A DNA stretch of 64,000 nt from an uncultured cyanobacterium (lineage in GTDB: Bacteria; Cyanobacteriota; Cyanobacteriia; Pseudanabaenales; Pseudanabaenaceae), in contig OY969811.1 of the NCBI GenBank assembly GCA_963703315.1, positions 160,001 through 224,000 on the forward strand. The letters run 5' to 3'. The notes below the pieces were generated by a model, which was not told where the DNA came from, ran no database searches, and saw only the letters and a list, made by a program, of their open reading frames with translations. Position 1 is the first letter of the stretch; every line of letters starts with the position of its first letter. The position numbers were made by a program, and so were the translations under genes. Shown here piece after piece: positions 1-64,000 of this stretch.

Positions 1-891
1 ATAATTACTGGTAGAAGTGAGTATATTATAAGTGACGAAAATCAAGATAGAAACTTGGTTGTCCGTCATCTTTTTTATAACCACTATATTGATATTGACA
101 GTAAATTTACAATTAGTGGTAAAAGCTTTGATGACAAACAGCTAGAGCTAATAGTTTCCATTAAGAATAAAAAAATAGATATAGATCAAGAATCACTATG
201 CTTATGTGTCAAACGACTAATAAGCTCAATGGTAGTAGAAACACCATTTAAACTTTCTTCAGAAGGAATGCTATCTCTCAAAATACTGCGATCTGCAACC
301 AATAATTTGAATCATAGTAAGTCAAATATCCAGTTTGTAAATTCATCATCATTAACTACTGAAAAAGCGCTTGATTTATTTGAAGATACGGTACTTACGC
401 CAGAAGAAGATCTTGTTATTCAAGCTTTACAGATTATTGAGCCTCGAATAAAGCGAATTGCACCTCTTATTGGAAAGAATGGATACAAAGGTACACGCGG
501 TAGTTTTATTGTCCAAACACCTAAAAATCAACGCATACCAATTGGCAGCATGGGTGATGCGATGTGGCGGATTTTAGGACTTGCTTTAGCGATCGTTAAT
601 GCAAAAGATGGAGTTTTGTTAGTGGATGAGATCGATACAGGACTACACTTTACAGTCATGTCTGATATGTGGAAAATGCTCTGGGAAACTGCAAAGCGCC
701 TTAACGTCCAGATTTTTGCGACTACCCATAGCAATGACTGCTGGACAAGTTTAGCGGATATAGCTAATGCCGAAAATCCCAGCGAAGATGGGATTACAAT
801 TCACAGGATAGAGAAAGGAAAACCTCACAGTATTGTCTTTACTGAGCGACAGATTGCGATCGCTGCCGAGCGTCATATTGAGGTGCGGTAG
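1..891 (+). CDS. ABC/AAA_21-type ATPase, 5' end outside the window
   Basis: Frame open from base 1. Signature-like SMGDAM, Walker B VLLVDEIDTGLH and H-loop FATTHS are present; Walker A is not in the window. Confidence 0.85.
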   Translation: MITGRSEYIISDENQDRNLVVRHLFYNHYIDIDSKFTISGKSFDDKQLELIVSIKNKKIDIDQESLCLCVKRLISSMVVETPFKLSSEGMLSLKILRSATNNLNHSKSNIQFVNSSSLTTEKALDLFEDTVLTPEEDLVIQALQIIEPRIKRIAPLIGKNGYKGTRGSFIVQTPKNQRIPIGSMGDAMWRILGLALAIVNAKDGVLLVDEIDTGLHFTVMSDMWKMLWETAKRLNVQIFATTHSNDCWTSLADIANAENPSEDGITIHRIEKGKPHSIVFTERQIAIAAERHIEVR

Positions 892-894
892 TCT

Positions 895-1545
895 ATGAGA
901 GAAAAAGTGTTATTGGTTGAAGGAAAAGACGAGAGGCTTGTTATTCCAGAATTAATGAAGGCAAATGGTGTAGATTGCGGTTCAGAAGAATCTCCCATTG
1001 TCTTTATTGACGATCAAAATGGTTTCGATAATATAGTCAAGCCAGATGTAATTGCTACAGAGCTTCTCGCGTCTGGACTAGTTGCTATTGGCATTATATT
1101 TGATGCAGATGAAAAGCCCCAGAAGGATCGTTGGCGCAGCGTTAGAAATATTTGTCTAAAAGTAGAAAGTATGCCAAATTTGCCTCAAGAACTTCCAGAA
1201 GAAGGATTAATTGTGGATATGCTAAATGGAATTAAGTTTGGAATTTGGATGATGCCTGACAATAAGATGCGTGGTATGTTAGAAACCTTTTTGGCTGACA
1301 TCATTTCTGAGGAAAATCAAGAAATATGGGAGTTTGCAAAACAATCTGTTAATGAAGCAAAAATTAGGGGTGCAAAAATCAAGCCTAACCACATTGACAA
1401 AGCAAATATTTATACTTGGTTGGCTTGGCAAGAGAAACCAGCACAACAAATTGGAATAGCAGTCAAGAAGAAAACAATTTTTGATCCAACCCATCCCAAT
1501 GCTCAGAAATTTGTGAAATGGTTTAGGGATTTATATGGGTTGTGA
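895..1545 (+). CDS. DUF3226-like TOPRIM-fold partner of the ATPase
   Basis: N-terminal LLVEGKDE, IIFDAD and GMLETFL motifs; starts 3 bp after the ATPase stop. Confidence 0.7.
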   Translation: MREKVLLVEGKDERLVIPELMKANGVDCGSEESPIVFIDDQNGFDNIVKPDVIATELLASGLVAIGIIFDADEKPQKDRWRSVRNICLKVESMPNLPQELPEEGLIVDMLNGIKFGIWMMPDNKMRGMLETFLADIISEENQEIWEFAKQSVNEAKIRGAKIKPNHIDKANIYTWLAWQEKPAQQIGIAVKKKTIFDPTHPNAQKFVKWFRDLYGL

Positions 1546-1730
1546 GCGATCGCCGTCTTTTATAGCCAGATTCTTCTCATCACAGTAATTTAAGGATAAT
1601 TGATTTTGAGTAATTCTACTTATCGCTAAAATATCTCAAAAAATCTGACAAAATAACTGAAAAGAGGTGTCTTGAATCGGCTTTAATTAGAAGTGCGATC
1701 GCAAAAAGCAAAGGAATTCACGGCACATAT

Positions 1731-3953
1731 ATGGGGATTGCAAGGCGACAATTCTTGCAGGCGGGTCTGACCAGTCTGATCGGATGGCAGTTTCTTAGCC
1801 GCGATCGCGTGGCATTTGCTGCCGATCAATTTGTGCGCCAAGCCTCCACGACACAACGGAAGCGAGCGCTATTAATTGGTATTAATCAATATGATGCTAA
1901 GGACGATCCTCAAAGCACTCTAAATTTTTCACAAAATGCTACCTCAAGTGGGTGGTTGCCCTTGCATGGGTGCGTTAATGATGTGGAGTTGCAAAGGGAA
2001 TTACTGATTTATCGATTTGGATTTGCCCCACAAGACATAGTTACCTTGACCGATCGCGAAGCAACGCGCACGAATATTTATGATGCAATTACTGAACACT
2101 TAACTACACAAACTCTTCCTGATGATTTGGTGGTAGTCCATTTTAGTGGGCATGGTTCGCGGCTTGGTAATTACGACACACTGGTTCCTGTAGATAGCGG
2201 CTTACCTCAAAACCTAGACAATTTACGGGACATTACCTTACGGGAATGGCGAAGTTGGCTAAAGGAGATTGCAACGGATCGGCTTTTGTGTGTAATTGAT
2301 GCAGGTTTTTACTATCCCAATAGCTCGGTGATTGGCAATTTCCATTTGCGATCGCGGGTTGGTCTAAAAAGCTGGCAACCATCAACGGAAATAGAGCAGA
2401 TTGAGCAGATTGGGACAACTTTACGCGCTGCATCAGGGGATATGCTGTGTGCTGATGCCCAATGGTCAGGATTTAGTAGTGGTGCATTTACCTACACCCT
2501 AGTGCAGCAACTATGGCAACTGATGCCTGCAACCACAATTCATATAGTTATGAGTGATTTAGCAACTACCCTCGATCGCCGCGCCTTACATGATGAAAAT
2601 CTCTCCATCGATAAACAAGTTACGGCAATGCTAGAAATTGATGTAGCGAAAACTAAGGCGATCGCCACCACTTCCTTTAACTCATTGTTAGCAATTCCTG
2701 ACTTTGGTTCCGATGGCGTGATTATTGGTAGCACAGGCGATCGCCGCACCGCCGATGTAAGCTTGGCAGGTTTACCGATCGCCGTTTTAAGTAATTACAT
2801 GGCAGGTTCTATCTTAAATGTGATAGCTAAAAAAGCTGCCGATATCCCTGCGATTACCAATGAGATGGAATCTACTTCAGCTAGACCAAATCTGGTTACA
2901 GACACTCCACAAGCCACTGTCCAAATCAAATCTCGTAATGGCTTTAATGCCAAAGTTGAAGTTTTAAGCGATCGCAGTGCCAATCAAAAATTAGAATCAG
3001 GGCAATTACTGCAAGAGGTAATCCGAGCGATTTCTTACAATGTCAAACTAGCGATCGCCCTTGATACAGGCTTAAGCAAAATCGAGCGCGTTGATGCCAC
3101 TAGTGCCTTCTCCACTTTGCCGAATATGTTTGGAGTCAATGCGAATGAACAATGTGCTGATTGTCTATTTGGAGTGCAGTCAGCTAGCTATGGCTTGTTT
3201 ACGGTTGGACATACGCCAATTCTTGGTTCCTTTGGCTCCGTTGGCGAGTCTGTCGGTGTAGCCATTAAGCGCCTACAACCCTTTCTTGAAAGTCTATTGG
3301 CAGCGAAGCTAATTCGCACTACTGAAAATCAAGCCTCTTCTCATCTTGATGTGCGGGTTACCCTCAAAGCCATGATAGGTGTTGATGAACGCTCAGTGAC
3401 GATCGCTAGTAAATCCTCTGCTAGATCTTCTTTGCTTCCCGTAAATAACCTAAGTAATACAGTACGAACAAAGCCGATTAATATTGGCGATCGCCTTGAA
3501 TGTCAGATTGAGAACTTTAGTGATCAACCTCTCTATGTGCGAATCTTTTGCCTTGATCCACGCAGCAAAGTACTCACGCCTAACTTTATTGCCACCCCTT
3601 ACGCTAATGATGGCGTGATTCATCCATTAGAAACCTTAACTATTCCCTATCCCAAAGCACCAATGAATTGGGCTGTATCTGCACCAAAAGGAATGGTTGA
3701 TGTCCAAGTTGTGATTAGCCGATCGCCACTGTTGCAAGTTTCTAAAACTTTAGAAACTTCTCAACGTCAAGCTTCATCACTCAATGGTTTGATCGCAATT
3801 CCAAATCCTTTACAAGTTGCCCAAGCCCTACTTGCAGATATTGACCGTGCAGGTAAGCCCTCAGATTTTGGGAATGCAGGTAATCTGAGTGATGTATGGA
3901 TGCTAGATGTGCAGCAATGGGCAACTTTTAACTTCAATTACCAAGTAGCTTAA
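1731..3953 (+). CDS. Caspase-family (peptidase C14, orthocaspase-like) protein with Tat-like signal and C-terminal DUF4384-like domain; catalytic Cys absent
   Basis: RALLIGINQY, LHGCVNDV and HFSGHGS motifs; the D-x-C position reads DAG; N-terminus MGIARRQFLQAG. Confidence 0.85.
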   Translation: MGIARRQFLQAGLTSLIGWQFLSRDRVAFAADQFVRQASTTQRKRALLIGINQYDAKDDPQSTLNFSQNATSSGWLPLHGCVNDVELQRELLIYRFGFAPQDIVTLTDREATRTNIYDAITEHLTTQTLPDDLVVVHFSGHGSRLGNYDTLVPVDSGLPQNLDNLRDITLREWRSWLKEIATDRLLCVIDAGFYYPNSSVIGNFHLRSRVGLKSWQPSTEIEQIEQIGTTLRAASGDMLCADAQWSGFSSGAFTYTLVQQLWQLMPATTIHIVMSDLATTLDRRALHDENLSIDKQVTAMLEIDVAKTKAIATTSFNSLLAIPDFGSDGVIIGSTGDRRTADVSLAGLPIAVLSNYMAGSILNVIAKKAADIPAITNEMESTSARPNLVTDTPQATVQIKSRNGFNAKVEVLSDRSANQKLESGQLLQEVIRAISYNVKLAIALDTGLSKIERVDATSAFSTLPNMFGVNANEQCADCLFGVQSASYGLFTVGHTPILGSFGSVGESVGVAIKRLQPFLESLLAAKLIRTTENQASSHLDVRVTLKAMIGVDERSVTIASKSSARSSLLPVNNLSNTVRTKPINIGDRLECQIENFSDQPLYVRIFCLDPRSKVLTPNFIATPYANDGVIHPLETLTIPYPKAPMNWAVSAPKGMVDVQVVISRSPLLQVSKTLETSQRQASSLNGLIAIPNPLQVAQALLADIDRAGKPSDFGNAGNLSDVWMLDVQQWATFNFNYQVA

Positions 3954-3955
3954 AT

Positions 3956-4041
3956 AACCTCTCCCTAGCCCACCCCTTGCAAAGGGGAGGGAACGAGATT
4001 TCTAGTCTTCTCCCTTTGCAAGGGGGAATTAAAGGGGGTTT
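3956..4041. repeat. Paired CCCCTTGCAAAGGGG hairpin repeat between convergent genes
   Basis: Two inverted C-run/G-run hairpins; a related element (CCCCCTTATAAAGGGGG x2) lies at 43601-43668. Confidence 0.65.
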
Positions 4042-4049
4042 TTGAGACT

Positions 4050-6698
4050 TTATAGTTTTCCTGTTAATAGATAGGTAACCATTTCGCCTTTGCCTTTAAT
4101 CTTAATGGTTCTCTTTGGCGCAAATGTATATTTATCTTTCAAAATTTGATAGGTAACATCAGTAACTTGGATACAACTGGCAATCCCATGTGACTCCATG
4201 CGACTAGCAATATTGACGGTATCGCCCCACAGATCATAAATAAACTTTTTCTTGCCAATTACCCCTGCAACGGCTTGTCCTGTATGGATACCGATTCTCA
4301 GTTCAAAGGGCTTACCATCATGACGGATAAACTTACGAATGGAACTTTGCATTTCTAATGCCATTGAGGCGATCGCTTCAGCATGGTCTGGTCTTGGTAA
4401 AGGCAATCCACCTACTGCCATATAGGAATCACCGATTGTTTTGATTTTTTCTAAGCCATAGTGATCAACGAGACGGTCAAATTCGGAAAAAATCTCGTTC
4501 AGCATATTCACTAATTCATTAGCCGATACAACTGATGCAAACTCCGTAAATCCGACAATATCCGCAAACAGAACCGTTACTTCTTCAAAGGTATCTGCAA
4601 CAATCGTACCGCTAGTCTTGAGCTTGGAGAGAGAATTAGGTAAAGCTTCAGAAAATTTGCTAATGACAACATTAGGCGGAATATTGATGGGTGTATAAAT
4701 CTGAGAGGATTTTAAACGTTCGGCGATCGCTTTCGGTAAAACATTGAGTAGTAAACGTTCTGATCGCATTTGTTCAACGCGCAAATTATCTTCAGCGCGG
4801 CGACGTTCTTGAGCTTCCATACCCAAAGATAATAACTCACCTAAGGAACTCGCAAAGCTGATTTCTTCTAGCATCCAACATCGTTCGATCTCAACCTGCT
4901 CAAACATGATAATTCCTGTCAGTTCTCCAGCGAGGTCAAAGGCTGACACTAATATCGACACCACTCCAAGGGGATTGAGATACTCTTGACGAAATTCGAT
5001 TAAGCTCTCTTCATCCTGTATGTCTTCAATTGCTAAACTCCGTTTTTCTTGGAGAGTCGTAAAAAAGATGGGAAACTCTTCGGCTCCTAAAAAATTAGCC
5101 TCACTATGGGTTTTACTGCTTTTAATATAAAGATCAAGGCAATGTAATTGGGTTTTGGTATTGTCAAATAGCCATACACTGACGCGATCAACATCTAAAG
5201 TCTGACTAGCAGTTTCCGTAATATTTTGAACTGCCATAATAAAATCACCCAGATTGAGCGCTTTATTTTTCGTGAGATCAATCAAGATTTTTTGTTGTCT
5301 CCGCAGTTGCTGTTCTCGGCGTTGCAAGAGAAAATTACTTCTTTGGAGCGATAGTTGTGAATCAGCGAGTTCGCTAGTGCGTTGTTGAACTCTCGACTCT
5401 AACTCAATATTCGCTTTTTCAAGGCGATTGAAGGACTCGGCGAGCATTTCCGCCATGCGATTAAAGGACTCAGACAGAACTTTAACCTCACTAGTGCCTT
5501 TAATGGATACTCTCGAATCTAGATCTCCATTAGCGATCGCTTGAGAAGCACCACTTAGTTTCATCAATGGCGCAGTAATCGAACGAGCCGTCATCATCCC
5601 TACCAAAATAGCGATTATCAGAGCGGCAATGCTAAATAAAATTGTCATCTGGGTGCGATTGTAAATCTGCCCCATGAAGCTGGATTCAGGTACAACCATC
5701 ACAATTAGCCAATCGAGTCCATCGCGATCGCGCCAAGACTGTATTTGAATAAACTGTTTTTCTCCCATTAATACTGGTTCTAGTTGCTGCTTTGTCTGAA
5801 GGGAATCAAAACTACCAAACTGACTAATCAGATAACGGGCGGTAGCACGGGAGAGGGGGTCACTGCTATTGAGAATATTTAAACGCTGTGGTTTTTCATT
5901 TATGATCGAGAAAGTGCGCTCAGAGCTAGAAGTTCCGACAACTAAGCCTGAGCGTTCAATCACAAAAACTCGACTTGATTTATCTAATTTCAAGTCTTGG
6001 AGAAACATATTTAACTGCGTTAGAATATAGTCAACTCCCAATACTCCAATCAATTGGCGATCGCGATCGTAGAGAGGATAACTATGGGAAACTGATAAGA
6101 CTTCAGGACGATCATCCCATTGATAAACCCTTGACCATGTTGGCTTTCCCGCCTTTACCGCATCGGCATACCATCCTTCTTCCCTGACATCTTTAGAGGT
6201 TTCAATTACCTCTTCTAATTTTTGGCGATTGCCTTCTTGATCGGTGGAGAAAACTGCTGTTTTCGTAATTCCTCGCGCTAGAGTTGTCTCATTAATTAAT
6301 ATTTTGCCGTCATCTTTACGCTCAACACCGATAAATTCCTGATTATTAAATGCAAAATTAATATAGCCAACTTCATATAGATTGATTTGCTTCCAGAAAA
6401 AGCGTCCAGTTTGCTGAAAGTTTTTTAAATTCAGCATTCCTAACTTAATGGCATCGACATTAGCTTGATTAATTTGTGGTGGTACGTGCAAGTAATTATC
6501 GAGTTTAGTCTTAACGCGATCGCTGACTTCTTCACTGAGTCTGGTCGCTAGCTCATCGACGGCTTGCTGCCCATTACGAAAGGAAAACACCCCTACAAAC
6601 CCTACTGTCACACAAATCTGCACTACAAAAGGCACAACTAAAATAACCGTTAACGGCATATTTTTGAAGGACTTGGCTATGTAGGAGATTTTAAACAT
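4050..6698 (-). CDS. Membrane class III adenylate cyclase (Cache sensor-HAMP-GAF-cyclase)
   Basis: FADIVGFT, KIKTIGDSYM and YDLWGDTVNIASRMES motifs; two TM segments flank a periplasmic domain; HAMP and GAF follow. Confidence 0.9.
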   Translation of the reverse strand: MFKISYIAKSFKNMPLTVILVVPFVVQICVTVGFVGVFSFRNGQQAVDELATRLSEEVSDRVKTKLDNYLHVPPQINQANVDAIKLGMLNLKNFQQTGRFFWKQINLYEVGYINFAFNNQEFIGVERKDDGKILINETTLARGITKTAVFSTDQEGNRQKLEEVIETSKDVREEGWYADAVKAGKPTWSRVYQWDDRPEVLSVSHSYPLYDRDRQLIGVLGVDYILTQLNMFLQDLKLDKSSRVFVIERSGLVVGTSSSERTFSIINEKPQRLNILNSSDPLSRATARYLISQFGSFDSLQTKQQLEPVLMGEKQFIQIQSWRDRDGLDWLIVMVVPESSFMGQIYNRTQMTILFSIAALIIAILVGMMTARSITAPLMKLSGASQAIANGDLDSRVSIKGTSEVKVLSESFNRMAEMLAESFNRLEKANIELESRVQQRTSELADSQLSLQRSNFLLQRREQQLRRQQKILIDLTKNKALNLGDFIMAVQNITETASQTLDVDRVSVWLFDNTKTQLHCLDLYIKSSKTHSEANFLGAEEFPIFFTTLQEKRSLAIEDIQDEESLIEFRQEYLNPLGVVSILVSAFDLAGELTGIIMFEQVEIERCWMLEEISFASSLGELLSLGMEAQERRRAEDNLRVEQMRSERLLLNVLPKAIAERLKSSQIYTPINIPPNVVISKFSEALPNSLSKLKTSGTIVADTFEEVTVLFADIVGFTEFASVVSANELVNMLNEIFSEFDRLVDHYGLEKIKTIGDSYMAVGGLPLPRPDHAEAIASMALEMQSSIRKFIRHDGKPFELRIGIHTGQAVAGVIGKKKFIYDLWGDTVNIASRMESHGIASCIQVTDVTYQILKDKYTFAPKRTIKIKGKGEMVTYLLTGKL

Positions 6699-8361
6699 TA
6701 CGTCCTTTGAGGAGATAAGTAATCATTTCCCCTTTACCCTTAATATTAATGGCACTTCTCTGCTCAAAGCGATATTTATGCTTTAAGAGTTGATAAGTTG
6801 CTTCTGTTACTTGAATGCAACCTGCCACACCATAGGACTCCATCCGACTAGCGACGTTCACAGTATCACCCCACAGATCATAAATAAACTTTTTCGTGCC
6901 GATGACTCCAGCGATCGCCTGTCCAGTGTGAATCCCAATCCGCAGCAAAAAATCACTACCATCACTACGCTTAAATTTTTGAATTGTTGTTTGCATTTGT
7001 AGTGCCATTTCGGCGATCGCCTCGGCATGATCTTTACTAGGAACTGGTAATCCGCCAACTACCATATAAGAATCACCAATAGTTTTAATTTTTTCGAGAG
7101 TATATTCTTCAACCAGATGATCGAACTCAGAAAAAATTTCATTGAGAAGATGTACCACTTCATTAGGAGAAGTCGATGCGGCATATTCCATAAAGTTGAC
7201 AATATCGGCAAATAGAACGGTGACTTCCTCAAAGGAGTCCGCAATAATTGTTCCACTAGTTTTAATATGTACTTTTTTCAAGGATTGCGCAGATTTCAAG
7301 CGTTCGGCAATCTCTTGAGGTAGGACATTCAGTAATAGACGTTCAGATTTTTTCTGCTCAACGCGCAAGCTCTCTTCTGCTCGTCGCCGTTCTTGAGCTT
7401 CCATACCTAAAGCAAGTAAATCCGATAGAGAATTAGTAAAACTTATCTCTTCTTCTAACCACAAACGTTCTACTTCCGTATGCTCAAAAGCAATGATCCC
7501 AATAATATCTCCGCCCACCTCAAATCTAGTCAACAGCATTGACACAATACCCAAGGGAATACAATATGCTGGTGCAAATTCTTGTAAGGCAGCATCATCT
7601 TGGATATCTTCAACTGCTATAGAACGGTTTTCTAGTAAAGCATCAAAAAAACTAGGATATTTTTCCGCCGTTAAGATATTCTCTTCAGTATGTGAGTTCA
7701 GGCTTTTTTGATAGAGATCAAGGCAATGGAGAACTGTTTTGTTTTTATTAAATAGCCACACACTGACGCGCTCAACATCTAAAGCATAGCTACCTGTTTT
7801 CGTAATATTTTGGACGGCAACTATAAAATCACCTTGATTAATTGCCTTATCTTTAGTCAACGCGAATAAAACATCTTGTTGTTGACGAAGCTGTTGTTCG
7901 CGACGCTCTAACAGAAAATTAGTACGTTGTAATGAAGATTTGGAAGCATCTAGTTCATTACTTTTTGATTGTACAAGTATTTCTAATTCCTGATTTGCGC
8001 TCTTGAGACGCTGTAACGTCAAAAAAGTCGATCGCACTAAAATAATACCAATGGTAATCGCGATCGCTAGCATGATCCAAAGCAAAAAGTTAAGCAATGG
8101 TGTACTGATATTAGGAATGTTTAAGTATTCTGATTTTAGGTCTAACTTAGGATCTAGATTGCCAGATAATAGCGCTTTGCTCCAGACAACTGTAACAATA
8201 ATTTGTAGACTAAAAATTACCGCAAAGGTAACCATTAGCGGCATATTATGAATGATATCAGCAAAGTAGTTAGTGATCAGAATCCTAGATTTGCAAAATA
8301 CAAATACTGGCAAATAATGATTCATGCTAGCTTGATCACTAAGAGGGGTCAATTCGCACAA
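6691..8361 (-). CDS. Membrane class III adenylate cyclase (2TM-GAF-cyclase), paralog of the neighbouring gene
   Basis: FADIVNF, KIKTIGDSYM and YDLWGDTVNVASRMES motifs; GAF region is closely similar to that of 4050-6698. Confidence 0.9.
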   Translation of the reverse strand: MCELTPLSDQASMNHYLPVFVFCKSRILITNYFADIIHNMPLMVTFAVIFSLQIIVTVVWSKALLSGNLDPKLDLKSEYLNIPNISTPLLNFLLWIMLAIAITIGIILVRSTFLTLQRLKSANQELEILVQSKSNELDASKSSLQRTNFLLERREQQLRQQQDVLFALTKDKAINQGDFIVAVQNITKTGSYALDVERVSVWLFNKNKTVLHCLDLYQKSLNSHTEENILTAEKYPSFFDALLENRSIAVEDIQDDAALQEFAPAYCIPLGIVSMLLTRFEVGGDIIGIIAFEHTEVERLWLEEEISFTNSLSDLLALGMEAQERRRAEESLRVEQKKSERLLLNVLPQEIAERLKSAQSLKKVHIKTSGTIIADSFEEVTVLFADIVNFMEYAASTSPNEVVHLLNEIFSEFDHLVEEYTLEKIKTIGDSYMVVGGLPVPSKDHAEAIAEMALQMQTTIQKFKRSDGSDFLLRIGIHTGQAIAGVIGTKKFIYDLWGDTVNVASRMESYGVAGCIQVTEATYQLLKHKYRFEQRSAINIKGKGEMITYLLKGRNV

Positions 8362-8373
8362 TTGCTGACCTCA

Positions 8374-8410
8374 TTAAAAAAGAGAATTGCGCCGCAATTC
8401 TCTTTTTTAA
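8374..8410. repeat. Perfect intergenic palindrome or bidirectional terminator
   Basis: TTAAAAAAGAGAATTGC-gcc-GCAATTCTCTTTTTTAA. Confidence 0.7.
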
Positions 8411-8505
8411 GTAGCTGGATATAATAAAACCCCAAAAACTGTGGCGCACGCTGCGCGTGCGCCACAGTTTTTGGGGTTTTATATTTAATTGCGCCTAGCT
8501 ACTTA
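8408..8505. mobile_element. Palindromic mini-element, family A (TA-AGTAGCT...AGCTACT-TA)
   Basis: Ends shared with 16016-16112, 50046-50150 and 57998-58100; long internal palindrome with a GCGCAGC cap on the minus strand. Confidence 0.7.
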
Positions 8506-8729
8506 TTCGCGATCACGTTAATCGTAAACCCATAGCCACTTACTTTTTGTCCAGCACGGATCTTGCAACCTTTGCGTAATTCCATCTGACCATCAACCTC
8601 AACATCACCATCGATAATCATTAATTTGGCTGCACCCCCAGTATCAGCAACACCACAGACTTTTAGTAAGTTACACAGAGTAATATATTCGCCAGTCAGT
8701 TCAAAGTTCTCTTGAAAGTTTTCTTGCAT
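8499..8729 (-). CDS. S4-domain RNA-binding protein (YbcJ/YaaA-like)
   Basis: YITLCNLLKVCGVADTGGAAK...DVEVDG...RKGCKIRAG matches the small S4 protein pattern. Confidence 0.85.
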   Translation of the reverse strand: MQENFQENFELTGEYITLCNLLKVCGVADTGGAAKLMIIDGDVEVDGQMELRKGCKIRAGQKVSGYGFTINVIANK

Positions 8730-8846
8730 TATTTATGAATTCACTAAGGGGAAAGAGCAGAACATTTGCGGATCGAAATTCTAGCGAAAAGTTAAAAAAT
8801 TGTGGCGCAAATGCTCTACCCCTACGTTAAAAACATCATACCAAAA

Positions 8847-10472
8847 CTAGAAACTGAATACTGTTCTCAATGTGCCGACGGTGATTGTGCTATTGCCACT
8901 GTTGTTATTAGGGTTGAAAATGAACTGCAAATCTGGCGTAATACTAATGTTGTCAGAGATGGGGAAGCGATAGAACAATTCCAGATTGGTTTGGGTGGCA
9001 TTACCCACTTGGCTCTCAAGAAAAGGTTGTCCGACCGCGATCGCACCTAAAGCTCCTTCTTTAAATAAGTCTGGAAAAGCAATACCCGCAGACCAAGTTT
9101 GGGGGCTAAGCGAATCATTGGCTGAAGTTGTATAGGTAGGAAGTGCGGCGGAAATAGCAGTACCACGATTGCTAATATTGCCGAATCCATAGCGTCCAAA
9201 AATGGCGATCGCCTTATTAAAAGCCCACTCAAGGTTTACACCACCTGTGTTGTAGTCCAGATTATTTATGGAGGCGCGAGTATATTGCAAACGAATAGTA
9301 AAAGGACTAGCATCATCAGCATTTTTAGGGGCAAATTCTAGCTCAACCGTACCTTGATAGGGATCGCCAAATAGCCCTCGATTGATGGTTCCGTCAGAGG
9401 TGGGGCTACTCGCATTCTGGGCTACATATCCTGCTCGCAACGTAAAAGCGCTACCACCAATATTCCAAGCGATCGCTGCACCTGCCCCATCATTCACAGG
9501 CAAAATTAAGGGATTGTTAATAAACATCCCACTCGAAAAATCGGCGGACTCATCATTGGCAAAGCTATTCGCATCTAGATGATCGTTAAGAGCCATCACT
9601 GCCCCAATTGAAACTCGCATATCTTTGCCGATAGGAAAGTCATAGCGCAAACGATTTAGGCTTGCCGTCGTACTAACGCCACTGTAATCAAGGGCAGAAC
9701 TGTTACCAAATCCTGTAAAACCTGAAAAATCCGCAGCATCTAGAGAACTATGCAGACTTGTGCCGCCGTTGCCAAGTTCGAGCCGAGTAAGCAACAAATC
9801 TTCGCCAGTGAAACTCGTATTCAAATCTAGGTATACACGGCTAATCACAGTTGTATTGACTTTGCCCGCATTAGTTGTAGCCGCGCCCGTTGAGTCTAGT
9901 AAAAAATTAGTTCCTGAGCTTCCCGCCGATACAGCGGCGATCGCCTGTCCTGTTAATTTCGTCGTAGTCGAAAATTGCTGTGCCTCTAGCTTGGCAGTTT
10001 TTGCATCAAGGGCATCGACACGACCACGCAAAGTGGCAAGCTCAGCCGCAAATTCCTCTTGCAGTTTTTGCAAAGTGGCAAGATCTTCTTTACTGACTTT
10101 ATCGGCTAGCCCTGCGGAAATAATCTCGTTGATCTTGTCGAGGCAAGCATTTAAACCTGCGGCGAATTCATAACGGCTGGTGGCTTGCTTACCGCGAAAA
10201 GTGCGATCGGGATAACCTGCGATGCAGCCATAGCGCTCCACCAGAGACTGTAAGGCGGTAAACGCCCAATCTGTCGGTCGGACATCACTGAGTTGTGAAA
10301 CTGAGGTGATATTTTGCGAAAGTGGATCTTGTGCTAGCGACTGTGCCGACAGGCTAGATATATTGCTGGATAACAATCCCAAGGTAGAAAAGGCGATCGC
10401 GCCAACTAAAGATCTTTGTAATTTTATTTGTAATTTTTCCAACTCAACTTTGGACATAGGGTCACTCCTCAC
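8847..10472 (-). CDS. Cyanobacterial outer-membrane porin (SLH + OprB-type barrel, iron-uptake porin family)
   Basis: SVSQLSDVRPTDWAFTALQSLVERYGCIAGYPD SLH motif; QFSTTTKL; C-terminal GTLRTVFSF. Confidence 0.9.
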   Translation of the reverse strand: MRSDPMSKVELEKLQIKLQRSLVGAIAFSTLGLLSSNISSLSAQSLAQDPLSQNITSVSQLSDVRPTDWAFTALQSLVERYGCIAGYPDRTFRGKQATSRYEFAAGLNACLDKINEIISAGLADKVSKEDLATLQKLQEEFAAELATLRGRVDALDAKTAKLEAQQFSTTTKLTGQAIAAVSAGSSGTNFLLDSTGAATTNAGKVNTTVISRVYLDLNTSFTGEDLLLTRLELGNGGTSLHSSLDAADFSGFTGFGNSSALDYSGVSTTASLNRLRYDFPIGKDMRVSIGAVMALNDHLDANSFANDESADFSSGMFINNPLILPVNDGAGAAIAWNIGGSAFTLRAGYVAQNASSPTSDGTINRGLFGDPYQGTVELEFAPKNADDASPFTIRLQYTRASINNLDYNTGGVNLEWAFNKAIAIFGRYGFGNISNRGTAISAALPTYTTSANDSLSPQTWSAGIAFPDLFKEGALGAIAVGQPFLESQVGNATQTNLELFYRFPISDNISITPDLQFIFNPNNNSGNSTITVGTLRTVFSF

Positions 10473-10569
10473 TTGCTGATCGTGTCAAACTTAATAGTAA
10501 TAAATGTCATTAGTCTAAGAATAGTTTAAACACTTTTGGAATTATTGCAAGATAAAATTAGTAAAATAG

Positions 10570-10586
10570 TTGATTATTACTTTCAA
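10570..10586. promoter_or_regulatory. Possible Fur-type operator upstream of the porin
   Basis: AT-rich TTGA-N9-TCAA dyad (TTGATTATTACTTTCAA) about 100 bp upstream of the porin start. Confidence 0.3.
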
Positions 10587-10609
10587 TAACTTTGCTGTTG
10601 GGTTTCCAC

Positions 10610-10697
10610 AAATTAAAAACCAGAGCCAAAATCTGTGGCGCACGCGCAGCGTGCGCCACAGATTTTGGGGTTTTATATTTAATTGCGCCCAGAGTTA
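10610..10697. repeat. Palindromic mini-element related to 8408-8505
   Basis: CCAAAATCTGTGGCGCACGC-gca-GCGTGCGCCACAGATTTTGG followed by the same GGTTTTATATTTAATTGCGCC tail. Confidence 0.75.
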
Positions 10698-10801
10698 CAA
10701 ATTCCACAATTAAGACCAGTGATCCTAAAGGAAAACAGACGATCTTGATTGAATATAGGATGTATTGGCTAGAATCTACCTAGCGTTCAACAACCGAGCC
10801 T

Positions 10802-12329
10802 GTGGTACAAATACTCGAAAATCCCTTACGGGTTGGTTTACAGCAAGAAAGAACCCCTGAGCCTTTGATCCTCGTGATCTTTGGGGCTTCGGGTGATTTG
10901 ACTATCCGAAAGCTTGTTCCAGCAATTTATAATCTCAAACAACAGCGTCGCCTCCCCCCCGAACTGACAATCGTTGGTGTGGCACGCAGACCTTGGAGTC
11001 ATGATTACTTCCGCGAACAAATGCGCGAGGGCATCGAAAAGTTCTCAGTGGGCATTGGGGCAGAAGCAATTTGGCAAGATTTTGCGGAGGGCTTGTATTA
11101 TCAATCCCTTGATATGAGTAATCTTGAGGATTATCGTAAACTCGATGAATTTTTAGGGAAACTGGACAAAGAAAGAGGCACTCGCGGTAATCGCGTCTTT
11201 TACTTAGCGGTTTCACCGAACTACTTTACCGATGCGATCGAGAAGTTAGGTGAGGCGGGCATGATTAAAAATCCTCAGAAAACCCGACTGGTGATTGAGA
11301 AACCCTTCGGTCGTGATTTGTCATCATGTCAAGACTTAAATCGCGTCGTCCAGAAATCCTGTGACGAAAAACAGATTTATCGGATTGATCATTACTTAGG
11401 TAAGGAAACTGTTCAAAATCTTTTGGTGCTGCGGTTTGCCAATGCGATTTTTGAACCGTTATGGAATCGGCAGTTTATCGACCATATCCAAATTACAGTT
11501 GCAGAAACTGTCGGTGTTGAAGATCGGGCTGGCTATTACGAAAACTCTGGCGCACTCAGAGATATGTTGCAAAACCATTTGATGCAACTATTTTGCTTGA
11601 CGGCAATGGAACCGCCCAATTCTCTGGATGCTGACTCCCTACGCAATGAAAAGGTGAAGGTCATTCAGGCAACCCAACTCGCTGATACCCGATACTTAGA
11701 GCGATCGGCAGTGCGGGCGCAATATAGCGAGGGTTGGATGAAGGGCAAACAGGTGGAAGGCTATCGCCATGAGCCAAATGTAAATCCTGATTCCCTTGTA
11801 CCGACCTACGTTGCGATGAAGTTTGAGGTCAATAATTGGCGTTGGCAAGGCGTTCCCTTTTACTTGAGAACGGGCAAGCGGATGCCAAAAAAAGTCAGCG
11901 AAATTGCCATTCAGTTTCGTGATGTGCCTTATTTACTGTTTCAGTCGGCGGCTAAACAGGTATCACCAAATGTGTTGACGTTAAGGATTCAACCCAATGA
12001 GGGGATTGCCCTAAAGTTCGAGGCAAAAATGCCAGGGGCTGACCTGCGATCGCGATCGGTCGAAATGGACTTCGGCTATGGCAAAACCTTTGGTATTGAA
12101 GGCTCCGATGCTTACGATCGCCTTTTGTTAGACTGTATGTTAGGCGATCAGACTCTATTTACCCGTGGTGATGAAGTGGAAGCTGCTTGGAAAGTGGTGA
12201 CACCAGCGCTTACTGCATGGGAAATGCCCAACGATCCCAGCGTTGTTCCGCAATATGAGGCAGGAACTTGGCCCTTCTGAAGCTGAACAACTGATCGAAC
12301 GTGATGGGCGACAGTGGCGAAGACTTTGA
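10802..12329 (+). CDS. zwf: Glucose-6-phosphate 1-dehydrogenase with an apparent frameshift at ~12271
   Basis: [15 protein letters not shown] and EKPFG motifs. The ORF stops at 12280, but the expected C-terminus [18 protein letters not shown] continues in another frame to 12329. Confidence 0.95.
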
Positions 12330-12331
12330 TC

Positions 12332-12444
12332 AATTACGAATTATGAATTACGAATTACGAATTAATCACTCTGAAATTCGTAATTCGTAATTCGTAATTT
12401 CTAACTCCTAATTTCTAATTCGTAATTCGTAATTTCTAACTCCT
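12332..12444. repeat. Heptamer tandem repeats (STRR-like) in inverted arrangement
   Basis: (AATTACG)n followed by (TTCGTAA)n and TTTCTAA/CTCCTAA heptamers, between zwf and opcA. Confidence 0.85.
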
Positions 12445-13569
12445 ATGAATACGCAAGCAACTTCTGTTGTATCTTTGCAAGCTCCCAAAGATGTCTCAGT
12501 ATCTCAAGTCGAAGCTGAGCTAAGTAAAATCTGGCAGTCTCATGGCGACAGTTCAGCCGTTCGTGCCACCACGTTTAATCTGTTGGTTTACGAACCAGAA
12601 ACAATGGGTACTGCATCACGGATGGCTTCTGTGGATGCGATCGTTTCTCAAAGCCCCTGTAGAGTCATCGATCTTGTGACTCTGGATGAGGAAGATCAAG
12701 GTATCTCGGCTCAAGTGGCAGCCTATTGCCCGATTCAAAAAAGCCGTAGTTCCTTGGTTTGTGGTGAATATATCACCCTCAGTGGGGCAAAACGTGCTTT
12801 TGATCGCGTCCATAGCATTCTTCCAGAGTTACTGATCCCCGACTTACCTGTATTTTTGTGGTGGAAGGATAGCCCTGCACCAAATACAAGGATGTTTGAG
12901 AAGCTGGTCAATTTAAGCGATCGCCTCATTATGGACTCAGCAGCATTCGGCAATTCTGAAGCAGATTTGCTTAAAGTTCAGGGCATGGTGAAATCAGGCA
13001 CGCAAATTGCTGATCTAAATTGGCAACGTCTTGCACCTTGGCAAGAACTTACGGCTCAAGCCTTTGACCAACCCGATCGCCGTGCTGCCGTTTGGGAAAT
13101 TGATGGCATCACCATTGATTACGAACGTGGTAACAGTACCCAAGCTCTGATGTTTCTTGGCTGGATCGCTAGTCGTCTGGGATGGGAACCGATTGAGCGT
13201 ACTAAAGAGGGTGGTGATTACGATATTCAGCACATTATGTTTGAAGGTCGCAACCACATCAAAATCAATGCTGAATTAGCGGCGATCCCCATTGGTGATG
13301 TCGGTGAAGTCATTGGCGATCTCATTGGTTTACGCTTAACCGCATCGAATCAAAATACCGATGCTTGTAATGTGTTCTGCTCGGAGTCCACAGGTTGTAT
13401 GCGGATGGAAGCTGGTGGTGGAGCGCAAAACTATCGTGTCCATCAAGTATCACCGTTGTCTGATCAAAGTGTGGATACCTTGCTTGGTCAACAATTACAA
13501 CGTTGGGGTCAAGAGGTTCTCTATGAGGAAAGTCTCGAACTTACGGCAAAAATCCTCGCCATAATATAA
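12445..13569 (+). CDS. opcA: G6PDH assembly/allosteric protein OpcA
   Basis: Directly after zwf; RATTFNLLVYEP, PCRVI, AYCPI and DLPVFLWW motifs. Confidence 0.93.
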   Translation: MNTQATSVVSLQAPKDVSVSQVEAELSKIWQSHGDSSAVRATTFNLLVYEPETMGTASRMASVDAIVSQSPCRVIDLVTLDEEDQGISAQVAAYCPIQKSRSSLVCGEYITLSGAKRAFDRVHSILPELLIPDLPVFLWWKDSPAPNTRMFEKLVNLSDRLIMDSAAFGNSEADLLKVQGMVKSGTQIADLNWQRLAPWQELTAQAFDQPDRRAAVWEIDGITIDYERGNSTQALMFLGWIASRLGWEPIERTKEGGDYDIQHIMFEGRNHIKINAELAAIPIGDVGEVIGDLIGLRLTASNQNTDACNVFCSESTGCMRMEAGGGAQNYRVHQVSPLSDQSVDTLLGQQLQRWGQEVLYEESLELTAKILAII

Positions 13570-13599
13570 AAAGAAGGCTCGCTGTGCGAGCCTTCTTTT
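13569..13599 (+). terminator. Intrinsic terminator after opcA
   Basis: AAAAGAAGGCTCGC-tgt-GCGAGCCTTCTTTT. Confidence 0.8.
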
Positions 13600-13601
13600 A
13601 A

Positions 13602-13736
13602 TTAGGACTTACGCAAATCAATCAAGAACTAAAGTTCTTGGCTTAAAGCTAAAGTCGGCTAAAGCAGACTACATCCCATTTCCGATCAACCCGTTTTAAC
13701 GGGTTTAAGCTTTCAGCCCGTAATTTATTACAGGGC
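13602..13736. repeat. Cluster of short hairpins, probable mobile-element remnant
   Basis: Begins TAGGACTTACGCA; contains hairpins CAAGAACT/AGTTCTTG, AACCCGTTTTAACGGGTT and GCCCGTAAT/ATTACAGGGC. Confidence 0.45.
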
Positions 13737-13760
13737 TATTACTTTTTAAAATTCTTCTTT

Positions 13761-14087
13761 TTAAAATTCTTCGATTTCCAATTGTCCAACAATAAAAGCG
13801 ACACAGCCGAAAGCAAAGGTAATTGGCAGTGGATTTTTGAAAATAAAGCTAAAGATTGATGCTAAACAGGAAATAGCGATCGCTGCAAATGTCCAAGATT
13901 TTTCATCATCGCTCATACCTTTAGCCTTTTTAATTTTACGAAGGGTGGCATTTGGTATTGGCAATGGCATTACCGAGCTTGGTGGAAACGCCCAATAATT
14001 ACAGCAGCGTTCAACAAATAGGTCAGTCCAGCCATTCTCTTGACACCATTCATCAATCCATTCATCCCGAAAACGCTTCATATACAA
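13761..14087 (-). CDS. Cyanobacterial-type hypothetical membrane protein
   Basis: EWIDEWCQENGWTDLF...YWAFPPSSVMPLPIP followed by two C-terminal TM segments. Confidence 0.75.
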   Translation of the reverse strand: MYMKRFRDEWIDEWCQENGWTDLFVERCCNYWAFPPSSVMPLPIPNATLRKIKKAKGMSDDEKSWTFAAIAISCLASIFSFIFKNPLPITFAFGCVAFIVGQLEIEEF

Positions 14088-14252
14088 AAATTATCAGTAG
14101 TTCTCTAAACAGAGAAACATGAGCGGCACTTGAGTGCTACTCATGTTTCTTGTACTTAGGTTATCAGCAGATTCTATGATTGGAGGATAAGTTACAAAAA
14201 CTTAAAGATGCATAGCATCTTTAAGTTTTTGAATTGGTATTATGGTCTAGAT

Positions 14253-14549
14253 TTATTGTTTCGCTTCAACGTTTACGAATGAGTTGTCACACATATCGAA
14301 AACTGTAGTTTTCCCCGTCGCTAAAGATGACGTTAAATAATATTTACTAATTTTACCTTGGGTATTACGACGATTGACTTGGACATCTCTGACTGTCTTG
14401 CTAGTCGCATTGGTTGCTGTGTAGGTTACACAGTTGGGTCTAGAAGATTGTGTTGTTGATATAGAAAGGTAAACAATTGGGGATTGAGATTGAGCAATGA
14501 TTTGGACTTGGGCGGATTGAACTGGCAAACTTAGAAATAAGTCAAGCAT
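14253..14549 (-). CDS. Hypothetical small protein, possibly secreted
   Basis: 98-aa ORF in otherwise empty space, with two Cys; no recognised family. Confidence 0.5.
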   Translation of the reverse strand: MLDLFLSLPVQSAQVQIIAQSQSPIVYLSISTTQSSRPNCVTYTATNATSKTVRDVQVNRRNTQGKISKYYLTSSLATGKTTVFDMCDNSFVNVEAKQ

Positions 14550-14597
14550 AATTTTTAGAATATCATGATCTAATTTATAGATATTCCCCTCTAAAAA

Positions 14598-14815
14598 CCC
14601 ACATTCCGCTCTTATTTTACTGAAAAAAATATTTAGAAAACAAATCCTTATACAGTAAGTATTTTGGGCTTTCGTCAGAAAAATACCACTATCTTAATAT
14701 TGTCAATAATGACGTACTAATAGGAGTCATTATCATTAATTTTCCAGAAAATCGCTGAAACCCTCATTGTCTCGTTGTAAATATTTTTAGGCCTCCATTA
14801 CGAGCGGAATGTGGG
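14598..14815. mobile_element. 218-bp MITE, copy 1 (IS1634-like ends)
   Basis: 14-bp TIR CCCACATTCCGCTC/GAGCGGAATGTGGG; 6-bp direct repeat TAAAAA on both sides; near-identical to 50857-51074. Confidence 0.92.
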
Positions 14816-14890
14816 TAAAAATTAATGTTAGCTTGTTTTAGGTATAAAAAACCTGATAAATAAAATCAAGTAACTAATAAATAACTAAAC

Positions 14891-15595
14891 TCAAATACTC
14901 AATTGTGTAACTGCAATGTTTCCAGAGAAGCAAACATCAACATCGGTATTGGGGGAGCGATCGCGTTGATTGTAGAGACCTGAATAGGTAACTTGATCGC
15001 CATTCACCTTAAAAGCTAAGGGCAATGGTTGACTCGACTTTTTGCAAAATATAAGTTCAGGCCTCTTCTGAAGTTCATCAGTTGTCAAATGGGGCAAATT
15101 CACATTCCAATAGGACTGGGACGGTAATTTAATTTCTAGAAGCTGCTGAATAACTCTCGCGGTAGTCTCTGCTGCCCAAGCCCAATCAAAAGCCTTATGC
15201 CGATCGCGATAATGGGAAATAGCGATCGCAGGAATATTATGAAAAGCTGCTTCCCTCACTGCTGCGACTGTCCCTGACATATAGACATCCACGCCCATAT
15301 TGCCGCCATGATTGATTCCCGAAAGTACCAGTTGCACATCACTATATAAATGCGCGATCGCCACCCTTACACAGTCCGCAGGTGAGCCATCAATGGCATA
15401 GGCATGATCCCCCAGATCATCACGTTTGTTAATCGCGATCGGTGCGTGCGTGGTTACTTGATGTCCACATCCCGAATACTGCCGTGATGGGGCAGCGATC
15501 GCCCCCTTCCGTCCAAACACTAATTCCGTAGCTTTTTGCAAAGACCAAATGCCCTCAGCATCAATGCCATCGTCATTAGTCAAAATAATTGTCAT
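14891..15595 (-). CDS. surE: 5'/3'-nucleotidase SurE
   Basis: ILTNDDGI, GSPADCV and SGINHGGNMG...SGTVAA motifs. Confidence 0.93.
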   Translation of the reverse strand: MTIILTNDDGIDAEGIWSLQKATELVFGRKGAIAAPSRQYSGCGHQVTTHAPIAINKRDDLGDHAYAIDGSPADCVRVAIAHLYSDVQLVLSGINHGGNMGVDVYMSGTVAAVREAAFHNIPAIAISHYRDRHKAFDWAWAAETTARVIQQLLEIKLPSQSYWNVNLPHLTTDELQKRPELIFCKKSSQPLPLAFKVNGDQVTYSGLYNQRDRSPNTDVDVCFSGNIAVTQLSI

Positions 15596-15671
15596 GGATT
15601 TTTGCTTATCCCACTTAGTGCTGATTGATTAAAGAATCGCACCCTGCGCTTCTTTAACCAATTTCTGATTA

Positions 15672-15751
15672 AAGAAGCAAGAATTTTTAAAAGTGTTGCG
15701 GAGCAACACTTTTAAAAATTCTTGCTTCGGGTCTGAGCGCAAAGCGCTGTA
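15672..15751. repeat. Palindromic mini-element, family C
   Basis: AAAAGTGTTGC-gga-GCAACACTTTT core shared with 55729-55787; TGAGCGCAAAGCGCTG tail shared with ~58520-58602. Confidence 0.7.
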
Positions 15752-15755
15752 GAAA

Positions 15756-15974
15756 TTAAGCTGCTTGTTCTTCCAATTGATCTTTGTGCAGCCAAATTAC
15801 AGGGGTTGGTACTTTACCAAACTTGATTTGGACATAATCGCCTCGAAACTCCACAACTTCACCCCATGTCTCAAAAATGTAAGGTGACCAACGGGTATCA
15901 TTTGCCGTTGCTTCAGGGCTATTGTCTAGCTTTTCACGAATTGCGCGAACAAGTGTACCTTTTTTCAGTGCCAT
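15756..15974 (-). CDS. ndhO: NDH-1 subunit O
   Basis: [16 protein letters not shown]...YIFETWGEV...[14 protein letters not shown]. Confidence 0.9.
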
Positions 15975-16015
15975 AGTATTTACTGCAACAAATTATTAAT
16001 AATTTAAAACTTCTC

Positions 16016-16112
16016 AGTAGCTGGGCATAGTTAAAAACCAAAACCAGAGCTTGTGCCGCCCGCGTAGCGGGCGGTACAAGCTTCTAGGTTTTAAGTTATG
16101 CCTAGCTACTTA
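16016..16112. mobile_element. Palindromic mini-element, family A
   Basis: AGTAGCTGGGCATA...TATGCCTAGCTACTTA ends; central GCGTAGC-capped palindrome. Confidence 0.7.
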
Positions 16113-16182
16113 CTAGGTATTGTATAGCAAACCCCAAATAATTTTTTGTTAGGATAGGCTGCATGAATTGGGGCTAACTGCT

Positions 16183-16428
16183 ATGTGTATCTGCATTAAC
16201 TGCACCTATGTCGATCGCTGCATTACTTATCACTCGGTTGAGTCACTCCATCTCCAACCACATTTAACTGATACTCCTGACTTTGAGGCAACTTCACCAA
16301 CAATTAATGTCAACATCAAAACCTCTGAAGATATTCAAATGGAATGGGATGTTGTGGGTTGTGAGAGCTTTTCTCCTGAGATGGGAAAATGGAGCAAATT
16401 GCGTCCGGGGGAACTTGTTCCCACTTAA
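16183..16428 (+). CDS. ycf34: Ycf34 Fe-S protein
   Basis: MCICINCTYVDRCITYH...EWDVVGCESF...GKWSKLRPG; start placed at ATG 16183. Confidence 0.9.
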   Translation: MCICINCTYVDRCITYHSVESLHLQPHLTDTPDFEATSPTINVNIKTSEDIQMEWDVVGCESFSPEMGKWSKLRPGELVPT

Positions 16429-16519
16429 GCATTTGGATCTGGCTGCAAAGAATCGCGCAGAGCATGATTCTTTGCAGTCCAAAGCGGCTTAAGATACCTC
16501 AAGAGCAAATTAGGATTTC

Positions 16520-17500
16520 ATGACCATAGTGATCAAGCCATTTTTGTTATGTGCTTTGCTAGGATTATCTTTTAGCGATTATTTTCTGCCCAATGTTAAA
16601 GATGTTGACCACAGCGATCAGATTCTCGTAACTGCGGAAAACCCAATATCTACAATGAAATCCCGATCGCCAGATTTTGAGAATCATCTGGCGATCGCTG
16701 ATGCTTCTGCCGAGAAACGAGAATATCAGAGATTAATGCAGTCATTGATGCAGACACTAGGCGATCGCCCATTAGCTGAATTAACCATAGATAAAGCTCT
16801 CCAAACTGTTTCCACTAAATTTCTGGGAGCAACCTATCGCGAAGGTTTGTTAGATCAAAGCGAAACCGAAAAATTATTTGTTTCACTCACAGAATTCGAC
16901 TGTGTACTATTTGTAGAGACAGTTTTAGCATTCTCTCGTAATTTACTTTCAGCCAATCCAAGTTATGAGAATTTTGTCGAAAATATCCAAACCGTGAGAT
17001 ATACAGATGGCAAACTAGACGGCTATTGTAGTCGTCTGCATTATTTCTCAGAATGGATACGTGATAATCAAAAGCGCAACATCGTCAGGGATATAACCGC
17101 CGATTTAGGAGGGATTTCATTATCCAAAACCCTAAATTTTATGAGTAGCAATTGGCAAAAATATCCCCGTCTCAAGAACAGTGAAGCCAATTATCAATGC
17201 ATTGTGGCAATGGAAAAGAGAATGGAACTAGAAATGCGATCGCAACCCTTACGATATATTCCATCGCATCAAATTCATGGGATTTATCCATTACTAAAAT
17301 CTGGTGATATTGTCGCTGTAGTAACCGATATCAAAGGACTAGATGCCACCCATACAGGGCTTGCTTATCCCACATCTAATGGCATTGGCTTCATCCATGC
17401 ATCACCATCAGGCAAAGTAAAGGTTTCTGCTGATCTTCAGCGTTATGTGGAAAGAGTTGATCATGCGATCGGGATTATGGTTGCCCGTCCTGAATATTAG
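16520..17500 (+). CDS. DUF1460 / amidase-like (NlpC/P60 superfamily) exported protein
   Basis: FDCVLFVE, SRLHYFSEW, GLDATHTG and FIHAS motifs; N-terminal signal-like segment. Confidence 0.8.
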   Translation: MTIVIKPFLLCALLGLSFSDYFLPNVKDVDHSDQILVTAENPISTMKSRSPDFENHLAIADASAEKREYQRLMQSLMQTLGDRPLAELTIDKALQTVSTKFLGATYREGLLDQSETEKLFVSLTEFDCVLFVETVLAFSRNLLSANPSYENFVENIQTVRYTDGKLDGYCSRLHYFSEWIRDNQKRNIVRDITADLGGISLSKTLNFMSSNWQKYPRLKNSEANYQCIVAMEKRMELEMRSQPLRYIPSHQIHGIYPLLKSGDIVAVVTDIKGLDATHTGLAYPTSNGIGFIHASPSGKVKVSADLQRYVERVDHAIGIMVARPEY

Positions 17501-17536
17501 CCAAAAACTGCAAAGCAGTTTTTGGCTAATATTCAG

Positions 17537-18514
17537 CTAATATTCAGATCGTCTAATCGTTAAACAAGCCCATTCTTGACGTTTCCAAAAAGTAGCGATT
17601 ACCCATTTATGAGCATCAAGTGCTTCGGCAACCTTGGGTACTTGCTCGACTAAAATTCCACTTAAGATTCCCCAACCATGTTCATCGACGAGCTTATCGA
17701 AATAGGGAACCATCTCTACGATGATATCCGCAAGGATATTACAAGTAAAACCATTGGCAGGAGCAGGCATATTCGCAATCAAATCTTGAATACTACCTTC
17801 TGCAACCCAGATTTTTTCTTCAGGGATATTATTGAGTTCGCGATTGTGATTAGTTGCTTTGATCGCCAAAATATCATTGTCGATCGCATAAGTCTGCCCC
17901 GCACCAATTAGCAATGCACCAATACTGAGAATCCCTGAACCACAACCCACATCGGCAACTACCACATTATCTTCAGGCTTGACACCCCAAAGCCGCATTT
18001 CTAAGGCTTCTAAACAAAGCTGCGTTGTCGCATGAGCGCCTGTACCAAACGCACTACCGGGGTCAAGACGTAAAATTTTGCGATCGCCATCGGTGGGTGG
18101 ATCAATCCAAGCAGGATAAATGACCAACATATCGCCAATTTCCTGTGGACTCCAATGTTGTTTCCAGCTAGACGACCAATCCTCGTCATTAATTACAGTC
18201 CATTGCGTAGTTGGCGCTTCATAATCAATCGCGATCGCATCTTGCTTGAGCCATAGCGCTAATGCCGCCAGATCTAAGACATTCCCCTTCTCGACGGGCA
18301 AATAGCTACTTACGCGCATCTGACCATCTTTTTTTTGGCTTGCCATACCTTGACAGCCAAAACTTTGTAATCGCCAAAAAATTTGCTCTTCTAGAGTTTG
18401 GTCGGCGATAACTTGGATTTCCCACCAACTGTTATTTGAGGTAATCATCGAAGGTGACATCTGGCGCTTATGACTATGGTATGAATGATTGTATTTGGAG
18501 CTAGGCGATCGCAC
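17537..18514 (-). CDS. prmA: Ribosomal protein L11 methyltransferase (true start may be slightly downstream)
   Basis: LDPGSAFGTGAHATT, DVGCGSGILS and NILA motifs. Confidence 0.92.
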   Translation of the reverse strand: MRSPSSKYNHSYHSHKRQMSPSMITSNNSWWEIQVIADQTLEEQIFWRLQSFGCQGMASQKKDGQMRVSSYLPVEKGNVLDLAALALWLKQDAIAIDYEAPTTQWTVINDEDWSSSWKQHWSPQEIGDMLVIYPAWIDPPTDGDRKILRLDPGSAFGTGAHATTQLCLEALEMRLWGVKPEDNVVVADVGCGSGILSIGALLIGAGQTYAIDNDILAIKATNHNRELNNIPEEKIWVAEGSIQDLIANMPAPANGFTCNILADIIVEMVPYFDKLVDEHGWGILSGILVEQVPKVAEALDAHKWVIATFWKRQEWACLTIRRSEY

Positions 18515-18550
18515 GAAGCGCTGAATATCGTAACAATTTTTAGCTCTATT

Positions 18551-18952
18551 TTAGTCCTGAATATATTCTTGTTGCTGCAACAACGCTAATTCTGCTCGTT
18601 GTGCTTCCCGTCCCAGATAGGCAGCATGGTCGAATAGTGTAACAGGACAGGGTTGTGTTTTTTCAAAGATTTCCACACAAAGTTCCTTCGCAGTTCTACC
18701 TGTAAATAACTGCACCGCTTGACGATCAACCTTGCCTTTAGCAGGAATTGGCTTGCCAGTTTCAGGATCAACCGCTAACCCTTGGTCATTGATGATATTG
18801 CTATAGTGTTTGGCACAAATTAAATTTTGTTGACGATCAACATAAATAATGAAGTAACCACTAGGATCGAGAGCTAGCGATCGCTTAGATAATTGATCAT
18901 CAATTGTTTGGATTTGTTGGGCAAGAGTATTTGTTTCAGCAGTCAAATTCAT
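18551..18952 (-). CDS. DUF4346 family protein
   Basis: LDPSGYFII, GRTAKEL and HAAYLGRE...YIQD motifs. Confidence 0.8.
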   Translation of the reverse strand: MNLTAETNTLAQQIQTIDDQLSKRSLALDPSGYFIIYVDRQQNLICAKHYSNIINDQGLAVDPETGKPIPAKGKVDRQAVQLFTGRTAKELCVEIFEKTQPCPVTLFDHAAYLGREAQRAELALLQQQEYIQD

Positions 18953-19019
18953 TAACTTAAGGACAAGAGAATATTTTTTAATTATTCATAATCATACGGC
19001 TTAACACTATACAATTCAC

Positions 19020-19165
19020 AACCGAAGAAGTGAGTGACAGCGCGAAGCACTACCACTCACTTCTTCGGTTTGTATGCTGACTATAGTTATAAAACCCATT
19101 CATAGAGTTGCGGCGCGAAGCGCCGCAACTCTATGAATGGGTTAACTTGTTTGGCTATGGCTATA
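19020..19165. repeat. Two adjacent GCGAAGC-capped palindromes; the second is a family B variant
   Basis: 19020-19070 and 19082-19165; the latter shares GAGTTGCGGCGCGAAGCGCCGCAACTC and the GGCTATGGCTATA end with 50187-50301. Confidence 0.75.
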
Positions 19166-19235
19166 CAAGCTATACAATGAAGTACAACAGATTGATAGTA
19201 AATATCGTAAGCCTATACCTAGAGAGGCGATCGCC

Positions 19236-20939
19236 ATGCCAGCCAAAGTACTAGATGGACGTTACAAACTGATTAAGCAAATCGGTGCAGGCGGATTTGG
19301 GCATACATTTATTGCGAGAGATATGCGTCGTCCAGGATCGCCTCCCTGTGTCGTCAAGCAACTCAAGCCTGCTAGTGATGATCCTAACTTTATTCGTGAG
19401 GCAAGACGGCTATTTAACACTGAGGCGGAAACTCTCGAAAAGCTGGGCAGGCATGACCAAATTCCGCAATTACTCGCTTATTTTGAAGAAGATAAACAGT
19501 TCTTTTTGGTACAAGAATTTATAGAAGGGCGATCGCTGCATGAGGAACTGAAAGCACCTTCACTGGAAGTGTCAGACCTAGAAAATCAGCCACAAGATCG
19601 GATTCTTGCTGAGCTAGAAAATATTGATGAGCCAGTTAGAGATAAACAACTAAGTGAAGTTGAAGTTCTCCAGATTCTCAAAGATGTTCTTGAGGTTTTG
19701 GAATTTGTACATTCCGAAGGTGTGATTCATCGCGATATTAAACCTGATAATTTAATTCGGCGGAAGAAAGATCAAAAAATTGTGCTGATTGATTTTGGTG
19801 CAGTCCGTGCCATGCAAGACTCGAATACGCAACTAACAGCAAATGAAAAAGGGGAATCACGCTTTACAGTCACCATTGGTACACCTGGTTATATGCCCAG
19901 TGAGCAATGTGCAGGCAGACCAAATTATAGTAGTGATATTTATGCATTAGGCATGGTAGCGATTAAGGCGATCACGGGCTATGGACCTACGGATTTACCG
20001 ACTGATCCTGCTACAGGTGAACTAGTCTGGCGGGATAAAGCTAAGGTTAGTAATGGTTTAGCAATGGTTTTGACGCGCATGGTTCGTTATCACTATACGC
20101 AGCGCTATCAATCCGTTCGCGAAGTCAAACAAGGTGTGAGTACTTTTGCCACGATGACCGAAGTGGAACGACAAGCAACGACAAGCAAGCTTGCCAAAAC
20201 AATATTGACAAATCCCAAGAGCTTAGCTAGTAATAATGCTGCTGATACCTACCAGTCTAGCTCTCAAAATCGTCGATCAGTGCCTGTATCAAATTCTGCT
20301 AGTTCTAATTCAGGAGTTCTATTTCTCTTTGGAGGACTATTGGCAGTTGTGGCAGTAGTGGCTGCTTTTGCTCTGCCAGTGATGATGCGAAATAATCAAT
20401 CATCGGTCATTGTCAACAATCCACCAATTCTGACTAAACCGATTCCCCCTGAAGCTAGTCCTACCACATCTCCAACAACAACTTCCAATCAACCTGTCAA
20501 TCAGGCAATTAATTTAGAAGTGAATAAAGAGTTGACAATCCCTCAAACTATGTTTGAGAATTCTGTTCATACCTACACGATTCAAGCAAAGGCTGGGCAA
20601 GTTTTCAATACTGCGGTTACAGGTGGATTATTCATTACGGTTCTTAATGATCAGGGGCTATCTTTACCTAATGCCGCTAATGTCGCTAGTGCCAATGTAA
20701 CGATCGCTGCTGATGGCACATATACAGTGCAACTAAGAGGAACCGCAGGTAGTGCTGAAGTTCCCTATCAATTAACACTTGGGCTAAAAGATAATGCGAT
20801 CGCGCAACCGACCGCAGTTCCTAGTCAAAGTCCTGTAGCTTCTCCATTGGCATCACCAACGACAGGAACTCCACCTGCGCCAACTTCATCTCCTACAGCA
20901 ACCCCAGCACCACAAATAGAAATTAAAGTTAAAAACTAA
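19236..20939 (+). CDS. Membrane Ser/Thr protein kinase with extracytoplasmic beta domain
   Basis: GAGGFG, VVKQL, HRDIKPDN, DFG and GTPGY motifs; one TM segment; Pro/Thr-rich linkers. Confidence 0.93.
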   Translation: MPAKVLDGRYKLIKQIGAGGFGHTFIARDMRRPGSPPCVVKQLKPASDDPNFIREARRLFNTEAETLEKLGRHDQIPQLLAYFEEDKQFFLVQEFIEGRSLHEELKAPSLEVSDLENQPQDRILAELENIDEPVRDKQLSEVEVLQILKDVLEVLEFVHSEGVIHRDIKPDNLIRRKKDQKIVLIDFGAVRAMQDSNTQLTANEKGESRFTVTIGTPGYMPSEQCAGRPNYSSDIYALGMVAIKAITGYGPTDLPTDPATGELVWRDKAKVSNGLAMVLTRMVRYHYTQRYQSVREVKQGVSTFATMTEVERQATTSKLAKTILTNPKSLASNNAADTYQSSSQNRRSVPVSNSASSNSGVLFLFGGLLAVVAVVAAFALPVMMRNNQSSVIVNNPPILTKPIPPEASPTTSPTTTSNQPVNQAINLEVNKELTIPQTMFENSVHTYTIQAKAGQVFNTAVTGGLFITVLNDQGLSLPNAANVASANVTIAADGTYTVQLRGTAGSAEVPYQLTLGLKDNAIAQPTAVPSQSPVASPLASPTTGTPPAPTSSPTATPAPQIEIKVKN

Positions 20940-20940
20940 T

Positions 20941-20991
20941 CAAAACCCAAATAGATGGCGGCGCTTCGCGCCGCCATCTATTTGGGTTTTG
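20941..20991. repeat. Perfect palindrome with GCGAAGC cap (minus strand)
   Basis: CAAAACCCAAATAGATGGCGGCGC-ttc-GCGCCGCCATCTATTTGGGTTTTG. Confidence 0.8.
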
Positions 20992-21009
20992 CTATAAGCG
21001 GGGAAAACC

Positions 21010-21831
21010 ATGAAAATATATGGCATTGATTTTACGAGCGCACCTAGCAAAACTAAGGCGATCGCCTGTGCAGAAGCGTGGCTAGAATCAGATATTTTGC
21101 AGATTGAGAAGTTCTATCGCTTTACGGATTTTCCTTCTTTTATGGAATTTCTTCAGCGATCGCCTGTTTGGATGGCAGGAGTAGACTTTCCGCTCGGACA
21201 ACCGCGTAAATTAATTGAGAATCTGCAATGGGGAGAAACTTGGGCGGAATATGTGGAACTGATAGGGCGAATGTCTAAGCAAGAATTTGTGGAAACCTTA
21301 AACCAATATCGTCAAGGTCGGGCTATTGGCGATCGCGAACACTTGCGACAAACAGATAAACTGTCGAGGGCAATCAGTCCGATGAAAGTCTATGGTGTAC
21401 CCGTAGGTAAAATGTTTTTTGAAGGCGCACCGAGAATGCTCAAAGCGGGATTTAGCATTCTGCCCTGTCATCCCACTAATGATCCCCGCACTGTGATCGA
21501 GATTTATCCTGCGCTGATCGCAAGGAGCCTCATCGGTAAACAAAGCTATAAATCTGATACTAAGCTAAAACAAACTACAGCAATGCAGCTTTTGCGCCAA
21601 GAAATCATTAATCAAGTGCGATCGCCTATATCTAAAGAAAAATATGGCTTTGGAGTCAAAATTAATGATCTACTTGCTTTGGAGTCGGTAAATGATCCTT
21701 CAGGGGATACGATTGATGCAATCCTTGCCACGATCCAAACAGCATTTGCATCTCGTCAGCCAAATTATGGGATTCCTGAAACTTGCGATCGCCTCGAAGG
21801 ATGGATTTGTGCGCCATTTTTTGATTTATAA
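21010..21831 (+). CDS. DUF429 family predicted nuclease (RNase H-like)
   Basis: IYGIDFTSAP, GVDFPLG, IEIYPA and DTIDA motifs. Confidence 0.75.
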   Translation: MKIYGIDFTSAPSKTKAIACAEAWLESDILQIEKFYRFTDFPSFMEFLQRSPVWMAGVDFPLGQPRKLIENLQWGETWAEYVELIGRMSKQEFVETLNQYRQGRAIGDREHLRQTDKLSRAISPMKVYGVPVGKMFFEGAPRMLKAGFSILPCHPTNDPRTVIEIYPALIARSLIGKQSYKSDTKLKQTTAMQLLRQEIINQVRSPISKEKYGFGVKINDLLALESVNDPSGDTIDAILATIQTAFASRQPNYGIPETCDRLEGWICAPFFDL

Positions 21832-22206
21832 ATTGGCGATCGCTTTTTGCATTAATTCTTTGATAAAAGGGACATCTTGGTGCGTCAGTTCCCACAAAGT
21901 ATTGAGATCTACTTCTAAATAGCCAAACATCAAGCTATCCCCCACACTAGTTAAGCGCCGCCAGTTAACTTGGGGATATTGATCCATAAAATTAATCGGC
22001 AAACGCTTTGCTGTAGCTCCGATCAGACCGATCGCTCTTTCCACTGCAAAAATCGTTTTTTGATCGTGACTAAACTGCAAAAAATCTATCCCCGATACAA
22101 AGGACTCCGTTGCGGCGATCGCTTCTAAAATGTCATGGATCTGCACTTCTAGTCGATGATTATTGTTCTCGATTTCCGCAGGAATACTCACTTTATCCAT
22201 ATTCAT
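21826..22206 (-). CDS. HepT/DUF86-like HEPN protein with degenerate active site
   Basis: DILEAI...AVERAIGLIG...PQVNWRRL...GYLEVDLNTLW pattern; the R-x4-H motif is replaced by GDSLMF. Confidence 0.75.
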   Translation of the reverse strand: MNMDKVSIPAEIENNNHRLEVQIHDILEAIAATESFVSGIDFLQFSHDQKTIFAVERAIGLIGATAKRLPINFMDQYPQVNWRRLTSVGDSLMFGYLEVDLNTLWELTHQDVPFIKELMQKAIANL

Positions 22207-22263
22207 TAGCTTTTTTCCATATATTGAGATCTAGGTGCAGTACAAAGGTCTACCCCTAGTATT

Positions 22264-23064
22264 TTAGATATCTCGAAAGTTTACAATATTACCAATGACT
22301 GCGATCGCTGGTGGGGCAAAGTTACTGTTCTGCACAAGTTCTACAATATTACCCAAGCAGCCAATTAGTTCTGACTGATCAGCGCGAGTTCCCTGACGAA
22401 TTAAAGCCACAGGGGTTTTTTCAGATAAACCCGCCACCATAAGTTTAGGGACAATCTCGCCTAAATTATGCAATCCCATATATACCACAATCGTTTCCGC
22501 AGCTTGGGCGATCGCTGTCCAATTGACCTGAGGGCGATACTTTCCCGCCGACTCATGCCCTGTTACAAAAATAATCGACGAACTAAAATCACGATGGGTA
22601 AGCGGAATCCCTGCATAGGCAGGAGCCGCAATTCCTGACGTAATTCCGGGAACGACCTCCACCGCAATTCCCGCCGTCCGCAGATCGGCAAGCTCTTCCC
22701 CACCACGCCCAAAAATAAATGGATCACCCCCCTTCAAGCGCACGACAATTGCGTGATTTTTTGCTTTCTCAATTAATAACTGTGTTGTTTCCTCTTGCAA
22801 TAACGAATGATTGCCGCGCCGCTTCCCTGCATGGATTTTCTCAGCGATCGGATTAATCATTGCCAAAATTTCATCACTAACGAGGGCATCGTAAAGCACC
22901 ACATCGCAATTCTCTAATAACGCCTTGCCCTTTAGAGTCATTAACCCCGCATCACCAGGTCCTGCACCCACTAAATAAACCTTACCTAAAAAACCATCTA
23001 AGGCAGGCGGAATAACTTCTTGTAAATCTGTCTGTAAGTCTTTCTGTAAATCTGTATTTGTCAT
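22264..23064 (-). CDS. cobA: Uroporphyrinogen-III C-methyltransferase
   Basis: VYLVGAGPGD, VVRLKGGDPFIFGRGGEE and VVPGITS motifs. Confidence 0.93.
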   Translation of the reverse strand: MTNTDLQKDLQTDLQEVIPPALDGFLGKVYLVGAGPGDAGLMTLKGKALLENCDVVLYDALVSDEILAMINPIAEKIHAGKRRGNHSLLQEETTQLLIEKAKNHAIVVRLKGGDPFIFGRGGEELADLRTAGIAVEVVPGITSGIAAPAYAGIPLTHRDFSSSIIFVTGHESAGKYRPQVNWTAIAQAAETIVVYMGLHNLGEIVPKLMVAGLSEKTPVALIRQGTRADQSELIGCLGNIVELVQNSNFAPPAIAVIGNIVNFRDI

Positions 23065-23323
23065 TCGTTATCAAAACCTTAATCAGAACCCTAGTATCTA
23101 AGCCAAATATTGCAAGGCGATCGCATCATCATTTTCCTCATGTATTCTAAAGATATGGAATGCATTGCCAAGCGCTACATTTCAGACACTGAGACGCAGC
23201 CATCTTGTCAAACCACATCAAAGAGCAATAAGAATCCTATAGAGGAACCATTCTCAGGAACCTTTATATGTTGAAAAGCCTTCTTGAGATGTAACGAGTA
23301 CAACGAATCAAAACGAGGCAGGC

Positions 23324-24526
23324 GTGAATCTTACCGACTTTACCAAAGCAAATCTTACCAAATCCAGCCTAGAAGGAATCAACCTCAAGGGAGCAGATCT
23401 CAAGCGCGTTAATCTTAGCGATGCAAAACTGGCAGGTGCAATGCTCTCTAAGGCAAACCTCACGGGTGCATTTCTTCATAAAACCGATCTCAGCCGCGCC
23501 ACTTTGGTGGAAGCAAATTTAGCTGAAGCAAATCTCACATCAGCTTACTTAATCAGTGCTGATCTGCAAAGAGCCTGCCTCAATGAAGCCTATCTAGTTG
23601 CCGCCAATCTCAATTCGGCAAATTTAACTAGTGCCTCTTTGATCAACGCCGATCTTAGTCTGGCGACTCTCACAGGAGCCTGTCTCAACGGTGCAAATCT
23701 CAGCCGCGCTAAACTAAATGGCACATTTTTTATCGAGTCCAACTTACTAGGAGCCGATCTTAGTGACTCTGATTTCACGGGCGCACTGATGATCAAGGCA
23801 AATCTCAGTGGTGCAAATCTCAGTCAAGCCTGTTTGATGAATGTCGATCTGACGGAAGCGAATCTCACAGGTGCAGAGTTACATGGAGTCGATCTTTGTG
23901 GCGCAATCTTAAATGAAGCCAATCTCAATGCAGTGGATCTCGTTCGCGCAAATCTGAGTGGTGGTTCGCTGAGTCGCGCTAATTTGGGCTGGGCAAATTT
24001 ACTGGGTGCAAACTTAGAAAAAGCAAATTTAGTTGGTTCTGATCTCAGTTGGGCAAATTTGAACGAAGCCAACTTGACGGAAGCTGACCTGAGTTGGACA
24101 AATCTGACGGGTGCATTTTTAATGAAAGCTAACCTCAGTGGCGCAAATCTCAATGGTGTAAATCTCTCGAATACCAACTTGAGCGGTGCAAATTTGAGCG
24201 GTGCAAATTTGATGGGTGCGAATTTAAGCGGTGCGGACTTAAGTAATGTGGATCTGCGCGGTGCTTACCTAATTCGGACAAATTTACATAATGCCATCCT
24301 CAACGAAGCAAATTTGACGGGTGCAAATCTCGATGAAGCTGTATTAAATGGAGCCAGTTTAAATCGGGCTAATCTCAATCGCGCTAATCTGACGAGGGCA
24401 AGCTTAACAGGCGCAAGTTTACAAGGAGCCTTTATGTTGTGGACTAATTTGAAAGGAGCTTTTATGTTGTGGACAAATTTGGACGGGGCAAATATGACAG
24501 GGGCGATTTTGCCAACGGACAAGTAA
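23324..24526 (+). CDS. Pentapeptide repeat protein
   Basis: Almost entirely A(N/D)Lxx repeats. Confidence 0.93.
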   Translation: MNLTDFTKANLTKSSLEGINLKGADLKRVNLSDAKLAGAMLSKANLTGAFLHKTDLSRATLVEANLAEANLTSAYLISADLQRACLNEAYLVAANLNSANLTSASLINADLSLATLTGACLNGANLSRAKLNGTFFIESNLLGADLSDSDFTGALMIKANLSGANLSQACLMNVDLTEANLTGAELHGVDLCGAILNEANLNAVDLVRANLSGGSLSRANLGWANLLGANLEKANLVGSDLSWANLNEANLTEADLSWTNLTGAFLMKANLSGANLNGVNLSNTNLSGANLSGANLMGANLSGADLSNVDLRGAYLIRTNLHNAILNEANLTGANLDEAVLNGASLNRANLNRANLTRASLTGASLQGAFMLWTNLKGAFMLWTNLDGANMTGAILPTDK

Positions 24527-24693
24527 TACCAAAACACAAAATGGCGTAGCCATTTTGTGTTTTAAAACCTTTACTGGGTTCGGTTTTTAATTTACAAAAG
24601 TGTGGTCACACTTTCGTGAATTGGTATAAAAACCGCATAGAAATGGGCAAAGTCCATTCCTATGCGATCGCAAAAATATGGTGTGAAAGAGTA

Positions 24694-25563
24694 ATGAAAG
24701 CTAGAGAACTTGTTGATCGCTATAACCAAGGCTTTCGAGATTTTAGTGAAGTCGATCTCAGCCGTGAGAATCTCAGTGGTGCAAGCTTAACCGCGATCGA
24801 GCTAACTAATGCTGATTTGAGTGAAGCAAACCTGTCTTGTACTACTTTAAATGAAGCCAATTTATACGGTGCAAAGCTCAATACGACTATCCTCTATCGA
24901 GCAAGTCTGAGCGATGCAAATCTCGGTGAGGCACAGCTAAATGGTGCTAGTCTGATTAAGGCTGATTTGCATAGTGCTAGATTGGAACGGGCAAATTTAC
25001 GAGATGCGGATCTAACTGGCGCTAACCTCAATGCAGTGAGTCTTGCTAACGCTGACTTAACAGGAGCTAATTTAAGTTGTGTATCTCTGGTCGGAGCCAA
25101 CCTAGAAGGCGCAAATCTTGCTGAGGCATTTTTGAAAGGAGCAAATCTTGATGGGGCAAAATTAAACGGAGCAAATCTTCAAGGGGCAAATTTAAGTGGG
25201 GCAAGCTTTAGTGAGGCAAATCTGAGTCATGCAAATCTGAGTGCGTCTGATCTTTCTTGTGCGAATTTGTATGCAGCTAATCTTAGTGATGCTTTATTGT
25301 CAAAAGCAGACTTAAGTGGGGCAAATCTAAGTAATGCCAATCTGAATGATGCTGATCTACAGGAAGCTGACCTCAATGGTGCATTTCTAATTGACACTCA
25401 GTTAGGTAGAGCGCGTCTAGATGGCACAAATCTTAGTAAATCGAATTGCTATAAAGCTAATTTTCAAGGTGCATTTTTACTAAAAACAAATTTAAACGGA
25501 GCAAATTTGAATTGCACAAATTTCGCAGATGCTTCTGTACAGCCTGTTATACCCAGCCACTGA
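24694..25563 (+). CDS. Pentapeptide repeat protein
   Basis: MKARELVDRYNQGFRDFS start (ATG 24694) followed by ANLxx repeats. Confidence 0.9.
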   Translation: MKARELVDRYNQGFRDFSEVDLSRENLSGASLTAIELTNADLSEANLSCTTLNEANLYGAKLNTTILYRASLSDANLGEAQLNGASLIKADLHSARLERANLRDADLTGANLNAVSLANADLTGANLSCVSLVGANLEGANLAEAFLKGANLDGAKLNGANLQGANLSGASFSEANLSHANLSASDLSCANLYAANLSDALLSKADLSGANLSNANLNDADLQEADLNGAFLIDTQLGRARLDGTNLSKSNCYKANFQGAFLLKTNLNGANLNCTNFADASVQPVIPSH

Positions 25564-25725
25564 GGTGAGTCAACACTTCAGTGAATAAAAACAAACCTAG
25601 TAAATTACGCCATTTGCCGTAGAAACTTGAATGGTATCGAGATACGTCTTAGTTTTAAAGAGCGATAACTAGCAAAGGCGATCGCTCAGATCAATCGCTC
25701 ACGAAACAATCAGTAGGAATGAAAC

Positions 25726-26502
25726 ATGAACGCAACTACAGAAATTACCAAAGAAATTACAGAGCATGAAGTCCCTAAGTATAAACGTATTTTATTAAAA
25801 CTCAGTGGCGAAGCGCTGATGGGCGATCGCAGTTTTGGGATTGATCCTGAAGTTGTCCAAGATATCGCTTTGCAAGTTGCCGAAATTGTCAAAGATGGCA
25901 TTGAGGTGGCGATCGTTGTCGGTGGCGGCAATATTTTTCGCGGTATTAATGGAGCCGCCAAGGGCATGGATCGAGCCACAGCCGATTACATTGGTATGAT
26001 TGCCACCGTAATGAATGCTCTTACTTTGCAAGATGCCTTAGAAAATTTAGACGACCCCATTCCCACAAGAGTCCAATCAGCGATCGCCATGCAAGAAATC
26101 GCTGAACCATATATTCGCCGTCGTGCCATTCGCCACCTTGAAAACAATCGGGTGGTTATTTTTGGCGCAGGTTCAGGTAATCCTTACTTTACAACCGATA
26201 CAACCGCAGCCTTACGGGGTGCAGAAATTAATGCTGATGTAATCCTCAAAGCTACAAAAGTTGATGGTATTTATGACAGCGATCCCAAGAAAAATCCTGA
26301 GGCAAAACGCTTTCAATCTGTCAGTTTTGACTATGCCTTAATTAACGATCTGCGGGTTATGGATGCGACAGCCTTTGCCTTGTGTAAAGAAAATGGTATC
26401 CCAATTATTGTGTTTGATCTCGGTGTCTCTGGTAACATTCGTCGCGTCGTCATGGGAGAATCGATCGGTACTTATGTTGGAGGTTCCTGTGAAGTTAACT
26501 GA
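25726..26502 (+). CDS. pyrH: UMP kinase
   Basis: [21 protein letters not shown] and [10 protein letters not shown] motifs. Confidence 0.96.
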
Positions 26503-27037
26503 TGTTGAGGCGCGAATGCAGAAAGCTGTAGAAGCGACCCAGCACAATTTTAATAGTGTGCGAACGGGGCGTGCTAATGCTTCGCTATTAGATCGGATTA
26601 CGGTGGAATATTACGGTGCGGAGACGCATCTCAAGGCATTGGCAAATATTTCTTCGCCTGATGCTACCACTTTGCAAATTCAACCTTTTGATCGCAGCTC
26701 GATGCGGGCGATCGAAAAGGCAATTTCGGAGTCAGATATTGGGTTAACCCCTAATAATGATGGCGTAAGTATTCGTCTCAATATTCCACCTTTGACTACC
26801 GATCGCCGTAAAGAGTTGGTAAAAATGGTTTCCAAACTTGCAGAAGAGGGCAAGGTTGCCGTGCGTAATGTGCGTCGTGATGCGATCGATTCGCTTCGCA
26901 AGCTAGAGAAGGCAAAGGAAATTTCGGAAGATGATTCTAAAAGTCAGCAAGAGCAAGTGGATAAGCTAACGGAAAAGTTCATTAAAAATATCGATAAGGT
27001 AACAGCCGAAAAAGAAAAAGAAATTTCCACAATTTAA
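26489..27037 (+). CDS. frr: Ribosome recycling factor
   Basis: [16 protein letters not shown] and VRNVRRD motifs; GTG 26489 preceded by GGAGG, overlapping the end of pyrH. Confidence 0.95.
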
Positions 27038-27076
27038 AATAAAAGGCGGCGCATAGCGCCGCCTTTTATTTTAAAT
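27032..27076 (+). terminator. Palindromic terminator after frr
   Basis: ATTTAAAATAAAAGGCGGCGC-ata-GCGCCGCCTTTTATTTTAAAT. Confidence 0.75.
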
Positions 27077-27101
27077 ATGTAAAAAAGAGGTAATTGTTCA
27101 G

Positions 27102-27446
27102 ATGGAAAATTTAGAGAAAATCCACAACTACCGCAACATTATCAAACAAATTCTTAGCCAACACGCATCTCATAAACCCTCGCATGGCGAAATTGAAATG
27201 CAAACTTTATTTGATACTGAACAGGATCGTTATCAAGTATTAGCAATTGGTTGGAATAACGAAAAACGGATCTATGGCTGCTCGATGCACCTTGACATTA
27301 AGGCAGGAAAAATCTGGATTCAAGCCAACAATACAGAAATTGATATTGCTGAAGCTTTAGTTGCTCAAGGAGTGCCTAAAGAAGATATCGTAATTGGCTT
27401 ACAACCTGCTTATCTAAGGCAATATACAGGATATGCGATCGCATAA
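27102..27446 (+). CDS. xisI: XisI-family protein
   Basis: DRYQVLAIGW...HLDIKAGKIWIQANNTE...GVPKEDIVIG...YTGYA pattern. Confidence 0.88.
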   Translation: MENLEKIHNYRNIIKQILSQHASHKPSHGEIEMQTLFDTEQDRYQVLAIGWNNEKRIYGCSMHLDIKAGKIWIQANNTEIDIAEALVAQGVPKEDIVIGLQPAYLRQYTGYAIA

Positions 27447-27495
27447 ATGTTATGGCTAAAATAGATGAAGTATATGCAAAAGAGGATGTCCAAAA

Positions 27496-28275
27496 ATGCC
27501 CTCCCCCTTTCCTGGAATGAATCCTTATCTAGAAAATCCTGAACTATGGTCGGCTGTACATAGTCGATTAATTGTGGCGATCGCTGATGCCCTCGCTGAC
27601 ACCCTTAGCCTAGACTATCGTATTGAAATCGAAAAGCGCACTTATTGGAGCGATGAAACGGGAGACGATCTACTAATTGGGATACCAGACGTTTCTTTGC
27701 TTAGTCGAAGTAAAACAAGCAACGAAAAAAATAGTGCAACCGCAGTTGCTGATCGAACAGCGATCGCCCCAATTCGTGTTCTCTTACCAACATACGAGGA
27801 AATTAGCGAACGCTATCTAGAAATTCGTGAAGTCCAAACGGGAAAAGTGATCACTGCGATCGAGATACTTTCTCCTAAAAACAAAAAGACAGGTGAGGGA
27901 CGTGAAGCTTATCTCCGCAAAAGAAGGCGAGTTTTACAAACCCAAACTCATTTTATTGAAATTGATCTCTTAAGAATTAATCCATCCTTTTTACAAGGAC
28001 AACTTCCTGCGTCTGATTATCATATTTTGGTCAGTCGCAGTCACGAGCGTCCTGCTGCTGATTTACATGCTTTTTCAATTCGCGATCGCATTCCTAATTT
28101 TCCTATTCCTCTACGCTTAGGCGAACCAGAACCTACACTAGATCTGCAAATTTTAGTGGATCAAGTTTATCAGCGCGGACGTTATGACCTAGCGATCGAC
28201 TATTCTCAACCCACACAACCACGTTTAAATAGTGAAGATGAACTTTGGGCAAGCAGCTTAATCAAAAATGGCTAA
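27496..28275 (+). CDS. DUF4058 family protein (PD-(D/E)XK-like)
   Basis: MPSPFPGMNPYLE, IEILSPKNK and IEIDLLR motifs. Confidence 0.85.
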   Translation: MPSPFPGMNPYLENPELWSAVHSRLIVAIADALADTLSLDYRIEIEKRTYWSDETGDDLLIGIPDVSLLSRSKTSNEKNSATAVADRTAIAPIRVLLPTYEEISERYLEIREVQTGKVITAIEILSPKNKKTGEGREAYLRKRRRVLQTQTHFIEIDLLRINPSFLQGQLPASDYHILVSRSHERPAADLHAFSIRDRIPNFPIPLRLGEPEPTLDLQILVDQVYQRGRYDLAIDYSQPTQPRLNSEDELWASSLIKNG

Positions 28276-28303
28276 ATATTTTTAAAGTTGCTTTCCCCAA
28301 TTG

Positions 28304-29503
28304 CTATGACTGTAAATCAGGTGGCGCAAAATCAAAGGGCAATTCGTTGTTAATTGCTTGAATTTGTTTTGCTTCGTAGGCATTTACCTCATTAATATAA
28401 GGAACCAGAATTTGCTTAAGCCGATCGCGATAAAAGCGATGCAAACTATAATTTGGGGTTGCAGGAAAACCGCGCCGTTTTTTATGTTGTCCCCCTGCCC
28501 CTGGGTCAAAGCGCTTAATTCCTTGAGCGATCGCCCATTCGATCGGTTTGTAATAACAAGCATTAAAGTGCAAACAATCAATTTCCTGAACGCATCCCCA
28601 ATAGCGTCCAAATAACTGATCATCCTTACGAATACAAAATGACATTCCCACAGGTTGCGGATAATCTTCGATTTCACCAGCCACAAATACAAGGCGATCG
28701 CGGAAACTATGGGCTAAATGTTCAAAAAACTTGCGATTGAGATATTTACTTCCACCCCAAAATTTATTGCAATGATCGTTATATAGCTCGTACATATAGC
28801 CATAGAAATAATGGGGAATCTCTTCACCCGTATAAACCCGCATTGTGATACCCGTGCTTTCGACCGACTTGCGCTCTCGCTTAATATTGCGGCGTTGATT
28901 GGCATTGAAATTTTTGAGGTAATCATCAAAATCCGTAAACTCTTGATTTTCCCAAACATAACTATGGTGCATCCAAGTTGTGAAGCCCCGCGACTCCAAC
29001 TCATGTTTCCAACTGGGATCAACATATAAGAAATTACAGCCCGACATCTGATAGCGATCACAAAGTTTGTCAATCTCCGCCAACATCAAATCATAGATTT
29101 TTGATAACTCATCAGGACTATCACTCAGATCAGGATGCACCAAAAAACGATAGCCCACCGCAGGCGTAAAGGGAGCCATCCCCAATAACTTCGGATAATA
29201 CTCAATCCCCAACCGATAGGACAAATCCGCCCATTGATGGTCAAACACAAACTCCCCTTGGCTATGTCCCTTAATGTACAAAGGCGCAGCCGCCACCAAT
29301 ACATCCCCTTGCCAGACCAATAAATGACTAGGTAGCCACCCCTGCTGCGCGATCGCACAGCCTGAAGACTCTAAATTCGAGAGCCACTCCCATTCAAAAA
29401 AAGGAGTCGCCAAAGGTTTTGCGAGAATATTCCATACTTCAGCCTTGACCTTATTAACTGTATCCACCCAAGTCGTCGTATAGCGAGAAGCCTGTTGCAA
29501 CAT
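28304..29503 (-). CDS. GNAT/FemAB-like protein (DUF482)
   Basis: HSQGEFVFDHQWA, LFGRYWG, LHFNACYY and GAGGQHK motifs. Confidence 0.88.
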   Translation of the reverse strand: MLQQASRYTTTWVDTVNKVKAEVWNILAKPLATPFFEWEWLSNLESSGCAIAQQGWLPSHLLVWQGDVLVAAAPLYIKGHSQGEFVFDHQWADLSYRLGIEYYPKLLGMAPFTPAVGYRFLVHPDLSDSPDELSKIYDLMLAEIDKLCDRYQMSGCNFLYVDPSWKHELESRGFTTWMHHSYVWENQEFTDFDDYLKNFNANQRRNIKRERKSVESTGITMRVYTGEEIPHYFYGYMYELYNDHCNKFWGGSKYLNRKFFEHLAHSFRDRLVFVAGEIEDYPQPVGMSFCIRKDDQLFGRYWGCVQEIDCLHFNACYYKPIEWAIAQGIKRFDPGAGGQHKKRRGFPATPNYSLHRFYRDRLKQILVPYINEVNAYEAKQIQAINNELPFDFAPPDLQS

Positions 29504-29649
29504 AGTAAAAGTCTTGGCAGTATTAAGTAAAATTGCTCAGTGTATATAGTTTAACAAATGCTAATGCCTAAAGTCATAACCACATCTTTATACTGTTTTC
29601 TATTTTGATGCTTTCAATTCTTGCATTTTTTAGATTGGTTTTGATAGGA

Positions 29650-30125
29650 CAGAAACTCATGAATTTATGTAAAGAAATAGTATTGTGTGATACCACCTGA
29701 GCTAATGTATATACATGGCACAAGAGACAAAGAACTCAATCCAAACGCAGTTCCAGCTTACATATTGAAATTAAGCTTTCAATAGGAGGAGGAAGCAAAA
29801 GAAAGAGTTAAAAGTCAAAATCGGATTGACGCTTTGTTGCTCCCCACGATTCTTCGATCTTTACGGGGCAGTGCTTATTCCAAAGATCGGTGTAGTTTTG
29901 ATAGCTTCGATAGCCTGTTCTATTGTTAAGGTCTTTTGAATTTCTCTCAATGTTTGCGTAGGTTTTGACCTAGCATTGTGATTAACGAGACAAACTTATA
30001 TAGTTAAAGAAATAAGGGCTACAGCGTACAGTTAATCAATGCCTAACACGTATTAGTAAACCTCTAGTAGAATCAAAATTGAATTATTTAAAAAAATGAG
30101 TCTAGCAGCCTTCTGCTAGACTCAT
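29650..30125 (+). ncRNA. Candidate ~400-nt structured ncRNA gene, copy 1 (promoter region ~29650-29714, transcript ~29715-30134)
   Basis: Tandem paralog of 30156-30641; no conserved ORF; multiple complementary segments; terminal hairpin followed by a T run. Confidence 0.6.
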
Positions 30126-30133
30126 CTCGTTTT
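30096..30133 (+). terminator. Terminator of unit 1
   Basis: ATGAGTCTAGCAG-cctt-CTGCTAGACTCAT then CTCGTTTT. Confidence 0.75.
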
Positions 30134-30155
30134 GAGGAATATATTAAGTAGCCGC

Positions 30156-30641
30156 CAGAAATGCATGAATTTATGTAAAGAAATAGTATCGTCTAACACC
30201 ACCTAAGCTAATGTATATACATGGCACAAGAGACAGAGCAACTCAATCCAAACGCAAGTCCAGCTTTAATTTCAAGAGTAATCTTTAAAAAGGAGGAGGA
30301 AGCAAAAGAAAGAGTTAAAAGTCAAAATCGGATTGACGCTTTGTTGCTCCCCACGATTCTTCGATCTTTACGGGGCAGTGCTTATTCCAAAGATCGGTGC
30401 AGTTTTGATAGCTTCGATAGTCTAGATTGTTGTTAAGGTCTTCTGAATTCTTCTCAATGTATATTTAGGTTTTGACCTAGCATTGTGATTAACGAGACAA
30501 ACTAATTTAGCTTATTTAGCTTAAAAGACAAAGGCTACAGCGTACAGTTAATCAAAACCGAACACGTTACAGTAAACCTCTAGTAGAAACCTAATTGAAT
30601 TACTTAAAGACATGAGTCTAGCAGCCTTCTGCTAGACTCAT
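30156..30641 (+). ncRNA. Candidate ~400-nt structured ncRNA gene, copy 2
   Basis: Same scaffold as copy 1, including a 109-bp identical block (30291-30399 = 29784-29892). Confidence 0.6.
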
Positions 30642-30650
30642 TCAGTTTTT
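30612..30650 (+). terminator. Terminator of unit 2
   Basis: Identical 30-bp hairpin followed by TCAGTTTTT. Confidence 0.75.
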
Positions 30651-30762
30651 GGGGGAAATGCGAAAGCGCTGCTGTGACACCTTTGCTGTGAATGATCCAT
30701 CTTTCGGTAAAATAAACAACAATTCATTATTTTTAAAATCCTAACTTAGGGGTAAACGAGCC

Positions 30763-31512
30763 TTGCCTAAAATCGTTATCGCTGGCAACTGGAAAATGTA
30801 TAAAACCCAGTCCGAAGCCAAAGCATTTTTTTCGGAATTTCCTGCTCATCTTAAAGAAACCGCATCTCAGGCGGCGATCGCTGATCGGCAAATCCTTATT
30901 TGCGTACCTTATACCAATCTAGCGATCTTACAAACCGTCATACCAGCGATCGGTCAAGCTAATCTCAGTATTGGCGCTCAAAATGTCCATTGGGCAGAAA
31001 ATGGCGCATTTACAGGTGAAATTTCTGCACCAATGCTAGTCGAGCTTGGCATCAAATACGTGATTATCGGTCATAGCGAACGTCGGCAGTTCTTTGGCGA
31101 AAGCGATGAAACTGTGAACAAACGCCTCAAAGCCGCTCAAGCGCATGGACTAACCCCCATCCTCTGCGTTGGCGAAAGCAAGCAACAACGGGATGCCAAC
31201 GAAACTGAGTCTTGGATTTTCTCGCAGTTGGCTGCCGACCTGATTGATGTTGACCAAAACAATTTAATCATCGCTTACGAACCAATTTGGGCGATCGGGA
31301 CAGGCGATACCTGTGCATCGAGTGAAGCTAATCGCGTAATTGGACTAATTCGTAGTAAACTTACAAATCGCAACGTTACCATCCAATATGGTGGTTCCGT
31401 CAAACCCGATAATATTGACGAAATCATGGCGCAACCTGAAATTGATGGTGTGCTAGTTGGCGGAGCAAGTCTTGACCCAGCAGGCTTTGCCCGAATCGTA
31501 AATTATCGCTAG
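30763..31512 (+). CDS. tpiA: Triosephosphate isomerase
   Basis: [28 protein letters not shown] and LVGGASL motifs. Confidence 0.97.
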
Positions 31513-31693
31513 TTTTGCCTAAATTTCTTTTTTGTCTATACGCTGTTCATCCGTAAAAACAGCGATCGCCACAGCCGTCATAACCATAACAAAGCTTATC
31601 AAGTTATAAAAATTGACTTTATGAGATCTACTTTGTTATAATTATGTGCTGTTGATTAGAATACACAGCCGCAGATATACCAAATCATCACTT

Positions 31694-32107
31694 ATGCCCA
31701 CGATCCAACAGCTCATCCGCAGTGAGCGCCAAACCATAAATACCAAAACAAAGTCTCCTGCTCTCAAGAGCTGTCCTCAACGCAGGGGAGTATGTACGCG
31801 CGTTTACACTACAACACCCAAAAAGCCCAACTCTGCACTTAGAAAAGTGGCACGGGTACGCTTGACTTCTGGCTTTGAAGTCACCGCATACATCCCTGGC
31901 ATTGGGCATAACCTCCAAGAACACTCCGTTGTGATGATTAGAGGCGGTCGTGTAAAAGATTTACCAGGTGTTCGCTACCACATTATTCGTGGAACCCTTG
32001 ATACTTCAGGAGTAAAGGATCGCAAGCAAGGACGCTCTAAGTATGGTGCTAAGAGACCTAAACCCGGTCAAGCCCCAGCCGCAAGCACTGGCAAGAAGAA
32101 AAAGTAA
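31694..32107 (+). CDS. rpsL: 30S ribosomal protein S12
   Basis: MPTIQQLIR start (ATG 31694); [10 protein letters not shown] and [10 protein letters not shown] motifs. Confidence 0.98.
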
Positions 32108-32176
32108 AAGCCCAGCATTAAGCAAGTCATTTAGTAAAATTAGCAATTCATTTTATAAGGTGAATTTAGTACCAAA

Positions 32177-32647
32177 ATGTCCCGTAGAACGAAAGCGTCA
32201 AAGCGCATAACTCCCCCTGATTCGGTTTATAACAGCCGTCTTATTAGTATGCTGATCCGTCGTGTAATGTCACGTGGTAAGCATTCTGTTGCCTCTCATA
32301 TTGTTTATAAAGCCCTTGACACCATTGGCGAACGTACAGGCAACCCACCTCTAGAAGTATTTGACCGTGCAATTCGCAACGCAACCCCATTAGTTGAAGT
32401 TAAGGCTCGTCGTGTTGGCGGTGCAACCTATCAAGTACCAATGGAAGTTCGTACTGATCGCGGTGTTGCTCTAGCTCTTCGCTGGTTAGTCCAATATTCT
32501 CGCGCCCGTGCTGGACGTAGTATGGTCACCAAGTTAGCTAACGAGTTGCTCGATGCTGCTAATGAAACTGGTCAAACTATCCGTAAGCGTGAAGAAACAC
32601 ACAAGATGGCAGAAGCAAATAAAGCCTTTGCTCACTACCGTTACTAA
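32177..32647 (+). CDS. rpsG: 30S ribosomal protein S7
   Basis: [11 protein letters not shown] and [13 protein letters not shown] motifs. Confidence 0.98.
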
Positions 32648-32726
32648 CGTTAAAGAACCTTAGCTTACCTCGCTATACTATTCTTAATATAAATTCTCAA
32701 TTCCTGATAAACACGAGGAAACTATT

Positions 32727-34805
32727 GTGGAACGCTCTATTGCCTTAGATAAGGTACGCAATATAGGTATTGCGGCGCATATTGACGCTGGTAAAACCAC
32801 AACTACAGAGCGCATTCTGTTTTATTCTGGCGTTGTTCACAAAATAGGTGAAGTCCATGATGGAACCGCAACAACAGATTGGATGGCGCAAGAACGTGAA
32901 CGCGGTATCACCATCACGGCGGCAGCAATCAGCACCAGTTGGAAAGACCACCGCATTAACATCATCGACACTCCTGGACACGTAGACTTCACCATTGAAG
33001 TAGAGCGCTCCATGCGTGTACTTGATGGCGTGGTTGCAGTTTTCTGTGCCGTCGGTGGCGTACAGCCTCAGTCTGAAACCGTATGGAGACAGGCAGATCG
33101 CTATAAAGTACCCCGCCTCGTATTCGTTAACAAAATGGATCGCATGGGTGCGAACTTTTTGCGAGTAAGAGAGCAGATTCGGAGTCGTTTTGGCTCTAAC
33201 GCAGTTCCAATCCAACTGCCAATCGGTAGTGAAGCCGAACTAGTGGGTATTATCGATCTCGTCAAAATGAAAGCCTATATCTACAAAGATGAAATAGGTA
33301 AGGATATCGACGAAGTGGATATTCCTGCTGATTTAGCTGATCTAGCCAATGATTGGCGCGGAAAGCTGCTTGAATCGGTGGCAGATTCCGATGACGTTCT
33401 CATGGAAAAATATCTTGAAGGTGAAGAACTCACTGAAGCTGAAGTTAGAGACGGTCTGCGTAAAGGAACCTTAAGTGGCAAGATCGTGCCGATGACTTGT
33501 GGCTCTGCCTTCAAAAATAAAGGTGTACAGCTACTACTAGATGCCGTTATCGATTACCTTCCTGCACCTAGCGATGTTAAACCCGTTCAAGGTTTACTAG
33601 CTAACGGTGAAGAAGCTATTCGTGAAGCTAAGGATGATGCGCCAATGTCAGCGCTTGCCTTCAAAATCATGTCTGACCCCTATGGTCGCCTTACCTTTGT
33701 ACGTGTCTACTCTGGCATCTTGAAGAAAGGTTCCTACGCGCTCAACTCTAGCAAGAACAAGAAGGAACGGATTTCCCGACTGATTATCTTGAAGGCTGAC
33801 GATCGCCAAGAGGTTGATGAACTGAGAGCAGGAGATCTAGGCGCAGTATTAGGACTCAAAGACACCTTCACTGGTGACACCCTTTGTGACGACACTGCAC
33901 CGATTGTTCTGGAAACTCTGTTTATTCCTGAGCCTGTTATTTCCGTAGCTGTTGAGCCAAAAACAAAGCAGGATATGGAAAAACTATCCAAGGCTTTGCA
34001 ATCTTTGTCTGAGGAAGATCCTACTTTCCGCGTAATGACAGATCCAGAGACCAATCAAACAATTATCTCTGGCATGGGTGAGCTTCACCTTGAAATTCTC
34101 GTTGATCGGATGAAGCGTGAGTTTAATGTTGAAGCGAACGTTGGTGCGCCTCAAGTGGCTTACCGTGAGACGATTCGCAGAACCGTTACCGATATTGAAG
34201 GTAAATTTGCCCGTCAGAGTGGTGGTAAGGGACAATATGGTCACGTTGTGATCAATTTAGAACCTACCGAACCAGGCACAGGATTTGAATTTGTATCGAA
34301 AATTGTGGGTGGTGTGATTCCTAAGGAATTCATCAAACCTTCAGAGCAAGGTATGAAGGAAGCTTGTGAATCGGGAATTCTGGCAGGCTATCCTGTGATT
34401 GACCTCAGAGCTACTCTCGTGCATGGTTCTTTCCATGATGTTGACTCTTCGGAAATGGCTTTCAAAATTGCTGGTTCGATGGCAATTAAAGAAGCTGTTA
34501 TGAAAGCTCAACCCGTATTGCTTGAACCAATGATGAAGGTTGAAGTAGAAACCCCTGAAGATTACATGGGCGATGTTATCGGTGACCTTAGTCGTCGTCG
34601 TGGCAATATTGCAGGTATGGATGACACTCCATCTGGCAAACGAGTCGAAGCAAGGGTTCCCTTGTCTGAGATGTTTGGTTATTCTACTGACCTACGCTCA
34701 TCAACTCAAGGTAGAGCAAGCTTCTCAATGGAATTTAGCCATTATGAAGAAGTACCTAAAAATGTGGCTGAAGCCATCATTGCTAAAAGCAAGGGCAAAG
34801 AGTAG
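32727..34805 (+). CDS. fusA: Elongation factor G
   Basis: [17 protein letters not shown] and GMGELHLE motifs. Confidence 0.98.
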
Positions 34806-34824
34806 TCCTTTAAAATACTCTACC

Positions 34825-34890
34825 AATACTCTATAAACTAGAGTAGCAATTACCCAAAATGCTCTATAAACTAGAGTAACAATTACCAAA
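34825..34890 (+). repeat. 33-bp tandem duplication with internal hairpin between fusA and tuf
   Basis: AAT(A/G)CTCTATAAACTAGAGTA(G/A)CAATTACC x2. Confidence 0.8.
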
Positions 34891-34911
34891 GTTAAGGATA
34901 ATTACGAAAAA

Positions 34912-36144
34912 ATGGCACGCGCTAAATTTGAGAGAACCAAGCCCCACGTTAACATCGGTACTATTGGTCACGTTGATCACGGTAAAACCACTTTAACTGC
35001 TGCTATCACCATGTCCTTGGCAGCCGCAGGTCAAGCAACAGCTAAAGCTTATGACCAAATCGATGCTGCTCCTGAAGAAAAAGCTCGTGGTATCACGATC
35101 AATACTGCTCACGTTGAGTATCAAACCGTAGAGCGTCACTATGCTCACGTTGACTGTCCTGGACACGCTGACTATGTTAAGAACATGATCACTGGCGCTG
35201 CCCAAATGGATGGAGCAATTTTGCTCGTATCGGCTGCTGATGGACCTGAGCCTCAAACTCGCGAACACATCTTGCTTGCTCGTCAGGTAGGTGTACCTAA
35301 CCTCGTAGTTTTCTTGAACAAAGAAGACCAAATGGAAGGCGAAGAAGAACTAGTTGAACTAGTTGAACTTGAAGTTCGTGAATTGCTCTCCTCCTACGAC
35401 TTTGATGGCGACAATATTCCCATCACTCGTGGTTCTGCGCTGAAAGCTGTTGAACAGATGACCAAAGATCCTAAAACTGCTCGTGGAACCAATCCTTGGG
35501 TTGATAAGATTTGGACTTTGATGGATTCTGTGGATTCCTACATTCCTACTCCTGAGCGTGCAGTTGATAAGCCTTTCTTGATGGCTGTTGAAGACGTATT
35601 CTCGATCACTGGTCGTGGTACGGTCGCAACTGGTCGGATTGAGCGTGGTACTGTCAAGGTTGGCGATATCGTTGAACTCGTTGGTATTACTGATACCCGT
35701 ACAACTACCGTTACTGGTATTGAAATGTTCAAGAAGAGCTTGGATGAAGGTCTAGCTGGAGACAACGCAGGTCTATTGTTGCGTGGTATTCAGAAGGCTG
35801 ACATTGAGCGTGGTATGGTTTTGGCTAAGCCTAAGTCAATCAATCCTCACACTCAGTTTGAAGGTCAAGTTTACATTTTGACCGAGAAAGAAGGTGGTCG
35901 TAAGACTCCTTTCTTCCCCGGCTATCGTCCTCAGTTCTATGTACGTACAACTGACGTAACTGGAACCATTGTTACCTTCACAGCAGATGATGGTAGCGAT
36001 GCTGAAATGGTAATGCCTGGCGATCGCATCAAGATGACCGTTGAGTTGATCAACCCCATTGCGATCGAAAACGAAATGCGTTTCGCTATCCGTGAAGGCG
36101 GACGTACTGTTGGATCGGGTGTTGTAACTAAGATCATCAAGTAG
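34912..36144 (+). CDS. tuf: Elongation factor Tu
   Basis: [21 protein letters not shown] and [11 protein letters not shown] motifs. Confidence 0.98.
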
Positions 36145-36157
36145 TTTTTAGTTATCT

Positions 36158-36192
36158 AACAAAAAAGCCTCGCATTGCGAGGCTTTTTTGTT
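36158..36192 (+). terminator. Terminator after tuf
   Basis: AACAAAAAAGCCTCGC-att-GCGAGGCTTTTTTGTT. Confidence 0.85.
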
Positions 36193-36201
36193 TTTTAAGC
36201 G

Positions 36202-36240
36202 CGATCGCCTCTTTAATCTCGGTGAAAGTAAAGCGCGATC
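36202..36240 (+). repeat. 39-bp HIP1-anchored direct repeat, left of the TA module
   Basis: 34/39 match to 36961-36999. Confidence 0.75.
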
Positions 36241-36314
36241 TCTTCTAGCCTTGTTTTGATATGACGTGAGATAGTTTGATACAATTCTATGTATATCCTA
36301 TGGCTTAAACGGCT

Positions 36315-36536
36315 ATGACTCTTCAGAAACTTCACGAACAAGTGCTAACGCTTTCCGAAGATGATCGTTGGGAATTAATCAACATCTTAATGAAATCGCT
36401 ACGTTCAAAACCTGTATTAACTGGCAAATACAAAGGAATTGCGTCAAGTTTAGTAGGCATTGCGAAAACTGACGCGCCTGCACCTACGGATGAAGAGGTT
36501 AAATCTATTTTAGAAACAAGGCTTTTGCAGAAGTAA
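36315..36536 (+). CDS. Putative antitoxin
   Basis: Small ORF whose stop overlaps the start of a PIN-domain gene (TAATG). Confidence 0.7.
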   Translation: MTLQKLHEQVLTLSEDDRWELINILMKSLRSKPVLTGKYKGIASSLVGIAKTDAPAPTDEEVKSILETRLLQK

Positions 36537-36949
36537 TGAAAGTCTTATTTGATACGAATGTTTTACTAGATGCGGTATTGGCGCGTGTTCCGTTTGTCGA
36601 AAATGCTGCATATCTTTTAGAGTCAGTGGAACAAGAAAAGATTCAAGGATTTATCTCAGCTACGACTGTTACAGATATTCATTATTTGGTAAAGCGTCAT
36701 ACTAAAAGTGCAGAAATAGCGATCGCGACAATCTCGAAGTTGTTAATTTTAATGGAAATTTGTGCGGTTGATCGTGATGTGATCCAACAAGCGGTAAATA
36801 TGGGGTTGAGTGATTTTGAGGATGCTGTACAGGTTGCGACGGCAATGGCAAAAAGTTTAGATGCGATCATTACTCGTGATGGGGTGGGTTTTGTTGGTTC
36901 GCCCATTCCGATTATGTCGCCTGATGAACTGGTGAAACAGCTAAATTAA
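36536..36949 (+). CDS. PIN-domain (VapC-like) toxin
   Basis: VLFDTNVLLD, DFEDAVQ and IITRD motifs. Confidence 0.88.
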   Translation: MKVLFDTNVLLDAVLARVPFVENAAYLLESVEQEKIQGFISATTVTDIHYLVKRHTKSAEIAIATISKLLILMEICAVDRDVIQQAVNMGLSDFEDAVQVATAMAKSLDAIITRDGVGFVGSPIPIMSPDELVKQLN

Positions 36950-36960
36950 ATCAATGTAAC

Positions 36961-36999
36961 CGATCGCCTCTTTAATCTCTGTAAAAGTCAAGGGCTATC
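36961..36999 (+). repeat. 39-bp direct repeat, right of the TA module
   Basis: CGATCGCCTCTTTAATCTC is identical to 36202-36220. Confidence 0.75.
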
Positions 37000-37030
37000 A
37001 TTTTTTTAATTAAATAGTGGGTATAAAATT

Positions 37031-37264
37031 CTACAAAATATCTTGTTTCCTCATCAAATCAGCCCCTCTAGGATTTAACTCATTAATAATGGTTAAAGCC
37101 TTCTCTTTTACAGTTTTCGCTAATTCGACTCTTGCTCGGAATTTTTGTTCAGCACTACTTTCTTCGGTGGAGTTAGACGCAAGGTCATATGCATTGAAAA
37201 ATTCATCGAATAGCCTCTTAAGAGTTTCTTCATATGCTTGAACAATCAGATCTTTGTCTACCAT
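37031..37264 (-). CDS. Hypothetical small helical protein
   Basis: 77-aa ORF with protein-like composition in an AT-rich island. Confidence 0.55.
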   Translation of the reverse strand: MVDKDLIVQAYEETLKRLFDEFFNAYDLASNSTEESSAEQKFRARVELAKTVKEKALTIINELNPRGADLMRKQDIL

Positions 37265-37367
37265 GTTGATATATATTGCATAAGCATGATTTTCTAAGTT
37301 ATATCACAGATTATAATTCAGTGTAAACATTACGCGCATAATCGATCACTTCTACTAACAAGATTTT

Positions 37368-37790
37368 ATGGAACAGATAGAATTTATTGCCCTAGTCTTA
37401 TTAGGTTTTGCGATTTACTTCAATTTTTTTGTTTTCTCTCCTAATAATATAGGTGGTGTTATATCTCCTATATTATCCATAAGTGTTCTCATCTTAGCGG
37501 GAGGCTTTGCTTACTTGGCTTTTTCTTGGAGATTCACAAAAGAAGGGAGAAAAGGCTTGGAGAATTATGAAAAGGCAAGATCTGAATTATGGGAAAGCCT
37601 AACTTCCGAAGAAAAAGCTATAAAAACTTATAAAATAAAACAAGGTGCAAAAAGATTTACAGCAGGATTAGGAATAGTTTTTTTGATGTTTGTGATAATT
37701 GGACTGATAAATATTTATAGTCAGCCAAAGTCAACACAAGATCCTAATCGCGGTTGCTACCTCTATATCAAAAAAAGAATCTGCCAGTGA
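37368..37790 (+). CDS. Hypothetical membrane protein (~3 TM)
   Basis: Three hydrophobic segments. Confidence 0.65.
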   Translation: MEQIEFIALVLLGFAIYFNFFVFSPNNIGGVISPILSISVLILAGGFAYLAFSWRFTKEGRKGLENYEKARSELWESLTSEEKAIKTYKIKQGAKRFTAGLGIVFLMFVIIGLINIYSQPKSTQDPNRGCYLYIKKRICQ

Positions 37791-37825
37791 TATTTAGATA
37801 TCGAGATATCTAAATATCACTGGCA
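37782..37825. repeat. Perfect palindrome with 21-bp arms
   Basis: TGCCAGTGATATTTAGATATC-ga-GATATCTAAATATCACTGGCA. Confidence 0.85.
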
Positions 37826-37928
37826 ATCTAATCAATCGATTAAAATCGCTTTTATTATTTAACAAAGTCCAACATATTTAAACTTCCATTAATCCCATAT
37901 CTGCGATCCAGCTTGTCAATATTTACAG

Positions 37929-38537
37929 TTAATTTTTTTGTAAAGACTTATATAAAGTATGCACCTTTAGATCATATTCTTCTTTAGTAAGTATCCCCAT
38001 TTGATATAAATCATAGAGTTTTTTCGCTGCTTCCATTGATTCATTACCCGATTTTATTGTTTCTCTCACAGATTGTTTTTGCTTGGCTGAATTTCGTTTT
38101 TCTTCTATGTTCAAATTCTTTAATTCATCTTTTAAATCTTTTTTCTGTTCCTTTAAAGACTTCAAACCCCCTTTAAGTTTTCGGATTTGCTCTTGAATTG
38201 TTCTCACTTTATTTTGAGCAATTTGTTTTCCATCTCGAATTTGCTCTCTTTTTTGGGCAACTTGCTTAGCTATCTCTGCATTTTTTGAAGCAGCGTTCTG
38301 CCGAACAGCACCTCTATATTTTGAACCAAATAGAAGACCATCCAAGCCCCGCCCCATTGCTTGAGTCTCAGCCCTCGCCTTTTGTGCCGAAATAGAAAGA
38401 TCTGAATTTGTTTCAACCCAAGATTGAACCTCTCTTTTTGCTAAATACAAGGAATCTGTTAGCCTTTTGATTTGCAATTCAATATTTTCAATTTGTGTCT
38501 CAATATTTATGAGCTTTTCATTAATTGAGTTATTCAT
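37929..38537 (-). CDS. Coiled-coil protein with C-terminal SHOCT-like motif
   Basis: Heptad-rich; ends KKLYDLYQMGILTKEEYDLK. Confidence 0.7.
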   Translation of the reverse strand: MNNSINEKLINIETQIENIELQIKRLTDSLYLAKREVQSWVETNSDLSISAQKARAETQAMGRGLDGLLFGSKYRGAVRQNAASKNAEIAKQVAQKREQIRDGKQIAQNKVRTIQEQIRKLKGGLKSLKEQKKDLKDELKNLNIEEKRNSAKQKQSVRETIKSGNESMEAAKKLYDLYQMGILTKEEYDLKVHTLYKSLQKN

Positions 38538-38652
38538 ACCGTTAACAATAAAAGCGTTAATAAATTCAGTATAAAGAATAAAGTACTAAGGGGACATATA
38601 AAATCTTATCCAGATTGGATTCAGACCTCTGCACAAACTCAATCAATATTCC

Positions 38653-38877
38653 TCAACTATCCAACTCCGCCAAAAAATCATTAACAGAACCAGATTTGAA
38701 TTTACCTTCTCGATACTCCTGCTGAACCTCTCGAACTTCTTTAACAACTTGCTGCCGTTGACGCAACTTCAAACGATTATTCAACACGCCAATTAAAGCA
38801 GCTTGATCGTCTAAAGACAAAGCATCTATAGCATTGAGAGCTTCTTGAAATAGAGACGTTTTTAAGGCTGGACTCAT
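38653..38877 (-). CDS. Orphan antitoxin-like protein
   Basis: EALNAIDALSLDDQ...EYREGKFKSGSVNDFLAEL resembles small type II antitoxins; no toxin follows. Confidence 0.55.
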   Translation of the reverse strand: MSPALKTSLFQEALNAIDALSLDDQAALIGVLNNRLKLRQRQQVVKEVREVQQEYREGKFKSGSVNDFLAELDS

Positions 38878-39364
38878 AGGATTATTTATGAAAATTTACA
38901 CTATAACCTCGGTAGTCATTATACTTCAGAAAAAAGTGATCGCCTTTACTGCACTGATTCACATATCGATTTAGCTGCAATCTCATAAACCAAGCATTTG
39001 TTTGACTTCACTCAAAGCGATCGCAATGTTTGGCACTAGTCAGTTAAACCGTGAGGCAGTGAAAGCCGCGCTAAGCTATTGCGATAGCCATTGAGATAGA
39101 GAGAATCAAGAATTTGTAGGGATTCAGGAATTTTTGAAACCATAATTTCTATCGCGTAAATTGGTTGGTTTATTTTGAAAGCTAATCTTTGTGAAATATT
39201 TAAGTGTGTCTAGAGTCTTATACATGGCTTATTTTCAGGATTATGTAATGTTCTGATTATATACAAATTACACGCTAAAGTATTACGACAGCCGATCCTC
39301 ACAAAATCGTCAAAAGATATAGAATAAACCTAGTCAAAACTACAGCAAGGAGTTTTTAGGAAAT

Positions 39365-39574
39365 ATGCAGCCAATCATTTTCCCCGGTTCGGCAGTACGT
39401 GTTGTCAATGAAGGTGATACCTACTATGGATTTCAAGGACAGGTACAGCGTGTAACTGATGGTCGAGTTGCCGTGATCTTTGGTGGTGGTAACTGGGAAA
39501 AAATCGTGTCATTTCGTGCCAATGAGTTAGAACTGATCGATACAACTGTAAGCTCTAAGGCTAAGAAGAAATAA
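39365..39574 (+). CDS. ndhS: NDH-1 subunit S
   Basis: [42 protein letters not shown]. Confidence 0.92.
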
Positions 39575-39602
39575 TCGTGAGCAAGGAGATTGTGCAGTTG
39601 CA

Positions 39603-40130
39603 GTGACAAATTCACCGACTCCAGACAAGTCAATACATAGCTATGGTCGGTCGTCTGCGATATTTCTTGTACGCAGTGCGATTTTGGGCGTGAGTGCGAT
39701 CGCAGGTCTAGGGATTGGCTTAGCGATCGCCTTTGTGCGTCCAGATTTAGTATGGCAACCTTCATTTAATTTTTTAAATTATAAAAAGCAGCAATTTACA
39801 CTCTCATCGGAAGCCTTGTTTGATCTCGATAAGGCAAGCATTCGACCTGATAGTTTTCGATTACTCGATGAGGTCGCGGCTCAGTTACCCCTAGCTAAGG
39901 GTAAACGGGTGCGGATTAGTGGACATACAGATGTAAAAAGTGCTGGAGATGCGCTGACTCTGTCCTATCTCCGCGCATCGGCGGTGAAGGAGTATTTAGC
40001 AAGATTACGTGGCGAACAAACTTACTATTGGACAGTAATTGGGTATGGTGCTAGTCGTCCTTTGGCTAGTAGTGCTGCTGACGATAACAGCAAAAGTAAC
40101 CGCCGCATCGAGATTTTTGTAGATGACTAG
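39603..40130 (+). CDS. OmpA/MotB-family peptidoglycan-binding membrane protein
   Basis: ISGHTD, LSYLRASAV and NRRIEI motifs; N-terminal TM segment. Confidence 0.85.
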   Translation: MTNSPTPDKSIHSYGRSSAIFLVRSAILGVSAIAGLGIGLAIAFVRPDLVWQPSFNFLNYKKQQFTLSSEALFDLDKASIRPDSFRLLDEVAAQLPLAKGKRVRISGHTDVKSAGDALTLSYLRASAVKEYLARLRGEQTYYWTVIGYGASRPLASSAADDNSKSNRRIEIFVDD

Positions 40131-40132
40131 AT

Positions 40133-41071
40133 ATGCAAATCACTTTTCTTGGGACTAGTTCGGGTGTGCCTACACGCGGACGCAATGTGTCTAGTGTGGC
40201 AGTGCGTTTACCCCAACGTGCAGAAGTTTGGCTGCTCGATTGTGGTGAGGCAACCCAGCACCAATTGCTGCGAAGTGATGTAAAAATTAGCCAAATTACG
40301 AAGATTTTCGTCACGCATATGCATGGTGATCATATTTTTGGTTTACCAGGGTTACTGGCTAGTTGTGGCATGGCAGGCAATGTTAGCCATATTGATATTT
40401 ATGGACCATCGGGTTTAGGAGAATATCTCGATGCTTGCTTGCGCTATAGCGAGACAAGGCTTTCCTATTCGATCAAGGTACATAAGGTCAAGGCGGGGCT
40501 AGTCTGCGAAGATGCAGAATTTTATATGATGGCGGCTCCGCTTAAGCATAAGGTGACAGCGCATGGTTATCGTCTCGTAGAACGCGATCGCGCTGGCAAG
40601 TTTGATGTCGATAAGGCGATCGCTATGAATATTCCCTCGGGCCCCATTTTTGGAGAACTGAAGCAGGGAAAGATGGTGACGCTTCCCGATGGACGCAAAA
40701 TCGATGGTAAGGAATTTTGTGGTACTCCGCAAATTGGCAGAAAGATTGCCTACTGCACGGATACGATTTTTTGTGATAGTTCAGTGGAACTGGCTCAGAA
40801 TGCTGATGTGCTGATCCATGAATCAACTTTTGCTCATAAAGATTCTGATATGGCGTTTCAGCGTTTGCATTCTACTAGCACGATGGCGGCGCAGGTGGCA
40901 CTTTTGGCAAATGTGAAGCAATTAATCATGACGCATTTTAGTCCTCGCTATGCTCCCGGTAATCCGATTTTGCTAGAGGATTTAGTCAAAGAGGCGAGAA
41001 TGATTTTTGCGAATACAATTCCTGCCCATGATTTTATGACCTATGAGATCTCTCCGACCCATGCAGCTTAG
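40133..41071 (+). CDS. rnz: Ribonuclease Z
   Basis: FLGTSSGVP, THMHGDH, HEST and THFSPRY motifs. Confidence 0.95.
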   Translation: MQITFLGTSSGVPTRGRNVSSVAVRLPQRAEVWLLDCGEATQHQLLRSDVKISQITKIFVTHMHGDHIFGLPGLLASCGMAGNVSHIDIYGPSGLGEYLDACLRYSETRLSYSIKVHKVKAGLVCEDAEFYMMAAPLKHKVTAHGYRLVERDRAGKFDVDKAIAMNIPSGPIFGELKQGKMVTLPDGRKIDGKEFCGTPQIGRKIAYCTDTIFCDSSVELAQNADVLIHESTFAHKDSDMAFQRLHSTSTMAAQVALLANVKQLIMTHFSPRYAPGNPILLEDLVKEARMIFANTIPAHDFMTYEISPTHAA

Positions 41072-41112
41072 TTTTTTTGTGGCAAGGCTACGCCGCGCCA
41101 CAAAAAATTGGT

Positions 41113-41146
41113 TCTTCATGATCTCCTCACTTTTTTGATTGATAAT
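41113..41146 (+). promoter_or_regulatory. Direct-repeat box plus -10 (site 1, upstream of the regulator)
   Basis: TCTTCA-N5-TCCTCA-N11-GATAAT. Confidence 0.6.
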
Positions 41147-41176
41147 TGTAGTTATTGACAAGTAGGAAGGCTTAGT

Positions 41177-41291
41177 TATAGCGGTAGCCAGTTATGTTAG
41201 GACAAACCCAAAACCCAAAAGAGAGTTGCGGCGCGTAGCGCCGCAACTCTCTTTTGGGTTTTATGTCTTAACTAAAATGGCTATAGCTATA
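41177..41291. mobile_element. 115-bp palindromic mini-element, family B (TATAGC...GCTATA)
   Basis: Near-identical to 50187-50301 and the same length. Confidence 0.8.
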
Positions 41292-41294
41292 TTT

Positions 41295-41369
41295 GTAGAA
41301 TGCGTTAGTGCAATGTAACGCATCAATTGGATAAAGATGATGGGTTACGCGATCGCTAAACCATCCTAC
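41295..41369. repeat. GTAG-type REP doublet (REPIN-like)
   Basis: GTAG(A/G)ATG(C/G)GTTAG..GTAAC(G/C)CATC units in inverted orientation; second copy at 53152-53281. Confidence 0.7.
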
Positions 41370-41463
41370 ATTTAATTCTAAGTAGCTGGGCATAACTAAC
41401 AACCTACTTCCCTGATACCTAATGCCAATGCACTGAAGTGTTGCCATATTTATATGGAGCGCT

Positions 41464-43368
41464 TTGAAGGAGAAAATCTTGAAGATTTTATTAGTTGAAG
41501 ATGATGTATATTCTGCGGAAATACTGTTGCAACTACTCGCAGAATCTAACTACACCATTGATGCTGTGGCTGATGCGAAAACTGCTTGGAAATATGTGCA
41601 AACCTATGATTATGACTTGATCATTCTCGATGTGATGTTGCCTGACAGTGATGGGTTGGGGCTATGTACCAAGCTGCGTAATTCGGGCTATACCACTCCT
41701 GTGTTATTACTGACGGCGAAGGATAGTACGAGCGATCGCGTGATGGGTTTGGAAGCAGGAGCTGATGACTATGTGGTTAAGCCCTATAACTTTCAGGAAT
41801 TAGTGGCAAGGATTCGGGCGCTATTACGTCGCTATCATGAGAGTGATATTCTCATTCAAGAATTGATTTGGGAGGACTTGCGGCTCGATCTAAGAATGAA
41901 TACTGTGACTTATAAGCAGCAACCTTTACACTTAACGCAAAAGGAATATGGATTATTAGAAATATTTCTCAGGCATCCACAACAGACATTTAGTCGTAGT
42001 GCTTTGATTGATCATGTTTGGTCGGCGGGAGAGTTTCCCAGTGATGAGGCGGTGACTACGCATATTAAGGGATTGCGTCAGAAGTTGAAGGCAGCAGGGT
42101 TACAAACAGATCCCATTGAGACTTTATACGGATTGGGTTATCGGCTCAAACCTGTACCTGTGCAAGCAACCGATGAGCCTATGGCGATAAGTCTTTTGCC
42201 TAAAGAAACTATAGACGACAACCTATCACCGTTAGACAAGGCGCAAGTAAGGGAAGTAATTGCGATTATGTCTAAGAAATTAATCGCGAGTTTGCCAGAA
42301 ATAATTGCCATGTTCCGACAGGTAGCGATCGCTTTGGAGCAGCATAAATTGGATGCAGATCTGCGTTATGAAGGATATATGCAAGTGCATCGGCTGATTG
42401 GCTCCTTGGGGTCTTTAGGATTTCCTGAAGGATCGGCGATCGCCCGTCAGCTTGAAGAGATGTTACATATTGATTTTCCTTTGGTTGCTGTTGATGCGGA
42501 CTTATTGCGAGAATTAATTAGCAAGCTCGAACAGAATACTCTCAATCCATTACCAACAGTCCCTACTGAGCCGACATTACTCCCATCTCATCATTCGTCA
42601 TTACCTCTATTATTAATTGTCGATGATGATGTTCTGTTAACAGAGGAAATTCTATTAGAGGCAGAAACTTGGGGAATGCGGGTACAAACGGCGAACGATC
42701 TGACAGAGGCTAGGTCAAAAATTGCGAAGGAAGCGCCTGATGTGATGTTGCTAGATATCATCTTTCCTGATTTGACTGAAAACGGACTGACTTTGTTAGA
42801 TGAACTGGCGCAGAGGGAGACGAAAATCCCGACGGTGATGATAACGGCGGCGAGTGGGTTGAGCGATCGCGTGATGGCGGCGCGTAAGGGTGGTTGTGCA
42901 TTTATCGAGAAGACTGCCTCTACGGAAGAAATTTTGAATACGGTGTCGCAGGTTTTGTATCAACACTGTAGCGATCGCTCGAAGGTGATGATTGTCGATG
43001 ATGATCCGAATATGCTCAAAATTTTGCAGCAATTACTAAACCGTTATGATATTGAGGCTACGACTTTGCAAGATCCCATGCAGTTTTGGCAGGTTTTGGA
43101 ATCAACTTCTCCCGATCTGTTAATTTTGGATTTGCTGATGCCTTGCTACAGTGGGCTTGATTTATGTCAAGCGGTGCGAACGTCTTCGCTTTGGCATGAT
43201 TTACCAATCGTGTTTTTATCGGCTCAGACCGATCGCGAAACAATTCGGCAATTATTTGTCGCGGGTGCTGATGATTATCTGAGTAAACCCGTTGCGGAGA
43301 GTGATTTGTATACCCGTATTCTCAGTCGTTTAGATCGCAGTCGCCTATCGAGAAAAAATTATTCGTGA
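41464..43368 (+). CDS. Multidomain response regulator REC-wHTH(OmpR)-HPt-REC-REC (RcaC/RfpB-like architecture)
   Basis: ILLVEDD...LDVMLP...KPY; IETLYGLGYRL; HRLIGSLGSLG; two further REC domains. Confidence 0.9.
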   Translation: MKEKILKILLVEDDVYSAEILLQLLAESNYTIDAVADAKTAWKYVQTYDYDLIILDVMLPDSDGLGLCTKLRNSGYTTPVLLLTAKDSTSDRVMGLEAGADDYVVKPYNFQELVARIRALLRRYHESDILIQELIWEDLRLDLRMNTVTYKQQPLHLTQKEYGLLEIFLRHPQQTFSRSALIDHVWSAGEFPSDEAVTTHIKGLRQKLKAAGLQTDPIETLYGLGYRLKPVPVQATDEPMAISLLPKETIDDNLSPLDKAQVREVIAIMSKKLIASLPEIIAMFRQVAIALEQHKLDADLRYEGYMQVHRLIGSLGSLGFPEGSAIARQLEEMLHIDFPLVAVDADLLRELISKLEQNTLNPLPTVPTEPTLLPSHHSSLPLLLIVDDDVLLTEEILLEAETWGMRVQTANDLTEARSKIAKEAPDVMLLDIIFPDLTENGLTLLDELAQRETKIPTVMITAASGLSDRVMAARKGGCAFIEKTASTEEILNTVSQVLYQHCSDRSKVMIVDDDPNMLKILQQLLNRYDIEATTLQDPMQFWQVLESTSPDLLILDLLMPCYSGLDLCQAVRTSSLWHDLPIVFLSAQTDRETIRQLFVAGADDYLSKPVAESDLYTRILSRLDRSRLSRKNYS

Positions 43369-43375
43369 ATATTTT

Positions 43376-43528
43376 GTGAATGCTTTTAGTGCGGGTGTGG
43401 TGGAATATCCCCATGACGGTATAACCCTAGAGGTTTTGTATCGCAATATGGATGCAGCATTGTATCAGGCAAAGGCATCAGGTAGAAATCAGATTGTCGT
43501 GGCAAGTAATTGTCTGGGATCGGCTTGA
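43376..43528 (+). pseudogene. Orphan C-terminal fragment of a GGDEF domain
   Basis: The +1 frame after the regulator reads FSAGVVEYPHDG...DAALYQAKASGRNQIV; the GGDEF core is missing. Confidence 0.8.
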
Positions 43529-43530
43529 TC

Positions 43531-43564
43531 TCCTCAGATTGTCCTCATTTTTGATTGTTATTTT
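43531..43564 (+). promoter_or_regulatory. Direct-repeat box plus -10 (site 2)
   Basis: TCCTCA-GATTG-TCCTCA-N11-TATTTT. Confidence 0.6.
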
Positions 43565-43730
43565 TAGAAGTAATTGGGACTGGTTAAAAACTCTAAGAGA
43601 TCCCCCTCAATCCCCCTTATAAAGGGGGAAGAAGAGAAGAGCATTCTCCCCCCTTATAAAGGGGGGAGCAAGACAATGTTTTTAAATGAGCTTCTTATTT
43701 TGCTAACCGTTCTTTAGGCAATTTGTAAAT

Positions 43731-44159
43731 ATGAAAGTATTCGAGCAGTTTTATGAATGTCCTGTTACTGGTCATGAGTCAGCGATTTGGCAGCTAAAAT
43801 GTCATTTACGGATTATCCATCACCAATTTGGACAACAGATCGCGATTGTCTCTGTACAGAACTGCGAGATTGGCTGGTTTATTCCTTCCCAGCTTGAACA
43901 ACTTGCCACGCACATAGTTCGGACATTTCAACTTGATCCCGATCGCCTAATTTGGATCGAACGTGACCCCCATTACGCCAGCCGCCCAATTAACACGGAA
44001 TATACCGAAGTTTCCTTTGATTGGCATCAAGGGGTTGCCACTAATCCTAAATGGAAGGCGATCGCTAATGAATCAGTCGAATTTCTCAGCATCAAAGCAC
44101 TTACTTGCAATCACAATAGTTTTAATTCTGCTCTCACTCCTTTTCTGGCAAGTGCTTAA
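43731..44159 (+). CDS. Hypothetical protein
   Basis: 142-aa ORF (LATHIVRTFQLDPDRLIWIE...VSFDW...PKWK) with no recognised function. Confidence 0.7.
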   Translation: MKVFEQFYECPVTGHESAIWQLKCHLRIIHHQFGQQIAIVSVQNCEIGWFIPSQLEQLATHIVRTFQLDPDRLIWIERDPHYASRPINTEYTEVSFDWHQGVATNPKWKAIANESVEFLSIKALTCNHNSFNSALTPFLASA

Positions 44160-44162
44160 TTT

Positions 44163-44480
44163 ATGCCTAAAACCTTTGTTAAATTAACCTTGATGATTGC
44201 TGTTGAGGAAATTGATAATTTTCTTAGCGATTATCCCAATTGCTTGCAACCAGAATATTCGGCGATTCCCGAATTGCAGACTAAAATTTCTGATACTGAA
44301 CTACGGCGGCGATCGCTAGAGCATATTACCCGCTATATTCCCCATCGTTACGAAGTAATCGACTGTGCAAGGGAAAGTCCTGAAAAGCCGAAGATGCCCT
44401 ACCGCAATCTAGATCAAGGACTAGAGATTAAAGCTCTAGTGCAAGATATCATTTTTCAAATCCTGCCAGAACAGACGTAA
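44163..44480 (+). CDS. Hypothetical protein, possibly a distant ComFB-like protein
   Basis: 105-aa ORF coupled to the upstream gene; the family resemblance is weak. Confidence 0.55.
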   Translation: MPKTFVKLTLMIAVEEIDNFLSDYPNCLQPEYSAIPELQTKISDTELRRRSLEHITRYIPHRYEVIDCARESPEKPKMPYRNLDQGLEIKALVQDIIFQILPEQT

Positions 44481-44494
44481 TAATTGATCTTGCT

Positions 44495-44528
44495 CTTACA
44501 TCTTTTCCTCATGTTTGTGTTTTATGAT
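44495..44528 (+). promoter_or_regulatory. Box plus -10 (site 3, upstream of the phytochrome operon)
   Basis: CTTACA-N5-TCCTCA-N11-TATGAT. Confidence 0.55.
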
Positions 44529-44547
44529 TAACTAGATATAGCCGAGA

Positions 44548-44730
44548 TTGATTTATAATTCGCCCGAAGTAGGGGAACTCGCGCTTATTCCTAGCATCGC
44601 TCAAGTAGCCTGTACTAATGTCCTTAGCCATCAAAGCTTTGTAGAGTTTGGGTGCAAAGGTGTAATTAGTAAACTTTTCGAGTCAATCACCCTTGTTTCA
44701 CAAATTTCTTACATACTAGGCTGGGAATGA
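44548..44730 (+). pseudogene. Degenerate C-terminal half of a CheY-like receiver
   Basis: FGCKGVISKLFESITLVSQISYILGW aligns with LGVKGAIAKPFHPTQIVPQIARILGW of 50452-50835. Confidence 0.65.
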
Positions 44731-47045
44731 ATACTTTTTTGCGGCAGATCGATCATGATTATTACGAGTTTGAAGCGGTTAATTTGACTAACTGCGATCG
44801 CGAACCGATTCATATTCCTAGTTTGATTCAGCCTCATGGACTACTTTTGATCCTGACTGAGCCAGATTTATGTATTGCTCAAGTGAGCGCTAATTCCCTT
44901 GAAATTTTAGGGATTGCTCCCGATGATCTCCTCGATCGCCCCCTAGTTGAATTTACGGGTGAAGAACTGATTACATCGATTCAGTCTTGCCTTGAGCGTG
45001 ATTTTGATTTTCTAAATCCTCTGCGTGTTGATTTTTGTGGGATAGGCGATCGCTTGCCTCTGTCGTTTAATGGTATTGTGCATCGCGCTCCCACGGGGGA
45101 AATCGTCCTAGAACTGGAAGCTTGGGAAACATCGGCGGGAAGTGATTTTGTTCGGTTTTATCATCAAATCAAACAAAATCTTGCCAAAATCCAAATAGCA
45201 AAAGACTTAGCGGGATTATGTGACTTAATAGTTCAAGAAGTGCAAGCATTGACGGGATTTGATCGGGTGATGATTTATCGCTTCGGTGAGCAGGGAGATG
45301 GAACTGTAATTGCGGAGACCAAACAGCCTAACCTAGAGACATTTTTGGGACTTCGCTATCCAGACTCAGACATTCCAAAACAGGCAAAACATCTCTATAC
45401 TCTCAATCGGTTACGCTTAATTCCAGAAGTGAGTTATCAACCCGTGGGGTTAGTCAGTTATGGGCAACCGATAGAAGAGAAAGCACTTCTCGATATGAGT
45501 TATTGTACTTTGCGATCGGTTTCACCGATCCACATTGAGTATCTGCAAAATATGGGCGTAGCTGCCTCAATGTCTGTTTCTTTAATTCAAAATCAACGGT
45601 TATGGGGATTGATCGCCTGTCATCATTACGCACCAAAATTCGTTCCCTACGATACTCGTGTAATTTGCGAATTTTTGGGACAGTTGATGTCTACGGAGTT
45701 AGGTAATAAAGAAGCCAACCAACATCTAGATTACAAACTCCATCTCAAAATGCTTCAAGGTCAATTTGTGGAACGTTTGACCAAAGCGACAGAATTTATG
45801 GAAGAACTCAACCATGATCACGCTGCTTTGCTAGAGCTTACGGGTGCTCAGGGGGCGGTGCTTTGTGATGGCGATCGCCTGATTTTGATTGGCAAAACTC
45901 CTGATGAGCCAGCCGTAAGAGCTTTGCTAACTTGGCTACAGGATCGCTTTGAGCAGGGAAACTTTGAGCGCGATCTGTTGGTCACCGACGCTTTATCTAG
46001 TATCTACGCCGATGGCTTGGCTGATCAGGCGATCGCCAGTGGCTTGATCGCAATCGCAATTTCTAAAATTCAACACCGCTATGTAATCTGGTTCCGACCT
46101 GAGCAAGAGCAAACGGTGACTTGGGCAGGCGATCGCGATAAAGCAAGACAGGTTGCCGAAGACGGCAGTATTCGGCTGCTTCCCCGCCAGTCCTTTGCGG
46201 CTTGGAAAGAAATCGTGCTCGGCAAGTCTAGCCCTTGGTTGCCCTGCGAAGTGGAAAGCGCGATCGAATTACGACAGGCGATCGTCGATATTGTCCTGCG
46301 TCAAGCCCATGAACTGGCGATGATCAACTTAGATCTAGAGCGTAGTAACAGCGAACTTGACTCCTTTGCCTACATTGCTTCCCATGATCTTAAAGAACCT
46401 TTGCGCGGTATTCATAACTATGCCACTTTTTTATTGGAAGACTATGGCGAAATCCTGAAGGGAGATGGTACGGACAAACTCCATACATTAGTCAAACTGA
46501 CTAAGCGCATGGAAGCACTGATCGAAGCTTTGCTAAAATTCTCGCGCTTAGGTCGTCAAGAGTTGCAAATGGAACCCCTTGATCTTAATCAGGTGTTGCA
46601 AAATGTAAGGGAATTATTTGCGATGAATCCGCAATGGCAAAACTGCAAGATTGAAATTCCCCGATCGCTACCGATAGTGTGGGGCGATCGCCTGTTGATT
46701 GAGGAGGTTTTCATTAATTTAATAGCCAATGCTTTTAAATATAATGAAAGCTCTGAAAAAATCGCTGAAATCGGCTGGCTCGCAGATCAGTCCTCAGAAC
46801 CTTTGGTAACGCTCTATGTGCGGGATAATGGCATTGGCATTCGCGAGAAGCATTTGCAGTCGGTATTTCAGATTTTTAAACGTCTGAATGCACCGAGTAA
46901 GTATGGTGGCGGTACGGGGGCGGGGCTGACGATTGTCCGCAAGATTGTTGAACGGCACAAAGGTAGTATTCAATTACAATCTATCTATGGGGAAGAAACT
47001 ACGATTTTGTTTGCTTTACCTGCGAGTGATCCTAATCTGCTATGA
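44727..47045 (+). CDS. Bacteriophytochrome-type photoreceptor histidine kinase (PAS-GAF-PHY-HK; CphB/AphB-like)
   Basis: N-terminal LTNCDREPIHIP Cys; SDIPKQA; LRSVSPIH (no GAF Cys); PRQSF; SHDLKEPLR. Confidence 0.92.
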   Translation: MNTFLRQIDHDYYEFEAVNLTNCDREPIHIPSLIQPHGLLLILTEPDLCIAQVSANSLEILGIAPDDLLDRPLVEFTGEELITSIQSCLERDFDFLNPLRVDFCGIGDRLPLSFNGIVHRAPTGEIVLELEAWETSAGSDFVRFYHQIKQNLAKIQIAKDLAGLCDLIVQEVQALTGFDRVMIYRFGEQGDGTVIAETKQPNLETFLGLRYPDSDIPKQAKHLYTLNRLRLIPEVSYQPVGLVSYGQPIEEKALLDMSYCTLRSVSPIHIEYLQNMGVAASMSVSLIQNQRLWGLIACHHYAPKFVPYDTRVICEFLGQLMSTELGNKEANQHLDYKLHLKMLQGQFVERLTKATEFMEELNHDHAALLELTGAQGAVLCDGDRLILIGKTPDEPAVRALLTWLQDRFEQGNFERDLLVTDALSSIYADGLADQAIASGLIAIAISKIQHRYVIWFRPEQEQTVTWAGDRDKARQVAEDGSIRLLPRQSFAAWKEIVLGKSSPWLPCEVESAIELRQAIVDIVLRQAHELAMINLDLERSNSELDSFAYIASHDLKEPLRGIHNYATFLLEDYGEILKGDGTDKLHTLVKLTKRMEALIEALLKFSRLGRQELQMEPLDLNQVLQNVRELFAMNPQWQNCKIEIPRSLPIVWGDRLLIEEVFINLIANAFKYNESSEKIAEIGWLADQSSEPLVTLYVRDNGIGIREKHLQSVFQIFKRLNAPSKYGGGTGAGLTIVRKIVERHKGSIQLQSIYGEETTILFALPASDPNLL

Positions 47046-47536
47046 ATAATCTCTTAACTTCCCCTTGGGCTGACATCACTCATCCCATCATTCTGATCGT
47101 GGAAGATAGCGACGAGGACTTTTATATGTTTATGAGAGCTATGCAGAATCTTGATGTATTGAAGCGATCGCTTTATCGGTTTTTACGATTTGACAATGGT
47201 GATGAGGTGCTTGATTACCTATTTCGGCGCGGCGAATATCAAAATCTGAATGCACCTTTACCCGTTGCCATGCTGCTAGATCTCAACTTACCAGGAACCG
47301 ATGGCAGGGATATCATTCAGCAAGTAAAACAAACTCCACACTTGCAAACCTTGCCAATTATCGTCTTGACCACATCAAACAGTCAGCGCGATATTCAAAC
47401 CTGTTACGAGAATGGAACAAATTGCTATACTCTTAAACCAATGGGTGTTACTGCTATGCAAGAAACAATTCAAACCCTTTTTCAACACTGGTTTCAAATT
47501 GCAGTGCTACCTACCTACGGACAATTTACCTCCTAA
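47042..47536 (+). CDS. Phytochrome-cognate single-domain response regulator (Rcp1/RcpB-like)
   Basis: ILIVEDS, LLDLNLPGTDG and LTTS motifs; overlaps the phytochrome stop. Confidence 0.88.
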   Translation: MNNLLTSPWADITHPIILIVEDSDEDFYMFMRAMQNLDVLKRSLYRFLRFDNGDEVLDYLFRRGEYQNLNAPLPVAMLLDLNLPGTDGRDIIQQVKQTPHLQTLPIIVLTTSNSQRDIQTCYENGTNCYTLKPMGVTAMQETIQTLFQHWFQIAVLPTYGQFTS

Positions 47537-47577
47537 AGTGTCTCCAGAGATCACGCCTGAAGCTTTGCTGACAATTC

Positions 47578-49668
47578 ATGACCTCGACATCACTCTCAGA
47601 AACTAATATCACTGTTTTGATTGTCGATGATTCGATAGAAGATCGTGCTACTTACATTCGCTATCTGCGCTCGGATATATCGCGTTGCTATAGTTTGCTG
47701 GAAGCCGAAACCCTATCGGAAGGCATAGATCTATGGCGATCGCAACACCCTGATATTGTGTTGATTGATTATTTTCTGCCCGATGGGGAAGGGTGGGAAT
47801 TATTGACAGTAATGGGAGAAGGTGATCTCATTCCCAAGCTAGATGCGATCGTTTTAACTGGACTTGACAGCAATGAGCAGCCCATCTTACAAACGATGCG
47901 TTTAGGTGCTGCTGACTATCTGATTAAGGGGGAGGTCACATCCATATCCCTCTGTACCCGTGTTGGACAGGTGTGCGATCACATCATGCTTACCCGTCAA
48001 CTAAAGCGATCACAAGAGCAGGAACTTTTAATTGCCAAAATCTCGCTACATATTCGACAATATATTGGTTTAGAAGAAATTCTCAATGCGATCGTGCAGG
48101 AAATCCGCACCTTTTTAAAAGCCGATCGCACTATTATTTACAAGTTCAACCCCGATATGACTGGCGGAGTCACTGCTGAGTCTATCTTGCCACCTTGGGA
48201 AGGCTGTATGCACCGAGAGTTCAGTGATGAAATCTTTCCAGAAAATATGGGGGGAGAGTATCGAAATGGCAGAATTTTTGTCGCTCCTGATGTGCGTAAA
48301 TCAAATCTTAGTGAATGTCATCTGCAAATGCTAGAAAGCTTTCCCGCAAGGGCAAGCCTGATCGTGCCAATCCTGCATCCCAATGACAAAGATAATCCTC
48401 TGTGGGGTTTGCTATGTACCTATCAATGTTTTGAGCCGCGTGTTTGGCAAGACTCAGATATTCGCTTACTTCAACAATTATCCGTACAGCTAGCGATCGC
48501 CCTCCAACAAGCGGAACTTTATCGCGATCTCCAAAAAAGCAATGTTGAATTAGAAAATCGGGTTGCAGAGCGCACTGCCGAACTTTATCAACGGCAAATT
48601 GCTCTCCAAGAATCCAATCGACGTTGGCAATCATTATTAGATAATGTGCGCCTTATCGTCGTCGGTTTAAGCTGTCAAGGACAAGTAGAATATGTCAATC
48701 CCTATTTTCTAGAGGCGACTGGCTACATACTAGAAGAAGTCATAGGCAAAGATTGGCTTCCTTACTTTTTACCTCTCAGTGAACAAGAGGCGGTAAGATT
48801 GGCTTTTGCAGATTCATTCATCAATCCTGATTGCTTTCATAAATATTATCAAAACTCTATTGTCACTAAAACAGGCGAAGAAAGAATAATCGCTTGGAAC
48901 AATACGCTCCTTCGCAATCAAAATGATGAAATTATCGGCTCAATGAGCATCGGTGAAGATATTACTGAAAAGTTAAAGATTGAACGAGTCAAGGATGAAT
49001 TTATTTCCATTGTTAGCCATGAACTCCGCACGCCCCTAGCTTCCATTCGTGGTGCTTTGGGACTGCTTGCCTCTGGTGTATTAGCGGATAAACCTGACGC
49101 TGCTAAGAATATGATTGATATTGCGGCGATCAATATTGAGAGATTGGTGCGTCTAGTCAATGACATCTTGGACTTAGAGCGTTTAGAATCAAACAGTTTT
49201 AACCTCGATCGCCAATGGCACGATACAGCGCAGCTATGCCGCCAAGCCGTAGAAACTATACAAGCACTTGCTTCTGAAAATCAGATTGAAATCTTATCTG
49301 AATATAAATCCTTTCAAATTTTTGCCGATAGCGATCGCATTGTGCAAACCCTAGTCAATTTACTCAGTAATGCGATCAAATTCTCACCACCCCAAAGCCA
49401 AGTTGAGATTAGAGTAAAATCTATCCCCGAGGCGATCGTTTTTCATGTTAGCGATCGTGGGCGGGGTATTCCTGAAACCCACTTAGAAACCATTTTCGGA
49501 CGTTTTAACCAAGTCGATGCTTCTGATTCTCGACAGATGGGAGGTACAGGTTTAGGTTTAGCGATTTCTCAAAGTATTGTGCAGCAGCACGGCGGCAAAA
49601 TCTGGGCAGAAAGTAAATTGTCACAAGGAAGTACCTTTTTCTTCACAATTCCCCACCATAGAAAATAA
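47578..49668 (+). CDS. REC-GAF-PAS histidine kinase; GAF is cyanobacteriochrome-like
   Basis: VLIVDDS receiver; GAF with LSECHLQML; SHELRTPL; NLLSNAIKFS; GGTGLGL. Confidence 0.88.
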   Translation: MTSTSLSETNITVLIVDDSIEDRATYIRYLRSDISRCYSLLEAETLSEGIDLWRSQHPDIVLIDYFLPDGEGWELLTVMGEGDLIPKLDAIVLTGLDSNEQPILQTMRLGAADYLIKGEVTSISLCTRVGQVCDHIMLTRQLKRSQEQELLIAKISLHIRQYIGLEEILNAIVQEIRTFLKADRTIIYKFNPDMTGGVTAESILPPWEGCMHREFSDEIFPENMGGEYRNGRIFVAPDVRKSNLSECHLQMLESFPARASLIVPILHPNDKDNPLWGLLCTYQCFEPRVWQDSDIRLLQQLSVQLAIALQQAELYRDLQKSNVELENRVAERTAELYQRQIALQESNRRWQSLLDNVRLIVVGLSCQGQVEYVNPYFLEATGYILEEVIGKDWLPYFLPLSEQEAVRLAFADSFINPDCFHKYYQNSIVTKTGEERIIAWNNTLLRNQNDEIIGSMSIGEDITEKLKIERVKDEFISIVSHELRTPLASIRGALGLLASGVLADKPDAAKNMIDIAAINIERLVRLVNDILDLERLESNSFNLDRQWHDTAQLCRQAVETIQALASENQIEILSEYKSFQIFADSDRIVQTLVNLLSNAIKFSPPQSQVEIRVKSIPEAIVFHVSDRGRGIPETHLETIFGRFNQVDASDSRQMGGTGLGLAISQSIVQQHGGKIWAESKLSQGSTFFFTIPHHRK

Positions 49669-49673
49669 GAACT

Positions 49674-50048
49674 ATGACCACTAAATCTATCTTATTAATT
49701 GATGATGAACCAAATCTGGCTGAAGTCATAGCTGTTTGTTTAGAAAGCTTTAAAGACTGGCAAGTGCGTGTAGTCAACTCAGGTAAAGAAGGACTGAAAA
49801 TAGTTGAATCGCTCCAGCCCGATGCGATTCTCCTTGATGTGATGATGCCTGAAATGGATGGTATTACTGTCTTTCAGCATCTCCAACAGAATTCCGCTAC
49901 TCAAAATATTCCTGTAATTCTATTAACTGCTAAAGTCCAATCGAGCGATCGCGCTAGGTTTTCTCAATTAGGTGTAGCAGGCTTAATTGCCAAACCCTTC
50001 GAGCCACTCCAACTCGCCGATGAAATTGCCGATCTTTTACATTGGTAA
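49674..50048 (+). CDS. CheY-like response regulator
   Basis: ILLIDDE, LLDVMMPEMDG and KPF motifs. Confidence 0.92.
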   Translation: MTTKSILLIDDEPNLAEVIAVCLESFKDWQVRVVNSGKEGLKIVESLQPDAILLDVMMPEMDGITVFQHLQQNSATQNIPVILLTAKVQSSDRARFSQLGVAGLIAKPFEPLQLADEIADLLHW

Positions 50049-50150
50049 GTAGCTCGGCATATTTATAAACCAAACCCAGATTGCCGTGCCGCCCGCGTAG
50101 CGGGCGGCACGGCAATCTGGGCTTTAAGTTTACTTATGCTTGACTACTTA
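50046..50150. mobile_element. Palindromic mini-element, family A
   Basis: TAAGTAGCTCGGCATA...TATGCTTGACTACTTA; begins at the TAA stop of the upstream gene. Confidence 0.7.
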
Positions 50151-50186
50151 ACTATAGCAAGAGGATTGACTGACAAAAGTATTAGA

Positions 50187-50301
50187 TATAGCTGTAGTCA
50201 GTTATGTTAGGACAAAACCAAAACCCAAAAGAGAGTTGCGGCGCGAAGCGCCGCAACTCTCTTTTGGGTTTTATGTCTTAACTTGCTTGGCTATGGCTAT
50301 A
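50187..50301. mobile_element. 115-bp palindromic mini-element, family B
   Basis: Near-identical to 41177-41291. Confidence 0.8.
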
Positions 50302-50372
50302 AATACGTCAGATAAGAAGTCTACTCTGTACAGGTGAAATCTTTGTGGTGTAGGTATTTCAACCATTTTATG

Positions 50373-50406
50373 TCATCATACTTTCCTCATGATTATCATT
50401 TACATT
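50373..50406 (+). promoter_or_regulatory. Direct-repeat box plus -10 (site 4)
   Basis: TCATCA-N5-TCCTCA-N11-TACATT. Confidence 0.6.
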
Positions 50407-50451
50407 CATTTAACTCAATATTAGAAAGCAACTTGGCTCTAATAAAAATCT

Positions 50452-50835
50452 ATGTCGAACGCACCCAACAAAACAATTTTATTAATAGACGATGAGGAAT
50501 ACATTCGTCTGATTATAGAAGCTTGTTTTGAAAGTTTTAGCAATTGGCATTCTATAAGTGTTCCATCCTGTGAAGAAGGTTTGCTGGCTGTAGCAAACCT
50601 TCGCCCTGACGCAATTCTGCTAGATATGTTGATGCATAATATGGATGGTTTTGATTTTCTCAAAAATTTACGAGCTAACCCTGAGTTTGCAGATACTCCC
50701 GTAGTCTTATTGACTGGTCGAGTTGACCTCATCGAACCTCAAAAAGTTGCTCAGTTAGGAGTCAAAGGCGCGATCGCAAAGCCATTCCATCCCACTCAAA
50801 TTGTTCCTCAAATTGCGCGTATTCTGGGGTGGTAA
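50452..50835 (+). CDS. CheY-like response regulator
   Basis: ILLIDDE, ILLDMLMHNMDG and KPF motifs. Confidence 0.9.
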   Translation: MSNAPNKTILLIDDEEYIRLIIEACFESFSNWHSISVPSCEEGLLAVANLRPDAILLDMLMHNMDGFDFLKNLRANPEFADTPVVLLTGRVDLIEPQKVAQLGVKGAIAKPFHPTQIVPQIARILGW

Positions 50836-50856
50836 TGAGGCGAATCACACTTCAAC

Positions 50857-51074
50857 CCCACATTCCGCTCTTATTTTACTGAAAAAAATATTTAGAAAAC
50901 AAATCCTTATACAGTAAGTATTTTGGGCTTTCGTCAGAAAAATACCACTATCTTAATATTGTCAATAATGACGTACTAATAGGAGTTATTATCATTAATT
51001 TTTCAGAAAATCGCTGAAACCCTCATTGTCTCGTTGTAAATATTTTTAGGCTTCCATTACGAGCGGAATGTGGG
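50857..51074. mobile_element. 218-bp MITE, copy 2
   Basis: Same TIRs as 14598-14815; 6-bp direct repeat TTCAAC on both sides. Confidence 0.92.
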
Positions 51075-51078
51075 TTCA

Positions 51079-51112
51079 ACCACAGAATTTCCTCATTTTT
51101 CTAGATTAGACT
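51079..51112 (+). promoter_or_regulatory. Box plus -10 (site 5, no downstream ORF)
   Basis: ACCACA-N5-TCCTCA-N11-TAGACT. Confidence 0.45.
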
Positions 51113-51121
51113 CTGAATTAA

Positions 51122-51216
51122 TATAGCGTTTTTCAGTATAGTGAAGTACGGGTTTGTTTCCCCGCCTTTGGCGGGGAAACAAACCTATGTACCTCGCTTG
51201 CTTGAAACGCGCTATA
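51122..51216. repeat. TATAGC...GCTATA-bounded palindromic element
   Basis: TATAGCG...CGCTATA ends; core GGTTTGTTTCCCCGCC-ttt-GGCGGGGAAACAAACC. Confidence 0.65.
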
Positions 51217-51276
51217 TATAATATTTAGTTGAGGAGACTGCGTTTTAAGATATTTCAAGCCATAAATGAGATTGTG

Positions 51277-51327
51277 AACTATGACGGCTTTAAGTTTGTA
51301 AGAGACAAACTTAAAGCCGTCATAGTT
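51277..51327. terminator. Hairpin with 23-bp arms at the 3' end of the DUF1565 gene
   Basis: AACTATGACGGCTTTAAGTTTGT-aagag-ACAAACTTAAAGCCGTCATAGTT. Confidence 0.7.
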
Positions 51328-52886
51328 TAACGAAATGGAATAATTTCGGCACTAACCCCTGACTGGGCTAGTTTTTGGACTAGTTGATTAGCGGCAGGGC
51401 GATCGCTATAGGCTCCGACTTGAAGAACTATTCTGCCACTACGCGATAGACGGAAAGCATCAGGAACAATAGTTCTTACCCGTTGGGTCACCGATGTGGA
51501 AGTCGTAGGCACAATGACGCGATATTGAAATGGCTTGCCAGTGGTGGGATCAAGATTGGCTGGTGGTAAAGCTGCTACTTGCGTTTGGGCTGTAGTTGTA
51601 GTTCCATAGGAACGTTCAATAATGATAGTGGTTGGTGCGCCATTGCTGGGATTTGCAGAAATGACTGTAGTTGGTGCGCCATTATTGGGGTTTGCAGAAA
51701 TTACCGTGGTTGGCGCGCCATTATTAGGATTTGTGGAAATGACTGGATTTGGTAATACTTGGCTAGTGGGTTTCGCTGGTACAAATACTGTTGTTGGCGT
51801 AGGAACGACATTCGGCTGAGTGGGAATGGTCGTTCCTGTATTGGTCGAGGATGCAGAAATGGATGGAAGAGGCGTAGGAGTGGAGAAGGTTGGCGTGGCG
51901 ATCGCGGTAATTGGCGATCGCGAGGCGGTGAGGTCAAGTAAGCCTTTAACTCGCGATCGATTAATTTGATTGCCAACCGCCGCTAAGGGAATTGTGGTGG
52001 CATTGTTAATATCAAATTCGCGATTGTTGCTAAAGATATTGTTTCCCTGTGAAGTCGTTGTGCCAAGATCGGGACGGGGAGAGCCAGAGGAACTACTGAG
52101 AACAACTAGTCCATTGCGCTGATTATCAGAAATGGCATTCCCTCTCAAGGTTGGCTGAGCCGTATTAGAAATGACGATGCCATCAACATTACGCGAGATT
52201 TGATTATTCGCTAAAACCACCTGTGATTGTTGTCCAATCGATAGTCCAAAGCCTGTATTCTCAAATCTATTATCACGAATTTCACCAGTACTTGTACCAA
52301 CTGCGGAAATTCCACTACCTGTATTACCCGTAAAGAGATTGTTGCTGATATAGGCATTGGCGCTACCTGTAAGGAAAATGCCATCGTGGGTATTGCGGGT
52401 AAAACTATTGTTGGCAATCACGACATTGCGACTAGACTCTAGCCATAGTCCATAACCGCGTGGATTATTATTTGTAATGGTAACCCCTTCGAGTCGGGAG
52501 TTATTAGCAGCCACGATCGCAATATTTTGGCTAGCAAAAGTGGAACTGACAAAGCGCCCCCCACCATTAATGATCACATTACTTCCATTGGCACTAGGGT
52601 TACCGCGTACGATCGCGCCTCTGGGAAGACGAATTGGGAAGTTTTCGCCAGTTCCTGCACTATAAGTTCCATTACTTAATTGGAAAATGGTTCCTTCTTG
52701 AGGATTCGCAGCGATCGCCGCAGTGAGAGTCCGAAAAGGTTGATTTTGGACACCTGCTCCTACTGTATCGGAGCCTTGAGGAGAGACAAAAACTATTTGT
52801 TGTTGAGAAGTTTGCGCCCAAGCGATCGATGGCACACCGAGAGACAATACAAAAGCGACATTAAGAAGACAGGGAAACTTATTCAT
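51327..52886 (-). CDS. Secreted DUF1565 beta-helix protein with C-terminal SPOR-like domain
   Basis: Signal peptide from MNKFPCLL (52886); FVSPQGSD...PFRTLT; GENFPI; parallel beta-helix repeats; LQVGAYSDR. Confidence 0.8.
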   Translation of the reverse strand: MNKFPCLLNVAFVLSLGVPSIAWAQTSQQQIVFVSPQGSDTVGAGVQNQPFRTLTAAIAANPQEGTIFQLSNGTYSAGTGENFPIRLPRGAIVRGNPSANGSNVIINGGGRFVSSTFASQNIAIVAANNSRLEGVTITNNNPRGYGLWLESSRNVVIANNSFTRNTHDGIFLTGSANAYISNNLFTGNTGSGISAVGTSTGEIRDNRFENTGFGLSIGQQSQVVLANNQISRNVDGIVISNTAQPTLRGNAISDNQRNGLVVLSSSSGSPRPDLGTTTSQGNNIFSNNREFDINNATTIPLAAVGNQINRSRVKGLLDLTASRSPITAIATPTFSTPTPLPSISASSTNTGTTIPTQPNVVPTPTTVFVPAKPTSQVLPNPVISTNPNNGAPTTVISANPNNGAPTTVISANPSNGAPTTIIIERSYGTTTTAQTQVAALPPANLDPTTGKPFQYRVIVPTTSTSVTQRVRTIVPDAFRLSRSGRIVLQVGAYSDRPAANQLVQKLAQSGVSAEIIPFR

Positions 52887-53151
52887 AAAATTAACAGGGA
52901 AAGTAACAGCGTAAAGGGGAAACTCAGGATTTTGAATACCGAGAGAAAGACGAGTGAGGGACAGAACTGAAGCCTTTATATCAGTTTTCACTTTACCTAC
53001 GGCAAAGTGAAAACTCAAAACCTTGACTACTGCAAGACGCTATAGGTGTGTGAGGGTCTAACAGATATCTTTCAAAGATACAGCAATAGACTAAAAGTAA
53101 GTTATTTTTGTTTCTATCCGTTTTCTCCACAAAGAGAAAGCTTAATTATTT

Positions 53152-53281
53152 GTAGGATGCGTTAGTGAAACGTAACGCATCCATTGGGTAAAGATGATGG
53201 GTTACGCGATCGCTAATTTATCCTAAATAATGCATCCATTGGGTAAAGATGATGGGTTACGCGATCGCTAACCCATCCTAC
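53152..53281. repeat. GTAG-type REP cluster with partial internal duplication
   Basis: GTAGGATGCGTTAG...GTAACGCATC plus two inverted GATGGGTTACGCGATCGCTAA units. Confidence 0.7.
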
Positions 53282-53298
53282 GCTTAATTTCAGAGGTT

Positions 53299-54042
53299 AT
53301 GTCAAATATGAGAATTGTGTTAATAGAAACGGCGGGGGCGCGTAACCTTGGTTCTGTGGCGCGGGTAATGAAAAATTTTGGATTATCAGAATTATGGCTG
53401 GTAAATCCGAAATGCGATCGCCTCGGTGATGAAGCGATGCAAATGGCAGTCCATGCCCCTGAAATTTTAGAAAATGCCAAGATTGTCGATCGCTTGCCCC
53501 AAGCCTTAGTCAATTGCCAAAGGGCGATCGCCACCGCAGGCAGAATCGATAAAGGCGAGATGAAAGTCACCAATCCACCACAAGGTTTGAGTTGGCTCTC
53601 GCAAGCTACTACCAGTGCGATCGTCTTTGGTGCGGAAGATCGGGGCTTGAGCAATGCCGAAATTCAACATTGCCAGCAAGTGATGCGAATCCCTGTCAAT
53701 CCCGACTATCCATCCCTCAATTTGGCGCAAGCAGTAGGGATATGTTGCTATCAATGGCAGCTATTACAAGAAAATATCCAATACCCCGAAAATTTGACTA
53801 GCCAAATCGCGCAAGATTTGATAAAGTCAGCACCCATAGACCTTGCCGTTCGCGAAGACCTAGAAGCTTGCTATCAGCAACTTGAAGCAGTGTTGCTCAA
53901 GATCGGCTATGTTTATCCACATACTGCCGTACATCGGTTGCGAAAGTTTCGAGGGATCTTCGACCGTGCAAATCTGAGTTCATCAGAAGTTGCGATGCTG
54001 CGAGGAATTTTGCGCCAAGTTAACTGGGCTACCAATAAGTAA
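53299..54042 (+). CDS. TrmJ/LasT-family SPOUT RNA methyltransferase
   Basis: NLGSVARVMKNFG, FGAEDRGLSN and YPSLNLAQAV motifs. Confidence 0.9.
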   Translation: MSNMRIVLIETAGARNLGSVARVMKNFGLSELWLVNPKCDRLGDEAMQMAVHAPEILENAKIVDRLPQALVNCQRAIATAGRIDKGEMKVTNPPQGLSWLSQATTSAIVFGAEDRGLSNAEIQHCQQVMRIPVNPDYPSLNLAQAVGICCYQWQLLQENIQYPENLTSQIAQDLIKSAPIDLAVREDLEACYQQLEAVLLKIGYVYPHTAVHRLRKFRGIFDRANLSSSEVAMLRGILRQVNWATNK

Positions 54043-54128
54043 TTTTTTAGTAACAAACTTGTTTAACTAAAAAATTACAGAAAAAATACCTTCCAAGACA
54101 TTCTTTGATATCGGAGTTATAAATAGCA

Positions 54129-55679
54129 GTGGAACCAAAAAACTTTTCATCGCCTGACGCTACCGAAAAAAGCCGAGAAGCGCGTTTAAATAAGTTGCGC
54201 GAGCGTCGCACCAAGGCTGTGACAAGCAATAGCGAAGCTGTGCTTCGTCCTTTAGGTTCTGACTCGAAACCTCGATCTTTGCGATCGCCTGAACCCCTTG
54301 AAAATCGGTTTGCAGGTCGCAGCGAAAGTCGTCTAGAAAGCAAGCTCAAGCCTTTGCCCAATCGTTCAGGCAGAATTGAAGCCCGTCCTGAACAACGTCC
54401 TGAAAGTTTTAACGCCAATCGCCCCGATAGTCGCACAGAAATAAAACCTCGCCGCAAACCCAATAGTTCTCATAATCGTCCCATTCCTATTAAGTCACCC
54501 GTTAAGTCTTTCGGCTGGCAAGCATTACGTTTGGCGATCGCAGGCATTGGTCTGAGTGTCATCGCAGGAACCGCGATGTCCTTTTGGCAAAATCAACAAT
54601 CCGCCCGTGCGAAAACACTTACTCCTGAAGTAGCCGTTAAAGAAGAAACCAAGTCTAACCAAGACATTATTCCTCTTGATCTGAAAACTGAAGCCACACC
54701 TCTACTCAGCAAAATCAAGGAATTAGCAGCTAAAGAAAAAGATCTATCAATGCAAATGATGGTGGTCGATCTGGACTCTGGGGCTTATGTACAGATTGGG
54801 GCAACTCAGTCGATCGCCGCCGCAAGTACGATCAAGACACCAATTCTGGTTGCTTTCTTTCAAGATGTGGATGCAGGGAAAATTAAGCTTGATGAGCCAC
54901 TAGAGATGACTGATGATGTCAAGGTGGGAGAAGCTGGTGATTTCCAGTTTTTACCAACGGGTACAAAAATCTCAGCGCTAGAAACTGCAACCCAAATGAT
55001 CATCATTAGTGACAACACTGCTACTAATATGATCATCAAGCGATTGGGAGGAACTACGGCTCTGACTCAGCGTTTTAAATCTTGGGGACTCAATAACATT
55101 GTTTTGAATAACCAACTACCAGATCTTGAAGGCACAAATACCATTAGTACTCAAGATATGGTGTCATTATTGGCAATGCTGGATAAAGGTAAATTGATCG
55201 AGCCACGTAGCCGCGATCGCTTTATGGACATCATGCGCCGTCCTGTCACTAACACCCTCTTGCCCAAGGGCATTGGCGAAGATGCACGCATTATTCATAA
55301 AACAGGAGATATCGGTTTAGCGGTGGGTGATGCAGGTATTGTCGATATGCCTAACGGTAAACGCTATGCGATCGCGGTGATGGTCAAGCGTCCTGACAAT
55401 GATCAACGCGCTAATGAGCTAATTCGTCAAATCTCCCGAGCAACCTACGATTATTTCCGCAGTGGTGGGACTTTGCCAGCTAATAATGCTAGTCCTAATA
55501 CCACCACCGTCGCTCCAGATGCTTCCAATGCGGTAAATCCTAACTCTAATAGTCCTGCTACCAATTCTAATAATGCTAATACTCCTAACAATCGAGGAAC
55601 TAGCATTATTGAATCTATCCCTCTCCCTTTGCCAAATGCATCTCCAAGTGCATCCCCATCACCCAATTCACTCCCATAG
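54129..55679 (+). CDS. Class A beta-lactamase-like serine hydrolase with disordered N-terminus and TM anchor
   Basis: AASTIK (SxxK), SDN and HKTG motifs. Confidence 0.88.
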   Translation: MEPKNFSSPDATEKSREARLNKLRERRTKAVTSNSEAVLRPLGSDSKPRSLRSPEPLENRFAGRSESRLESKLKPLPNRSGRIEARPEQRPESFNANRPDSRTEIKPRRKPNSSHNRPIPIKSPVKSFGWQALRLAIAGIGLSVIAGTAMSFWQNQQSARAKTLTPEVAVKEETKSNQDIIPLDLKTEATPLLSKIKELAAKEKDLSMQMMVVDLDSGAYVQIGATQSIAAASTIKTPILVAFFQDVDAGKIKLDEPLEMTDDVKVGEAGDFQFLPTGTKISALETATQMIIISDNTATNMIIKRLGGTTALTQRFKSWGLNNIVLNNQLPDLEGTNTISTQDMVSLLAMLDKGKLIEPRSRDRFMDIMRRPVTNTLLPKGIGEDARIIHKTGDIGLAVGDAGIVDMPNGKRYAIAVMVKRPDNDQRANELIRQISRATYDYFRSGGTLPANNASPNTTTVAPDASNAVNPNSNSPATNSNNANTPNNRGTSIIESIPLPLPNASPSASPSPNSLP

Positions 55680-55806
55680 TTAAAAAAGCCCCGCGTTGCG
55701 AGGCTTTTTTCAGAAATTTCCAATCAACCGAACCAATAATTCTTTAAAAGTGTTGCGGAGCAACACTTTTAAAGAATTATTGGTTCGTTTTTGATTGATT
55801 TGCACA

Positions 55807-56388
55807 CTAAGCTTTTTTACCATGATCTCTAGGCTGTGAGATATCTGAAGCTTTAGGTTCAGATATGGGTGAGGTGTGATCGCTACTCAGACTATTGTGG
55901 GGCAAAGGTTGCTTGGCGATCGCTGCTTCGATGTTGGCAGCCATAATATCGCGGGGAATTACGCCCGTGTTATCGCCAATTAATTGATTTTCACGATCTA
56001 AAAAGATAAATCTGGGAATACCATCAACGCGATATTTAGTTACCTCTGGCAACCATTTAGTATTGTCCACATTCAGCATCACAAAATTCAGGCGATCGCT
56101 ATATTCCTTTTCAAGAGAAAGATTATCTGCCGCCATCGACTGACAACTCGTACACCAGTCTGCATAAAACTCAATTACGGTGGGTTTATCATTGGCGATC
56201 GCCTCATCAATCGGAAGTGCTGCCGCCGCCACTGCATCTAGGGAAGTACTACTTTGCTGTGTCTGAAACCCAAAGAATAACGCTGTGGTTAGGATAATTG
56301 CGGCGATCGCCACTAATAAATTGCGTAAGGGTAAATTGCGTAACTGGGAAGACGCAGGGGATGGACTGGGAGGATTTTCTGAATTCAT
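55807..56388 (-). CDS. Membrane-anchored thioredoxin-like protein (TxlA/HCF164-like)
   Basis: EFYADWCTSC, FVMLNVDN and VDGIP motifs; N-terminal TM segment; start placed at MNSENP. Confidence 0.85.
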   Translation of the reverse strand: MNSENPPSPSPASSQLRNLPLRNLLVAIAAIILTTALFFGFQTQQSSTSLDAVAAAALPIDEAIANDKPTVIEFYADWCTSCQSMAADNLSLEKEYSDRLNFVMLNVDNTKWLPEVTKYRVDGIPRFIFLDRENQLIGDNTGVIPRDIMAANIEAAIAKQPLPHNSLSSDHTSPISEPKASDISQPRDHGKKA

Positions 56389-56527
56389 AACACTTAGTTC
56401 AAAGACTATTTCTATTATGCCGAGCAAGGTTTGCACTATGCTATGGAAATTCTAAATGATTAATGAGATGCTTACCTTTTGGGTAAGCATCTTAATTAAT
56501 TGAAAATTGAAATTACGCAATTAATCT

Positions 56528-58000
56528 ATGAGTAATTCCGAAAATTCCTTTGATTCCTCACCCTATGACCTGACCCAAACCAAACTCACTTTGAGTGAAA
56601 AGCTTGCCTATGGTGCGGGAGATTTGGGTACAGCAATCACCACTAATCTGCTCTCATTCTTTCTCTTATTCTTTTTTACCAATGTTGCAGGACTCGACCC
56701 CGCGCTTGCAGGATTAGTTTTATTGATTGGCAAAATCTTTGATGCAATTAACGACCCGATTATTGGTGTCCTCAGCGATCGCACGCAATCAAAACTAGGA
56801 AGAAGATTGCCTTGGATGATCTATTCCGCAATTCCCTTTGGATTGAGTTTTTTGGCGCAATGGCTCGTACCTACCACCGACAAAATACTTCTCTTTTGGT
56901 ATTACGTGATCATCGGCATTGTCTTTAATACCTTCTTCACTGCCGTTAATCTTCCCTATACCGCCCTCACTCCCGAAATTACTCAAGACTATAACGAACG
57001 CACTAGTCTCAATACTTTCCGTTTTACCTTCTCCATCGGCGGTAGTATTCTCTCTCTATTTATCGCACAATTGATTTTTGCTTTTTTTAAAGATCCTGCA
57101 CGGCAGACTGGTAGCTGTAATACAGGGGGAATGCAATATATTGTGCTAGGAGCAGTCTGTGCGCTGATTTCCAGCATTTCTATCTATTGGTGTATATTTG
57201 GCATTAAGAGAAGAGCGATCGCTAGCGATCGCCATCGTATCCATAATGAATCCTTAGAGAGTCATGAAGAACTAAGCTTTGTCGAGCAGTTAAAAATAGT
57301 CTTCAATAATCGCCCCTTTCTCTTTGTGATTGGTATCTATTTCTGCTCATGGTTAGCCTTACAAATCACCGCCTCGATCATTCCCTATTTCGTGGTCAAT
57401 TGGATGAAGATGCAGGAGAGTGATTTCATTCTCGTGACGATCGCCGTCCAAGGTACGGCTTTGCTCATGCTGTCGGTATGGAGCGCAATTAGTAATCGCT
57501 TTGGCAAAAAAGCCGCCTATTTCATGGGTTCAGGTATCTGGATTATTGCCCAAGCAGGATTATTTTTCTTGCAAGAAGGACAAGTCGTGATGCTCTATGT
57601 CCTCGCGATTATGGCAGGGGCTGGCGTTTCCACTGCTTACCTAATTCCTTGGTCGATGATTCCCGATGTTACTGATCTCGATGAATTAGAGACAGGTCAA
57701 CGTCGCGAAGGAATCTTCTATGCTTTCATGGTGCTATTACAGAAGTTTGGTCTAGCTGGTGGCTTATTTCTATTAGGAATCGGCTTGTCATGGGCAAAAT
57801 TTCAAGAAAGTGTACCTTGTCAGCCTTTACCTGTGCAGCCAGACTCAGCATTATTTGCGATCAGAGTCGCGATCGGTCCCTTACCCACGATCGCTCTAGT
57901 CATTGGTTTAGTCTTGGCATACTTCTATCCGATTACTCGCGAAGTGCATACAGAGATCTTGATGCGTCTAGCAGAGAAAAGAAGACAACCAAACGATTAA
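56528..58000 (+). CDS. MFS glycoside-pentoside-hexuronide (MelB-like) symporter
   Basis: EKLAYGAGDLG, DAINDPIIGVLSDRT...GRR and RREGIFY motifs. Confidence 0.9.
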   Translation: MSNSENSFDSSPYDLTQTKLTLSEKLAYGAGDLGTAITTNLLSFFLLFFFTNVAGLDPALAGLVLLIGKIFDAINDPIIGVLSDRTQSKLGRRLPWMIYSAIPFGLSFLAQWLVPTTDKILLFWYYVIIGIVFNTFFTAVNLPYTALTPEITQDYNERTSLNTFRFTFSIGGSILSLFIAQLIFAFFKDPARQTGSCNTGGMQYIVLGAVCALISSISIYWCIFGIKRRAIASDRHRIHNESLESHEELSFVEQLKIVFNNRPFLFVIGIYFCSWLALQITASIIPYFVVNWMKMQESDFILVTIAVQGTALLMLSVWSAISNRFGKKAAYFMGSGIWIIAQAGLFFLQEGQVVMLYVLAIMAGAGVSTAYLIPWSMIPDVTDLDELETGQRREGIFYAFMVLLQKFGLAGGLFLLGIGLSWAKFQESVPCQPLPVQPDSALFAIRVAIGPLPTIALVIGLVLAYFYPITREVHTEILMRLAEKRRQPND

Positions 58001-58100
58001 GTGGCTAGGCATAAAACCCAAAACCAGAGCTTGTGCTGCCCACACAAGCTCTGGTTTTGGGTTTTGACTGGATTCATGACAAAATATGTCGTAGTTACTT
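57998..58100. mobile_element. Degenerate family A mini-element
   Basis: TAAGTGGCTAGGCATA start at the MFS stop codon; AAAACCAGAGCTTGTG arm shared with 16016-16112. Confidence 0.6.
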
Positions 58101-58179
58101 GATTCTTCTAGGATAGTGTAATAATACTTGCAAAAATGAAGCTAAACCACCTCTAAATCGATTTTAGGTCGATAACATT

Positions 58180-58440
58180 ATGGATATAAAGCTCATCAAC
58201 ATCGGCTTTGGCAATATTGTGTCTGCAAACCGAGTTGTAGCGATCGTTAGCCCTGAATCTGCTCCCATTAAGCGTATCATTAGTGACGCTCGCGAACATG
58301 GTAAGTTGGTTGATGCTACCTACGGTAGACGTACTAGAGCCGTAATTGTCACCGATTCTAGTCATGTTGTTTTATCGGCAATTCAACCAGAAACTGTGGC
58401 AAATCGTTTTGTCATTAGTAAAGAAGGTACTACTGATTAA
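58180..58440 (+). CDS. DUF370 / RemA-family protein
   Basis: [28 protein letters not shown]...[11 protein letters not shown]; typical position upstream of gmk. Confidence 0.92.
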
Positions 58441-58642
58441 AAAACTTTAAACCCCTTACTGAGTAAGAGGTTTAAAGTTTTTTAATCTCTTAACAGAAAT
58501 TTACAGAAAATTTCTATCAACCAAACGAAGAAATTTTTTGAAAGTCTTGCTTTGCAAGACTTTCAAAAAATTTCTTCGTTTGAGTTTGAGCGCAAAGCGC
58601 TGTTATGCTATAGGAATTGATGCAGTTTTGAGAGAAGTTAAA

Positions 58643-59194
58643 TTGAGCGAAGGTAAACTAATCGTCGTAACGGGACCTAGTGGTGTCGGTAAAGGTACTT
58701 TACTCCAGAGATTACTAGCACTCTATCCCGATCGCATTCTCTTCTCAATCTCAGCAACCACGCGATCGCCCCGCGCAGGTGAAGAACATGGGCGTGAATA
58801 TTTTTTCTGGGATCGTACGGAATTTGAAAAAAAACGCGATGCAGGGGAGTTTCTCGAATGGGCGGAATATGCAGGAAATCTTTACGGTACACCACGCCAA
58901 GCAATTGATCAGGCGATCGCCTTGGGGCAGATTGTGATCTTAGAAATTGAACTGGAAGGGGCGCGACAGGTGGCAAAATCTTTTCCTACTGCCAAAAGAA
59001 TTTTTATTGCCCCACCCTCAATGGAGGTCTTAGAAAGTCGGTTGCGCGATCGCAGTACCGATAGTGATGAACAGATTATTAAACGATTGCACCATGCCAC
59101 CTTAGAAGTAGCTGCCGCCCATGAATTTGATCTCACCATAGTTAATGATGATCTAGAAATTGCATTGCAAGAACTCCAAAAAGCCATATTCTAG
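58643..59194 (+). CDS. gmk: Guanylate kinase
   Basis: GPSGVGKGT, SATTRSPRAGE and YGTP motifs; TTG 58643 is the likely start. Confidence 0.95.
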   Translation: MSEGKLIVVTGPSGVGKGTLLQRLLALYPDRILFSISATTRSPRAGEEHGREYFFWDRTEFEKKRDAGEFLEWAEYAGNLYGTPRQAIDQAIALGQIVILEIELEGARQVAKSFPTAKRIFIAPPSMEVLESRLRDRSTDSDEQIIKRLHHATLEVAAAHEFDLTIVNDDLEIALQELQKAIF

Positions 59195-59222
59195 TCATGC
59201 AAACCTAGCCGTAATTTTTCTA

Positions 59223-60533
59223 ATGACTATGTGGAGTCTCGTTGGCACTTTGCTACTATCGGTTTCAACTCAAGCCCTTGATGGGCGTGAAGTCGCCACA
59301 GTACCGCGATCGCTCATGAGCTATGCTACCCGTCCAGTGCTAGCCTCAGAAGCGATCGCCAATACCCAACCTGATCCCTTAGCCAAGCAAGCGATCCTCG
59401 TGATGCTCAATGAGCTTAAACAAGCAGGGCTAACTAATCCCGATCAAGGGGTCTGGATTCAGTCCCATGATGGATCACTCGCCTCAGGTTTATTATCGAA
59501 TCGTCCTTTGCCATCGGCATCCCTCACCAAAACTGTCACGACCTTAGCAGCTTTACAAACATGGGGATCGAACTATCGCTTTGTTACCAATTTCAGCACT
59601 ACAGGCACGATCTCAGGCGATACCCTCAAGGGTGATCTGATCATTGAAGGTAGCGGCGATCCATTCTTTGTATGGGAAGAGGCGATCGCCCTCGGTAATA
59701 AACTTAATCAGCTAGGCATTAAGCGCATTCAAGGTAATCTCCTGATTACAGGTAGATTCTCCATGAATTTTGAGTCTGACTTGCAAAAATCAGCAAACTT
59801 TTTGCGCTTAGCGTTGGATAGTAGTCGGTGGGAAGGGGAAGTCGCTGAGCAATATGCCACCATGCCTACGGGAACCCTCAAACCCCAAGTCGTGATTTTG
59901 GGTAATGTCAAGATTGTGCCAAATTCTGCCGCCGCCAATGTCACTAGCAAATTATTAATTCGCCATACATCGTTACCACTTTGGCAAATTTTGAAGCGGA
60001 TGAATACCTTCAGTAATAATGAAATGGCAGAAACCCTTGCTTCGCAGCTAGGTGGTGGCAAACAAGTGGCTGAGATCGCGGCTAATACTACGGGTATACC
60101 AATTTCTGAAATTAGATTAGTTAATGGTTCAGGTTTAGGACAAGCCAATCAGATTTCTCCTCGCGCCAGTGTCGCAATTTTAATGGCAGTCCATAACCGC
60201 GCTCAATTAGAGGGCTTAACCCTTGCTGACCTGTTCCCGACTAGCGATTGTAACTGCGGCACGATCGAGGGGCGCAAAATGCCGAAAGGGGCGATCGTCA
60301 AAACAGGAACTTTATCCGATGTCAGTGCCTTAGCAGGAGTTATTCAAACCCAGCAGCATGGAGCCGTCTGGTTTGCGATCGTCAATCGTGGTGAAGGTGA
60401 TATTGATGCTTTTCATCGATCGCAGGATCGGGTCTTACAAACTCTTGTTGCCAAATGGGGTTTACCCAAGTTTCCTACCAGTTTTGCCGAAACTCCGTGG
60501 CGCGATAGCGATCGTAACGAAATCATTAAATGA
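59223..60533 (+). CDS. dacB: D-Ala-D-Ala carboxypeptidase/endopeptidase (peptidase S13)
   Basis: SASLTK, GSGDP, SNN, NGSGL and KTGTL motifs. Confidence 0.85.
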   Translation: MTMWSLVGTLLLSVSTQALDGREVATVPRSLMSYATRPVLASEAIANTQPDPLAKQAILVMLNELKQAGLTNPDQGVWIQSHDGSLASGLLSNRPLPSASLTKTVTTLAALQTWGSNYRFVTNFSTTGTISGDTLKGDLIIEGSGDPFFVWEEAIALGNKLNQLGIKRIQGNLLITGRFSMNFESDLQKSANFLRLALDSSRWEGEVAEQYATMPTGTLKPQVVILGNVKIVPNSAAANVTSKLLIRHTSLPLWQILKRMNTFSNNEMAETLASQLGGGKQVAEIAANTTGIPISEIRLVNGSGLGQANQISPRASVAILMAVHNRAQLEGLTLADLFPTSDCNCGTIEGRKMPKGAIVKTGTLSDVSALAGVIQTQQHGAVWFAIVNRGEGDIDAFHRSQDRVLQTLVAKWGLPKFPTSFAETPWRDSDRNEIIK

Positions 60534-60642
60534 CCAAAGCGGCGCTTTAGTTATTTATGGTCAACATGGCAACATTTAGATAATCGCAATTTAGGCTAGA
60601 CTATGAAATGATTATGAAAAGCTTAAACCAAGCCCACAAACG

Positions 60643-60999
60643 ATGTCTATAAAGTCCGAAGTGCAAGATCGATCGCAGTTACAATCTCTGCCAAACACTC
60701 AACCCAAATTACAGGCAAGATCTGAACATTGGCAAATTGTCAGTACTACTTTTATTACGGTATTTCTTGCTGAGCTTGGTGACAAAACCCAGCTAAGTGT
60801 TTTAGTGATTTCGGCGCAATCACATCAGCCTTGGGTTGTATTTACAGGAGCAGCGATCGCCTTAGTCTCCACGAGCTTATTAGGTGTACTTGCTGGTAAA
60901 TGGTTAGCCAAAACATTTTCGCCTAGTTTATTAAATACTTTGGCAGGTTTAAGTTTTCTGATTTTGTCGATTAGCTTGTTGTGGGAAGCGATCGCCTAA
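60643..60999 (+). CDS. Half-size UPF0016/GDT1 (TMEM165) Mn/Ca transporter subunit
   Basis: FLAELGDKTQL motif; 3 TM segments. Confidence 0.9.
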   Translation: MSIKSEVQDRSQLQSLPNTQPKLQARSEHWQIVSTTFITVFLAELGDKTQLSVLVISAQSHQPWVVFTGAAIALVSTSLLGVLAGKWLAKTFSPSLLNTLAGLSFLILSISLLWEAIA

Positions 61000-61062
61000 T
61001 CAAAAAGCAAAAAAAAGCAACACTCAGTGTTGCTTTTTCTGATCAAAAATTGAGTAACAAAT

Positions 61063-61341
61063 ATGGATTGGCAATTATTATTTCTGAGTTTTAGTACAAT
61101 TTTTTTATCAGAGTTGGGTGATAAAAGTCAGCTAGCTACCCTGAGTTTGAGTGGTAGCTCTAAGGCTCCCAGATTTGTATTTATCGGCTCTGCCGCCGCT
61201 TTACTACTCGCAAGCTCGATTGGCGTATTTCTTGGGGACAGCATTTCCGTGTTCTTGCCAACCAAACTACTCAAGGCGATCGCCGCAGGTTTATTTGCAA
61301 TTATGGCAATGCGATTATTTATGTCTGACGCTAATGAATAA
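61063..61341 (+). CDS. Half-size UPF0016/GDT1 transporter subunit
   Basis: FLSELGDKSQL motif; 3 TM segments. Confidence 0.9.
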   Translation: MDWQLLFLSFSTIFLSELGDKSQLATLSLSGSSKAPRFVFIGSAAALLLASSIGVFLGDSISVFLPTKLLKAIAAGLFAIMAMRLFMSDANE

Positions 61342-61368
61342 AAAAAGCACCCGATGGGTGCTTTTTTT
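61340..61368. terminator. Bidirectional terminator
   Basis: AAAAAAAGCACCC-gat-GGGTGCTTTTTTT between convergent stop codons. Confidence 0.85.
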
Positions 61369-62352
61369 TTAGAAGTTCATTTCAACAGCTTGAACTTTTT
61401 CGATTTGCTTCTTCTTCAGTACCAACAAAATTTGAGTCACAATTACTGCGGCAAAAAATGCTAGTAAACCTTGAACACGGCGAGGATCTTGAAGGACGAT
61501 TTCACCATCATGCTGACCAAAACCACCAACATTAGGATTGGTAGTTAGAGGCGCTCCCACCTTAACTTCACTACCAGGCTCTACCACTAGTTCTGCACCA
61601 GCAGGAACCTTCTCTACAGCAATACTTCCGTCAGTTGTTTGAATAGAAATTTCATAACCACCATAGATACCTTCATCTTCATTAGGTTCTATTGGGCTAA
61701 TTTGGGTAACTAGACCAGATACAGAAGATGTGTATTCGTTATTATTGCTTTTCTCACCAGTGGGGTAAACTTGACCACGACCACGGTTACCGCCAGCGTA
61801 TACAGAATACTTCAAGAAATGAATATTCTTATCTTTTGCAGGATCGGGAGAGAGGACAGGGAAAACAATTTCAGAATACTCATCACCAGAGATAGGTCCA
61901 ACAAGAACAATGTTTTCTTGAGTATCGCTATAGGGTTGGTAATAAAGATCTTTGGTTTTTTCCTTTAGTTCTTCAGAGAGACGCTCTTCAGGAGCAATTT
62001 TGAAACCCTCAGGCAATACCAAAACTGCACCAATATTTAAACCTGTTTTGCTACCATCAGCAGATACTTGCTGTTTGGTGTGATCGTAAGGAACTTTGAT
62101 TACGGCTTCAAATACGGAGTCTGGCTTAACTGCTTGAGGCAACTCTAACTCAATATCTTTTTTAGCTAGGTGGCAGTTAGCACAGACAATTTTACCAGTG
62201 GCTTCGCGAGGGGTTTTGTAAGCTTCTTGAGCAAAGTAGGGATAGGCGAAAGCGGACTGATTATTCAGACCAAAGAATAAAGTCAAGCTGGTGAGGACAC
62301 ATAGGCTAATTCCGACTAGTAGACGGTTAGCACGAGATAAGGCTTTTTTCAT
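61369..62352 (-). CDS. petA: Apocytochrome f
   Basis: [22 protein letters not shown] and LKKKQ motifs. Confidence 0.97.
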
Positions 62353-62446
62353 GTATAAATGCAGAATATGAGTTTAAAGATCGTGAGTCAAAGATCGATT
62401 TACAAAATTTCTGAGAAATATCGGCAATGTACTTCTCAAAACTGGC

Positions 62447-62986
62447 TTAAGACCACCAAGGTGCTTCATTGGTACGGAAGTCAGTTTCTGTCCAAGTGCT
62501 AAATTGCACAACGTCATCTTCAACGCTGGCATGGGCAAGAGCGAGAGATAAAGGAGCAGGACCTCGGACGACTTTACCTTCGTTGTTGTACTGGGAGCCA
62601 TGACAAGGACAGATAAATTTGTTTTCAGCAGCATTCCAAGGTACAACGCAACCGAGGTGAGTACAAACTGCATTCAATCCGTAAGAGGCAATTTCTTTGT
62701 TTTCAGTGACAACGATATAGGTGGGGTCGCCTTTGAGTCCTTGGGCTAGTTCACGCTCACCAGCTTGATGACTTGCCAAGAAAGCCGAAGCAATTATATC
62801 TTTGCCCAATGCATCTTTAGCAGCAACTCCACCGCCAGCACCACCGCGAGATGGAGGCACAAAATATGCCAAGAAGGGGTAAGCAGCTCCAAGGGTGGTT
62901 ACGGCAGCAGACCCCCCTAAAACTAAGTTCATAAACTTGCGACGACCCATGCTAGGGATATCGGCGGATGCAGAAGCTTGACTCAT
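62447..62986 (-). CDS. petC: Cytochrome b6f Rieske Fe-S subunit
   Basis: CTHLGC, CPCHGS and GPAPLSL motifs. Confidence 0.97.
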
Positions 62987-63330
62987 AAATTTGAATAACG
63001 GTTTTGCTGAGAAATATTACGTTTTATATATCAATCTCTACCATGATATCGACAATCTTTGGACATCTCTCTAGTTGTTTTGCAACGAAATGTTAAGCAT
63101 GGCGATCGCTGCTCCGATTAAACCTAGTTATTAAAGGGGGTAATCTTTGCATATATACTTCTTTGCTATTTTTGGGGCTTTGGTGCAATGCCAACGCGAA
63201 AACTTTGTGGGGATAGATTTTTTTATTTGCAATTTTATTTACAAACTGAATATGTACTTCTTTGAAAAAGCTAAGTAGGAAGGCTTAGTTAAGCTATGTT
63301 TGAGAGAGAGAATAGCATTGCTGCTCTTGT

Positions 63331-63368
63331 CAAATTTCAACTGGCAAATTTCAACTGGCAAATTTCAA
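63331..63368 (+). repeat. 14-bp tandem repeat
   Basis: CAAATTTCAACTGG x2.7. Confidence 0.8.
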
Positions 63369-63394
63369 AATGCTTAAGTCCTAACCTTGCCTAT

Positions 63395-64000
63395 ATGAAC
63401 GGAAAACCCGCTTCACAATTATCTAAATATCGGATCTTGGGTTTAGTTGGCAGAGGTCAATTTGGCAAAGTTTTGTGTGCGCGTATGCGGGATACAGGCA
63501 AACTAGTTGCCCTCAAAGAGCTTGAGAACAAAAGGTTTCCGACCAGTAAGCTGTTAAGAGAACTAAGGTTTTTGCTGACTTTACAGCATGAAAATATTGT
63601 TTCTTGTTCTGCACTTGTCCATCATCAAAATTATCGCTATCTCGTCATGGACTACTGCGAGGGGGGGACATTACGCGATCTCATGAATCATGCAAATATG
63701 CTGTCGGTGAAGCAATGCTTTGATTTAGTGAACGATATTTTACTGGGTTTAGAACACGCTCATGCCGTAAATATTATTCATTGCGATATTAAACCTGAAA
63801 ATGTCCTGCTGAAGATTACAGCGAAGGGATGGATGGCAAAAATCTCTGACTTTGGCATTGCTCGTCTCAGTCAAGAAATTGATTCGGATGGCAGTAGTAA
63901 TACAGGCTCTCCGGGATATATGGCTCCTGAGCGCTTTTATGGTCAGTTCTCGGCAGGCTCGGATGTTTATGCTGTTGGGATTATCTTGTATGAGCTTTTA
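63395..64000 (+). CDS. Ser/Thr protein kinase, runs off the window end
   Basis: Hand-translated from ATG 63395: GRGQFG, VALKE, HCDIKPEN, ISDFG and GSPGYMAPE motifs. Confidence 0.92.
   Translation, partial: MNGKPASQLSKYRILGLVGRGQFGKVLCARMRDTGKLVALKELENKRFPTSKLLRELRFLLTLQHENIVSCSALVHHQNYRYLVMDYCEGGTLRDLMNHANMLSVKQCFDLVNDILLGLEHAHAVNIIHCDIKPENVLLKITAKGWMAKISDFGIARLSQEIDSDGSSNTGSPGYMAPERFYGQFSAGSDVYAVGIILYELL

What the first reader, a model, noticed from the sequence alone, without database searches (positions are those of the whole stretch)
29650..30641. Tandem pair of ~400-nt non-coding units that look like a large structured RNA of unknown class
Seen: two ~480-bp paralogous units, 506 bp apart, fill the 1.26-kb gap between the DUF482 gene and tpiA. 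Each has a conserved promoter-like head (ATGAATTTATGTAAAGAAATAGTAT...GCTAATGTATATAC), a 109-bp identical core and an identical 30-bp terminator hairpin. The 71-aa ORF of copy 2 is frameshifted to 17 codons in copy 1, so coding is not conserved. Complementary segments kept in both copies are AACTC/GAGTT, CAATCC/GGATTG, GTCAAAAT/GTTTTGAC, TGCTCCCC/GGGGCA and TGATTAAC/GTTAATCA. CGATCTTT sits in the loop of the TGCTCCCC/GGGGCA stem and matches downstream AAAGATCG, which is pseudoknot geometry. One hairpin keeps its position with a different sequence (TATTGAAA-ttaagc-TTTCAATA vs TTTCAAGA-gtaa-TCTTTAAA). Inference: two independently transcribed paralogs of a structured RNA. I do not recognise it as tmRNA, RNase P, SRP, 6S, Yfr1/Yfr2 or a self-splicing intron.
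Basis: partly seen in the sequence, partly recalled or inferred. Interest (0 to 1): 0.88.

Follow-up and report, generated by a model that had tools for sequence, protein, structure and literature searches.

The report
New abundant structured RNA in cyanobacteria
The two repeats are tandem genes for a roughly 420-base non-coding RNA from a previously undescribed family found in several cyanobacterial lineages, whose first bases pair with a downstream hairpin loop and whose function is unknown.

Summary
Two co-oriented units (RNA bodies about 29717-30134 and 30223-30650, + strand) share a 109-nt identical core and an identical terminator hairpin.

- **Not coding:** start codon, frame and stop are not conserved, and substitutions show no 3-nt periodicity. 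The tpiA control gives 267/107/1316.
- **No known family:** Rfam 15 gives no match for the window or for 15 distant loci. 6S, RNase P and tmRNA lie elsewhere in the genome.
- **Distribution:** full-length homologs occur in 45 of 47 genomes of the genus, which record titles name as Pseudanabaena. A covariance model of the 3' domain finds relatives in 7 of 12 genera of the family. A second model, built with those relatives, finds 6 genomes of 4 other cyanobacterial families.
- **Context:** in the other genera the RNA sits in unrelated gene neighbourhoods, often in several copies.
- **Shared anatomy:** an upstream promoter box, a GGCAC-type 5' end that pairs with the loop of a downstream hairpin (83 of 84 RNAs, three positions with compensatory changes), a variable middle, a conserved 3' domain and a covarying terminator.
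- **Expression:** in RNA-library contigs from 4 studies the element has about 10 to 1000 times the depth of its flanking genes.

Function is unknown. I favour a stable protein-binding RNA acting in trans.

The parts
29659..29677 (+). Copy 1 upstream promoter box ATGAATTTATGTAAAGAAA, about -58 to -40 from the inferred start
   Evidence: Nearly invariant in 54 genus copies. The same box (RTGAAYTTNTNTWAA) sits at -57..-42 in homologs of other genera and families.
29703..29713 (+). Copy 1 -10 region (TAATGT / TATATA overlapping)
   Evidence: Conserved. A TAnnnT element ends 7-8 nt before GGCAC across the family. The simple sigma-70 scan did not call it, because the -35 is degenerate in this genus.
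29717..30134 (+). RNA copy 1 (about 418 nt), from GGCAC to the terminator T-run
   Evidence: Boundaries come from the sharp drop of conservation in the 54-copy alignment. Exact-match RNA-library contigs lie at 29763-29918 (depth 2540) and 29889-30066 (depth 847) in run X5, and at 29739-29918 in run X7.
29717..29721 (+). Copy 1 5'-terminal GGCAC, which pairs with 29871-29875 (GUGCU)
   Evidence: The 5-bp pairing is fully canonical in 83 of 84 RNAs. Variants are GGCAC/GUGCC, AGCAC/GUGCU, GACAC/GUGUC and GGUAC/GUACC.
29855..29889 (+). Copy 1 loop-bearing hairpin: CGAUCUUU (29855-29862) pairs with AAAGAUCG (29882-29889), enclosing GGGG and the 11-nt loop CAGUGCUUAUU
   Evidence: 8 of 8 pairs are kept (99.5% of cells), with one compensatory change. 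Another genus has AUUUCG/CGAAAU at the same place. The homologous hairpin folds in 21 of 22 distant 5' modules.
29959..29972 (+). Copy 1 small hairpin UAGGU-UUUG-ACCUA
   Evidence: This is the strongest covariation within the genus: 5 of 6 pairs change on both sides, with variants GAGG/CCUC, UGAGU/ACUCA and CAGAU/AUCUG.
30096..30133 (+). Copy 1 terminator hairpin (13 bp, loop CCUU) plus T-run
   Evidence: The stem covaries across genera, for example GAGUCUGGUAG/CUACCAGACUC and GGACCUGGUAG/CUACUAGGUCC, while the loop stays constant.
30165..30183 (+). Copy 2 upstream promoter box
   Evidence: Identical to the box of copy 1.
30209..30219 (+). Copy 2 -10 region
   Evidence: Same as copy 1.
30223..30650 (+). 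RNA copy 2 (about 428 nt)
   Evidence: RNA-library contig depth is 12499 in bin 30298-30408 of run X1.
30223..30227 (+). Copy 2 5'-terminal GGCAC, which pairs with 30378-30382 (GUGCU)
30362..30396 (+). Copy 2 loop-bearing hairpin (30362-30369 pairs with 30389-30396)
30466..30479 (+). Copy 2 small hairpin UAGGU-UUUG-ACCUA
30612..30649 (+). Copy 2 terminator hairpin plus T-run
28304..29503 (-). Neighbour: FemAB_like (PF04339) gene, divergent from the RNA genes. Not part of the element.
   Evidence: Pfam E 6e-137. Adjacent in 28 of 44 genus loci.
30763..31512 (+). Neighbour: tpiA (PF00121), co-oriented downstream. Not part of the element.
   Evidence: Pfam E 4e-89. Adjacent in 40 of 44 genus loci, but in none of 17 loci from other genera (tblastn on 2 loci; Pfam of flanking ORFs).

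Best explanation
The window holds two tandem, separately promoted and separately terminated genes for a roughly 420-nt structured non-coding RNA. It belongs to a previously unannotated cyanobacterial RNA family of 290-600 nt.

**Shown here**
- The unit is conserved at the nucleotide level, not the codon level.
- It is present at very high depth in RNA libraries.
- Family members share a promoter box, a -10 element and a GGCAC-type first five bases.
- Those five bases pair with the 11-nt loop of a downstream hairpin, forming a 5'-end pseudoknot.
- A middle region of variable length follows, closed by UUGUCU/AGACAA-type pairing.
- The 3' domain of about 150 nt carries GAGACAAAC, AGUAAACC(N)CUAGUAA and UGAAUUAU motifs.
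- The terminator hairpin has a covarying stem and a fixed loop.

**Inferred**
- The RNA acts in trans. It is not a leader of tpiA.
- Locking the 5' end into the loop makes it long-lived, which would explain its abundance.

**Mechanism, with odds given that it is a non-coding RNA**
- About 45%: a stable protein-binding RNA (scaffold or sequestering RNA) that holds its partner through the invariant single-stranded motifs and the sequence-fixed 3' hairpin.
- About 30%: a base-pairing regulator that uses the C/U-rich loop. The loop reads CCUCCU, anti-Shine-Dalgarno-like, in 20 of 24 distinct non-genus members (22 of 26 counting every copy).
- About 10%: a catalytic or other role.
- The remainder is unassigned.

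The confidence given is for the statement that this is a free-standing, trans-acting structured non-coding RNA gene family, not for any one mechanism.
For: **Conservation.** Full-length homologs at 73-86% identity occur in 45 of 47 genus genomes. There are 60 distinct full-length copies of 402-450 nt. On one shared tree of 35 genomes the core changes 0.87 times per site and the terminator 0.51, against 5.26 at tpiA third codon positions and 4.0-4.6 in the RNA's own variable parts.

**Not coding.**
- 17 of 54 copies lack the ATG.
- 43 of 53 stop within 20 codons.
- 16 of 54 carry a 1-nt insertion in the core.
- Changes by position modulo 3 are flat in every tested window, for example 67/75/73, against 267/107/1316 in tpiA.

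**Structure.** 17 of 75 proposed pairs change on both sides, against 8.3 +/- 1.8 in shuffles (0 of 500) and 6-11 in slid controls. By cells the figures are 47 against 11.9. The 5'-end:loop pairing is canonical in 83 of 84 RNAs, with Watson-Crick to Watson-Crick switches at three positions in separate lineages. The many G-U pairs fit only the + strand.

**Family.** Model R1 hits 55 of 71 family genomes in 7 of 12 genera. Model R2 hits 15 of 151 sampled class genomes, 6 of them in 4 other families. In 5 of 7 of those outside loci the 5' module, which is not part of the model, is present upstream.

**Trans action.** Neighbourhoods differ between genera, and genomes of two other genera hold 2-3 copies each, some on separate contigs.

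**Expression.** Summed contig depth over the element against the flanks is 19356 and 12499 vs 0-75 (X1), 2087-2568 vs 0-8 (X5), 40 vs 0-6 (X7) and 406-852 vs 0-68 (X8). These are four studies.
Against: - Every RNA data set laid was assembled contigs. They show no strand, start or end, and the tool warns that contig depth is a poor measure of expression.
- At 80% likeness, contigs from relatives are included.
- The single-sequence fold is not unusually stable: z = -1.59, and 7 of 100 shuffles fold as well.
- The simple sigma-70 scan does not call a promoter at the inferred start in this genus.
- Covariation inside the genus is modest and concentrated in one hairpin. I drew the tested structure from the same sequences.
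- Two paired positions change on both sides to non-pairs (G-G in 2 copies) in the UCAAUCC/GGAUUGA helix.
- The CCUCCU loop motif is absent from this genus, where the loop reads CUUAUU, so a base-pairing role through it cannot be general.
- No partner, target or phenotype is known. The mechanism odds are judgement, not measurement.
- 19 of 54 copies do carry ORFs of 70-103 aa.
Confidence: 0.82

Rival explanations
1. It is a cis-acting leader or attenuator of tpiA. The long structured transcript ends at a conditional terminator, and read-through controls triose-phosphate isomerase.
For: The element is co-oriented with and directly upstream of tpiA in 40 of 44 genus loci. The terminator lies about 120 nt before the tpiA start. 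One exact-match RNA-library contig (30014-30257, depth 82) runs across the copy 1 terminator into copy 2, which would fit some read-through.
Against: None of 17 loci from other genera has tpiA beside the RNA. Their neighbours include RRM protein, carbamoyltransferase, HrcA, TrmD and RNase PH genes, among others. Several genomes hold 2-3 copies at different places. Depth over the element is 10 to 1000 times that over tpiA. The unit is duplicated whole, with its own promoter box each time. Two genus loci with intact flanks lack tpiA (L018 and L041).
Confidence: 0.06
2. It is an mRNA, or a dual-function RNA, for a small protein. Candidates are the 71-aa ORF type or the hydrophobic 37-aa peptide MTLCCSPRFFDLYGAVLIPKIGVVLIASIACSIVKVF, which would resemble a type I toxin.
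For: ORFs of 70-103 aa occur in 19 of 54 copies, and a 37-aa ORF recurs in about 24. A Shine-Dalgarno-like AAGGAGG is conserved in the genus. High transcript depth would also fit an abundant small-protein mRNA.
Against: The ATG is ATA, AAG or AGA in 16 of 54 copies and is disrupted in one more. 43 of 53 copies stop within 20 codons. A 1-nt insertion inside the 37-aa frame occurs in 16 of 54. The stop position varies. There is no 3-nt periodicity, while tpiA shows it strongly. The core is conserved at all three codon positions. No start codon follows the AAGGAGG. Homologs in other genera keep RNA motifs but not these reading frames. Pfam finds nothing. The open frames are explained by T-poor, purine-rich sequence.
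Confidence: 0.05
3. It is a DNA-level or selfish element, such as a repeat, a remnant of a mobile element or a protein-binding array, and any transcription is incidental.
For: The arrangement is a tandem duplication. The 3' hairpin is perfectly palindromic and almost invariant in sequence. The upstream box is conserved.
Against: The genome holds only these two copies. The position is syntenic across the genus. No transposase or integrase lies nearby. Compensatory changes and strand-specific G-U pairs point to selection on RNA. Depth in RNA libraries is far above the flanks.
Confidence: 0.03

Closest known systems
Orphan large structured bacterial RNAs (OLE, raiA, ROOL, GOLLD; named from memory, all in Rfam)
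   Same: Size is 300-600 nt. It is a multi-domain conserved structure with pseudoknots, restricted to a lineage, apparently abundant, a free-standing gene, and of unknown function.
   Different: No covariance-model match to any of them. The host group is cyanobacteria. The architecture differs: a 5'-end:loop pseudoknot, a variable middle, and a 3' domain ending in a sequence-fixed terminator hairpin.
6S RNA (RF00013)
   Same: An abundant, stable, independently transcribed RNA. A protein-sequestering mode is the reading I favour here.
   Different: The genome has its own 6S at G000:C1:1403156-1403342 (63.5 bits). This RNA is more than twice as long, does not match the model, and is not predicted to form one long irregular hairpin.
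Cyanobacterial small RNAs with C/U-rich unpaired motifs (Yfr1, PsrR1), and C-rich regulators such as RsaE/RoxS (recalled, not tested beyond Rfam)
   Same: An independent gene with a Rho-independent terminator. Non-genus members expose CCUCCU, which could pair with ribosome-binding sites.
   Different: Those RNAs are 50-130 nt with one or two hairpins. There is no Rfam match. The motif is missing in the Pseudanabaena genus. No target has been identified.
Exoribonuclease-resistant RNA folds, in which the 5' end is held by a pseudoknot (recalled analogy only)
   Same: The first bases of the RNA pair with a downstream loop. This could shield the 5' end from 5'-end-dependent RNases and explain the abundance.
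   Different: No sequence or demonstrated fold similarity. The protective effect was not tested here.

Membership tests
Any Rfam 15 family (4227 models, including 6S, RNase P, tmRNA, SRP, Yfr1/Yfr2, Cyano-1/2, OLE, raiA, ROOL, GOLLD, HEARO and group I/II introns) | Covariance-model score at or above the family's gathering score | tested here: not met
   Window at gathering threshold: 0 matches. Region 29400-30800 at E up to 10: the best is MIR405 at 25.4 bits against a gathering score of 102, all on the terminator hairpin. 15 loci of distant homologs: 0 matches.
6S RNA | The position of the genome's 6S gene is unfilled elsewhere | tested here: not met
   RF00013 matches G000:C1:1403156-1403342 at 63.5 bits, over the cut-off. 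RNase P and tmRNA are likewise found elsewhere.
6S RNA | A single long irregular hairpin with a central open-promoter-like bubble | tested here: not met
   The consensus and MFE folds are multi-domain with long-range helices. These are predictions only.
cis-regulatory leader / riboswitch of tpiA | Association with the same downstream gene wherever the RNA occurs | tested here: not met
   40 of 44 loci inside the genus, but 0 of 17 loci in other genera.
cis-regulatory leader / riboswitch of tpiA | One transcript with the regulated gene, with a terminator acting as a conditional switch | not testable with these tools
   Only contigs were available. One contig crosses the copy 1 terminator, but no strand or read-through fraction is shown.
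Small-protein gene | Conserved start codon, frame and stop | tested here: not met
   17 of 54 lack the ATG. 43 of 53 stop within 20 codons. 16 of 54 have a 1-nt insertion in the core. The stop position varies.
Small-protein gene | Excess substitution at third codon positions | tested here: not met
   Flat in all 12 sliding windows. The tpiA control gives 267/107/1316.
Base-pairing sRNA with a C-rich seed | An unpaired C/U-rich motif conserved in all members | tested here: inconclusive
   CCUCCU is in the hairpin loop of all 19 family homologs outside the genus. CCUCC is kept in 3 of the 5 validated outside-family homologs, and the other two read CUUCC and CUCCC. The loop is CUUAUU in the genus copies. 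Part of the motif overlaps the strand that pairs with the 5' end.
Base-pairing sRNA with a C-rich seed | Identified mRNA targets | not tested
   No target prediction or experiment was done.
Mobile element / repeat family | Many dispersed copies or an associated transposase | tested here: not met
   2 copies in 4.57 Mb, both at this locus. The neighbours are FemAB_like, tpiA and DUF4058 genes.

The most novel reading that the evidence does not exclude
This is the founding example of a new class of highly abundant cyanobacterial RNA of 290-600 nt. Its 5' end is capped by pairing into a hairpin loop. It is present in at least five families of mostly larger-genome cyanobacteria. It works as a ribonucleoprotein or as a global translation regulator. 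The loop mimics the anti-Shine-Dalgarno sequence in most lineages, whereas the Pseudanabaena version carries a Shine-Dalgarno-like AAGGAGG instead. That would make it a housekeeping-grade RNA that has been missed.
Probability: 0.3. Interest if true: 0.9.

Novelty: categorically new. Interest (0 to 1): 0.8.

Why it matters
Few large, abundant, structured bacterial RNAs are known. Each one found so far (6S, tmRNA, OLE, raiA and others) has opened a line of work.

This family is absent from Rfam 15. My four literature searches also found nothing on it.

It is conserved from the promoter box to the terminator loop across at least five cyanobacterial families. It may be among the most abundant non-ribosomal RNAs of Pseudanabaena in freshwater and sediment metatranscriptomes. 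Pseudanabaena is a common bloom-associated genus.

What is new is the family and its architecture. Its mode of action may still turn out to be a familiar one. The covariance models and the 5'-end pseudoknot give direct handles for annotation, structure probing, partner pull-down and knock-outs.

Tried and rejected
GTCAAAAT/GTTTTGAC and TGATTAAC/GTTAATCA are present in the window but are not kept or compensated in other species.
- **AGGAGG pairing with CCUCU.** Column 448 varies (U/A/C/gap) against an invariant partner, so this long-range pairing has no support.
- **Extension of the CCCC/GGGG stem** (UGCU/AGUG). It competes with the better-supported 5'-end:loop pairing and with helix 7-17/161-171.
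- **HLR1/RpaB-type reading of the upstream box.** The consensus was recalled from memory. The fit is only partial and fails in other genera. The box with up to 3 mismatches occurs 36 times in the genome against 22 for the reversed control, so no regulon could be drawn.
- **Tree-based scan of all column pairs.** It recovered only the small hairpin clearly. The other top pairs were noise.
- **Thermodynamic stability.** z = -1.59 on the + strand and -0.98 on the - strand, neither significant.
- **Sigma-70 consensus scan.** 4 sites against 3.7 expected, none at the inferred starts.
- **Earlier findings of this scan.** Nothing was returned by place, sequence or words.
- **Parts of the stretch without RNA-contig cover.** One example is 29632-29742 in run X1, including the first about 20-45 nt of copy 1. 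This says nothing about transcript ends.
- **The order-level search** repeated the family search on the same 71 genomes.
- **Hits L185 and L186** (family f23) have the promoter box and a GGCAC start, but I could not place the complementary loop with confidence.
- **R-scape and CMfinder** were not available.
Full report
**What is in the window.** Between the divergent FemAB_like gene (28304-29503, minus strand) and tpiA (30763-31512, plus strand) lies a 1259-nt gap. Two co-oriented repeat units fill it.
- They are 87% identical by BLAST.
- They share a 109-nt identical stretch, 29784-29892 = 30291-30399.
- Each ends in the same 13-bp hairpin with a CCUU loop followed by a T-run on the + strand. 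The scan called 2 terminator-like sites against 0.6 +/- 0.9 in shuffles.
- The genome holds no other copy.

**It is conserved, with sharp edges.** A DNA search of the 71 genomes of the family (which is also the whole order) found full-length matches at 73-86% identity in 45 of 47 genomes of the window's genus.
- Record titles of relatives name the genus as Pseudanabaena. Of 40 stretches found by the hairpin pattern in 185,579 species' genomes, 31 titles say Pseudanabaena, 3 say Pseudanabaenales or Pseudanabaenaceae, and 6 are generic or carry other names.
- Twelve genus genomes have two matches to the 3' domain, mostly in tandem.
- In the alignment of 54 copies, conservation begins abruptly at a box (A/G)TGAATTTATGTAAA(C/G)AAA. 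It ends just after the terminator T-run, and the flanks are unalignable.
- In 40 of 44 genus loci the element sits directly upstream of tpiA and is co-oriented with it.

**It is not a protein gene.**
- The ATG of the 71-aa ORF type is ATA, AAG or AGA in 16 of 54 copies and is disrupted in one more.
- 43 of 53 copies stop within 20 codons.
- 16 of 54 carry a 1-nt insertion in the most conserved core, and the stop position drifts.
- Parsimony changes counted by position modulo 3 are flat in all 12 windows, for example 67/75/73.
- tpiA from 35 of the same genomes gives 267/107/1316.
- On that same tree the RNA core changes 0.87 times per site and the terminator 0.51. tpiA third positions change 5.26 times, and the RNA's own variable stretches 4.0-4.6.
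- The long ORFs seen in 19 of 54 copies are explained by T-poor, purine-rich sequence and an invariant core that happens to be open in two frames.

**It is no known RNA.** Rfam 15 gives nothing at gathering threshold in the window. At E up to 10 it gives only weak hairpin look-alikes, the best at 25.4 bits against a threshold of 102. It gives nothing in 15 loci of distant homologs. The genome's 6S, RNase P and tmRNA genes are elsewhere. Four full-text searches turned up nothing on such an RNA in Pseudanabaena or cyanobacteria. I saw search listings and abstracts only.

**It appears highly abundant in RNA libraries.** 23 RNA runs from 16 studies hold 5-13% of the sampled words of window 28300-31600. 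I laid assembled contigs from four studies at 80% likeness. The table gives summed contig depth.

| Run | Element | Flanking genes |
|---|---|---|
| X1 | 19356 and 12499 | 0-75 |
| X5 | 2087-2568 | 0-8 |
| X7 | about 40 | 0-6 |
| X8 | 406-852 | 0-68 |

- Exact-match contigs lie at 29763-29918 and 29889-30066 (X5), 29739-29918 (X7) and 30014-30257 (X1).
- DNA carry-over would not give such a contrast.
- Contigs cannot show strand or ends, and the tool warns against ranking genes by contig depth. I treat this as strong but not final evidence.
- The strand is inferred from three things: the T-runs, the promoter elements, and many G-U pairs that would be C-A on the other strand.

**Structure within the genus.** RNAalifold on the 54 RNAs predicts 75 pairs, 14 of them with compensatory change. 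I then tested a curated structure of 75 pairs in 11 helices.

| Measure | Observed | Shuffles | Slid controls |
|---|---|---|---|
| Pairs changed on both sides | 17 | 8.3 +/- 1.8 (0 of 500 reach it) | 6-11 |
| Cells changed on both sides | 47 | 11.9 +/- 3.2 | 10-24 |

- I drew the structure from these same sequences, which favours it.
- The clearest helix is the small hairpin UAGGU/ACCUA, with 5 of 6 pairs compensated.
- Other helices with some support are AGAGACAAAGC/GCUUUGUUGCU, CGAUCUUU/AAAGAUCG, GUCUC/GAGAC and a long-range set joining GGUGUAGUUUUGAUAGC...UAGCCU to GGGCUA...AUCAAUAC...ACAC.
- Results against: the UCAAUCC/GGAUUGA helix shows a double change to G-G in 2 copies, and the single-sequence fold is not unusually stable (z = -1.59).

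**The family is much wider than the genus.** A covariance model of the last 150 nt (R1) matched 55 of 71 family genomes in 7 of 12 genera.
- All matches outside the genus spanned the full model, and there were 2-3 per genome in two genera.
- A second model that included these sequences (R2) matched 15 of 151 genomes sampled across the class. Six of them are in four other families.
- These are samples. The RNA was not found in the others searched.
- The family genera without a hit mostly have small genomes of 2.3-3.6 Mb.
- These hits are not an artefact of the terminator. All 19 family hits outside the genus carry, 290-600 nt upstream, a module that the models do not contain, and so do 5 of 7 hits in other families.
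- That module consists of the promoter box at -57..-42, a -35 TTGCNN with a 17-bp spacer and a TAnnnT -10 in most non-genus members, and an RNA that starts with GGCAC.

**The 5'-end pseudoknot.** In every member the first five bases are complementary to five bases inside the 11-nt loop of a hairpin 28-136 nt downstream, or about 150 nt downstream in the Pseudanabaena genus.
- Over 84 distinct RNAs, 83 have all five pairs canonical.
- The combinations seen are GGCAC/GUGCC, GGCAC/GUGCU, AGCAC/GUGCU, GACAC/GUGUC (in two separate families), GGUAC/GUACC, GGCAC/GUGUC and GGCGC/GUGCU.
- Three of the five positions therefore switch between Watson-Crick pairs.
- The hairpin that carries the loop folds in 21 of 22 distant 5' modules. 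Its stem sequence differs between lineages, for example GGUU..AACC, GGCU..AGCC and UUAGGG/CCCUAA.
- In the window's genus the stem is CGAUCUUU/AAAGAUCG, and in another genus it is AUUUCG/CGAAAU.
It weakens his first, CCCC/GGGG, because in other genera the G-run pairs with a C-run on the 3' side.

**Rest of the architecture**. After the 5' module comes a middle region of very variable length and sequence. It is closed by UUGUCU(C/U) pairing with (G/A)AGA(C/U)AA. The 3' domain then has:
- a covarying hairpin (CUCA/UGAG, CUCAA/UUGAG, UCCA/UGGA, CUUAU/AUAAG);
- the near-invariant AGUAAACC(N)CUAGUAA and UGA(A/U)UUAU motifs;
- the terminator, whose stem covaries (AUGAGUCUAGCAG, CGUGAGUCUGGUAG, GUGGACCUGGUAG) while its loop and closing bases stay AGCCUUCU.

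**What it does.** Outside the genus the neighbours differ from locus to locus.
- An RRM RNA-binding protein gene lies divergently upstream in three orthologous loci of one genus.
- An unnamed 122-156-aa ORF lies upstream in seven loci. In six of them a carbamoyltransferase-sized ORF follows, confirmed as carbamoyltransferase by Pfam in five.
- Other neighbours include HrcA, Uma2, MOSC, TrmD and RNase PH genes.

None of these loci has tpiA beside the RNA, so the RNA is a free-standing gene that acts in trans. The link to tpiA is genus-level synteny.

I infer, but have not shown, that pairing the 5' end into the loop stabilises the RNA. The complex, multi-domain conservation, the sequence-fixed single-stranded motifs and the fixed terminator loop look more like a protein-binding RNA (about 45%). 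The alternative is a classical seed-pairing regulator (about 30%). That alternative draws on the CCUCCU loop sequence of non-genus members, which this genus lacks.

**Verdict.** The element belongs to an undescribed, apparently abundant, structured cyanobacterial RNA family. Transcript ends, strand and function still need wet-lab work.

Noticed in passing
L164:3157-3525, L166:1768-2136, L172:3303-3617: In three orthologous loci of another genus of the family, a gene for an RRM_1 RNA-binding protein (E about 1e-21) lies divergently just upstream of the RNA's promoter. It is a possible partner, but this counts as only one independent association.
   Followed up: partly
L162:1720-2112, L165:3037-3450, L167:1357-1725, L168:3221-3691, L170:3034-3426, L173:1558-1935, L174:3209-3586: An ORF of 122-156 aa without a Pfam match sits divergently upstream of the RNA in seven loci (L174's ORFs were not put through Pfam). 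In six of them (not L167) a 325-340-aa ORF follows, which Pfam identifies as aspartate/ornithine carbamoyltransferase in the five tested. I did not test whether the small ORFs are homologous to each other.
   Followed up: no
L045:1463-2620 (G045:C12): One genus genome has a full copy, then a fragment (2237-2314), then a second full-length 3' domain (2470-2620). This looks like a partly decayed tandem array.
   Followed up: partly
window 30014-30257: An exact-match contig from RNA run X1 (depth 82) runs from the end of copy 1 across its terminator and the copy 2 promoter into copy 2. This could be read-through transcription or DNA carry-over.
   Followed up: no
G039 and G047 (same genus): Two genus genomes, 99% and 88% complete, have no match by BLAST or by either use of the model. 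In the family, the genera without the RNA mostly have small genomes of 2.3-3.6 Mb.
   Followed up: no
L018 (G038:C88) and L041 (G025:C19): In these two genus loci the RNA is present, but tpiA is not found within 1.5 kb, although the flank is intact. The usual synteny is broken here.
   Followed up: no
window 27496-28275: A DUF4058 (PF13267) gene lies next to the FemAB_like gene. It is unrelated to the finding.
   Followed up: no
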